The notes under the pieces: generated by a model | The model's input: only the letters and a program-made list of their open reading frames with translations | Databases searched by the model: none | What the model was told of the DNA's origin: nothing | Origin: Mustelus asterias | Lineage: Eukaryota | Length of the DNA: 64,000 nucleotides | Assembly (NCBI RefSeq): GCF_964213995.1 | Contig: NW_027590135.1 | Span: 1,054,001-1,118,000 of the forward strand | Direction: 5' to 3' | Position numbers and translations under genes: made by a program | In this document: piece after piece, positions 1 through 64,000 of the stretch | How the letters are laid out: each line of letters begins with the position of its first letter | Position numbering within the stretch: position 1 is the first letter of the stretch

Positions 1-327
1 CGATGAAGTCAATATGAACGTTATTGAGGTCGTTGCATCGACTGGCCAATAAACAGCTCCGATTGCAGGGTGGTTCAGGCGTTCGACTTGGAATCTAAAT
101 TTGCTTTGATTGGAGACTTTTTTAACCGAAAGAACAGGCCTCAAAACTATTCAATGAGTTCCCAGGCAGGTACAATATTAAAAAGTAGGCTTAAACTGTC
201 CAAAAAGCAAGAGTGAACAATTTCAGTTTACAAAATGTGCGTCAGGACCACCTGGTGTCTGAGGAAATCGGCATCTAAGGCACTTCCGTAATTATAACAA
301 ATGTAAATAGCCATTGCTCAAACATAG

Positions 328-399
328 AGTGGTGAGCATAGCTGCCTTCCAAGCAGTTGACCGGGGTTTGATTCCCGGGTTCGATTCCCGGCCATCGCA
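328..399 (+). pseudogene. tRNA-Gly(TCC) pseudogene; 5' acceptor strand lost, T-arm segment duplicated
   Basis: AGTGGTGAGCATAGCTGCCTTCCAAGCAGTTGACC...GGTTTGATTCCCG GGTTCGATTCCCGGCCATCGCA matches the intact copy at 42162-42233, but lacks the 5' GCGATGGTGGT. Confidence 0.85.
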
Positions 400-709
400 T
401 TGGTAATGTAGTTTTGACTTTATTTTGTGGACAAAATAAAATTCGAACGCGGCAATTGCCGATAAATACGCTTCCCGTTCTAATTTTATTTATTTCGGAC
501 CGAGAATTCGGTTTCAATTTCTTTATCCTGAAAACAATGTTGAAATAGAAGAATAATTGAACAAATGAATTCTCAGTCAAACATAAGGACACCAAATAAA
601 AATAGAGGAACACATGTCAGCTCACACACTGCTCACTGCACAATCCTGGTGCTTGATGAAGTTAACATGAACATCGCTGAGGTGATTACATCATTTTGAG
701 AGATAAGCA

Positions 710-787
710 GCTGCGTTGGCCGAGTGGTTAAGGCGTTGGACTCAAAACCATCGTTTCCTCGCGAAGGTTCAAACTCTGTGCGCAATG
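710..787 (+). pseudogene. degenerate tRNA-Ser pseudogene
   Basis: GCTGCGTTGGCCGAGTGGTTAAGGCGTTGGACTCAAAACC... is homologous to tRNA-Ser(TGA) at 41750-41831; anticodon, variable and T arms decayed. A further 5' fragment lies at about 56-100. Confidence 0.75.
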
Positions 788-1500
788 AGCGAGATTGGAA
801 ATGTTTAATTGGCTTCTCCAGGGCAGCCCATGATATTGAATTCTAATTTACTGTGGGCTCTTTCTATAAAGACCGGGAACTGTGCTGGCATCGACAATAT
901 AGGCCGAATGGCTTCTGTGCTGTAACTTCCATGATAAAAATCATGACTTGAGAAGAAAGAAAAAGAGCAGCACAAGGACAAAACAAGGACTTATTCCAGA
1001 GAAAGATTCTTGTGTCATGACACACAGGACATAAGAAATACACTTCATCAGAATACATTGAATGAATGAGAATTTCAAAATGCTGCTTAGATGATGAAAT
1101 ACCATGTTCATTCAAAACATGCTACAAGCTGGACATTACTGGGCGTTCGGTATTCCTGCTTAAAACAGTTTGGGAATGGAACGAACATGTGGAACATAAG
1201 GAAGAATAATCATATTGGAACGTTAGTAAAAGAGGATTATAGACAATCATAAGACATCAGGAAATTTCATGTTAGAATTAATTTCAAAATGTCTATGGAT
1301 TAAGTGGTCACTCAGCCCAGGACTCCAAACACAAGCGAAAAAATGATGGAATATATTCAGATATTAGAGAATTCTGCAACCAAATCGATGTTGCTTTAAA
1401 ATCTCCCAATAATTTCTGACAGATCCAACCGAGCTGGGCAGCTCATTGAGAAAGCAGCTGTTGCCATGTTTACGCATCAGATGTATTTCTGGCAGAAAAT

Positions 1501-2170
1501 GATATCCGAGAGTGTGTGGAAAATGTGTGTGAGAGTCAGAACTGGGTCCGAAATGAAACCAGTGGTGGCGGCACAGAGCAACTGAAAGGAAGAGAGCAGA
1601 TGGTGCAGAGACAAGCTGTTGTCAGCTCCCGGATCCTCCAGCTGTGTTTCTCTCTCTTCACAAACTCTCCCACTGCAATTAAAATTAGACTATCTAGATT
1701 CTCAGACTGACTTATTTCTGTTAATGAAATCCGAACGTTTCCTGTCGTGAAAATTCCATCTGAATTCAAGGCAGCAATTCCCACTTCAACCCGTTTCTTT
1801 GCTGCATTGATCGCGCTTTTGTCGACTGAAACCATAAAATCGACCCAAACTTTCCCTTAAATTCTCTCTTCAGGTCTGAGCAGCGCGATCCAATGACAGG
1901 AGAATCTTGTGATTTGACACAAGAAGGACTGGGAAATCAGCCGCTGAGAGCGGACACACAAACACAGTAACATTAGTCTAACCCAGCCGCCCCTTTAGCA
2001 CACTCTCGCTGACACAGTGTTCACCTCTGCACATTGACAGGTCAAACTGTGTCTCAGATTGACAGCTCCGAGGACAGGCTTTCCTCTCCTCTCGCTCTGT
2101 GCTGTGGATTCGGGGAGAATAATTGGAGTTTCCCAGCTCAGTAACTATTAAAGCCTCTGAGGCTGGCGAT
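1501..2170 (-). pseudogene. orphan histone H1 promoter/5' UTR with no coding sequence
   Basis: Reverse complement aligns with 43115-43817 (TTTTCCACACACTCTCGGATAT, AAACACA box at 1643-1649); ATG replaced by ATC and followed by unrelated sequence. Confidence 0.8.
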
Positions 2171-2639
2171 GCTCACAGTGTCTGTTCCCCAGATTCGGGG
2201 GGCTGCAGCCAATCAGAGTTGTGCCTGGTTTAACCCAGAACTGTTTGAAATTATGATCTTGTTCACAAGCTGAATTCTATTTGTTCAGATGAAGATACAG
2301 ATGGTTTGCACTGCGTCATTAACCAACAAGATCCCCCCTTCATATACAGTTAACGAGTGGGGGTGGAGGGATAGACATGGACAGAGTGAGTGAGGCGATG
2401 ATACACAGACGGCCAGACAATGTCTCAGTGGCTGAAATCCTTGTAAATTCCGGCTTTATCCAGAAAGATTCTCTTGGAGATTCTCACTGATATTGTAACA
2501 GAGACACATTATTAATCCCACACTCAGGGACAGTGCTGCATTTTGACAGAAGGGATGGGGAGAGGCAATAGAAACTGAATGGCCCAGTTCTGAGCAGTGT
2601 GCAGGCTCAGAGTGACCAGAGGTTCAGAGAGATCTTGAA

Positions 2640-3100
2640 GGAGAGAGGCGAATTTGAGAGAGTTGTCAGGAAGGCGGATTGGATGCTTGGCTTCGGAAAT
2701 GGAAGCCATGATGTGGAAATGCCGTCTTTGGACTGGGGTAAACACAGTAAGAAGTAAGCCACCAAATAAATCTGTTGGACTTTAGCCTGGTGTTGTGAGA
2801 CTTCTTACTTTATAAATGGAGGCATTGAGTATAAAAAATGGGAAGTTATGCTCAATCTTTATAAAGCTCTGCTTAACTACAGCTGTTTTAGGATTGCACC
2901 CAGACCCGGTAACCACACTTTCGAAAGTATGTGAGGGTCCTTCGGAGATTTACTGCTTTGGATCCAGCGATGATGGATTTTAGCGAAAAGGTTTGGCTGG
3001 ATAATTCGGATTTTCTCTCTTTGCAGCTGACGGGATTGAGTGGTGATGTAAGAGACGTGTAAAAGAGCATAACACATTGAACACAGGCCAAATTGCTGGA
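2640..3100 (+). mobile_element. degraded CR1 LINE 3' fragment with a Penelope-derived piece at about 2711-2808
   Basis: GGCATTGAGTATAAAA, TATAAAGCTCTG RT-end motifs; GATGTGGAAATGCC...CCTGGTGTTGTGAGACTTCTTAC terminal motif. Confidence 0.6.
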
Positions 3101-3169
3101 TTAGCTGCGAGCAGAAGGATTCAGGGACAGGCAGTGAAGATTTAAGACAGGATGTATAGGAGGCATCGG

Positions 3170-3400
3170 ATCCCAACAGCGCGGAAGGAGGCCACTCGGC
3201 CCAGACATTCTGCGCCGACTCTCCGACGGAGAATCCCTCCCTGCAACCACAAGTAATTACCCTACTAATCCCCCCGACAAGAAGGGTCAATTCAGCCTGG
3301 CCAATCCACCTAATCTGCACATCGTTGGGGATGGGAGTAAACCGGAACACCCGAAGGAAACCCACGCACACGGGGAGAACGTGCAAACTCCACACAGACA
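3170..3400 (-). mobile_element. HE1-like V-SINE, partial
   Basis: GGCCAATCCACCTAATCTGCACATC and GGGAGAACGTGCAAACTCCACACAGACA core. Confidence 0.75.
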
Positions 3401-3578
3401 GGCATCCAAGAATGTTAGTAATGAAATTCAGTTTTCTGCCGGTCACAAACGCTGGGGATTCCCCTTCAATTTGTGGCATCTGGGAATCAGCGAAGCATCC
3501 AAAAATAGGACTGACAATAAATATAACCACGGTAGGTATTCACATGGTACTGACATTCTGTACAACATTGCATCTGTT

Positions 3579-3670
3579 GACCGCATGGCCTAATGGATAA
3601 GGCGTCTGACTTCGGCAATCGTAGTGATGATGCTATCAGAAAATTGCAGGTTCGAGTCCTGTTTTATGCA
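3579..3670 (+). tRNA. tRNA-Arg(TCG) with 19-nt intron (3616-3634); 3' acceptor strand decayed, probably a pseudogene
   Basis: GACCGCATGGCCTAATGGATAAGGCGTCTGACTTCGG [CAATCGTAGTGATGATGCT] ATCAGAAAATTGCAGGTTCGAGTCCTG closely matches vertebrate tRNA-Arg(TCG) once the insert is removed. Confidence 0.85.
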
Positions 3671-3999
3671 GAAATCTGTTCGAAGTTCCGGAAAAAAACG
3701 AAATGTCCTTCTATAGCTGAAAGCTCTGCATTTTCTTGCAAACATTGCCGGGCGCTATCTGAGAATGCACTTCCTTGTTGTTTTCTTCACTCAATTTTTT
3801 AATCTCATTATTTTATTCTCCTCCCAAGAAATCAATCTTATCTTTGAGATCTTAATAAATCATTGATGCTCCCGAATGGAGCAACAGGCTTTGCAGCAAA
3901 TGGTTTAACCAAATTCTGTGGAGAGAATTCTCACATCCTCAGGAAGAGGTTTAATAATGAGCTGAATGAACTGTTTCTGTTTACAGGGATGAAAGGTTA

Positions 4000-4345
4000 T
4001 GTCACTGGGCTGGTAATCCAGAGGCGTGCACTAATCTTTGGGAAGACGGAGTAAATCCCACCATTGGTGAAATTTAATTCATTGATTAAATCAATCTGGA
4101 ATTGAAAGCTAGTATCAGGGATAGCGGCCTTGAAACTGTCGCCGATTGTTGTAAAACCTCATCTGGTTCATCAGTGCACTTTAGATAAAGAAGTCTGCCC
4201 TCCATGTGACTGCAGACCCAGAGCAATGAGGGTGACTCTTACCTGCCCTCTGAAATGGCCGAACAAACCACTCTCAGTTGATGGACAATTAGGGAAAGGC
4301 AACAAATGCTGGTCCAGCAGGCGACACCAACAGCCCATAAAAAGT
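4000..4345 (+). mobile_element. Deu/SacSINE1-like tRNA-derived SINE
   Basis: GATTGTTGTAAAACCTCATCTGGTTCA...TGTGACTGCAGACCC...CTGCCCTCTGAAATGGCC...CAATTAGGGA, shared with the copy at 49865-51185. Confidence 0.55.
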
Positions 4346-5224
4346 AGAATAATTATGTAGAAAGAGAATGGCCTGGTAACGGATTGAGAAACTGGATGCT
4401 TCTTCTCCTGCAATAACAAGGCTGAGGGGGGTCTGATGCTGGGCTGTAAATTAGTGAAAGATTTTGAAAAATTTCATTTCGATAAAATAGGCCAGAGAAG
4501 GGCAGATAAAAATGTATCTCACTCTCATTGATGGCTGGTGGTTTTAGCACAATGATGTACATGCGACCAGCGTATCAGCGAATCCTAAGAGTGTGAGAGA
4601 AATTCCATCAGTAATGCTTCCCCGCCATCCTCCAGATTGAAGCGAGGCAGCATTCATGCTGGTGACTGGGAGGAGTTTGTTACTCATCGTTGAAAATGGC
4701 CAAAACATTTCCCTCAATCTACAGCACGCTTTTATGAGGCAGAATGGCGGGAGAGAAGAAAGTAACAGAGAAGAAAGCTCCATGGGCCGAGAATGGGCCT
4801 GTTCACTCACTTGAAAACCCATGGCAGTAATTCACGGCCCTGACTGGGTGTCATCCTCAAATCAAGAGACAGACAACGATAACAACTGCTTGTTACAAAA
4901 TAACTATCATAAAAAAGCCACGTCCAACATTAATATTGTTAAAACTTCCCGATAGTCTGAACAATTCTTGTTTATTTATACCTCTCTGGTTTGTGAGCTT
5001 CGCTCTTCCTGGGTGTGTTGGCCGCAACCCAGAACCTCAACAGAGGGAAGACGTTCACATCAAGTGAGGGTGTTCCAGGAATAGGTCAATATGGAGAATT
5101 AATAAAGGGGTGTGATTGGATAGACCTCGTAATTTAATCATTAAATCCACTTTAGAAATCAATATTAAATTATCATTGAGTCGGCAGCATTTGCAATTTG
5201 CTATCGTCCAGAGCATTGGCAGTT

Positions 5225-5307
5225 GGCTCGTTGGTCGAGGGGTATGATTCTCGGTTAGGGTAATATTAGTATGCCAGTGCTTCCGGGTTTAAAACCCGGA
5301 CAAGCCC
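5225..5307 (+). tRNA. tRNA-Pro(AGG) with 11-nt intron (5261-5271); several substitutions, probably a pseudogene
   Basis: GGCTCGTTGGTCGAGGGGTATGATTCTCGGTTAGGG [TAATATTAGTA] TGCCAGTGCTTCCGGGTTTAAAACCCGGACAAGCCC gives 36+36 nt exons of tRNA-Pro. Confidence 0.8.
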
Positions 5308-5480
5308 AGCGATCGTTTATTGAATCGGGAGCAAGTTTGAGATCATGAGAAATCATTGCAGTGAATATGTCACTGCAGAACACGAGAAGAAACGATCACC
5401 AGATTTAAATTTCGTTTGACCATCCAAAGGTACTGAAGGATATGACACGGGAAATTTGCGAAGAGACTGGAAATAATTTT

Positions 5481-5775
5481 GGGTGGCACAGTGGTTAGCA
5501 CTCCTGCCTCACAGCGCCAGGGTCCTACGTTCAATTGCGGTCTCGGTTCACTGTTTGTGTGCAGTTTGCACGCTCTCCCCATGTCTGTGTGGCTTCCCTC
5601 CCACAGTCCAAAGATGTGCGGGCTTGGTTGATCGGCCATACTAAATGGACCAGATTGTCAGCGGGATCAGCAGGGTAAATGAGCGTTACTGAACTAGGAC
5701 CTGGGTGGGATTGTAGTCGGTACACACTCGATGCACCAAATGTCCTCCCTTCTGTACTTTCGGCATTCTACGATT
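5481..5775 (+). mobile_element. HE1-like V-SINE
   Basis: GGCACAGTGGTTAGCACT...CCTCACAGCGCCAGGG head, CCCACAGTCCAAAGATGTGC core, CR1-like tail. Confidence 0.85.
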
Positions 5776-6584
5776 GGAGACGATTAGCACAGCTGCATTT
5801 AATGGAAAGCTGGATAAGTGTTGGAAGGAGAATGGATTTCAGAGACAAACAGATAATGTTACATGAAATGGTTGGGTGGAGGATCGGGTCGAGCAGTTTA
5901 AGAATTCGAAAAAATGGTCCCAATTTCACTTAGGTATCTTATTTATTGAATCACTCCAGATCTACAAAGTGTCTGAGAGACTGGGAGACAATTAATAATT
6001 CCCCAATCACAGGATGAACAAAACACAGGGTGATACAGAATGAATCATTCACTCATATACATCCACAGAGATTGCCAGATAGACAATCAATTCCACACTC
6101 AAATCCTGCACCACACACTACGTGCGACAGAATGGTTATCACACCCATACACACAGAATAGTTACAGCACAGGAAAAGATCATCCGGCCCTTTGTGTCTG
6201 GGAGTTGGCTTTTATATAGAAGCTCAGTTATCCCAGCCCACATCATGAAAGCATGGCAGCAAAACTTGAAGAAGACACAATATATGTCGTTAAGTAATTT
6301 GTGGAGAGTGCGGAAGGAGCTTGCAGATAGCTACAGACAGGTTTTGTACATGTGCAGACACCTGGCAACTGGAATATAATGTGCAGTTATTCACTTTGGC
6401 AGGAAGATAACAAAATCAGATTATTACTCAAATATAGAACGGCTGCAGATTTCCAAGGTGCAGAGGGATCTCGGTGCTCGAGTGCACGAGTCACAAATAA
6501 TTAGTATGCATGTTCAGCAAGGAATAAAAATGGTTAATGGAATATTTGCTTTGTTACAAGCATTTAAGTGTGTGAGAAAAGAAT

Positions 6585-7345
6585 GTAAGAAGTTTAACAA
6601 CACCAGGTTAAAGTCCAACAGGTTTATTTGGTAGCAAAAGCCACACAAGCTTTCGGAGCTCTCAGCCCCTTCTTCAGGTGAGTGGGAATTCTGTTCACAA
6701 ACAGAGCTTATAAAGACACAGACTCAATTTACATGAATAATGGTTGGAATGCGAATACTTACAACTAATCAAGTCTTTAAGAAACAAAACAATGTGAGTG
6801 GAGAGAGCATCAAGACAGGCTAAAAAGATGTGTATTGTCTCCAGACAAGACAGCCAGTGAAACTCTGCAGGTCCACGCAACTGTGGGAGTTCCAAATAGT
6901 GTGACATGAACCCAATATCCTGGTTGAGGCCGTCCTCGTGTGTGCGGAACTTGGCTATCAGTTTCTGCTCAGCGACTCTGCGCTGTCGTGTGTCGCGAAG
7001 GCCGCCTTGGAGAACGCTTACCCGAATATCAGAGGCCGAATGCCCGTGACCGCTGAAGTGCTCCCCAACAGGAAGAGAACAGTCTTGCCTGGTGATTGTC
7101 GAGCGGTGTTCATTCATCCGTTGTCGCAGCGTCTGCATAGTTTCCCCAATGTACCATGCCTCGGGACATCCTTTCTTGCAGCGTATCAGGTAGACAACGT
7201 TGGCCGAGTTGCAAGAGTATGTACCGTGTACCTGGTGGATGGTGTTCTCACGTGAGATGATGGCATCTGTGTCGATGATCCGGCACGTCTTGCAGAGGTT
7301 GCTGTGGCAGGGTTGTGTGGTGTCTTGGTCACTGTTCTCCTGAAT
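6585..7345 (-). mobile_element. Penelope-like element 3' fragment: GIY-YIG endonuclease end, 3' UTR and hammerhead motif
   Basis: Peptide QTLRQRMNEHRSTI...PVGEHFSGHGHS...RRVAEQKLIAKFRTHEDGLN and an upstream NVVYLIRC..C..YIGET frame; terminal repeat shared with the fold-back elements. Confidence 0.9.
6644..6680 (-). ncRNA. minimal type I hammerhead ribozyme motif
   Basis: CAC CUGAAGA A GGGGC-UGAGA-GCUCC GAAA GCUU GUG. Confidence 0.7.
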
Positions 7346-7901
7346 GCAGCTTGAACAGCACTACAGAAGTTGAGTACCATCCAGGACAAAGCATCCCACT
7401 TCATTCGCTTCCCATGCATAAAAATTCACTCCCTCCACTACAGCAGTGCGCACCATCGACACGATGCACTGCAGCAGCTCAGCAAGGCTCCTTTGCCAGC
7501 AGCTTCCAGACCAATGACTACGACAGCCTGGAAGGACAAGCGCAGCAGACACACCAGAATAACACCACCAGGTTGCAGGGCACTGATATTCATTTATTGA
7601 TTGTAGTTATTTGTAAGTTGTTGTTGTTGCGTGTGTGTGTTCTTTAATCCTCTTTATCTTTCAAAAGAAGTGAAATATCTAATTGAAAAAGATGCTACTA
7701 TTTCTAACCCAACCAGCGAACGTTGTGTCAAACTTAAAGAAAGCCCCAGGGGTTTGTGATTTATTCTCGAGTTAGTGGTTTCCCTGGGAGCCGAGGCAAC
7801 AGAAACAGCGCGGAGAGTTGGCAGAGCAGGAAATGTCGGTGCCGAAGCTGAATCACATCATTGAAGCAGCAAACTGTTTGCCACTAATCTGACCCAAAAT
7901 C

Positions 7902-7992
7902 CAACGCTGGTGGGTCTCGAAACCACAACCTTTGAACGGCTAACTTGCTATCATGTAGAAGCCCAACGCGCTTTCCATTGCGCCACAGAGCT
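7902..7992 (-). tRNA. tRNA-Arg(TCT) with 18-nt intron (7938-7955), diverged
   Basis: AGCTCTGTGGCGCAATGGAAAGCGCGTTGGGCTTCTA [intron] GTTCAAAGGTTGTGGTTTCGAGACCCACCAGCGTTG matches the vertebrate intron-containing Arg(TCT). Confidence 0.85.
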
Positions 7993-9469
7993 GCGTGACG
8001 GAAGCTTACTTTACTTGTCCATATATGGATTTTTGACAGCGTAGAAACGATTCGTATTTTCACCAATCTCGTAGTTAAAACGTCAAGAACTGTTCAGAGG
8101 AACTTCATTGATTGCAACTCGTGTTGGAACATCTTATGTCTGTTGAGACAGCTGTGGAAATTCACACCTTTCTACAGGAAACGTGTCCATCACAGAATGA
8201 TCCTCCCTCTCTCTCTTCCTCATTCTCCTGTACAGCTTGGAGTCAAATCTCGCAGGCTTGATAGTCGGGAGACACGTTCTACTCTATCTGCCACAGGCTG
8301 ATCAGAACCTGTTCCCTGTTCCAGTAAAACATCTGCACAGAACACAACGCAAAGCTGGAAGCTGGAAATCTGAAACAAAAACAGAAAATGCTGGAAGTGC
8401 TCAGCGGATGAGGCAAACTTTTTGATTAATGGAGATTTCTGGAAAACAAATTCCTGAAGCACAGCACAGCTGCACAGTTTAAAGTTTCCTTTCATCCACA
8501 ATGGATGGGCCATTCTATGATTTTGAATAATCCAAATTGACAATGCGCATTGTTATTCTAGTGGCCACAGCCTGATAACCACTCCAGGCATTGATGTCGC
8601 CCTTGGATTTTAAATTTGTAAATCCATTCTCTATCTTTTAAAGCTGCAATTGAAACTGTATCTATAACCCATTCAGTTCTTTGTGAGTGAGAAGGAGAAT
8701 TGAAGATACATTTGGATCATTTTCCTTTGACTGAATTTGTACAGAAGCATAAAGGCGGGCATCACACACAGCACTTCATGAAACTCACCCGCTAAAAGCT
8801 TACAGTGTTTAATCAAGGGATGGTCCTATTTATTCATTTATTATTAATGGAGAATAGAAAAGTTGGAACTGTATGCAATCTGGGCAATATAACTGAGCAA
8901 AGTGAAACACAATGGGGACTGGGCACGATAAGCCTCCCATGGGCAAAAGACAAAGTGGAGGTGCGACGTTGACTGCCTTGTGAGACGGAGCAGGGAAATG
9001 TTGTCGGATGAAGATACATAGGAAAGTGGGAGTGCTAAATGTTTAATGATCACTGTACAAGCAAAAGGTGCAATGCAGACTGCAGGCTGGATATTCAATT
9101 CTTACTATCCTAAACAACAGTGATTCAAAATGCCACTTCGTTCAAAACATAATGCCAACGGGCACTAATACATTCCGTAAAAAGCATAGCCTTACTGATT
9201 TATATAATTTAAATGATGTAATTTCATTACAGAGGAAAGCAGCGTACTGGTAGATTTCAAAAAGATACGGCCAACAGATTTAGTATTTCTAAATTCCTCC
9301 GTCCCGGGTTCAATATAATGTGAACAATTCTTGTCTGTTGTGTCCCTCTCTGATGTCTGAACTTCAGTCTACCAGAGTGTGCTGACATCCACTGGCCGCA
9401 ATACAGAACTGAGGTAGCGCGGAAAAAAATGCACATTAACTGTCGCTGTTGACCGACATGTAGTTGGTC

Positions 9470-10492
9470 AAAGAAGACAGAGGGTAGCAGTGGAAAGTGG
9501 CGTTCCTCAGGGATCAGTGTTGTGCCCTTTGCTGTTTGTAATATATATAAATGATTTGGAGGAAAATGTAACCGGTTTGATTGGTAAGTTTGCGGACGAC
9601 ACAAAGGTTGGTGGATTTGTGGAGAGCGATGAGGACAATCAGAGGATACAGCAGGATATGGATCAGTTGGAGACTTGAGCAGAGAGATGGCAGATGGAGT
9701 TTAATCCGGGCAAATGTGAGGTAATGCATTTTGGAAGGTCTAATACAGATAGGAAATATACAGTAAATGTCAGAACCCTTATGAGTATTGATAGACAAAG
9801 GGATCAGGTACACAGGTCACTGAAAGTAGCAATGCAGGTGGAGAAGGTAGTCAAGAAGGCATACAGCATGCTTACCTTCATCAGCCGGGGCATTGAGTTT
9901 AAAAATTGGCAAGTCATGTTGCAGCTTTATGGAACCTTAGTTAGGCCGCACTTGTTCAATTCTGGTCACCATACGACCAGAAGGATGTGGAGGCTTTGGA
10001 GAGGATACAGAAAAGATTTACCAGGATGTTGCCTTGTATGGAGGGCATTAGCTATGAGGAGAGGTTGGAGAAACGTGGTTTGTTCTCACTAGAACGACGG
10101 AGGTTGAGGGGCGACCTGATAGAAGTCTACAAGATTATGAGAGGCATGGATAGAGTGGATAGTCAGAAGCTTTTTCTCAGGGTGGGACAGTCAATTACTA
10201 TGAGGCACAGGTTTAAGATGCGAGGGGCAAGGTTTAAAGGAGATGCACGAGGCAGATATTTTACACAGAGAGTAGTGGGTGCCTGGAACTCATTGCCGAG
10301 GGAGGTAGTGGAACCGGATATGGTAGTGACTTTTAAGGGGCGTCTTGACAAATACATGAATAGGATGGGAATAGAGGGATATGGTCCCCGGAAGGGTAGG
10401 GGGTTTTGGTTCAGTCGGGCAGCATGGTCGGTGCAGGCTTGGAGGGCTGAAGGGCCTCTTCCTGTGCTGTAATTTTCTTTGTTCTTTGTTCT
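9470..10492 (+). mobile_element. 5'-truncated CR1/HER1 LINE (RT C-terminus and 3' tail), with frameshifts
   Basis: SGVPQGSVLCPLLFVIYINDL...KFADDTK; tail CCTGTGCTGTAATTTTCTTTGTTCTTTGTTCT. Confidence 0.95.
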
Positions 10493-11059
10493 ATAACTTC
10501 GAATTTGGTATTACCTGAAGCATTTGAATCGACTAGCACAGATGTACTAAAGGGCAATCGAGGTAATGAGACGTTGGAGAATGAATTTCAGAGGTAAGCA
10601 GATGATGTTCCGTTGAAGATTTTGAGTAGAGGGCCGTGTGGAATCATATACTAATTAGAACAAAAGGCCCAGTTTCAATTAGGTATCTTCCGGGTAGAAA
10701 ATGTACAGATTTGCAAAGTTTCTCAGATAGAGAGAGAGCGATACAGAATGAGTCCAACATCATACATATAGAATCTTAGAATGGATACAACAGAGAGAGG
10801 GAGAGCATTCGGCCCTTTGCCTGCATGCTGGGCTGTACAAGAACATCTCAGCTCATCCCTTTCCAAGTCCTTGCCTCAAAACCCTGGAAATCCTTTCACT
10901 TCAGGTGCTGATCCCATTCTCCCTTGACAACCCGGATTTGATGCTGCCTCGACCACCCTCCCAGGCAGTGCATTCCAGGTTCTAAACACTCAGCACATTA
11001 GAAACCATCCTTCTCTCTTCTGGCAATGGGAACAATATTTCTTCATCTCCTCTTCTCAG

Positions 11060-11360
11060 ACTGCACCCACCAACCCACCACCTCTACCATCTCGAAGGAC
11101 AGCAGCAGTAAATACATGGGAACACCAGCACTGCAAACTCCCCCTCAAGGCACTCACCGTCCTGACTTGGAAATACATTGCGGCTCCTTCACTGTCGCAG
11201 TGGCAAAATCCTGAAAGACTGTTTGGCTAACAGCACTGTGGCTGTACCGACACCTCAGGGACTGCAGCAGTTCAATAAAGCAGCAAACCACCACCTTCTT
11301 AAGGTCAGTTAGAGATTGGCAATGAATGCTGGCCTCGTCAGTGATGCCCTCTCGAAATGA
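11060..11360 (+). mobile_element. old LINE 3' end/SINE tail fragment
   Basis: GGACTGCAGCAGTTCAATAAAGCAGCAAACCACCACCTTCTTAAGG, also seen at about 42980-43090. Confidence 0.5.
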
Positions 11361-12058
11361 ATCAAACAACAAAAAGACTCGCAACGACAACTGGAGACAG
11401 ACAGATACAGAACAAATCTCACTCACGTGCCTGTGTTGGATACAATATGAATCCGCAAATCACATTCACTAACAGAGGGTAAAATGCAGTCGAAATTGGG
11501 CGATCGTTATCCAGTTGCAGTTTAACCAGTGTTTTATACAAGAACAGAAAACATCTTCACACAACATGCGACATTTTAACCCAATATGGAACATCATGAG
11601 ACCAGATAATTAACTTTCTGCCGAACAGAAAACATCTTCACGGAGAATATTTTCACACAACAGGGAACACGTTTACAGAGCAGGGCATATATTAACAAAG
11701 CATTTTTTAAAAATTACACAAGATGGACCGTATTTATACAATCAGAAAGACATTGACAGCATCAGGGAAGCATTTTGCACAACAGCAGAAAACACCTCTC
11801 AACAACAGAGAGCACAGTTACACAGGAGGAAATATATTTGCAAACATGTATTTGCAACAGAAAATTCCTTGAAATATAGTGATTCACCTTTGTCTGTCGT
11901 TATATGTCCAGACAATTTAGCTTACTGCTATTGTGTGTTTTTCTCTGTTGTATTCTGGGTGTGATGCAGGGGCTGAGCCTCCTGACACTGGAACTCGTAT
12001 TAAACAATACAGGGGCGAAAATCTGCCTGACTACATTGATAGACAGACAGCCTTGTGG

Positions 12059-12130
12059 CGCAGAGTGGCGCAGCGGAAGCGTGCTGGGCCCATAACCCAG
12101 AAGTCGATGGATCGAAACCATCCTCTGCTA
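12059..12130 (+). tRNA. initiator tRNA-Met(CAT) with A1>C change
   Basis: CGCAGAGTGGCGCAGCGGAAGCGTGCTGGGCCCATAACCCAGAAGTCGATGGATCGAAACCATCCTCTGCTA; two differences from the vertebrate iMet sequence. Confidence 0.9.
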
Positions 12131-12959
12131 TTCCTATTATCACTGATAATGAAACGACTTGACAACAACGTTTGTGACTTTTCGGTGCAGGATGCAGACA
12201 GGTATTTACATCGGCTTCTCTTTTCCCCAAAAAACCCCGATCTGTAGTGAATCACTTTTATATGCAAGAGTTTTACACTAAACAGGGAAAATCTTAACAC
12301 AACATACAAAAATTTACTGACAGAAACATCTTCACGGAGAATCTTCTTACACAATAGAGAACACGTTTGCAGAGCAGGGGACAGATTAAAAGAACAGAAA
12401 AAAAACATTTACACAGCTGGAAACACATTTACATCAACAGGGGAGCATTTTGCGCAACAGCAGAAATCATCTCTCAACAACAATTGAGACAGTTACATGG
12501 GTAAGATGGGTCTGGAGGGATATGGGGCAAACATGAGCAATGGGAATAGCTCGGTGGTAAAAAAACTCGACGGCATGGACAAGTTGGGCCGATGGGGCTG
12601 TTTCCATGCTGTAAACCTCTAAGTCATAGAGCACAGCAGGAAAAAGAGTGAAATACTTTGCACAACAACAGTGAACATCTTTGAACAACAGAGAGCACAG
12701 TTACAAAGCAGGAATTATATTTACAAACATATTTACACGAGAAAACGCATTTAAAACATCAGTGATCAATTCCGTGACCGTCCATACACGTGTACAAACA
12801 ACCTCTTTTGCTGTTTTCGTGCGTGTATTTCTCTGTCCCTTCAGTCTTGGTGCTATGCAGTGGAATTTTGTGTCCAGACTGAGCCTCCTGACACTGGTGC
12901 TGGTGTTAAACTACAACGTGGAAGTTAATGTCTGACTGGCTACATTGAATGGCAGCGGA

Positions 12960-13610
12960 GATGGGGAGGAGAGGGAGGGGGAGGGGGAGGCGGAGAGGGG
13001 GGAGGGAGGAGGGGGAAGGGGGACGGGGAGGGGGGAAGGGGAAGAGGAAGGGGGAGAGGGAGGGGGAGGGGGAGAGGGAGGGGGAGGCGGAAAGGGGGGA
13101 GGGAGGAGGGGNNNNNNNNNNNNNNNNNNNNNNNNNNNNNNNNNNNNNNNNNNNNNNNNNNNNNNNNNNNNNNNNNNNNNNNNNNNNNNNNNNNNNNNNN
13201 NNNNNNNNNNNNNNNNNNNNNNNNNNNNNNNNNNNNNNNNNNNNNNNNNNNNNNNNNNNNNNNNNNNNNNNNNNNNNNNNNNNNNNNNNNNNNNNNNNNN
13301 NNNNNNNNNNNNNNNNNNNNGGACAGGGAGGGGGAGGGGAGGGGGACAGGGAGGGGAGGGGAGGGGGAGGGAAGGAGGGAGGGAGGGGGAGGAGGGGGAG
13401 GAGGGGGAGGAGAGAGGGGGAGGGGGGAGGGGGAGGAGGGAGGGCGAGAAGTGAGGGGGAGCGGGGGGAGGGGGGACAGGGGAGGGGTAGGGGGAGGGCT
13501 AAGGGGAGGAGGCGGGACGGGGAGGGGGAGGAGGGGGGAGGGGAGGAGGGAGGGGGAGGAGTGAGGGGGAGCAGGGGGGAGGGGCGGAGGCGGGGGGGTG
13601 GGGTAGGTGA
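12960..13610. repeat. G/A-rich low-complexity tract spanning an assembly gap (N 13112-13320)
   Basis: Almost pure G/A runs on the + strand around 209 N. Confidence 0.95.
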
Positions 13611-13625
13611 AGCTGGACTTGACGT

Positions 13626-13698
13626 AGCAGAAGTGGGGCAGTTGAAGCGTGCTGGGCCCATATCTCAGAGGTCGATGGATCAAAACCATTCTCTGCTA
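13626..13698 (+). pseudogene. degenerate initiator tRNA-Met copy
   Basis: AGCAGAAGTGGGGCAGTTGAAGCGTGCTGGGCCCATATCTCAGAGGTCGATGGATCAAAACCATTCTCTGCTA; flanks homologous to those of 12059-12130. Confidence 0.85.
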
Positions 13699-15179
13699 CT
13701 TCCTATTAACAATGATAACAAAACCACTTGACTACAATTCTGCAACATTTACGTGGACTATGCAGACAGGTATCTGCATTGGCTCCTCTTTTCTGTTATA
13801 AGCCCCAAACCAGTTTGGTATGCACACAAGGTGTAGACACTGTGAACATGCACCAGGATCTATTAGTGACAGAGCTAATGGTGCACAGGGCACAATTTCA
13901 GAACTTGTGGATAATGCGAAACTTGGAAGCATTGTGAACTGTGAGAAGGAAAGTGTGAAACTTCAAAAAGGACATGGACAAGTTGACGGAATGAGTGGAC
14001 AATTTATAGATGAAATTCAACGCTGAGAATTGTGAAGTGATTCATTCTGGTGGGAAAATTATAGAGGGACAATGAAAAGTAAAAGGAAAACAGTTCCAAA
14101 GTATCTAATCAATTTCATTAGTGAGTTTCTCAGTCCTACAACTCTAAATGAGGTGCAACAGTACAACTCTAAAATAACACCAAATTACTGCGGATGCTGT
14201 CATCTGAAACCAAAAGAGAAAATACTGGAAAATCTCTGCCGTTCTGGCAGCATCTGTAAGGAGTGAAATGAGCTAATGTTTCGAGATTGGTTTACTGCCA
14301 ACTGTTAACTTCCTTAAAGTCAATAATAATCCATTCAAAATATCAGCATGTGTGTTTTACAATCATAATTACTCGGTTGAATCAATTACTGCATCTCACA
14401 TTGCTTCTTGTTAGCTCATAAATGTATTTAAAAGTCATTTAACTGAACGCTGCTAGTTTTATCAATGCCTTAATGTCGACTGGTTTAAAAATCTTACCAC
14501 CCCATCAGGGGTTCCACTTCCAGGTATTAAAAGTTATGAGACATCTGGACAGAGTGGATAGGGACAAACTGTTCCCATTCGTGGAATGATGAAGAATGAG
14601 TGGGAACAGATTGAACATCATGAGCAAAGGAAGGAATAGGAACACGAGGAAAACATTTTTCACACAGTGAGTATTTAAAGTGTGGAATGCACTGCTGGAG
14701 AGTGTGGTGGATACAGATTCAATTGAAACGTCCTCAGGGAATTAGACTGTTTTCCGAAAAGGAAGAATGTGCAGGATTACAGGGAGAAGGCGGAGATGTT
14801 GATTTTCTGTCACAACTCCTCACATCATTTCTCATTCATCACTCATCACTGAATCGAGCGGGAACTGTTCTCTTGTCTTTGCTAAACAAGGAGAAGTGCA
14901 GCAATGATTAAATGACAAGCCTCAGTCGAATGGGAGAGTTAAAAAATTACAAATATGTTTCTACAAGGAGGTGAGGATGGCAGAGAGACGGAATTTGAAA
15001 TAAAACAGAAAATGATAGAAACCTCAGCAGGTCTGGCAGCATCTATCGGGAGAGAAACAGAGTTAATGCTTCCAGTGCCTATGACTCTTCTTCAGAGCTG
15101 AGGAGGGGTTGAAATGTGACGGATTTAAAATGTTGAGGAGAATTCGGAGCACAATCTGGCTTATTCATTAAAGCAATCA

Positions 15180-16910
15180 CAAAAGCAAATGGCATGTTTG
15201 TTTTTATTGCAAGTTAATTGGAGTAGATGAAGAAAAGTGTCTTGCTACAATTGTACAGGAGTTTATGGAGACCACATTTGCAATGCTGTGAACAGCTATG
15301 GTATCCACATTTGAGAAAATATAAGCTTGCATTAGAGGCGGTACAGAGAAGGTTCACTGGATTGCCCCCCAGAATGAGGAGGTTGTTCCATGTTGAAAGG
15401 CTGAGTGAATTAGGCTGAGAGATCCAAGAGCTCAGAACAATGTGTAGATGCTGAGTGAACGCTTCCATTGCTGTCCTCTGGGCAGACCAGTGGCAGATAA
15501 AGTGAAATTACAGAAAAGTAAAGTTAAAGGAAAGTTTATTCGTCACAAGTAAGGCTTACATTAACATTGCAATGAAGTTACTGTGAAATTCCCCAATTTG
15601 CCACAGTCGGGCACCTGTGCGGGTCAATCACCTAACTAGATGAAGTTCAATGCTGAGAAGTGTGAGTTGATTCATTTTCAGATTGTGGAGAAATAAATGG
15701 AGAAACTCTTAAGGAAATGCAGGAAAAAAGGGATCTCGGTTTTTAAGTACAAAAGTCATTAAAGGTGGCTGAGCATGTTGGGAGAGCAGTTAATAAAGCA
15801 AATGGCATCCTACATTTTATTGGAGGATTAAATAGACGAATAAGAAGATCATGTTGAGCTTTTAAATACACCAGACAGGTCTCACCTGGAGCACTGAGTC
15901 CAGTGCTGGGCATCACACTTGTCGAAGTTTGGAGGGAGTGCAAAGGATATTCACATGAATGATTCCATTGATAAAGGTTTGTAGCAATGAAGATCGATCG
16001 AGAAGTTGGGTATTTTTCCTTACGGGAAGAAGCCTGTGAGGACCTGTAGAGGGACAGGTAGCATTGAGGAAGCAGGTGTGCTGCAGAAGGATTTGTATAG
16101 GCTGGGAGAGTGGGCAGAGAAGTGGCAGATGGAATACAATGTGGAAAAGTGTGAGGTTATGCAGTTTGGAAGGAGGAATGGAGGCGTAGATTATTTTCTA
16201 AATTGTGAAATGCTCAGGAACTCAGAAGCACAAACGGACTTGGGAGTCCTTGTTCAAGATTCTCTTAAGGCAAACGTGCAGGTTCAGTCGGCAGTTAGGA
16301 AGGGAAATGCAATGTCGAGAGGGTCAGAATACAAGAGCACGGATGTACTTCTGAGGCTGGCAAAGGCTCTGGTCAGACCCCATTTGGAGTAATGTGAGCA
16401 GTTTGGGCCCCTTATCTAAGGAAGGATGTGCTGGCCTTGGAAAAGGTCCAGAGGAGGTTCACAAGAATGATCCATGGAATGAAGAGCTTGTTGTATGAAG
16501 AATGGTTGAGGACTCCGGGTCTGTACTCGTTGGAATTCACAAGGATGAGTGGGATCTTATTGAAGCTTAGAGGACATTGCGAGGCCTGGATAGAGTGGAC
16601 ACAGAGAGGATTTTTCCACTTGTAGGAAAAACTAGAACCAGAGGGCACAACCCCAGACTAAAGGGACGATCCTTTAAAACAGAGGAGGAGGAATTTCTTC
16701 AGCCAGAGAGTGGCGAATCTGTGGAAATCTTTGCCGCAAAAGGCTGTGGAGGCCAGGTCATTGACTGTTTCTAAGACAGAGATGGATAGATTCTTGATGA
16801 ATAAGGGGATTAGGGGTTATGGGGAAAAGACAAGAGAATGGGAATGAGAAAAATGGGAAAGCCGTCTCGATAGGCTGAGTGGCCTCATGCTGTTCCTATG
16901 TCTTATGGTC
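15180..16910 (+). mobile_element. several CR1 LINE 3' fragments (youngest about 16045-16910)
   Basis: [34 protein letters not shown] and TRGHN motifs. Confidence 0.85.
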
Positions 16911-16929
16911 TTTTGGAAGAGAAAGAAGG

Positions 16930-17500
16930 GTGGCTTTCGCACTGCTGCTGCAGAATGACAGGGACTCGGGTTCAATTCAGGCCTTGAGTGACTTACGTAT
17001 TTTCCACATTTTCTCTGTGTCCACGTGGCTTTCCTCCGGGTGCTCTGGTTTTCCCCCACACTCCATTGATAGGGTACGTGGATTTACCATGCTAAATTTA
17101 CCCTTATGTCTCCCAGTATGTTTAGATTAGGAGGGTTAACAGGGTAAATATGCGAGGTTATGTGGACAGGTCAGAGAATCAGTGCAGACTCAATGGGCCG
17201 AATGGCCATCTTTTGCAATGTAGGGATTCATTGATAGAGATTTTCATGTTCCAGTCATGAGTTCATCAAGAACGAGGAGAAAATTTCAAAGTAAGTGTAA
17301 AAACTGCCACGATTCAGAGCCTAATTTACACATCTTTGGAAATTAAAGGAACATTTAACATGGCCAATACACCTAACCTGCACATCTTTGAACCATGGAA
17401 GTGAACCAGAGCACCCAGACGAAACTCATGGGGGAGAATGTGCAAAATCTGCACAGTCAGCAAAGGCCAGGACGAAACCCGGGTCTCTGGGGCTATGAGG
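16930..17500. mobile_element. two degenerate HE1-like SINEs (+ about 16930-17230, - about 17330-17500)
   Basis: GCACTGCTGC...GGGTTCAATT...GGCTTTCCTCCGGGTGCTCTGG; CACCTAACCTGCACATCTTTG. Confidence 0.65.
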
Positions 17501-17941
17501 CGGGAGAGTGGGATTGGACAGTTTTTCAATACAGGAGTGTAGACTTGATTGGCCAAATGGGCTGTTACTGCTTTGTAAAGATTCTGTGGTTTGGGAATCT
17601 AAAACATTATCCTATTGCATGGAGCAGCAGGCTTGAGGGGCCAAGTGGTCCACTTCTGATGCGATTTATTGTGCTGTTGTGTCCAGAAAGCTGCAAATTG
17701 AGTTCTCATCATTAAATCTGAATTTACTCCAAATACCGTTGATGCATCAACTCAGTGCTCAGTGACAAACACTGACCCGTGGTTCAACAATGTCTCAATT
17801 TTAATATTCTTATCCGTGTTTCCAAACCCCTCCATGTCCTCAGCTCTTCCTCCCTTTCATCACCTCCAGCCTAACAATCCTCTGAGATATCTGAGCTCCT
17901 CTGATTCTGCCCTCGTGAGCATCCCTGATTTGGTTCACTCC

Positions 17942-18141
17942 GTAAGAAGTCTCACAACACCAGGTTAAAGTCCAACAGGTTTAGTTGGTTGCAAATACCA
18001 TAAGCTTCGTCAGATCTGACGAAGGAGCAGTGCTCCGAAAGCTTATGGTATTTGCTACCAAATAAACCTGTTGGACTTTAACCTGGTGTTGTAAGACTGC
18101 TTACTGTGTTCACCCCAGTCCAACACCGGCATCTCCACATC
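17942..18141. mobile_element. fold-back Penelope-derived non-autonomous element with 12-bp TSD
   Basis: Long inverted repeat centred on CTTCGTCAGATCTGACGAAG; TSD TTGGTTCACTCC at 17930-17941 and 18142-18153; hammerhead core at 18016-18044 (+). Confidence 0.85.
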
Positions 18142-18429
18142 TTGGTTCACTCCACCAGTGTTGGTCGCACTTTCAGCTCTCTGGGTCGCAGCTCTGGAAT
18201 TCCCTCTCTAAACGTCGCAGCTTCTTGCTTGCCTTCCTCCCAGTTCTTTTTTGTCACCTGTTCACTTCATTTATTTCCTCCTTCCTTTCCCGCGGGGTTC
18301 AGCTTTTGCATCCTCTGACTTTACGCAGTCCTTTTGCCGCTTTAACTGCCATCAAAGAATTATAATTGAACAACCATAATTCTGTGAGCGGTTCCACTTT
18401 AAGGATTATTTCGGCCACAAATTCTTTGA

Positions 18430-18900
18430 TTTCTCATTGGTTTCAGCTCCGGATCGAATTGAATGACGCAATGACGCTGGGCTGGGAGTGACGCTGCACG
18501 AGTCGCGCACGAGCGGCACATTCCGATTGGACAGTGCGTTACGATTGGCGAGAGAAGATGTCCATCACATTGGGGGCGTGTGTTGTTAGCAACGCGGTCT
18601 GTGATTGGGTACAATTGGAGCGTCATTTTCAATGGTCTCGAACTTCTGACTATGGAACCCATTGATTGGATAAAGCAGCTGTCACTCAATGGGCGCAGAG
18701 CGGCCATTGGATAACCGCGATGCGTCAATTTCCGATTGGTTTTCCCAGCTGCCGGTCACAGGCCCATCAGACACCGCGCGGAGCGGCAGCAAATGTCCCG
18801 CCAGTGGCTTCAGTCCCCGGGCCCGGATCCTGAGCCCGCGGCGGAGCTCCGGATGGGGGAAGGGTTTCGGCAGCGGGAATCCCGTCCTGCCCGGCTGTGA
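18430..18900. promoter_or_regulatory. CpG-rich promoter-like region with about 9 ATTGG (CCAAT) boxes
   Basis: High CpG density, repeated ATTGG, TGACG half-sites, followed by a GC-rich first-exon-like stretch. Confidence 0.65.
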
Positions 18901-18903
18901 ATA

Positions 18904-19176
18904 GGGCGGCACCGTGGTTAGGGACCCTAGTTCGATTACGGTTTGGGTCACTGACTGTGCGGAGTCTGCACGTTCTCCCCGTGGGTTTCCTCCGGTTTCC
19001 TCCCACAGTTCAAAGATGTGTGGGTTCGGTGGATTGGCCGTGCTAAATTGCCCCTGAGTGTCCGGGAGACCAGCTCGGGTAAATGTATGGGGTTATGGAG
19101 ATAGGACCTGGGTGGGATTGTGGTTGGTGCAGACTCGATGGGCCGAATGACCGCCTTCTACGCTGTAGGATTTTAG
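18904..19176 (+). mobile_element. HE1-like V-SINE
   Basis: GGGCGGCACCGTGGTTAG head, TCCCACAGTTCAAAGATGTG core, GCAGACTCGATGGGCCGAAT tail. Confidence 0.85.
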
Positions 19177-19869
19177 AAATCCGCAGCTCAGGGTTTCCAA
19201 TGGCAGCTTCCTGTGTAAACATGTCACGCTGCAGTTCCCCAGTCTCAGCAGTGGCAGCACTGCAAACTCCCTGGAGTCAGGCCAATCAGCACAGAGACTG
19301 GGATCTTCCTGTGCTCTATGTGTGGGGCTCAGTGCCATTCCGGGTTAGAGCAACTCACTTTGCAGAGGCCACGGTTAGATCCTGGGATCATCCTGTGCTC
19401 TGTTTTGGGGGTGGGGCTTGGTTCCTCTAACTGAATCTCCCTTCTTGTTTGGTTCTAATTACAGCCTCTCTCTCTCTTATCGTCAGTCTGGGTGTTCCTG
19501 ACTGGCAGAATGGCCTGATCTCACCACACACATTGAGATGGAGGAGCTGCCGCTTGAGGTGCAGATGATTGAGAACTCCAGCCTTCTCTACACTCGTTTA
19601 CTGAGGCCCAGCCCTTCATCCATCATTAGTTTTCCCAGGATGTCAGGTACATTAACATCTTCATCTGCTGTGCACACTGACCTGACAGTGGGAAGGTATT
19701 GGAGCACGATAGTGCAGTCAACCATGTCAAAGGTGTGGACAGGTTGAGAAGGATAAGGAGGGATAGTTTAGCTGGGTAAGACTGCATTTACCCTGTTCTG
19801 ATCTTTTCTTTCTGGCTATATGCAAAATATCACCTGCAATGATTTCCTGCCACTGCCACCCTTTATCAA

Positions 19870-19952
19870 TGTCAGGACTGGAATTTGAACCCAGGCCTCT
19901 AGAGGAGTCTGTGACCTGAACGCAGCAGCTTCGACTACTCGGCCGTCCTGAC
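19870..19952 (-). pseudogene. degenerate tRNA-Leu(CAG)
   Basis: GTCAGGACGGCCGAGTAGTCGAAGCTGCTGCGTTCAGGTCACAGACTCCTCTAGAGGCCTGGGTTCAAATTCCAGTCCTGACA, 83 nt, colinear with vertebrate Leu(CAG). Confidence 0.8.
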
Positions 19953-19999
19953 ACAGACTATTTATTTCACTCCTCTGCCACTTTATGGTTCCCCACTTT

Positions 20000-22250
20000 T
20001 AATTCCCAGTCTCAATCTCTCAGGAGCTTATGTTCACTTTAGCCTCTCTCTTGTTATATATTAAAAGAAACTTTTTCTGATTCTTTTTATATTACTTGTT
20101 CATTTACGTTTGTCGTTCATCTTCTCCCACATTAGTATTTTTCTGGTCATCATTTGTTGGTTTTAGAAACTTCCCCAATGCTCTGTCTTATCACGAATAT
20201 ATGAAACATCCTATGTTCTTCTTTCAGTTTAATGCAATCTTAACTTCCTCGGTTAACCATGGTTGATTTATTCCCTTTCAGAATCCTTGTTCATCACTGG
20301 TATATATCTTTGTTGTGAGTCAAAAACTATTTTCATAACGTATGTCATTGCTGAGCGATCGTCTTTTCTGCTAATCATCTTTTGCAGTCCAGCCAACTCT
20401 GCTCTCATTCTTTTGTAATTACCCATATTTAAGTTGAGCACAGTTGCTTCTGATGCAAGTTTGTACTCAAAACTGAATGCTGAACTCCACCATGTTAAGG
20501 TCACTGTTTCCCAGTAGAGCTTTTACTCTGACTCTTTATGAAAGCTGTCTCATTACACATTGCAATCTTTCAAACTGGCCTGGTTTCTGCTCGGATCCAC
20601 AAAATATTCTTCATGGAAACTGTGCCGAATACACTCTGAATTCTTCCTCATGGCTACCTCTGCAAACTTGATTGTCCGAATCCACAGGAAGATTAAAGTC
20701 AGCCATGATTAATGTCCTGCCTTTTCCTTCATATCCTCATTATCTCCTGATTCATTCCCCACCCTACAGTATATCTACTGCCAGGGGCCGATAGACTACT
20801 CCCACCAGTGTCTTCTTCCCCTTGTTATTTTTTCCTTCACCCATATGGATTCTACGTTTTCTGATCCAAGATCATTTCTTGCTGTTGTCCTTATTCCATC
20901 TCATATTAACAAAGCTCCCCCAACACACTTTCCTTCCTGCCTGTCCTTAAACAAAGTCACATACCTCTGAATACATTGTCACCAGCTTTGACCTCCTTGT
21001 AATCTCTGTCATGGCAAGAAGATTTTAGCGCATTTTGTGTCATTTGTTGATTGGTTCACTGTACATTTTGTGCCAAATTACAACTTTCATTTACATAAAG
21101 TGCCATTAATTTTGCCCTTTTCCCATTTTTCTTCCCTTTGCCTCTATTTTCAGCTTTTTTTTTGCTGTATCTAGACTGTGTCCCTTCCTGTCACACTCTG
21201 GGCATCATTACCAAAAGAGCTGTCTTGCAATGCTGCCATATCCTTTTGCTTAGTTAGCCAACATATCCCTCCCCAGAACCACCACACCATTCCCCTTGCC
21301 CCTTTTTGATTAAAGCTCTTTCCACTTACCTAATTATGCAGTTTGCAAGAACACTGGCCCCAGCATGGTTCAGATGTAGGCTGTCCCAACTGTACAGCTC
21401 CCCCTTTCCCCAGTCTTGATACCAGTGCCCACGAACCGAAACCCACTTCTCCCACATCAGTCTTTCAACCACGTATTCAACTCTCTAATTTGATGTATCC
21501 TTTGTCAATTTGCATAAGGTTCAGGCAATTATCCAGTGATTATAACTTTGGAGGTTCTGTTGTTTAATTTAGTGCCAAGCTCCTCAAACTCCCCATGCAG
21601 AACCTCTTCCCTCATTCTACCTGAATGATTGGTTGCCATGTGGACCACGGCAAAGGGACTTTCCTCCTCCCACTGCAAGTTCCTCTCCAGCCAGGAGCAG
21701 TTGTCCTGAATCCTGCCACCCATCCCAGGCAGGCAACACAGCCACTTGGATTCTCGCTCCTTGCGGCAGAGAACAGTGTCACTTCCCCTCACTATAGTGT
21801 CCACTCATTCTAATGTGCTTCCCTCACTTGAATGGCATCCTGTACCACACTGCCAAGGTCAGTCAGCTCATTCACCCTGCAGCCCCCACTCTCATCCAAA
21901 GCTGAAAGATGCTCAAAGTTATTGGACAGTTGCAGAGGCTACCATAGTTGCCCTCTGAGTCCCCTTATCTGCCTCAGCTGCAGTCACTCCCTCCTGTCCC
22001 TGACCACTTTTCAAACCTGAAGATTCTATCACTACCTGTCAGGATCCATTCCTTGCCAATTTAGTTTAAATCCATCCCAACAGCACGAACAAAGCTCCCC
22101 GTGAGGATGGTGGTCCCATTCCTGTTCAGATGTAATCTGTCCAACTTGTACAGGTCCCAGCTCAGCCAGAGATGGTCCCAATGCCCCAAGAATCTAAAAC
22201 CCTCCCTGCTATATAATCTCTCCAGCCATGCAGTCATCTGCTCCACCTAT
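20000..22250 (-). mobile_element. old degraded CR1 (endonuclease and ORF1 esterase remnants)
   Basis: CCLPG, VVHMATNH, EGFRFLGHWD...LHLN fragments. Confidence 0.7.
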
Positions 22251-22360
22251 TCTCATTCATGTCTTTCCCCTGAAGGTGCTGACTCTGACTGAGTCATTCA
22301 GTTCTACACTTACTGGTTCCTCTCTCTCCTCCCCTGAAGGTGATGTCTCTGGGTGCGTTC

Positions 22361-25300
22361 ATAGAAACATAGAAAAACTACAGCACAAAACAGGCCCTTC
22401 GGCCCCACAAGTTGTGCCGAACATATCCCTACCTTTTAGGCCTATCTATTACCCTCCATCCTATTAAGTCTCATGTACTCATCCAGGAGTCTTTTAAAAT
22501 ACCCTATTGAGTTTGCCTCCACCACCACTGACGGCAGCCGATTCCACTCGCCCACCACCCTCTGTGTGAAAAACTTCCCCCGAACGTTTCCCCTGTACCT
22601 ATACCCCAGCACCTTAAACCTGTGTCCTCTCGTAGCAGCCATTTCCACCCTGGGAAAATGCCTCTGAGAGTCCACCCGATCTATGCCTCTCAACATCTTA
22701 TATACCTCTGTTAGGTCTCCTCTCATCCTACGTCTCTCCAAGGAGAAAAGACCGAGCTCCCTCAGCCTATCCTCATAAGGCATGCCACTCAATCCAGGCA
22801 ACATCCTTGTAAATCGCCTCTGCACCCTTTCAATCTTTTCCACATCCTTCCTGTAATGAGGCGACCAGAACTGAGCACAGTGCTCCAAGTGGGGTCTGAC
22901 GAGGGTCTTATATAGCTGCATCATTAACCCCAGACTCCTAAACTCAATCCCTCGATTGATAAAGGCCAGCACACCATACGCCTTCTTAACCACCTCCTCC
23001 ACCTGCGGGGCTGATTTTAGAGCCCCATGGACCCGGACCCCAAGGTCCTTCTGATCCTCTACAGTACTCAGAGTCTTTCCCTTTATATTGTACTCCTTCA
23101 TCCCATTTGACCTGCCAAAATGGACCACTACGCATTTATCTGGGTTGAAGTCAATCTGCCACTTGTCCGCCCAGTCTTGCATCCTATCTATGTCCCTCTG
23201 TAACTTCTGACATCTCTCCAGACTATCCACAACCCCACCAACCTTCGTGTCGTCGGCAAACTTACCAACCCATCCCTCCACTTCCTCATCCAGGTCATTT
23301 ATGAAAATGACAAACAGCAAGGGTCCCAGAACAGATCCCTGGGGCACACCACTGGCGACCGACCTCCATTTAGAAAAAGACCCATCGATACCCACTCTCT
23401 GCCTCCTTTGGGCAAGCCAGTTCTGGATCCACAGGGCAGCAGCTCCTTGGATCCCATGCCCTCTCACTTTTTCTAGAAGCCTTGCATGGGGGACCTTATC
23501 GAACGCCTTGCTAAAATCCATATAAACCACATCTACCGCTTTCCCTTCGTCAATGTGTTTAGTCACATTTTTGAAGAACTCCACCAGGCTCGTAAGGCAC
23601 GATCTGCCTTTGACAAAGCCATGCTGAGTATTCTTGAGCATACTAAACCTCTCTAAATGCTCATAAATCTTGTCCCTCAGGATCTTCTCCATCAGCTTAC
23701 CGACCACTGAGGTTAGACTCACCGGTCGGTAATTTCCTGGGCTATCCCTATTCCTCTTCTTGAAAATAGGAACCACATCCGCAATCCTCCAATCCTCCGG
23801 CACCTCTCCCGTCTCCATCGACGACGCAAAGATCATCGCCAAAGGCTCTGCAATCTCTTCCCTCGTCTCCCACAGTAACCTGGGGTACATCCCATCCGGA
23901 CCCGGCGACTTATCTATCTTGATGCCATTCAAAGATTCCAGCACAACCTTTTTGTTAAAGTCCACATACTCAATCTTTTCAGTCCACCGCAAGCTCGCAG
24001 TACATCCACCCAGGTCCTTCTCTGTGAAAACCGATGCAAAATACTCAGGAAGCACCTCCCCCATTTCTACTGGTTCCGTACAGATTTTCCCACCTTCACC
24101 ATTTATAGGCCCGATTCCTTCACGTCTCATCCTTTTACTCTTCACATATTTATAGAGAACGCCTTAGGGTTTTCCTTAATCCTACCTGCCAAGGCCTTCT
24201 CGTGACCCCTTCTGGCTCTCCTAATTTCCTTCTTTAGTCCCTTCCTACAAGCCATATACTCTTCTAAATCCCTATCTTCGCCAAGCTCTCTGAACCTTTT
24301 GTACGCTTTCCTTTACTTCTCGACTAGGTCCCGCACAGCTTTCGTGCACCACGGTTCCTTTAACCTACAAACTCCTCCCTGTCTGCTCGGAACGTTGTCC
24401 TGTAGAACTCTAGACAGACATTCCTTGAAAAACTGCCACCTCTCTTCAGTACATTTCCCCGAGAATACCTCCTTTCAATTTACTCCACGTATTTGCTGCC
24501 TTATGTCTTCATATTTCCCCTTACTCCATATAAACGCTTTCCTTGCTTGCCTGATCCTCTCTTTTTCCAATGCAAGCATAAAGGAGATAGAGTTATGATC
24601 GCTATCCCCAAGATGCTCTCCCACTGACAGATCTGACACCTGTCCAGGTTCATTGGTCAGTATCAGATCAAGTACAGCTTGTCCACATGCTGTGTCAGGA
24701 AACCCTCCTGAACACACCTAACGAACTCCTCCCCATCCAATCCCCTTACCCTCAGGATATTCCAATGTATGTTTGGGAAATTAAAGTCTCCCATCACAAC
24801 AACTCTGCTCTTATTGCAGCTGTTTCCCTGTCTGCTCCTCCACCTCCCTGTTACAATTGGGCGGCCTATAGAAAACTCCCAGCAAAGTGATCGACCCTGT
24901 CCCACTCCGAACTTCCACCCACAGAGACTCTGTAGACAATCCCTCCACAGCATACACCTTCTCTGCAGCTGTGACACTATCCCTGATCAGCAGTGCCACT
25001 CCACCCCCTCTCTTGCCTCCCTCCCTGTCCTTCCTGAAACATCTGAATCCCGACACCTGGAGTATCCAGTCCTGTCCCCGAGACATCCAAGTCTCCGTAA
25101 TGGCCACCACACCACACTTCCAGGCATCGATCCACGCTCTGAGCTCATCCCCTTTATTCACTATACTCCTGGCATTAAAGTAAACACATCTCAATCCTTT
25201 GGTCTGAGCTCTCCCCTTCTCTATCCCCCGTCCATCCTCCCTCTTGCACCGTCTATAACCCTTCTCTGTTTGCGAGCTAACTTCCTCGCTCCCAGTCACC

Positions 25301-26560
25301 TTGTCTCGATCCTCTCCCCCCAACCTATCTAGTTTAAACTCTCCCCAGTAGCCTTAGCCAACCTTCCCACCAGGATATTGGTCCCCCTGGGATTCAAGTG
25401 CCACCCGTTTTGTGTGTACAGGTCACACCTGCCCCTAAAGAGGTTCCAATGGTCCAGGAACCTGAATCCCTGCCCCCTGCACCAGTCCCTCAGCCACACA
25501 TTCATCCTCCACCCCACTCCATTCCTGCCCTCACCTTCCCGTGGCACAGGCAGCAATCCTGAGATTACTACCTTTGCTTTCCTCCTTCTCAGCTGTCTCC
25601 CTAATTCCCTATATTCACTTTTCATGACCCCTTCCCCCTTCCTTCCCACATCAGCGGTACCAACATGTACCGCTACCTCTAGCTCCTCTCCCTCCCCCCT
25701 CAGGATTTCTGGGAGTCGACCAGCGACATCCTAGATCCCGGCCCCAGGAGGCAAACCACCATCCGAGACTCCCGCCTGCCTCCGCAAAAACGCCTGTCCG
25801 TCCCCCTGACTGTTGAGTCCCCAATTAACACTGCCTTCCTCCCCTTTTCCTTAGCCCTCTGAGTTCCAGGGCCGGACTCCACTCCGGAGACACGGCCACT
25901 GCTGCTTCCCCCAGGCGGGCTGTCCCCCCCAGCAGTACTCAGGCAGGAGTACTTGTTGTGTAGGGGCACATCCACCGGGGTGCTCTCAATCACCCGAGCT
26001 TTACCCTTCCTGGCCGTCACCCACTTGCCCTCCACCCGTGGCCCTGGTGTGACCACCTGATGATAGCTCTTGTCTATCACCTCCTAATTCTCCCTTAACA
26101 GCCTAAGATCCTCGAGCTGCAGTTCCAGCTCCTTAACACGGTCCCTCAGGAACCACAGCTCGACACACCCCTCACAGATATGGACGTCCGGGAGGCCAGG
26201 TGCCTCCAGGACCTCCCAAATCCTACACCGGGAACAATGCACTGGCTTCACACTCAGATTTTACCCTTTATACCAAGGTAAACAGAAAAATAAATAAGAA
26301 TTAAAACTCACCCCTGCTCGCCCAGTCCCCCGAAGCCCTGTGAGCCAAAGCCCTTATAGCTCACACTCTGCTTCCCAATCACTCCCCTGCCCGCTCCCGA
26401 CGCTGCCCGCTGCATACTGCAGCCTACCTTTTATACTTTGTGCGCTTAAAAAACCCTTCCCAGACTCCTGAGCAGCCCACTTCTGGTTTTCAGTTTAAAA
26501 TTAAGAAAAGAAAAATAGTACTCAAAATAAAGGCAAAAAAACACTAACTAACGAAATAAA
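22361..26560 (-). mobile_element. near full-length CR1/HER1 LINE; ORF1 esterase (about 25329-26250) and ORF2 endonuclease-RT (25323-22442) frameshifted
   Basis: 567-aa RT frame 22442-24145 (PGNYRPVSLTS, GVPQGSVLGP, KFADDTK); endonuclease YFNARSI/ITETW/VVMGDFN; GDS and LDHW/WHLN esterase motifs; (TTCTATGT)n tail. Confidence 0.95.
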
Positions 26561-26650
26561 TAATTAAATAAATCTCTCACCAGCACTCCTGCCACAAATC
26601 ACTCCCTCTCTGCTTGCTCCAGTGGAACAATGAGCAAAAAAACCCCTACT

Positions 26651-26686
26651 GGGCTCGTCCGGGATTTGAACCCGGGACCTCTCGCG
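26651..26686 (-). pseudogene. isolated 3' half of tRNA-Pro with Pol III terminator
   Basis: CGCGAGAGGTCCCGGGTTCAAATCCCGGACGAGCCC followed by T7 (A run 26636-26642); no 5' half visible. Confidence 0.8.
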
Positions 26687-26976
26687 TTTTAATGCTCGTT
26701 CCACAAATTCTGGTTCCTTTCTCTCATACATAGAAAAATGTTGCCTGGTCTTGAGGGTGTTGACTCTGAGGAGAGGTTGAATAAATGCGGATTGTTTTGA
26801 CTGAAAAGACAGAGGCTGAGGGGAGACCTGATAGAGGTCTACAAAATTGTGAGAGGCATAGACAGGGTGGATAATCAGAGGCTTTCTCCCAGGGTGGAAG
26901 TGTCAATTACAAGGGGCACATGTTCAAGGTGAGAGGGGGAAAGTTTAAGGGAGATGTGTGGGGGAGAATTTTCATG

Positions 26977-27356
26977 ATGTGGAGATGCCGGCGTTGGACT
27001 GGGGTAAGCACAGTAAGAAGTCTCAACACCAGGTTAAAGTCCAACAGGTTTATTTGGTAGCAAATACCATAAGCTTTCGGAGCGCTGCTCCTTCGTCAGA
27101 TGGAGTGGATATCTGTTCTCAAACAGGGCACAGACACAGAAATCAAATTACAGAATACTGATTAGAATGCAAATCTCTACAGCCAGCCAGGTCTTAAATG
27201 TACAATGTGGGTGGAGGGAGCATTCAATACAGGTTAAAGAGATGTGTATTGTCTCCAGACAGAACAGCTGACGAAGGAGCTCTGCTCCGAAAGCTTATGG
27301 TATTTGCTACCAAATAAACCTGTTGGACTTTAACCTGGTGTTGTGAGACTTCTTAC
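26977..27356. mobile_element. fold-back Penelope-derived element with 14-bp TSD and two divergently oriented hammerhead motifs
   Basis: About 85-bp inverted repeats; TSD GGAGAATTTTCATG at 26963-26976 and 27357-27370; interior matches the Penelope 3' UTR at about 6700-6855. Confidence 0.9.
27067..27103 (-). ncRNA. minimal type I hammerhead ribozyme motif
   Basis: CCAU CUGACGA A GGAGC-AGC-GCUCC GAAA GCUU AUGG. Confidence 0.75.
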
Positions 27357-28316
27357 GGAGAATTTTCATGCAGAGTGGTGGATACCTGGAACATGCTGCC
27401 ACAGGAGGTGGTGGAAGCAGGCACATTAACAACATGTAAGAGACATCTGGATTGGTCCATGAATAGGGAGGGAACGGAGAGATACGGACTGAGTAACGGT
27501 AGAAGGTTTTTTTTTAAGTCTAGTTCGGGCATCATTTCGATACAGGCTTGGAGGGCCGAAGGGCCTGTTCTTGAGCTGCACTTTTCTTTGTTTTCTTTAA
27601 ACAGCGAATAGAAGCAAGAGTCGGCCATTCGGCCCATTGAGCCTGCTCTACCATTCATTATGATCATCGCTGATCAAATTCTCTTTCCTGATGCCACCTT
27701 CCACCCATATCCCTTAATCCCTTTCGCCGCAAGAGCTACATTTAATTCCTTCTTGACATCACACATTTTGGCCTCAGCTATTTTCTGCATTAGCGATTTC
27801 CACAGATTCACCACTCTCTGGTGGAGAAATTTCTCCTCGCCTCGGTCTTAAAAGTTTACCCTTTATCCTCACACAAAGGATATCGGTAACATTCTTCCTG
27901 AATCTACCCTTTCTAGTCCTGTTAGAATTTTATAAGTTCCTATGAGACCCCTCTCAATCTTCTAAACTCCAATGAACATAATCCTAACTAACTTCATCTT
28001 TCTTCATACGACACTTGCCATCCCAGGAATCAACCTGGTGAACCTTCGCTGCACTCCCCCTGTAGCAAGGACATCCTTCCTCAGATAAGGACCTCAAAAC
28101 TGCACACAATACTCCAGGTGTGGCCTCATCATTGCCCTATACAATTGCAGTAAAACATCCCTATTCCGAGACACAAATCCTCTTGCTCTCAAGGCCAACA
28201 TACAATTTGCTGTCTTTTTGTCTCTGTACTTATGCACTTACTTTCAGCGACTGAACAAAGAACAGTACAGCACAGGAACAGGCCCTCTCGCCCACCAAGT
28301 CTGTGCCGATGCCTCT

Positions 28317-28782
28317 TGTAATGACTTCAATCAGGCCATTGAGATTGGCCTATTGGAGCATGAACTCCCTGATTCAGGATCCACGGGCGCAGTTGACGCC
28401 TTCCGCGACCGCTGGGCACCGCAGGGGCTGGGGTGTATTATCGACCCTGATAATCACCTTTTGGTTTGATGTTTTAAGTTTCCTTTCGACTTTGTTTTTT
28501 GGTTCGGGCTGTTCCCCCTTCCTTTTGGGGAGCTGCCCCTTTTAATTTGTCCCTAAGTTAATTTGAGTTTGTTTACTTGGTTGGTGTTGAAAGAAATCCC
28601 TGATTCAGGATCCAATTGATGGGCCAATCAGGGAGTCTTTGCCTTGTACTTAACTGGGAATGTCAATTCCTCTAACACCCCCGGAGGTAGACTGCGAACT
28701 GTCAGCACTCTGTGTACTGCTGTTAGAGTTGTAAATAAGGGCGTTTTGATGAAGGAACTTCTGCCTCCGCAGACTTATTACA
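28317..28782. mobile_element. solo LTR with 5-bp TSD
   Basis: TGTAAT...ATTACA termini; TSD CCTCT at 28312-28316 and 28783-28787; internal CCAAT boxes. Confidence 0.8.
28384..28596 (+). mobile_element. 5'-truncated Tx1/L1-like retrotransposon end inside the solo LTR, 18-bp TSD
   Basis: TSD TCCCTGATTCAGGATCCA at 28366-28383 and 28597-28614; frame AVDAFRDRWAPQGLGCIIDPDNHLLV*, T-rich 3' UTR, short A-rich tail. Confidence 0.7.
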
Positions 28783-29767
28783 CCTCTCTCATCTAATATT
28801 TTCTTGCCTCGATGTGGTCCATATCCCTCTGTTCCCTGCTGATTCATGTATCTATCCAGATGCCTCTTGAACGTTGTTACAGAATCTGCTTCCACTACTT
28901 CCTCTGGCACGTTCTGGGCATTCACCACTCTCTGTCTGAAAAACTTGCCCCTTACATCTCTTTTAAACTTTCCCTCTCTCACTCTCACCTTTGTCTCGAG
29001 TTATTGACCCCTCGACCCTGGGAAAAAGACTCTGACAATCCACTCTATCCAACCCTGTCATAATCTTGTAAACCTCTCTCAGGTCCCCCCTCATCCTCCG
29101 ATGCTCCAAAGAAAACAATCCACGTTTGTTCAACCTTCTTCATAGTCTGTATCCTCCAAACCAGGCAACATCCTGGAAAATCTCTTCTGCACCCTTTCCA
29201 ATGCATCAACATCCTTGCGGAAGTGTGGCGATCAGAATTGTACACAATATTCCAAATGTGGCCGAACCAAAGTCTTACGCATTAAGACTTGATTGTACTG
29301 ACTGATGCACAAGGACACCGAGGTCTCGCTGAGTATCCACCTCTCTTAATTTACACCCCTTCAAATAATAATCTGCCTTCCTATTTTTGCTACTGAAGTG
29401 AGTAATGAAGTGGTCACTGCATATTTACCCACATTATACTGCATCTGCCATGTACATGCCCACACACTCAGCCAGTCCAAATCGCGCTGAAGGATCTCTG
29501 CATCCTCCTCACAGCTCACCCTCCCACCAATGTTGTATCATCTACATATTTGGAGATAATACATTTAGTTCCCACGTCCAAATCATTAATATATAATATG
29601 AACAGTTGGGGTCCTAGCGCTGATCCCTGCGGTCCTCCACTAATCACTGCCTTCCAATTGGAAAAAGACCCATTTATGCCATGTTTTTACTTCCTGTCTG
29701 TTAATCAGCTTTCTATCCATCTCAAGACGCTACCCACAATCCCATGTACTTTACCTTTACATAGTAG

Positions 29768-30070
29768 AGGAGCGGCACAATGGTTACCACTGCTGTCTCA
29801 CAGCGCCAAGGACCCAGGTTCGATTCCCGGCTTGGGTCACTGTCTGTGTGGAGTCTGCACGTTCCCTCCGTGTCTGTGTGTGTTTCCTCTGGGTACTCCA
29901 GTTCCTCCCACAGTCTGAAAGACGTGCTGGTTCGGTGCATTGGTCATGCTAAATTCTCCCTCAGTCTACCTGAACAGCCGCCGGAGTATGGCGACGAGGG
30001 GATTTTCGCAATAACTTCATTGCAGTGTTAATGTAAACCTACTTGTGACACAAATAAACAAACTTTAACC
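29768..30070 (+). mobile_element. V-SINE (HE1-type head with a different 3' tail)
   Basis: GCGGCACAATGGTTACCACTGCTG...GGTTCGATTCCCGGC head; tail AACTTCATTGCAGTGTTAATGTAAACCTACTTGTGAC, also on - strand at about 15530-15640. Confidence 0.75.
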
Positions 30071-30394
30071 TTTAACAATTAAAAACATTGTGAGCGACCC
30101 TGTCGAACGTCTTCTGAAATTCTAAATAAACAACATCAACCCGTTCTTCCTGGTCAACTCAACCAGTTACATCCTCGAAGAACTTCAGTAGTTTTATCAA
30201 GCATGATTTCCCTTTGTAAATCCATGCTGACTTTATCTGATCATAACACTGCTTTCCAAACGCTTGGTAATGGGCTCGAGCAGCTGCCCTACGACTGACG
30301 TTCGGCTGACTGGTCATTGGTTCCCTCTTTCCTCTCTACCTCTGTTTTTGAATGCAGGGTTTAGATTAGTTACCTCTCTATCCCTTGAAAGTAG

Positions 30395-30665
30395 TGACTC
30401 TGGCTGGGTTCAGTTCTACACTCACTGGTTCCTCTCTCTCTCTCTCTCTCCTGAAGGTGCTGACTCTGGCTGGGTTCAGTTCTACACTCACTGGTTCCTC
30501 TCTCTCTCCTGAAGGTGCTGACTCTGGCTGGGTTCAGTTCTACACTCACTGGTTCCTCTCTCTCTCTCTCTCTCTCCTGAAGGTGCTGACTCTGGCTGGG
30601 TTCAGTTCTACACTCACTGGTTCCTCTCTCTCTCTCCTGAAGGTGCTGACTCTGGCTGGGTTCTG
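30395..30665. repeat. about 60-66-bp minisatellite, about 4.5 units with variable (CT)n
   Basis: Unit CCTGAAGGTGCTGACTCTGGCTGGGTTCAGTTCTACACTCACTGGTTC(CT)n; diverged copy at 22269-22350. Confidence 0.9.
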
Positions 30666-32903
30666 TTCAGACACTGGAAATCTGCAATTAAAGCAGAAAA
30701 GAAAGCTCAGCCGAGTGGGCAGCATCTGTTTACAGAGAGAAACAGAGTTAGTGTTTCAGGGTTGTGACCTTTCATCAGAACTTGAAAACATAGAAACTCG
30801 GAACAGGAGTCGGCCATTCAGCCCTTCGTGTCTGTGCCATCATTCCATGTGATCATGGCTGATCCTCTATCTCAATTCCATATTCTGTTTTTTCCCAATA
30901 CCCCTTGATGCAATTAAAATCTTTAAAAAATCTCTCTCTCCTTCTTGAACCTATGCAGTGACTTGGTCTTCACAGCTTCTTTGGTAGAGAATTCCATAGG
31001 TTCACCACCCTCTGAGTGAAGAAATTTCCCCTCATCTCATTCCTAAATGGTGTACCCCGTATCCTAAGACTGAGCCCTATTGTTTTACATTCAAAGAACA
31101 AAGAAAATTACAGCACAGGAACAGGCCCTTCAGCCCTCGAAGCCTGCACCGACCATGCTGCCCAATTGAACTAAAACCCCCTACCCTTCCTGGGACCATA
31201 TCCCTCTATTCCCATCCTATTCATGTATTTGTCAAGACGCCCCTTAAAAGTCACTACCGTATCCACTTCCACTACCTCCCCTGGCAACGGGTTCCAGGCA
31301 CCCACTACTCTCTGTGTAAAAAATCTGCCTCGTACATCTTCTTTAAACCTTGCCCCTGGCACCTTCAACCTGTGCCCCCTGGTTATTGACTCTTCCACCC
31401 TGGGAAAAAGCTTCTGACTATCCACTCTGTCCATGCCTCTCATAATCTTGTAGACGTCTATCAGGTCGCCTCTCAACCTCTGTCGTTCCAGTGAGAACAA
31501 ACCAAGTTTCTCCAACCTCTCCTCATAGCTAATGCCCTCCATACCAAGCAACATCCTGGTAAACCTTTTCTGCACTCTCTCTGGCGACCAGAACTGGACG
31601 CAGTATTCCAAATGTAGCCTAACCAACGTTCTATATAACTGCAACATCATATGCCAACTTTTATACTCTATGCCCCGTCCAATAAAGGCAAGCATGCCAT
31701 ATGCCTTCTTCACCACCTTTTCTACCTGTGCTGCCAGCTCTAAGGATCTGTGGACTTGCACACCCAGATCCCTCTGCGTGTCTATACTCCTGATGGGTCT
31801 GCCATTTATTGTATAGCTCCCTCCTGCATTAGATCTACCAAAATGCATCACTTCGCATTTATCTGGATTAAATTCCATCTGCCATTTCTCCGTCCAATTT
31901 TCCAGCCTATCTATATACTGCTGTATTCTCTGACAATGTTCATCACTATCCGCAACTCCAGCAATCTTTGTGTCGTCTGCAAACTTACTAATCAGACCAG
32001 CTACATCTTCTTCCAAATCATTTATATATATCACAAACAGCAGAGGTCCCAGTACAGAGCCCTGCGGAACACCACGAGTCACAAACCTCCAATCAGAAAA
32101 AGACCCCTCCACTGCTACCCTCTGTCTTCTATGGCCAAGCCAGTTCTGTACCCATCTAGCTAGTTCACCTTTGATCCCGTGAGATTTAATCTTTTGCACC
32201 AGTCTGCCATGAGGGACCTTGTCAAATGCTTTACTAAAATCCATGTAGACGACATCCACGGCCCTTCCCTCGTCTATCATTTTTGTCACCTCCTCAAAAA
32301 ACTCAACCAAATTTGTGAGGCATGACCTCCCTCATACAAAACCATGTTGTCTATCGCTAATGAGACTATTCAGTTCTAAATGTGTATAGATCCTATCTCT
32401 AAGAATCTTCTCCAACAATTTCCCTACCACGGACGTCAAGCTCACTGGCCTATAATTACCCGGGTTATCCTTGCTACCCTTCTTAAATAACGGGACCACA
32501 TTTGCTATCCTCCAATCCTCTGGGACCTCACCTGTGTCCAATGAAGAAACAAAGATTTCTGTTAGAGGCCCAGCAATTTCATCTCTTGTCTCTCTCAATA
32601 ATCTAGGACAGATGCCATCTGGCCCTGGGGATTTGTCTACCTTTATGCTTCCTAAAACACCTAACACTTCCTCCCTTGTAATTGCGATTTGTTCTAACGG
32701 GTCTACACATCCCTCTGAGACACTACCAATCAACATGTCCCTCTTCTTTGTGAATACTGATGCAAAGTATTCATTTAGGATCTCACCTACTTCCTTGGGT
32801 TCTCAGCATAATTCCCCTCCTTTGTTCTTGAGAGGTCCGACTCTTTCTCTGACAACCCTCTTGTTCCTAACATATGTATAAAATGCCTTGGGATTCTCCT
32901 TAA

Positions 32904-33026
32904 TGAAGGGGCAGCGCTCCGAACCTAGTGGCTTGTGCTACCAAATAAACCTGTTTGACTTTAACCTGGTATTGCGAGACTTCTTGCTGTGTTTATCCCA
33001 GTCCAACGCCGGCATCTCCACATCAT
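32904..33026 (+). mobile_element. Penelope terminal fragment at a CR1 deletion junction
   Basis: GCTACCAAATAAACCTG...CCCAGTCCAACGCCGGCATCTCCACATC flanked by ATTCTCCTTAA on both sides. Confidence 0.8.
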
Positions 33027-33370
33027 ATTCTCCTTAACCAGTAGTGCAACTCCCCCACCCCTTTTACATCCCCCTCTATCCCGCCTGAAACATCTGTATC
33101 CTGGAATGTTAAGCTGCCAATCCTGTCCTTCCCTTAACCAAGTCTCTGTAATGGCAACAACATCGTATTTCCTAGTACTAATCCAAGCTCTAAGTTCATC
33201 TGCCTTACCTGTAACACTTCTCGCATTGAAACAGATGCACTTCAGTCCACCAGACCCTCTTTGATTATGAACCCCACCCTGCCTGCTGTTTCTCTGGGTC
33301 TTACTGGCCCGACTCTCCGGTTCTCCTTCAGCTAATACACCTTTGCTTTGGTTCCCACCCCCCTGCTAAA

Positions 33371-34288
33371 CTAGTTTAAATCCTTCCATGTGACATTGGC
33401 AAACCTCCCGGCCAGAATATTTGTGCCCTCCCAGTTTAGATGCAACCTGTCCTCCTTATACAGGTCCCATCTGCCCCGAAAGAGACTCCAATCGTCCAGA
33501 TATCTGAAACCCTCCCTCCTGCACCAGCTGTTTAGCCACGTGTTGAGCTGCACTATCTTTCTATCCCTAGCCTCACTGGCATGTGGCACAGGGAGTAATC
33601 CTGTGATTACAACCCTTGAGATCCTGCTTTTTAACTTTCTACCTAACTCCCTAAACTGCTGCTGCAGGACCTCATCACTCCTCCTACCTATGTCGTTAGT
33701 ACCAATATGTACCACGACCTCTGGCTGTTCACCCTCTCCCTTCAGAATGCTTTCTGTCTGTTCAGTGACATCCTGGACCCTGGCACCAGGGAGGCAACAT
33801 ACCATCCTGGAGTCTCTTTCACGTCCACAGAAACGCCTATCTACACCCCTAACTATAGAATCCCCTACAACTATTGTTCTAGTGCTCTTTGTCCCTCCCT
33901 GCTTAACAACAGAGCCAGCCATGGTGCCACTGCTTTGGCTGCTGCTGCTGTTATTCCCTGAAAGCCCATCTCCCCCAACAGTATCCAAAATGGTATACTT
34001 GTTAGAGAGGGGGATGACCACAGGGGATTCCTGCACTGACTGCCTGCCCCTTCTGGCGGTCACCCATCCATCTGCCTGCACCTTGGGTGTGACCACGTCT
34101 CTAAATCTCCTATCTATGATGCTTTCCGCCTCCTTCATGCTCCTAAGGGCATCCAACTGCTGCTCCAACCTATCCATGCGGTCTGAAAGGAGCTGCAATT
34201 GGGTGCACTTCCTGCAGACATAGTTGTCCGAGATGCTGGAAGCCCCGGATCTCCCACATCCCAGAAGTGCAACACTTAACCCCACCAA
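33371..34288 (-). CDS. CR1 ORF1p: Cys motif, coiled coil and SGNH esterase domain
   Basis: CRKC, LEQQLDALR, IVVGDSIVRG, CCLPGA, VVVHIGTNDIG, DRLHLN in a 305-aa open frame; true start uncertain. Confidence 0.85.
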   Translation of the reverse strand: MVGLSVALLGCGRSGASSISDNYVCRKCTQLQLLSDRMDRLEQQLDALRSMKEAESIIDRRFRDVVTPKVQADGWVTARRGRQSVQESPVVIPLSNKYTILDTVGGDGLSGNNSSSSQSSGTMAGSVVKQGGTKSTRTIVVGDSIVRGVDRRFCGRERDSRMVCCLPGARVQDVTEQTESILKGEGEQPEVVVHIGTNDIGRRSDEVLQQQFRELGRKLKSRISRVVITGLLPVPHASEARDRKIVQLNTWLNSWCRREGFRYLDDWSLFRGRWDLYKEDRLHLNWEGTNILAGRFANVTWKDLN

Positions 34289-35384
34289 CCGACATTTCGA
34301 GCACCAATTAAATTATTTGAGAAAATTTATAAAACTCTTACCTTCACTTTTACCAACTCACAGTGGCCTTATTTTTGGTTCGAGGAGGGAGCGAGGGAAA
34401 CACTAATGTAGTGTTTCGGGTTTACCGCTCCTTGACACCAGATCTTCAGCTTCCCACTTCTTGGTAAATGTTGCTGGTCCGACTTCTCCCAGAATGCACC
34501 AGTGAAGTCCCTCAGCCGCCTCGACCGGATGCTCTAACTCCTGTTTTTCACTGGAGGTGATCTTCCGCTTTCCACTTCTTGGTAAATGTTGCTGGTTCCC
34601 CAACCACGGAAAACATCCTTCCTGCATGTAGTCTGTCCAGCCTGTTAGAATTTTATATGTTTTAATCAGATCTCATCTGATCCTTTCCTTTCTGTTTTTC
34701 ACACCAAAGTGTATAACTTCACATTTAGCCGCGTTGTACTGCATCTGCCATGTGTTTGTTCACTCACTCAAGTTGTCCAAATCACCTTGAAACCTCCTTG
34801 CATCCTCCTCACAACTCACAATTCTGCCCAGTTTTGTGTTGTCAGCAAACGTGGAAATGTTACATTTGGTTCCCTCATCCAGGTCGTATATGTGAATACG
34901 CGCTGAAAAATGGGATGAGAATAGATCGGTGCTGATGGCTGGTGCATACACGAGGGGCTGAATGGCCTCTTTCTGTGATGCAAAATTCGATGACTCTCTG
35001 ACCTCTTAAAGAAGTCATTCATTTGGGAACTCCTGAGATAATGATTGGTTCGATAGAAATAAAGATCTCTTGTCTTTTCTCTGGTGTCTTACACTTTGCT
35101 CCTTGCTTCCTGACAGGAATCTCCAAACTGGGGGAATTGTGGATCCTGGTGACATCACCCTGTTGGGGATGAAGCTATTGTCACAGGGTCCTGTGTTGTC
35201 AATGTACCGACCCGTTACCATAGTTACCCAGTTTCACTGGATGTTGGCAGAATGTTTACCATCGGTTTGGTGGTCGACCTGCCAGCTGTTCATATGGAAT
35301 ACAGATGCTGTGAGTGAGCATTGACCACCTCCCACTTAGAGCAATGACGGTGACAACCTGCATCATTTCCTATTGGGACTAGAG

Positions 35385-35970
35385 GCATAGTCATAGAGTG
35401 ACAGAGATTTACAGCTGGAAACAGGCCCTTCAGCCCAACTCATCCATGCTGCCCAGATTTTGCCATTAAACTAGTCCAGGTGCCTGCGTTTGCCCCATAT
35501 TCCTCCATACCAATCTTACCCATGTAACTATCTAAATGCTTTTTAAAAGGCAAAATTGTAACCACCTCGACGACTACCTCTGGCAGCTCGTTGCAGACAC
35601 TCACCACCGTCTGTGCAAAAATTGCCCCTCTGGACCCTTTTGTGTTTCTCCCCTCTCACCTTAAACCTATGCCCTCCACTTTTAAACTCCCCGATCTTTG
35701 AGAAAAGACATTGACTTTCGAGCTGATCTATAGCCCTCATTATTTTATAGATCTCTATAAGATCATCCCTAAGCCTCCTGCACTCCAGGGAAAAAGTCCC
35801 AGTCTATTCAGCCTCTCATAACTCAAACCATCAAGTCCCGGTAGCATCCTAGTAAATCTTTTTTGCACTCTTTCAAATTTAATAATATTCTTTCTATAAT
35901 AGAGTGACCAGAACTGCACACGGTATTCCTAGTGTGGCCTTACCAATGTCTTGTGCAACTTCAACATGAC
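35385..35970 (-). mobile_element. CR1 3' fragment
   Basis: GGHRFKVRGEK frame; GACCAGAACTGCACACGGTATTCC. Confidence 0.85.
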
Positions 35971-49864: not shown

Positions 49865-51185
49865 AAATTCATTTGTGGGACATGGGCATCGCTGGCCAGC
49901 ATTTAATGCACATCCTGAGTTGCCCTTGTTCAGAGGACAGTTGAGTCAACCACAGTGCTGTGGCTCTGGAGTCACATGAAGGCCATACCGGGTAAGGACG
50001 GCAGATTTCCTCCCTAAAGTGAACCAGATAGGACCCTTGCTGTTTGTCATTTTCATAAATGACCTGGATGAGGAAGTGGAGGGATGGGTTGGTAAGTTTG
50101 CTGACGACACCAAGGTAGGTGGTGTTGTGGATAGTTTGGAGGGATGTCAGAAGTTGCAGCGAGACATAGATAGAATGCAAGACTGGGCGGAGAAGTGGCA
50201 GATGGACTTCAACCCGGATAAGTGTGTAGTGATCCATTTTGGCAGATCCAATGGGATGAAGCAGCAGTATAATATGAAGGGTACCATTCTTAGCAGTGTA
50301 GAGGATCAGAAGGACCTTGGGGTCCGGGTCCATAGGACTCTTAAATCGGCCTTGCAGGTGGAGGATGCGGTCAAGAAGGCGTACGGCGTACTAGCCTTCA
50401 TTAATCGAGGGATTGAGTTTAGGAGTCGGGAGATAATGCTGCAGCTTTATAGGACCCTGGTTAGACCCCACTTGGAGTACTGCGCGCAGTTCTGGTCACC
50501 TCATTACAGGAAAGATGTTGAAGCCATTGAAAGGGTGCAGAGGAGATTTACAAGGATGTTGCCTGGATTGGGGGGCATGCCTTATGAGGATAGGTTGAGG
50601 GAGCTTGGTCTCTTCTCCCTGGAGAGACGAAGGATGAGAGGTGACCTGATAGAGGTTTACAAGATGTTGAGAGGTCTGGATAGGGTAGACTCTCAGAGGC
50701 TATTTCCAAGGGCTGAAATGGTTGCTACGAGAGGACACAGGTTTAAGGTGCTGGGGGGTAGGTACAGAGGAGATGTCAGGGGTAAGTTTTTCACTCAGAG
50801 GGTGGTGGGTGAGTGGAATTGGCTGACGTCGGTGGTGGTGGAGGCAAACTCGTTGGGGTCTTTTAAGAGACTTCTGGATGAGTACATGGGATTTAATGGG
50901 ATTGCGGGCTATAGATAGGCCTAGAGGTAGGGATATGATCAGCGCAACTTGTGGGCCGAAGGGCCTGTTTGTGCTGTGGCTTTCTATGTTCTATGTTCAG
51001 ATAGGATTTTCTGACAATCGACAATAGCTTCACGGTCATCAGTAGATTCTTAATTCCAGATATTTTTTCATCAAATTTAAATTCCATCAACTGCTGTGGC
51101 AGGATTCGAACCCGGGTCCCCAGAACATTAGCTGAGTTTCTGGATTAATAGCATAGTGATAATACCACTCGGCCATCACCTCACC
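49865..51185 (-). mobile_element. Deu/SacSINE1-like SINE split by a CR1 insertion
   Basis: tRNA-like head at about 51095-51185; body resumes at 50024-49865. Confidence 0.6.
50034..50997 (+). mobile_element. young 5'-truncated CR1 with open RT C-terminus and 9-bp TSD
   Basis: PLLFVIFINDL...KFADDTK...NGIAGYR*; (TTCTATG)n tail; TSD CAGATAGGA at 50025-50033 and 50998-51006. Confidence 0.95.
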
Positions 51186-52196
51186 AGTGTACAAACATCA
51201 TTAACTGGTAGGTAAAGTAATAAAGCTAATAGTCTATGAAGGATTGGAATTTGTGTTACAGTTGCAGAAAACTCTGTTCAGACCCCATTTAGATCACTGT
51301 GTTCATCCCAGGAAGGTTAGATTGGCCTTGGAGTGGGAGCAGCAGAATTTCACCAGTGATGCCAGACTCAAATGATGAGGACAGATTGCAAAGACTAGTC
51401 CTGTAATAACCTGAACATGGAAGATTAAGTGGTGATGTGAGTGAGATGTTTACAATGAATGATTTGATAGGGTGCAGAGAGATAAACTGTTAGCTCTGAA
51501 TGGGGGAACCTCACCGTAAAATGAGATGAGACATTTCAGGGATAATTTAGACCATAAGACATAAGAATATAAGATATAAGAATTAGGCCACTCGGCCGTT
51601 TGAGTCTGCTCTGCCAATGAAGCATAGCTGATATTTTTCTCATCCCCATTGTTCTGCCTTTTCCCCATAATCCCTGATCCCCTTATTTAATTTCAGGGAA
51701 AGCTTCTTGATAGAGGATGGTGGGAATGTTGAATTGTCCACAAACAATTGTTAAAGCTGAGTTTATCAGGAAATTAACAAGCTGAAGATGACAAGCAGCC
51801 AGTAACATGAAGGTGGATAGTCAGAGTTTCTGTAGGTATTTAAACAATAAAAGAGTTAAAGTGAGCATTGGTTCTATCGAAAGTGCATCTGGGGAATTGA
51901 TAATGGAAAATAGGATATTGACAAATGAATTGAACAGGTAGTTTTCATTTGTGTTCACTATAGAGGACACAAGTAACATCCCAAAAATAGCTGGAAATCA
52001 GCAAATGGAAGGGTGGGAGGAACTCAGGAAAATTGCAATCACCAGAGAAAGTGGTATTGAGCAAATTGTCGGATCTGGAGGCTGACAAATCCCTGCGTCC
52101 GAATGGGCTTCACACTCAGGACATGAAATCAGTGGCTAATGAGATAGCTAATGCATTTGTTTTAATTTTGCAAAATTCCCTGGCTTCAGAGAATGT

Positions 52197-52382
52197 GATG
52201 TGGAGATGCCGGCATTGGACTGGGGGTGGGGCGGGGGGGGAGGGGGGGGGGGGTGGTAAGCACAATAAGAAGTCTCACAACACCAGGTTAATGTCCAACA
52301 GGTTTATTTTACTACAAAGTAAACCTTGTGCTACCAAATAAACCTATTGGACTTTAACCTGGTGATGTGAGACTTCTCATTG
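52197..52382. mobile_element. fold-back Penelope-derived element lacking the hammerhead core, 12-bp TSD
   Basis: TSD TTCAGAGAATGT at 52185-52196 and 52383-52394; inverted terminal motifs. A second terminal fragment lies at about 52490-52620. Confidence 0.8.
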
Positions 52383-53074
52383 TTCAGAGAATGTTCCATT
52401 AGAATGAAATATAGAAAGTGTAACACCTTTATTCAAAAAGAGATGGAGAGAGAAAACAGGGAACTACAGGCTGTTACCCTGACAGCTGTTCGACGACGAA
52501 GGGGCAGCCTGTTCCGAAAGCTGGTGGCTTTTGCTACCAAATAAACCTGTTGGACTTTAACCTGGTGTTGTCAGACTTCTTCCTCTGTTTACCCCAGTCC
52601 AACGCCAGCATCTCCACATCTTTTTCTGGGTGGCAGGATATGTCGAATGGTGTATCTGTACCAGGGCCACAACTTTTTACAATTTATAAAAATGACTTTG
52701 ATGAAGGGACTGAAGATACGGTTGTTAAATTTGCTGACAGCATAAAGATTGACAAGAAATTTATTGCAAAGTGTACGTAAGGAGGCTACAAAAGGAAACA
52801 GAAAAGTTACGTGAATTGGCAAAATGTGGCAAATGAGGCAAATTGCGAGGATAAAACAGTGGATGAAAAATTGAGACTTTCAAAGTTGAGATGAATAAGG
52901 TGCCAGCCAGGTACATAGCCACCAGAAATATCCTGGTAGGATATTTAGAGTCACATGGACAAAAATGTCTGTCTCTCCTGCTCTGTTTGATTGATGGATT
53001 GAAAATGTGTCTGCAACTATTTCTGCTCTCTGAGACCGTTGAACTAATAAGATGTCTGTGTGTCAGGAATTGGT

Positions 53075-54275
53075 TGCATTCTTGGACATACACATCTCCA
53101 TCAAGGACGGTCACCTCAGCACTTCACTGTACCGCAAGCTCATGGATAACCTCATGATGCTCCACTTCTCCAGCTTCCATCCTATCCACGTTAAAGAAGC
53201 CGTCCTCTGTGGACAAGCCCTCTGTATACACAGGATCTGCTCAGATGAGGAGTGTTGCAACAGACACCTACAGACGCTGAAAGATGCCCTCATAAGAACA
53301 GGATATGGTGCTCGACTCATCGGTCGACAGTTCCGATGTGCCACAGAAGACAAACACAGGACACGATAGACAGAGTACCCTTCATTGTCCAGTACTTCCC
53401 CGGAGCGGAGAAGCTACGACACCTTCTCCGGAGCCTTCAACATGTCAAGTATGAAGACGAACATCTCGCCAAGGCCATCCCCACACCCCCACTTCTCGCC
53501 TTCAAACAACCGCATAACCTCAAACAGACCATTGTCTGCAGCAAATTACCCAGCATTCAGGAGAACATTGACCACAACACCACACAACCCTGCCACAGCA
53601 ACCTCTGTAAATGTGCCGCATCATTGACACTGATGCCACCATCTCACGTGAGAACACCATCCACTACGCACATGGTACATATTCTTGCGAGTCGGCCAAT
53701 GTTGTCGACCTGATACGCTGCAGGAAAGGATGTCCCAAGGCATGGCACATTGAAAAGACTATGCAGACGCTATGACAACGGATGAATGAACACCACTCAA
53801 CAATCGCCAGGCAGGAGTGCTTCCTTCCTGTCGGGGTACAGTTCAGCAGTCATGGGCATTCAGCCTCTGATCTTCGAGTAAGCGTTCTCCAAGGTGGCCT
53901 TCACGACACATGACAATGCAGAATCACGGAGCAGAAACTGATAGCCAAGTTCCGCACACATGAGTACGGCCTCAACCGGGACCTTGGGATCATGTCACAC
54001 TATCTGTAACCCCCACAACTTGTCTGCGCAAAATATCAATAACTGTCCTGGCTGGAGACAATACACACCTCTTCAACCAGTGCTTGGCCCTCTCTCCACT
54101 TACACTGTCTGTAATTTTAAGACTTGATTACCTGTAAAGACTCGCATTCTAACCATTATCTTGTAAACTGAGTTTGTGCCTGTATATGCCCTGTTTGTGA
54201 ACCCATCTCCTCACTCACCTGAAGGAGCCTGAGTCTCCGAAAGCTTGTGCTGCCAAATAAACCTGTTGGACTTTG
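53075..54275 (+). mobile_element. Penelope-like element fragment (RT C-terminus, GIY-YIG, 3' UTR), disrupted
   Basis: VAFLDIHISIKDGHLSTSLYRK, LHFSSFHP, IHRICS, PLLAFKQPHNLKQ; homologous to 6585-7345; core-deleted hammerhead at 54216-54249. Confidence 0.9.
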
Positions 54276-54791
54276 ACAAAACATCAGTAAACAAATCAGA
54301 AACAGATCAATCCACCGTGACAAGAACACCATCTCTGACTCCCTGCTGCCAGGAAGCAGCCCTTTCACTGATCCTGTGAGCTTATGTGTTAAATCTGTAT
54401 GGTCTTGAGAGAAAAGGGACAATCTTTATCAGAATGGAATAAAGTCTGAGTTTGCACAGATGGTTATTTGCTGCACAAAAAATGGCGCAAATGATGAAAT
54501 TATTGATTAACAACTGAAATCAGAACCTGGGTTCCAGATATTAACTATTAATAAAAAGCAGCAACTTGCATGCATTAAAATACTGCCTGTGACAATACTG
54601 TCGTAATGTGGATGGTGTATTCGCCTGATGAATTCCTCTGTATCTGCTGCGAGACTGATGGGGTCTATTTACTATCGCACACAGGGGGAACTACGGATTG
54701 ATAAAACAAAGCGGGAAACAGCTGGCCTGTGAATAGCACCGCAGCATCTGAGGGACAGACAATAGATCGCCCTTTTCCAGAAAAAGTGAGT

Positions 54792-54807
54792 GGCTCTGAA
54801 AAGAGCC
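54792..54807 (-). promoter_or_regulatory. histone 3' stem-loop (H2A copy 2)
   Basis: Reverse complement GGCTCTTTTCAGAGCC. Confidence 0.95.
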
Positions 54808-54838
54808 TTTGGGGTTATCAGATTAAAGAATGGCCGCT

Positions 54839-55228
<390 letters not shown>

Positions 55229-56336
55229 TTACACAATCTCACAAACACTTTCACAAAGAATGCTGAAATCCACTCCCTTTCGCTTCTCTTATAGCTCCGG
55301 GAGGAATGGAGGTGCGGACATTGCTGATTGGTCACTTTGTTGCTGCCTCTCAGCATCTTGTTCATATGACCAATCAGAAATCTGCTTAACTCACCAATCC
55401 GGAGAGCCCACGGAGTGAGGGCGGAAAATAACGGCGCCAAAATCTCAGATTCCAACCGATTTCATTTCAAACTGTAAAAGCCGCCAAAGCGGAAAAGAAC
55501 AAGAGTTTCGGAAATTATACGAATAGGTAATGGTTAATTAATTTTGAGTAATGTAAGAATCTCCCTTTCTCTCCTTCCCCAGTCTATAGTTAACCTGTAT
55601 CTGGCAGTTTCTGATTTTCAGCCTGGGTTTTTCGGAAAATAAGTCGAAAATAACAAAATTTTCACGATTCATTTTTGAAAAGTTCGCAGATGTATTTATA
55701 AAACAAGAAATACATTTCAAATAAACTCTCAATAATTAACTGTCTAACAACAAAGTGTTTAAAACATCAGTCGGTGTTTGCACCATTTCACATTTTATCC
55801 CAAGTTGCAGATTTGCTTTTAGAATCCTGGATCCATTCGGGGTTAATCTCGGCCCTTTTTAAAACTCGAACTCGCCGCCAGAAAGTCTCATTGACATCGT
55901 TCTGTAAACGGACGGGATGTTCTCCATATTCGTGAGAATCAAGAGGGGAGTGAACATTTTCGGTGTAAATTGACCAGTGCCGAGACGGAGGTTCCTGCAA
56001 CAACCGGGGCGGAGAGGGAATAAACTGATCGATTATTAAGACCAAACTGGAACAGAATTGGAAGCTGACACATTTGCTCCATTCGCTCTCTCTCTCTCTC
56101 TAAAGTCGGGGAAACGGGTCGAAATGGGCCTCTGAGATCTAAGTGCAGAGGCGGTCGGAAACCAATTAATTAATTAATGAAACATTATCAATCAGACGCT
56201 GGGCGATCAACTTGCATTACTCAGTACCTATCATTGATCAACAGTAAAACAACAATTAGATTGTTCGAGACGCTTCAGAGTGAAAGATTAATTGAAACTA
56301 AATGGATGATACAGCTTTTGCAGGGAGATTGTGGGT

Positions 56337-56352
56337 GGCTCTTAAAAGAGCC
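56337..56352 (-). promoter_or_regulatory. histone 3' stem-loop (H2B remnant)
   Basis: Reverse complement GGCTCTTTTAAGAGCC, then ACCCA and AAAAGCTG. Confidence 0.95.
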
Positions 56353-56388
56353 GTTGTGTTTGGGGTGTTTTTCAGTCCATGGGGAGTT

Positions 56389-56466
56389 TTACTTGGAGCT
56401 GGTGTACTTGGTCACCGCCTTTGTCCCTTCCGACACGGCGTGCTTGGCCAGTTCCCCGGGCAGCAG
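56389..56466 (-). pseudogene. H2B: histone H2B C-terminal remnant
   Basis: [25 protein letters not shown] only; upstream sequence is CR1. Confidence 0.93.
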
Positions 56467-57232
56467 TACAATATAGAGGGAAAGACTCTTAGTACTGTAG
56501 AGGGTCTGAAGGACCTTGGGGTCCGGGTCCATAGGACTCCGAAATCGGCCCCGCAGGTGGAGGAGGTGGTTAAGAAGGCGTATGGTGTGCTGGCCTTCAT
56601 CAATTGAGGGATTGAGTTTAAGAGTCCGGGGATAATGATGCAGCTTTATAAGACCCTCGTCAGACCCCACTTGGAGTACTGTGCTCAGTTCTGGTCGCCT
56701 CACGATAGGAAGGATGTGGAAAAGATTGAAAGGGTGCAGAGGAGATTTACAAGGATGTTGCCTGGATTGAGTGGCATGCCTTATGAGGATAGGCTGAGGG
56801 AGCTCGGTCTTTTCTCCTTGGAGAGACAAAGGATGAGAAGAGACCTAATAGAGGTGTATAAGATGTTGAGAGGCATAGATCGGGTGGAAATGTCTGCTAT
56901 GAGAGGACACAGGTTTCGGGTGCTGCGGGGTAGGTACAGGCATCAAGATAGATAAGTCGCTGGGTCCGGATGGGATGTACCCCAGGTTACTGTGGGAGGC
57001 AAGGGAAGAGATTGCAGAGCCTCTGGCGATGATCTTTGCGTCGTCGATGGAGACGGGAGAGGTGCCGGAGGATTGGAGGACTGCGGATGTGGTTCCTATT
57101 TTCAAGAAGGGGAATAGGGATAGCCCAGGTAATTACCGACCGGTGAGTCTAACCTCAGTGGTTAGTAAACTGATGGAGAAAATCCTGAGGGACAGGATAT
57201 ATGAGCATTTAGAGAGGTTTAGTCTGCTCAAG
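56467..57232 (+). mobile_element. rearranged CR1 ORF2 pieces (RT end 56467-56940, then an earlier ORF2 segment 56941-57232)
   Basis: [12 protein letters not shown]...RGHRFRV followed by MYPRLLWEAREEIAEPL...PGNYRPVSLTS; nearly identical to the 22361-26560 family; no 3' tail. Confidence 0.9.
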
Positions 57233-57655
57233 ATCCCTCCACATGCCTGTTCTTCCTGGACTGCTCAGTGGTCACCCATTTCCTTCTCTCCTCTAGTACC
57301 TTGAGCTGTGCTGTGACCATCTCTCTAAATGTGCTGTCCACATAACTCTCAGCCTCTCAAATGCATCACAGTCTCTCCAGCTGCTCCTCAAGGTCCGAAA
57401 CCTGGAGCTCTAGTTTCTGCAGCTGGGAACACTTCCTGCACATGTGGTCATTCAAGACAATGGCAGCATCCAAGACTCCCCACATGAGACAAACCACACA
57501 TTCCACTCAGCTGTCTTCACCTGACGTGTCTTCAATGTAAAATTTACACCTTATACTAGAACAAATCAGATGTCGTGATGCCGGCATTGGACTGGGGTGG
57601 GCACGGTAAGAAGTCTCACAACACCAGTTTCAAGTCGAACAGGTTTATTTGGTAG

Positions 57656-57690
57656 CACGAGCTTTCGGAGCACTTCTCCTTCCTCAGGTG
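57656..57690 (-). ncRNA. minimal type I hammerhead ribozyme motif
   Basis: CAC CUGAGGA A GGAG-AAGUG-CUCC GAAA GCUC GUG. Confidence 0.75.
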
Positions 57691-57785
57691 AGTGGAGAAT
57701 TGGGTTCACAAACAGGCCATAGATAGACATGTTTCTATATATGCCCTGTTTGTGAATCCAACTCTCCACTCACCTGAGGAAGGAG

Positions 57786-58091
57786 TGTTTCTTCAGAAGG
57801 AACTCTTCAAAATGCAGCGAGTGAAAATACAACAAAACTTACTCAATCTTATAAATCAAAGAACGGGTTTAATAAAGAAACATCATTACTCCAAACTTGG
57901 GGCCCCACCCTGGGCCACTCCAAGCTCCCCACAATTTGACACAGATTCTTATTTATAGTGAATCAGCTCATCAGCTGACTATTACATCACTCTGATTGGT
58001 TCCATGCTTTGTTGGGTCAGCTGACCCTTACATCTTGTTCCCATTGGTCACATTACATCCAATCAAAGTTGTCCCCTGTTACACTCTAACA
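57786..58091 (-). mobile_element. solo LTR (306 bp) with 5-bp TSD
   Basis: TGTT...AACA termini; TSD AGGAG at 57781-57785 and 58092-58096; CCAAT, TATAAAT and ATTAAA in order on the - strand. Confidence 0.8.
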
Positions 58092-58229
58092 AGGAGCAGC
58101 GCTCTGAAAGCTCATGCCACCAAAAAAACCAGATGGACGTTAACCCAGTATTGTGAGACTTCTTGCTAGAACAAATAAAGATAATATATAATAATTTTCC
58201 CAATAAATAACGTGCTTCGTTTAGCTTCA

Positions 58230-59930
58230 GCTAAATATGTAGATGTGCTTGAAACAGTTCAGAGAAGGTTTACGGTATTAATACCAGGAAGGAGCGGGTT
58301 GTCTCGTGAGGAAATGTTGGAGGGGATAAATTTGCATGCGAGAGGTTCGAAGAGTAAGTGTCGACTGGATTGAAACTTTTCAGATCTGAGTGGTCTTGAC
58401 AGGATGGATGTGGAGAGCATATTTCCTCTTGTGGGAGAATCTAGAATGAGGGGTCACAGTTTAAAAATAAACGGTCATCCATTTAAGGCACAGATGAGGC
58501 GAGATTATTTTCTCTCAGAGGGTTGTGTGTCGATGGAACTCCCTTCCTCAAAAGGCAAAGCAAGCAAAGTCTTTCAATATTTTGATTGCAGAGGTGGATA
58601 GAAAATCATAGAATACCTACAGTGTCGACAAAGGCCATTTGGCCCCTCGGGTTTGCACCAATTTTCCAACAGAGCATCTTTCTGAGGCCCACTCCTTGCT
58701 GCAAACCTGTAACCCCATGCATTTACCCTGCTAATCCCCCTAACCTACACATCTTGGGACACAAAGAAGCAAGTTAGCATGGTCAATCCACCTAACCTGC
58801 ACATCTTTGGAATGTGTGAGGAAACTGGAGCGTAGAAACATAGAAATCAGAAGGAGGAGTAGGCCATTCAGCCCATCGAGCCTGCTCCACAATTCATTCT
58901 GATCATTGAATTCAATATCCTGATCCCCACTCTCCCCCCCCCCCCCCCCCCCCCCGCCCTATCCCTTGATCCCTTTGAACCCAAGAGCTATATCTAATTT
59001 CTTCTTGAAACCAGACAACGTTTTGGCCTCAACTACATTCTGTGGTCGTGAATTCTGCACATTCACCACCCTCTGGGTGAGGAAATTTCTCCTCACCTAA
59101 GTTCTAAAAGCTTCACCCCTTATCCTCAACCAAGACCCCTAGTTCTGGACTCCCCCACCATTTAGAACATTCTTTCCAGCCAACTTAGTCTCTCTGAATC
59201 CTAAGCGATTAAGTCTCTCATCATATGACAGATCTGCCAGTCCATGAATCAGCCAAGTAAACTTCAATTGTACTCTCTCTATAGCAAGGACATCCTTCCT
59301 CAGATAAGGACACCAAAAGTGCACACAATACTCCAGGTGTGGCCTCACCAACGCCCTACACAATTGCAGCAAAACATCCCTATCTCTGTACTCAAATCCT
59401 CTCGCTATTAAGGTCAACATACCATTTGTCATCTTTACTGCCTGCTGTACCTGCGCTCTTACTTTCAGCAACTGATGCATGAGGACTCCAACCTCTCATT
59501 GAATATCCACCTCTCTAAATTTACAACCATTCATGTATAATAATCTTTTTTCCGATTCCTTCTACCAAAACGGATAACCTCACATTTATCCACATTATAC
59601 TGCATCTGACATGCGATGCCCATGCACTCAGCTTGTCCAAATCACACTGAAGTAACTCTGCATCCTCCTCACAGCTTACCCTCCCACCCAACTTTGTATC
59701 ATCTGCAAATTTGGAGACAATACATTCAGTTCCCTCTTCGAAATGATTAATATATAATGTGAACAGTTGGGGTCCGAGCACTGATCCCTGCAGAACCCCA
59801 CTCGTCACTGACTGCCACTCAGAAAAAGCACCCAAAGGAACAAATGTTGACACAGGGAGAATGTGCAAATTCCAGACAGTCACCCAAGGTTGGAATTGAA
59901 CCCGGCTCCCTGGTTCTATGAGGAAGCAAG
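58230..59930. mobile_element. nested CR1 and HE1 fragments (CR1 + about 58230-58600; SINE - about 58605-58830 and 59835-59930; CR1 - about 58835-59830)
   Basis: GVLQGSVLGPQLFTLYIN...KFADDTK; CACCTAACCTGCACATCTTTGG. Confidence 0.8.
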
Positions 59931-61049
59931 GAGGTGAAAGATTATCGGGGATAGGTAAGGATGTGGGTTTGAAGTTACAATCAGACCAGTCATGATCATA
60001 TTGAATGGTGGAGCAGGCTCAAGGGGCCAAGTGACCGACGCCTGCTCCTAATTCATACATTCATCTGTCTGGGAATTTTTGAAATATGTTCAAGAGAATT
60101 TCTTGGACCAGAGTATTCTCAAGAAACTCTGAACAAAGCATTGCTGGATCTGGTGCTGGGGAATGGGGTGGGCCAAGGTTGGCCACATGAATCAAGTGTC
60201 TGTGTTTTTATCCAGTGATCATTGGATCACAAGCTTGACATTAGCAAGGAACAATCTCAAGTAGACATTCTAAATTGGAAGAGGACTAACTTCAATGCTT
60301 CAGTGCTTCTTAGTCTGCTCCTTCTCCAGTATTATCCATCACTCTCCCTCCTTTCTGCCCTTATTCCTTTCTGCTACTTCTATATGCTGATGTCAAACCC
60401 GCTGCCAATTTAGTCAAAACCCTCACCAACCAGACGACTGAACCATAAACCAACAGCAATATTGTGCTTGGGGCCTGTGCTTGCAGAGCACAATGGAACA
60501 GAACTCCAGCAAGTGAACCTCTTGGCCATCTCTGCTGGGTGTGTGAGTGACACTTACTCTGTGTGAGGAGCTGGCTGCAATTCTCCTTGTGTGAAAGAAT
60601 CTCTCTACTTATTCTGCTGGTTTCAACTCTTTGCCTGTCAGAAGGAAAAATGTTGATTAAATTTAAGGGGATAGGTAGAAAATACGCTATACATTGAGTA
60701 TTTTATCAATTGCTTATCAAGCACAAAGGAAGAACAGTCAAACAGAGTCAGTGTGTGATTCCACTGCCGTTCTGCAGCACATGCACTGAAATACAGGAAC
60801 AGAGACTGACAGATGCAGAATAAAATGAACACACTGATATTGTGGAGGAGAGGGATACAAACAAAAATAAAACTAATACCACCAAGAAGAGAATTATTAC
60901 TACATGCAGTCACATGCACCACCTTTGGACAGACACACAATGAGACCCAGATACAGAATGAATCATAAACTCAGATATGTTCTCATCCATTCACAGATAC
61001 AAATCCCACACTCACATGCTCTGTCAGTGAGTAAATCCCACACTAAGTT

Positions 61050-62230
61050 TTAAAGTTCTTTGAGGGGGGTAAAAGGAAGTTCGATAAAGGAGAACCAGTG
61101 GACGTGATTTATTTAGATTTCCAGAAGGCCTTCTGACATGGTGCTGAGTCGGAGACTGCGAAATAAGTTAAGACCCATGGTGTTAAGGGTAAGATCCAGG
61201 CATGGATAGAGGATTGGCTGACTGGCCGAAGGCAGAGAGTGGGGATAAAGAGGTCTGTTTCAGGATGGCAGCCGATGTTGGGTGGTGTGCCTCAGGGATC
61301 AGTGCTGGGACCACAACTTTTCACCATATACATTAACAATTTGGAAGCAGGAAGTGAAAGCTCTGTTGCTAAGTTTGCAGATGATACAAATATATGGAGA
61401 GGAACAGGTAGTACTGAGGAAGCAGGGGGGGCTGCAGAAGGACTTGGACAGGATAGGAGAGTGGGCAAAAAAGTGGCAGATGGAATACAATGTGGAAAAG
61501 TGTGAGGTTATGCACTTTGGAGGGAGGAATGGAGGCATAGACTATTTTCTAAATGGGGAAATGCTGAGGAAATCAGAAGCGCAAAGGGACTTGGGAGTCC
61601 TTGTTCAAGATTCTCTTAAGGTTAACCGGCAGGGTCAGTTGGCAGTTCGGAAGGCAAATGCAACGTTAGCATTTCTGTCAAGAGGGATACAATACAAGAG
61701 CAGTGATATACTTCTGAGGCTGTACAAAGCTCCAGTCACACCCCATTTGCAGTACTGTGAGCAGCTTTGGGTCCCGTATCTAGGGAAGGATGTGCTGGCC
61801 TTGGAAAGGGCCCAGAGGAGGTTCACAAGAATGATCCCTGGAATGAAAAGCTTGTCATATGAGGAACGGTTGAGGACTCTGGGTCTGTACTCATTGAAGT
61901 TCACAAGGATGAGGGGGGACCTTATTGAAACTTATAGGATACTGTGAGGCCTGGATAGAGTGGACATGGAGAGCTTGTTTGCAACATCAGGAAAAACTAG
62001 AACCAGAGGGCACAACCTCAGGCTAAAGGGACGATCCTTTAAAACAGAGATGTGGAGTAATTTCTTCAGCCAGGGACTGGTGAATCTGTGGAACTCTTTG
62101 TCGCAGAAGGCTGTGGAGGCCAAGTCATTGAGTGTTTTTAAGACAGAGATAAATAGACTTGATTAATAAGGGGACCAGGGATTATGGGGAAAAGGCAGGA
62201 GAACGGGGAAGAGAAAAATATCAGTCATGA
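61050..62230 (+). mobile_element. CR1 RT 3' fragment with frameshifts
   Basis: GGVPQGSVLGPQLFTIYIN, KFADDT, WAKKWQMEYNVEKC, TRGHNLRL. Confidence 0.93.
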
Positions 62231-62250
62231 TTGGCGGATAAGACTCGATG

Positions 62251-62580
62251 GGGCGGCACGGTAGCACAGTGGTTAGCACTGCTGCTTCACAGCTCCAGGG
62301 ACCTGGGTTCGATTCCCGGCTTGGGTCACTGTCTGTGTGGAGTTTGCACATTCTCCTCGTGTTTGCGTGGGTTTCCTCCGGGTGCTCCGGTTTCCTCCCA
62401 CAGTCCAAAGATGTGCAGGTTAGGTTGATTGGCCAGGTTAAAATTGCCCCTGAGATGCGTAGGTTAGAGGGATTAGCGGGTAAATATGTGGGGGTAGGGC
62501 CTGGGTGGGATTGTGGTCGGTGCAGACTCGATGGGCCGAATGGCCTCCTTCTGCACTGTAGGGTTTCTATGATTCTATGA
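62251..62580 (+). mobile_element. full-length HE1-like V-SINE
   Basis: GGGCGGCACGGTAGCACAGTGGTTAGCACTGCTGC head with B box GGTTCGATTCC; V core; CR1-type (ATTCTATG) tail. Confidence 0.92.
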
Positions 62581-62611
62581 GTGGCCTAATTCTGCTCCGA
62601 TAACTTATGGT

Positions 62612-64000
62612 CTCACACACTGTATCAGAGTGAGTAAATCCCACACTCACACACGGTATCAGAGAGTGAATAAATCCCACACACACACACTGTATCAGAG
62701 AGTGAGTAAATCCCACACACACACTGTATCAGAGAGTGAGTAAATCCCACACACAAACACTGTATCAGAGAGTGAGTAAATCCCACACTCACACAGTATC
62801 AGAGAGTGAGTAAATCCCACACTCACACACTGTATCAGAGAGTGAGTAAATCCCACACTCACACACTGCATCAGAGTGAGTAAATCCCACACACACACTG
62901 CATCAGAGAGTCAGTAAATCTCACACTCACAAACTGTATCAGAGAGTGAGTAAATCCCACACTCTCACACTGTATCAGAGAGTGAGTAAATCCCACACTC
63001 ACACACTGTGTCAGAGGGTGAGTAAATCCCACACTCACACACTGTGTCAGAGGGTGAGTAAATCCCACACACACTCACACACGATATCAGAGAGTGAATA
63101 AATCCCACACACACAGTATCAGAGAGTGAGTAAATCCCACACACACACACTGTATCAGAGAGTGAGTAAATCCCACACACAAACACTGTATCAGAGAGTG
63201 AGTAAATCCCACACTCACACAGTATCAGAGAGTGAGTAAATCCCAGACTCACACACTGTATCAGAGAGTGAGTAAATCCCACACTCACACACTGCATCAG
63301 AGTGAGTAAATCCCACACACACACTGCATCAGAGAGTGAGTAAATCTCACACTCACAAACTGTGTCAGAGAGTGAGTAAATCCCACACTCACACACTGTA
63401 TCAGAGAGTGAGTAAATCCCACACTCTCACACTGTATCAGTGAGTAAATCCCGCCCACACACACTGAATCAGAGAGTGAGTAAATCCCACACTCACCCAC
63501 TGTATCAGAGAGTGAGTAAATCCCACACTCTCACACTGTATCAGAGAGTGAGTAAATCCCACACTCTCACACTGTATCAGTGAGTAAATCCCGCCCACAC
63601 ACACTGAATCAGAGAGTGAGTAAATCCCACACACACACACTGAATCAGAGAGTGAGTAAATCCCACACTCACCCACTGTATCAGAGAGTGAGTAAATCCC
63701 ACACTCACACACTGTATCAGAGAGTGAGTAAATCCCACACTCACACTGTATCAGAGAGTGAGTAAATCCCACACTCACACACTGTATCAGAGAGTGAGTA
63801 AATCCCACACACACGCACTGTATCAGAGAGTGAGTAAATCCCACACTCACACACTGTATCAGAGAGTGAGTAAATCCCACACACACACACTGTATCAGAG
63901 GGTGAGTAAATCCCACACTCTCACACTGTATCAGTGAGTAAATCCCACACACACACACTGTATCAGAGGGTGAGTAAATCCCACACACACACACTGTATC
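62612..64000. repeat. about 34-38-bp tandem satellite running off the window end
   Basis: Unit CACACTGTATCAGAGAGTGAGTAAATCCCACACT with variable (CA)n; seed units at about 61000-61045. Confidence 0.97.

Follow-up and report, generated by a model that had tools for sequence, protein, structure and literature searches.

A tRNA-Arg(UCG) gene copy with an intron-like insert and a lost 3' end in a shark tRNA/histone cluster

A tRNA-Arg(UCG) gene copy without its 3' end carries a 19-nt insert between positions 37 and 38. It lies in a 64 kb window (the whole stretch of shark DNA that was analysed) in which tRNA and histone genes are clustered. This copy is probably a relic of a gene from a spliced, intron-containing Arg(UCG) family; we infer the splicing, the intact intron-bearing paralogs and the deletion that removed the 3' end. 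The reading of the insert as an intron is based on its exact position, its normal length, the lack of a local source for the inserted bases and a second 37/38 insert in a nearby Pro(AGG)-like gene.

A 2025 paper describes introns as essentially absent from metazoan tRNAs, with the exception of Tyr-GUA, Ile-UAU, Leu-CAA and Arg-UCU. The first-pass annotation had named Tyr(GTA), Ile(TAT), Leu(CAA) and Arg(TCT) as the well-supported intron-containing isotypes of mammals, and the contrast that it drew with the present locus agrees with published statements. Both the splicing machinery and the intron geometry considered here are standard, and it is the isotype that is unexpected for a vertebrate.

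Anatomy and isotype of the gene copy

The features of the gene copy are the following, all on the forward strand:

3579-3670 (+): tRNA-Arg(UCG) gene copy, from sequence anatomy and Rfam RF00005
3579-3615 (+): 5' exon, positions 1-37; matches human chr15.trna4 by eye except at positions 2 and 7 (anticodon left out)
3586-3596 (+): A box of the Pol III internal promoter, consensus-like in a motif scan with what we take to be the consensus
3612-3614 (+): anticodon TCG (Arg; reads CGA/CGG)
3616-3634 (+): insert of 19 nt at 37/38, a putative intron of the TSEN type with the geometry of the human TSEN-pre-tRNA structure paper
3635-3662 (+): 3' exon, positions 38-65, with the anticodon stem 3' strand, variable loop and T arm
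3649-3659 (+): B box, from the motif scan
3663-3670 (+): expected site of the acceptor 3' strand and discriminator, not conserved

The 5' exon contains the acceptor 5' strand, an intact D arm, the 5' strand of the anticodon stem, C32 (3610), U33, the TCG anticodon and G37 (3615), and the 3' exon starts with A38 (3635). The anticodon stem has 5 bp without a mismatch (3605-3609/3636-3640) and encloses 26 nt, a 7-nt loop plus 19. Rfam RF00005 matches positions 3583-3670 with 40.8 bits (gathering score 29) and places the surplus bases in the anticodon loop. ARAGORN at default settings found four other tRNAs in the window and missed this one. With introns allowed and relaxed thresholds, it miscalled the copy as Thr(CGT), in output that was mostly noise (25 and 101 predictions).

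For comparison with human arginine tRNAs we used 26 rows with edited anticodons from supplementary file 5 of PMC6379413 (cited in part). Compared by eye over positions 1-65, the spliced body is identical to chr15.trna4 at 58 of 62 non-anticodon positions, and the mismatches are at positions 2, 7, 45 and 65. This body is shared by seven of the rows used (chr15.trna4, chr17.trna17, chr6.trna3, chr6.trna4, chr6.trna125, chr6.trna115 and chr9.trna5), none of which has an intron and all of which, unlike the shark copy, have complete acceptor stems. We take these seven rows to be mostly UCG genes, as the table edits the anticodon. The intron-bearing human rows, five of the 26, all possess a UCU-type body which differs from the body in the shark copy. 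Judged from the D arm, anticodon stem, T arm and UCG anticodon, the copy belongs to the vertebrate tRNA-Arg(UCG) family; the isotype first assigned to it is thus confirmed by the TCG at 3612-3614 together with the body match to chr15.trna4.

The comparison of the bodies also bears on a switch of anticodon, in which an intron-bearing Arg(UCU) gene became UCG. The two anticodons are one base apart, and anticodon switches explain some of the cases in which yeasts have gained or lost tRNA introns in an isotype-specific manner (PMC4090602, cited in part). However, the D arm, anticodon stem, position 37 and T arm agree with chr15.trna4 and with none of the UCU-type rows, and the same regions differ from the Arg(UCU) gene in the window (nhmmer between both genes, E = 1.4-1.9). 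A switch from Arg(UCU) is refuted by this UCG-type body with G37 instead of A37, and we assign it next to no probability.

Position, source and pairing of the insert

Four other tRNA loci in the window are of use for the interpretation of the insert:

7902-7992 (-): decayed tRNA-Arg(UCU); canonical intron of 18 nt at 7938-7955, G at -3 facing C32; internal control
5225-5307 (+): decayed gene of tRNA-Pro(AGG)-like type; AT-rich insert of 11 nt at 5261-5271, directly after G37
26650-26690 (-): well preserved 3' half of a Pro-like tRNA, from about position 38, followed by a T7 run; without the 5' half
57-810 (+) and 41726-42460 (-): Ser(UGA)/Gly(UCC) block, inverted duplicates, 71% identical with flanks

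The excision of 19 nt from the 26-nt loop is possible in eight placements, two of which (37/38 and 38/39) leave a loop with Y32-U33-R37. Both of these give the anticodon UCG, and only 37/38 retains A38, which the human genes of this body also have. The earlier placement of a 19-nt insert one base 3' of the TCG is therefore upheld, with the insert at 3616-3634. Its length compares with 12-18 nt in all five intron-bearing human Arg rows, 18 nt in the Arg(UCU) gene of the window and 14-60 nt in yeast tRNA introns (PMC10275265, cited in part). The third-last base (position -3) is a G in the insert (3632), in five of the five human Arg introns and in the Arg(UCU) intron of the window. The body of this latter gene is of the UCU type by eye against the human Arg rows; the gene represents the known vertebrate intron family.

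Known Arg(UCU) introns and the insert have in common the 37/38 site, a length of 12-19 nt, a G at -3 opposite C32, a 3-nt bulge ending at position 38 and an imperfect anticodon-intron helix. Furthermore, the first and third bulge bases (C and A) are the same in the human pre-tRNA-Arg structure (PMC10539383, cited in part). The shark copy differs from the known Arg(UCU) intron genes in its body and anticodon, in having G37 and not A37, and in the lack of an acceptor stem.

We found no supported tandem or inverted copy of the insert in the 300 nt of flank on each side, where 62.6% of 1,000 shuffles score equally. Over the 64 kb of the window we also found no further Arg(UCG) gene or remnant. A search of prokaryotic genome contigs with the exact exon-intron junction pattern gave no matches, which is uninformative for sharks.

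The insert could have arisen as a private, random 19-nt insertion into the anticodon loop of a dead, intronless Arg(UCG) gene and never have been spliced. Dead tRNAs in this window do gain insertions: the left copies of the Ser/Gly block are decayed, and the Gly tRNA at 316-398 carries a duplicated T-arm segment. Metazoan Arg(UCG) is described in print as intronless, and this counts against an intron family, as do the single dead copy with no further Arg(UCG) in the 64 kb and the helix and predicted fold described below, neither of which stands out from chance. On the other hand, a private insertion has to fall on one position in about 72 and to provide a G at -3 (27%), which by a hand estimate is the case in roughly 0.4% of insertions. 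The true chance is larger than this single-locus figure, because there are many decayed shark tRNA copies and the locus was chosen for its intron-like look. Moreover, the insert is not a local duplication, unlike the one in the Gly tRNA, and a second 37/38 insert is present in the nearby Pro-like gene. With a body only 4/62 away from the human gene, there was little time for a private insertion. We regard such an insertion as unlikely.

Alternatively, an intron of genuine form may have moved into this copy, or into a small subfamily of dead copies, from another intron-bearing tRNA, for example Arg(UCU), by recombination or gene conversion inside the cluster, while the functional Arg(UCG) genes are intronless. 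A possible donor is close, as the Arg(UCU) gene with its intron of similar length is 4.2 kb away, and both loops start with C-U-U-C. Since vertebrate tRNA introns differ between members of a family (PMC10275265, cited in part), a donor could also lie elsewhere. Against this, the two introns show no significant similarity (16.5% of 5,000 shuffles align as well), and the two exons remain UCG-type as far as the junctions, with G37 in place of the A37 of UCU genes. A transferred intron is in our view quite improbable.

The canonical geometry of tRNA introns, as defined in PMC10275265 (cited in part), is a pyrimidine at position 32 that pairs with a purine as third-last intron base and leaves a 3-nt bulge. 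In the shark copy C32 (3610) can pair with G-3 (3632), which leaves a 3-nt bulge of two intron bases and A38. Positions 32-36 against insert positions -3 to -7 give C-G, a U x U mismatch, U-A, C-G and G-U. The pairs claimed in the first-pass annotation, C32:G(-3) with U34-A, C35-G and G36-U, are thus all present in register, with the mismatch at 33. A Watson-Crick anticodon-intron pair arises in 26.7% of 20,000 shuffled inserts, and the pair together with at least four of the five helix pairs in 5.8%. This helix is weak evidence, barely above chance. The claim that it marks a TSEN substrate as opposed to a random insertion was overstated, with a p of about 0.06 and a predicted fold that favours another register.

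In the minimum-energy fold of the anticodon arm, the probability of the C32:G-3 pair is about 0 and the form with the anticodon-intron pair is 5.6 kcal/mol less stable. In the competing hairpin, the 3' end of the intron is paired with G36, G37 and the two bases at the start of the intron. A gap of this size is matched by 27% of 2,000 shuffled inserts that keep the G at -3, and six of 54 single changes abolish it. Being so ordinary and so easily lost, the gap makes the folding predictions neutral to slightly adverse for an intron. The folding z-scores likewise give no support, at -0.46 (whole precursor) and -0.94 (arm). The only calibration on a known substrate is the Arg(UCU) gene of the window (P = 0.66). 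In metazoan substrates, weak anticodon-intron helices are normal and strengthening them can impair splicing (PMC6614914, cited in part).

Of the tRNA remnants that we examined, three that are not UCU have an insertion, and in two of them it is at 37/38; the third is the T-arm duplication in Gly 316-398. The second 37/38 insertion is that of the gene at 5225-5307, which we take to be of the Pro(AGG) isotype. Its 3' exon start was set by comparison with the Pro-like 3' half at 26650-26690(-), and the bases preceding that half are faintly similar to the end of the 5261-5271 insert. Rfam did not detect the gene at E<=10, and ARAGORN at relaxed thresholds miscalled it as Leu(TAG). The G at -3 faces U32, which allows a wobble pair only, and 55% of shuffles pair there. 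A shared origin of the Arg(UCG) and Pro inserts is not significant (18.1% of shuffles as good). The gene is a second candidate for a non-standard intron isotype, and it is supporting and not decisive because its anticodon-intron position is just a wobble and Rfam does not detect it.

Loss of the 3' end

The first-pass annotation had described the acceptor 3' strand as decayed. This fits a pseudogene, but the loss looks abrupt and not gradual. Identity to the human gene is 1/8 in the acceptor 3' strand and discriminator against 58/62 before them (7/8 versus 4/62 mismatches, Fisher p = 2e-6). In the native register the acceptor stem forms three of its seven pairs, and none of 12 registers gives more than four of seven. 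Such a sharp boundary after the T-stem suggests a short deletion or replacement instead of slow decay. The last base of the T-stem is also the first of a run of four T (3662-3665). T4 runs can terminate Pol III transcription in vertebrates, and this one is likely a premature terminator. The A and B boxes are intact. Without a seven-pair acceptor stem and with an internal T4, the copy is dead. It lacks an intact mature-tRNA fold, in that the acceptor stem, which TSEN54 contacts in the human structure (PMC10539383, cited in part), is lost.

The sharp end of similarity past the T-stem, with both promoter boxes intact, would also be found in a retroposed, 3'-truncated pre-tRNA or in the head of a tRNA-derived SINE, as opposed to a decayed gene copy. 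In line with retroposition, a 7-nt direct repeat adjoins the 5' end and recurs 10 nt beyond the T-stem. As this is equalled by 2.6% of 20,000 random anchors, its status as a target-site duplication is marginal. However, the flanks (159 nt upstream and 287 nt downstream) are single-copy within the window while the SINE just upstream has many copies, and the locus has no A-rich tail. It also sits among tRNA blocks that were duplicated at the DNA level; the Ser/Gly block, of which 98-810 is an inverted paralog of 41726-42460, shows turnover by DNA duplication and decay. An unspliced precursor, moreover, would still require an intron-bearing source gene. We consider an origin by retroposition or from a SINE very improbable.

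If the copy is instead the relic of an intron-containing gene, as we prefer, the internal A and B boxes of an intact paralog would direct its transcription by Pol III. The mature-tRNA body of the transcript would be bound by TSEN, which would cleave at 37/38 with the help of the C32:G(-3) pair and the 3-nt bulge. RTCB would then ligate the exons to an ordinary tRNA-Arg(UCG), and the 19-nt intron would be released, perhaps in circular form. The present copy, which has kept both promoter boxes, has lost its acceptor 3' strand, most simply via a short deletion that brought the T4 terminator against the T-stem. With that strand lost and T4 beside the T-stem, it would give at most a truncated transcript that could not be charged.

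Shark context and comparison with other lineages

The window contains histone genes and about a dozen tRNA genes and remnants, three of which look near intact. Besides the loci given above, the following were annotated:

12059-12130 and 13627-13698 (+): two tRNA genes, which we take to be initiator-Met-like, one on each side of a G/A-rich repeat that includes an assembly gap of 209 bases
19870-19952 (-): decayed tRNA without an insert, presumably Leu(CAG)-like, in which the variable arm is long and the anticodon is CAG
43816-56357: histone cluster with H1, H4, H3 and two H2A ORFs, H1 assigned by its relatives and the others from their translations

For the histone H1 (43816-44451), the closest named relatives are from Mustelus asterias, which accounts for nine of the top 11 rows at 87-94% identity; other sharks and rays come next. 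This supports the chondrichthyan origin assumed in the first-pass annotation. There are six matches to the histone 3' stem-loop, of which four exceed the gathering score.

In sharks, intron-containing tRNA loci have been described as abundant or expanded, together with co-clusters of tRNA and histone genes (Squalomix preprint 10.1101/2025.06.08.657570, cited in part). These loci are from the same clade and the same kind of region, tRNA mixed with histone genes, as the window. The available text of the preprint gives no breakdown by anticodon, and its Figure 3A and supplements may already show Arg(UCG) introns.

We found no description of intron-containing Arg(UCG) genes in vertebrates in the literature searched, the scope of which excluded most subscription papers. 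The available parts of PMC4536317, PMC10485636, PMC8450103, PMC11417395 and PMC11574265 contain no fish tRNA intron data by isotype. The word 'intron' does not occur in the files searched of the supplement to a zebrafish tRNA paper, and the part searched of the tRNAscan-SE 2.0 supplement has no shark or zebrafish entries.

Across 576 eukaryotes, UCG ranks 6th for intron prevalence among 45 anticodons when all genes are counted and 8th for genes with a score >55, and AGG ranks 8th and 9th, respectively (PMC12168002, Figure S7, cited in part). These ranks are the order of the axis labels in the PDF text, which comes without bar values or a split by kingdom, and fungi probably dominate them. Since UCG and AGG are high in this figure, such introns do occur elsewhere in eukaryotes. 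Yeasts resemble the present case in that an isotype has an intron in one lineage which is absent in relatives (PMC4090602, cited in part). The yeast genes are intact and their whole families were surveyed, in contrast to one dead vertebrate copy here. For the persistence of introns in certain isotypes, intron-dependent modification is the leading idea (PMC12168002 and PMC10275265, cited in part).

The gene copy is a hint, short of proof, that the range of spliced tRNA types is wider in sharks than in mammals. That sharks keep or have gained functional spliced tRNA families beyond the four textbook ones of animals, with Arg(UCG) as the minimum and Pro(AGG) as a possible second, is a proposition for which we see the chances as evenly balanced. 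As both UCG and AGG rank high for introns across eukaryotes, these introns could be ancient, retained in cartilaginous fish and lost toward mammals. If true, a vertebrate Arg(UCG) family with an intron, set against an intronless human gene whose body is about 94% identical, would offer a natural test of one tRNA with and without intron, in which modification, level and splicing could be assayed. Such a family would, in addition, call for a qualification of the published near-absence of introns in other metazoan tRNAs and put a date on the gain or loss of introns among vertebrates. Such shark genes may already appear in automatic genome annotation.

Of the two initiator-Met-like genes, the copy at 12059-12130 has a mismatched first pair and the one at 13627-13698 is decayed. 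The window also contains several repeats. Many fragments of LINE-type reverse transcriptases, presumably CR1-like, are found at 22442-24130 (-), 31171-34177 (-) and 50175-50918 (+). A multi-copy SINE with a tRNA-like head is located at 3164-3410, with copies such as 62255-62571. At 62612-64000 there is a tandem array of about 39 copies of a 36-bp unit, which runs past the window end.

Follow-up and report, generated by a model that had tools for sequence, protein, structure and literature searches.

The tRNA-Pro(AGG)-like copy found in the window, the 64,000-nt stretch of the Mustelus asterias genome that was analysed (contig NW_027590135.1), is very probably a decayed gene that was duplicated together with its surrounding block. 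On the same reading, the gene belongs to a large family of tRNA-Pro genes with introns, from which it likely inherited its 11-nt insert as a genuine TSEN-type intron. This explanation was built on the observed position of the insert, the size of the family, the kept helix between anticodon and intron, the damage in the copy, and the neutral divergence of its duplicates. The Pro intron family is real and large, and it is apparently unpublished. In a literature search with limited coverage of subscription papers, shark introns in Pro or Arg-TCG genes were not named in any paper found.

Layout of the locus

The copy was read on the plus strand as a tRNA-Pro(AGG) composed of two 36-nt exons, which flank the 11-nt insert TAATATTAGTA after G37 (Table 1). 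The boundary of the insert can be slid by one base, since a T lies on both sides. This layout agreed with the first-pass annotation of the DNA, and the insert was found in 32 of 32 aligned close copies. As all of these copies carried it and intact Pro genes had inserts at the same site, the insert was not a chance event. The pairing that had been proposed between intron positions −6 to −3 and U32–G35 is also possible in the window copy, as U·G, U-A, A-U, and G·U.

The neighbouring tRNA-Arg(TCG) pseudogene was a truncated member of the Arg-TCG family. At 7902–7992 on the minus strand lay a damaged gene for Arg-TCT, a type already known to be spliced, with an intron of 18 nt. Four histone 3' stem-loops lay near tRNA-Ser and tRNA-Gly genes at 44483–56357, forming a tRNA/histone cluster as described for elasmobranchs.

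Table 1. Features at and around the tRNA-Pro(AGG) copy (window coordinates)
Feature	Position	Strand	Detail
5' exon of tRNA-Pro(AGG) pseudogene, positions 1–37	5225..5260	+	carries U13G, C31G; G37 at 5260
Anticodon AGG	5257..5259	+	
11-nt intron, canonical 37/38 position	5261..5271	+	−6 to −3 at 5266–5269; kin to 18-nt Pro-AGG introns
3' exon, positions 38–73	5272..5307	+	G41C, A44U, G46C, C48U, C56U, U60A, G68A
Damaged B box / T-loop	5286..5296	+	C56U at 5290
Interrupted T-run, likely decayed Pol III terminator	5316..5321	+	T-runs unbroken here in near-intact L071, L072
Duplicated block around Pro gene	3661..6586	.	95–98.5% identity to many copies; minimum extent (3.2-kb loci compared)
Neighbour tRNA-Arg(TCG) pseudogene	3579..3661	+	19-nt intron at 3616–3634; 3' acceptor strand mostly missing
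tRNA-derived SINE, 3' of Pro gene	5477..5775	+	which we take to be HE1-type

The intron-bearing tRNA-Pro family

A census with exact core motifs, allowing an insert of 8–25 nt after G37, was made across the genome. The idea of a Pro intron would have had little standing if no other Pro gene carried an insert; 175 genes with AGG, TGG, or CGG anticodons carried one at 37/38, against 10 without, although these copy numbers may include allelic or duplicate contigs. Among the 100 of the 175 matches listed, 56 were TGG, 32 AGG, and 12 CGG, with inserts of 13–18 nt. The intronless matches were six TGG, three AGG, and one CGG, and a relaxed pattern added one more.

Sixty intron-bearing loci were examined, a non-random set made up of the first 30 returned and others chosen for distinct introns. 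The exons were perfect in 19 and changed in 41. Perfect exons together with a T4 run within 30 nt occurred in 9 of the 60, versus 7 of the 10 intronless loci. In these seven intronless loci the T4 run lay 2–3 nt downstream, and all three anticodons were represented; because intact intronless genes exist for each, splicing need not be essential. A large TGG subfamily had no nearby T4 run. Divergence was 0.058 at exon positions outside the search motifs, 0.112 and 0.122 in the flanks, and 0.201 in the introns (219 non-independent pairs from 52 loci), a pattern in which gene conversion could also have homogenised the exons.

The short Pro introns were related to the long Pro-AGG introns (z 6.0) and to the introns of no other isotype. 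The intron of the window copy was unrelated to the Arg-TCG introns (z 0.1), in line with the first reading, which had found it unlike the intron of its neighbour, and an origin of the Pro introns by copying from Arg-TCT, Arg-TCG, or Tyr introns was unsupported (z between −1.8 and 1.6).

A divergent Pro-AGG pair, L086 and L087 (L381:880–969 and 2641–2730, G000:C19), had unrelated 18-nt introns, adjacent T-runs, and near-perfect exons. U20C was seen in these two genes and in no other of the 70 loci examined, and is usable as an exon marker. Judged by sequence, the pair are the best candidates for old functional intron-bearing genes. Anticodons were also found exchanged within single intron lineages, at L212, L073, and L074–L078: a TGG-type intron sat in a CGG gene, and TGG and CGG anticodons occurred with short introns of AGG type. 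At L082:1367–1750, decayed Tyr-body, Pro, Arg-ACG-like, and Thr genes were arranged head to tail in about 400 bp.

Several dispersed intron-bearing copies had only a few flank bases in common with the cluster genes, followed by an abutting SINE. The 5' end of a tRNA-derived SINE lay 7–30 nt after the dispersed Pro genes L072, L073, L080, L083, L084, L085, L112, and L237. Such loci are likely chimeric retrocopies of a pre-tRNA and a SINE, or may represent SINE insertions behind tRNA genes.

The anticodon–intron helix

The pairing of positions 32–35 with −3 to −6 reached 3.68 of 4 across 56 distinct Pro introns. The controls gave 1.91 ± 0.13 in 2000 shuffles (maximum 2.32) and 1.39–2.14 in six other registers. 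The A-I pair of this helix, 32:−3, was formed in 50 of the 56 introns and is U32·G in the window copy. In introns of at least 17 nt, 34:−5 was paired in 42 of 47 (U-A 21, A-U 13, C-G 4, U·G 4), and in short introns in only 5 of 9. The covariation at position 34 came from about three related subfamilies and therefore represents few independent events. The helix was weaker in Arg-TCG, with 2.93 of 4 in 14 introns against 1.76 ± 0.24, and a second register there scored 2.79.

Other isotypes

Arg genes with extra length gave 171 matches. Among the 100 of these listed, about half had a TCG body with inserts of 16–20 nt, most of the others were TCT, and none was ACG. Intronless Arg matches were 79 ACG and one TCG, and the intronless state of Arg-ACG genes in the same contigs supports a real intron family. 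The Tyr/Lys-type search returned 91 insert matches, of which 90 had a Tyr body and one was a SINE fusion, and all 63 Leu/Ser-type matches had a Leu-CAA body. On inspection, no tRNA with a 37/38 insert was present among the 46 matches of Gly-TCC/Val/Asp/Glu/His type or the three of Ala/Cys/Gly-GCC type. A "Cys-GCA with intron" called by relaxed ARAGORN was rejected as a new isotype, being a Tyr-body gene with a changed anticodon.

Across the groups covered (Pro, Arg, Tyr/Lys, Leu/Ser, Gly/Val/Asp/Glu/His, and Ala/Cys types), Pro and Arg-TCG were thus the only additions to the introns already known in Tyr, Leu-CAA, and Arg-TCT. The wider tRNA-intron repertoire suggested for cartilaginous fishes stood for this genome, with 175 Pro genes against 10 and Arg-TCG behaving alike, but in a narrow form, since just these two were added among the groups searched.

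Two arrays of known spliced types were observed. At G000:C7:40238220–40356618 (L119–L145), about 80 intron-bearing tRNA-Tyr(GTA) genes were repeated in tandem every 1,445 bp or so, and a run of Arg-ACG genes came after them. About 50 intron-bearing Leu-CAA genes were arrayed at G000:C13:57609861–57755027 with a spacing of 1.1–2.5 kb.

Reads and present-day use of the family

None of the 21 sequencing runs listed was a useful RNA run, and the share of words from an intact Pro family member did not exceed 0.09 in any RNA run. Word shares of 0.07–0.17 were obtained in runs of the coded organisms B–F and were not assignable to the intron. For one intact gene, many contigs in four runs, from organisms A–D, matched the 5' flank and covered 26–28 of its 28 bins, which indicates a common locus family and not a common intron. 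In unlabelled metagenomes, the intron was present in 0 of 34 matches with near-identical exons among the matches listed, which makes a weak control. The 23 intron-bearing Pro metagenome matches listed all differed from the shark Pro exons at more than three positions.

It is possible, if on balance doubtful, that the introns were once functional and the cluster genes are now largely silent amplified DNA, with about 10 intronless genes on chromosome-scale contigs supplying all tRNA-Pro. This account shares its view of the origin with the main explanation and parts from it only over whether the genes are used today; the repertoire would then be a fossil with no effect on TSEN load. The perfect intronless loci with close terminators for all three anticodons, the exon changes in the majority of the intron-bearing loci examined, the TGG subfamily without a nearby T4 run, and the low word shares in the RNA runs all speak for it. 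Against it stand the exon divergence below that of the flanks, the nine intron-bearing loci with perfect exons and a terminator, the C19 pair with its unrelated introns, near-perfect exons, and adjacent T-runs, and the single intronless match for Arg-TCG.

A candidate spliced retrocopy

L110 was an intronless Pro-TGG gene on a chromosome-scale contig. It resembled an intron-bearing TGG subfamily over the whole gene, 4 nt of leader, and 43 nt of trailer, and the alignment had a single large gap, which was exactly the 18-nt intron. After this trailer the sequence joined a reverse-transcriptase-like fragment (Pfam RVT_1, E 0.0031, below the curated cut-off). The 4-nt leader and the trailer were absent from the other nine intronless Pro loci. 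A search for an intronless gene with an intact 3' end and an L110-type trailer gave no match, a pattern that L110 itself misses by one substitution. The simplest reading of this single case is a LINE-made copy of a precursor that had been spliced before its ends were trimmed. With a leader match of 4 nt, L110 suggests fossil evidence for precise splicing of the intron-bearing subfamily.

U6/LINE chimeric retrocopies reportedly consist of a DNA copy of a Pol III transcript joined to part of a LINE (PMC4476161). L110 likewise appears as a Pol III transcript fused to a LINE fragment, but its passenger would be a pre-tRNA without its intron. The chimera may have been formed by a template switch.

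The retrocopy–LINE junction was present as a 354-bp inverted duplicate (96%) at L110:799–1152 and 1515–1866. The duplicate starts exactly at the first base of exon 2, which is the 3' splice site, either by chance or as a copied splicing intermediate.

It is unlikely that L110 is simply an intronless gene of old standing, or a mosaic whose 5' part came from an intronless gene and whose 3' part came from an intron-bearing one. The case is a single one, the Pro exons are near-identical throughout, so that a recombination point would be invisible, and the inverted duplicate nearby begins at exon 2. These points favour such readings, whereas the likeness ends 4 nt upstream and, downstream, 43 nt away at the reverse-transcriptase fragment, and neither the leader nor the trailer recurs in the intronless loci, with no match to the pattern of an intact 3' end followed by the trailer.

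Damage in the window copy

L113, an intact intronless Pro gene of the same genome, was used as the reference for exon damage. Compared with L113, the window copy had nine exon substitutions, U13G, C31G, G41C, A44U, G46C, C48U, C56U, U60A, and G68A. Two of the five anticodon-stem pairs, C29-G41 and C31-G39, were broken and now read C29-C41 and G31-G39, and the acceptor pair C5-G68 had become C5-A68, so the cloverleaf stems were not intact. The tertiary pairs G15-C48 and G19-C56 were also broken. With stem and elbow pairs lost, the copy lacked the L-shaped mature domain used by the TSEN ruler, which the 19 perfect-exon family members would keep. The B box was damaged by C56U, at a base which we take to have a role in the tRNA B box, and by U60A. 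The downstream T-run was interrupted, and no run of four T was found in the 3' flank. The A box, the T stem, and most of the acceptor stem were intact.

The cloverleaf score of the copy was −10.6 kcal/mol versus −28.1 kcal/mol for the intact gene. The copy was called neither by ARAGORN at default settings nor by Rfam at the gathering score or E ≤ 5. Relaxed ARAGORN gave a Leu-TAG identity, which was a miscall; it misassigned several intact relatives too. Minimum-energy folds were set aside because they returned no cloverleaf even from intact genes. With nine exon changes, broken pairs, and no T4 run, a working tRNA was not confirmed, and the window copy probably gives no tRNA.

Copies of the locus

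The Pro gene was searched against the 3.68-Gb genome, and 40 of 322 candidates were scored, so the resulting count is a lower bound. Matches at 95–100% identity to the window gene occurred in at least 32 places, some on contigs that may be allelic. All of the aligned copies had C31G, G41C, and C56U in common, and their common flank extended over kilobases on one or both sides, which indicates that they arose by DNA-level duplication. They were neither dispersed nor set in unrelated flanks, as SINEs or retroposed repeats would be. Pairwise divergence in 30 copies was 0.036 for the gene versus 0.031 and 0.033 for the flanks, so the gene was no more conserved than its surroundings. Eight sister copies at 82–83% identity resembled them in their flanks but were damaged at other places.

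When the whole genome was searched by pattern for an intact anticodon arm with an insert of 8–12 nt, there was one match, itself carrying G37A, and the 11-nt subfamily therefore appears dead in this assembly. The window gene is thus apparently a pseudogene of a subfamily extinct in this assembly. Two dispersed loci, L071 and L072, had 11-nt introns and only four and three exon changes, with a T-run and then a SINE, and their likeness to the window was limited to the gene and a few flank bases. Although the flank matches are short, the two may be retrocopies that date from a time when the ancestral gene was still undamaged.

The possibility that the window copy is a functional tRNA-Pro(AGG), or that the 32 copies are kept for a non-translational role (small RNAs, chromatin boundaries), draws on the high copy number, the surviving A box, T stem, and most of the acceptor stem, and the intron helix that can still form, but it is highly improbable given the broken anticodon-stem and tertiary pairs, the low cloverleaf score, and a gene that diverges no more slowly than its flanks. 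It is barely credible that the insert is an ordinary, never-spliced insertion in a tRNA pseudogene or tRNA-derived repeat: the window copy is degenerate and multi-copy and the genome holds many tRNA-like SINEs with insertions, but inserts of differing sequence and length (11–18 nt) all occupy one fixed site, a single helix register is preserved with covariation at the anticodon, and L110 is without exactly the intron.

Comparison with known systems

In humans, TSEN and RTCB splice the tRNAs of four families, Tyr(GUA), Ile(UAU), Leu(CAA), and Arg(UCU) (PMC10275265, PMC12168002, PMC10485636), and the intron-containing genes for all four number 28 (PMC12168002). The shark families resemble the human ones in a single short 37/38 intron, an anticodon–intron helix with the 32:−3 pair, and intron sequences that vary among members. 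They differ in isotype, since Pro with three anticodons and Arg(UCG) are not among the human types that these papers list, in number, with 175 Pro genes here, and in the intact intronless genes that stand beside intron-bearing ones for every Pro anticodon.

In yeast, tRNA-Pro(UGG) genes contain introns and lineage-specific intron gain by single isodecoders is described (PMC4090602). The canonical introns in Pro tRNA genes are a likeness to the shark family, whereas the yeast exons are fungal and differ, and the intron is found in all members of a yeast family (PMC4090602).

The human tRNA database is said to hold a low-scoring prediction of an intron-bearing Pro-AGG gene.

Proposed pathway

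In the known pathway, an L-shaped precursor with an anticodon–intron helix is cleaved by TSEN at a measured distance and joined by RTCB (PMC10485636, PMC10275265). By analogy, the intact family members appear to have what this pathway needs, and the window copy does not. Intact ancestors would have been transcribed by Pol III from internal A and B boxes. The pre-tRNA would have adopted the L shape with intron positions −3 to −6 paired to 32–35. Cutting at 37/38 by the TSEN ruler and exon joining by RTCB would then have left a mature tRNA identical to that from the intronless genes. Function may have been lost once in the 11-nt subfamily, and the dead gene would then have been carried along passively as tRNA/histone cluster DNA was duplicated in multi-kb segments.

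The broader reading is that sharks gained introns in Arg(UCG) as well as in all three Pro isoacceptors, that they amplified these genes to the point where splicing now supplies a large part of both kinds of tRNA, and that retrocopies keep processing intermediates. Drawn from genomic sequence, it is offered tentatively, with not quite an even chance of being right.

Implications

The four human spliced types are usually taken as the vertebrate set. The window locus adds little beyond marking a dead subfamily. The reason for tRNA introns and for their gain is an open question in the field, and the intron-bearing and intronless tRNA-Pro genes form a natural paired test of the effect of an intron on I34, m1G37, U34, or output. 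If the gain were dated by comparing sharks, rays, and chimaeras, it would be a direct case of intron gain in animals. If the broader reading is true, sharks would be vertebrates whose TSEN substrates differ from the usual set, with one mature tRNA produced in parallel from genes with and without an intron.
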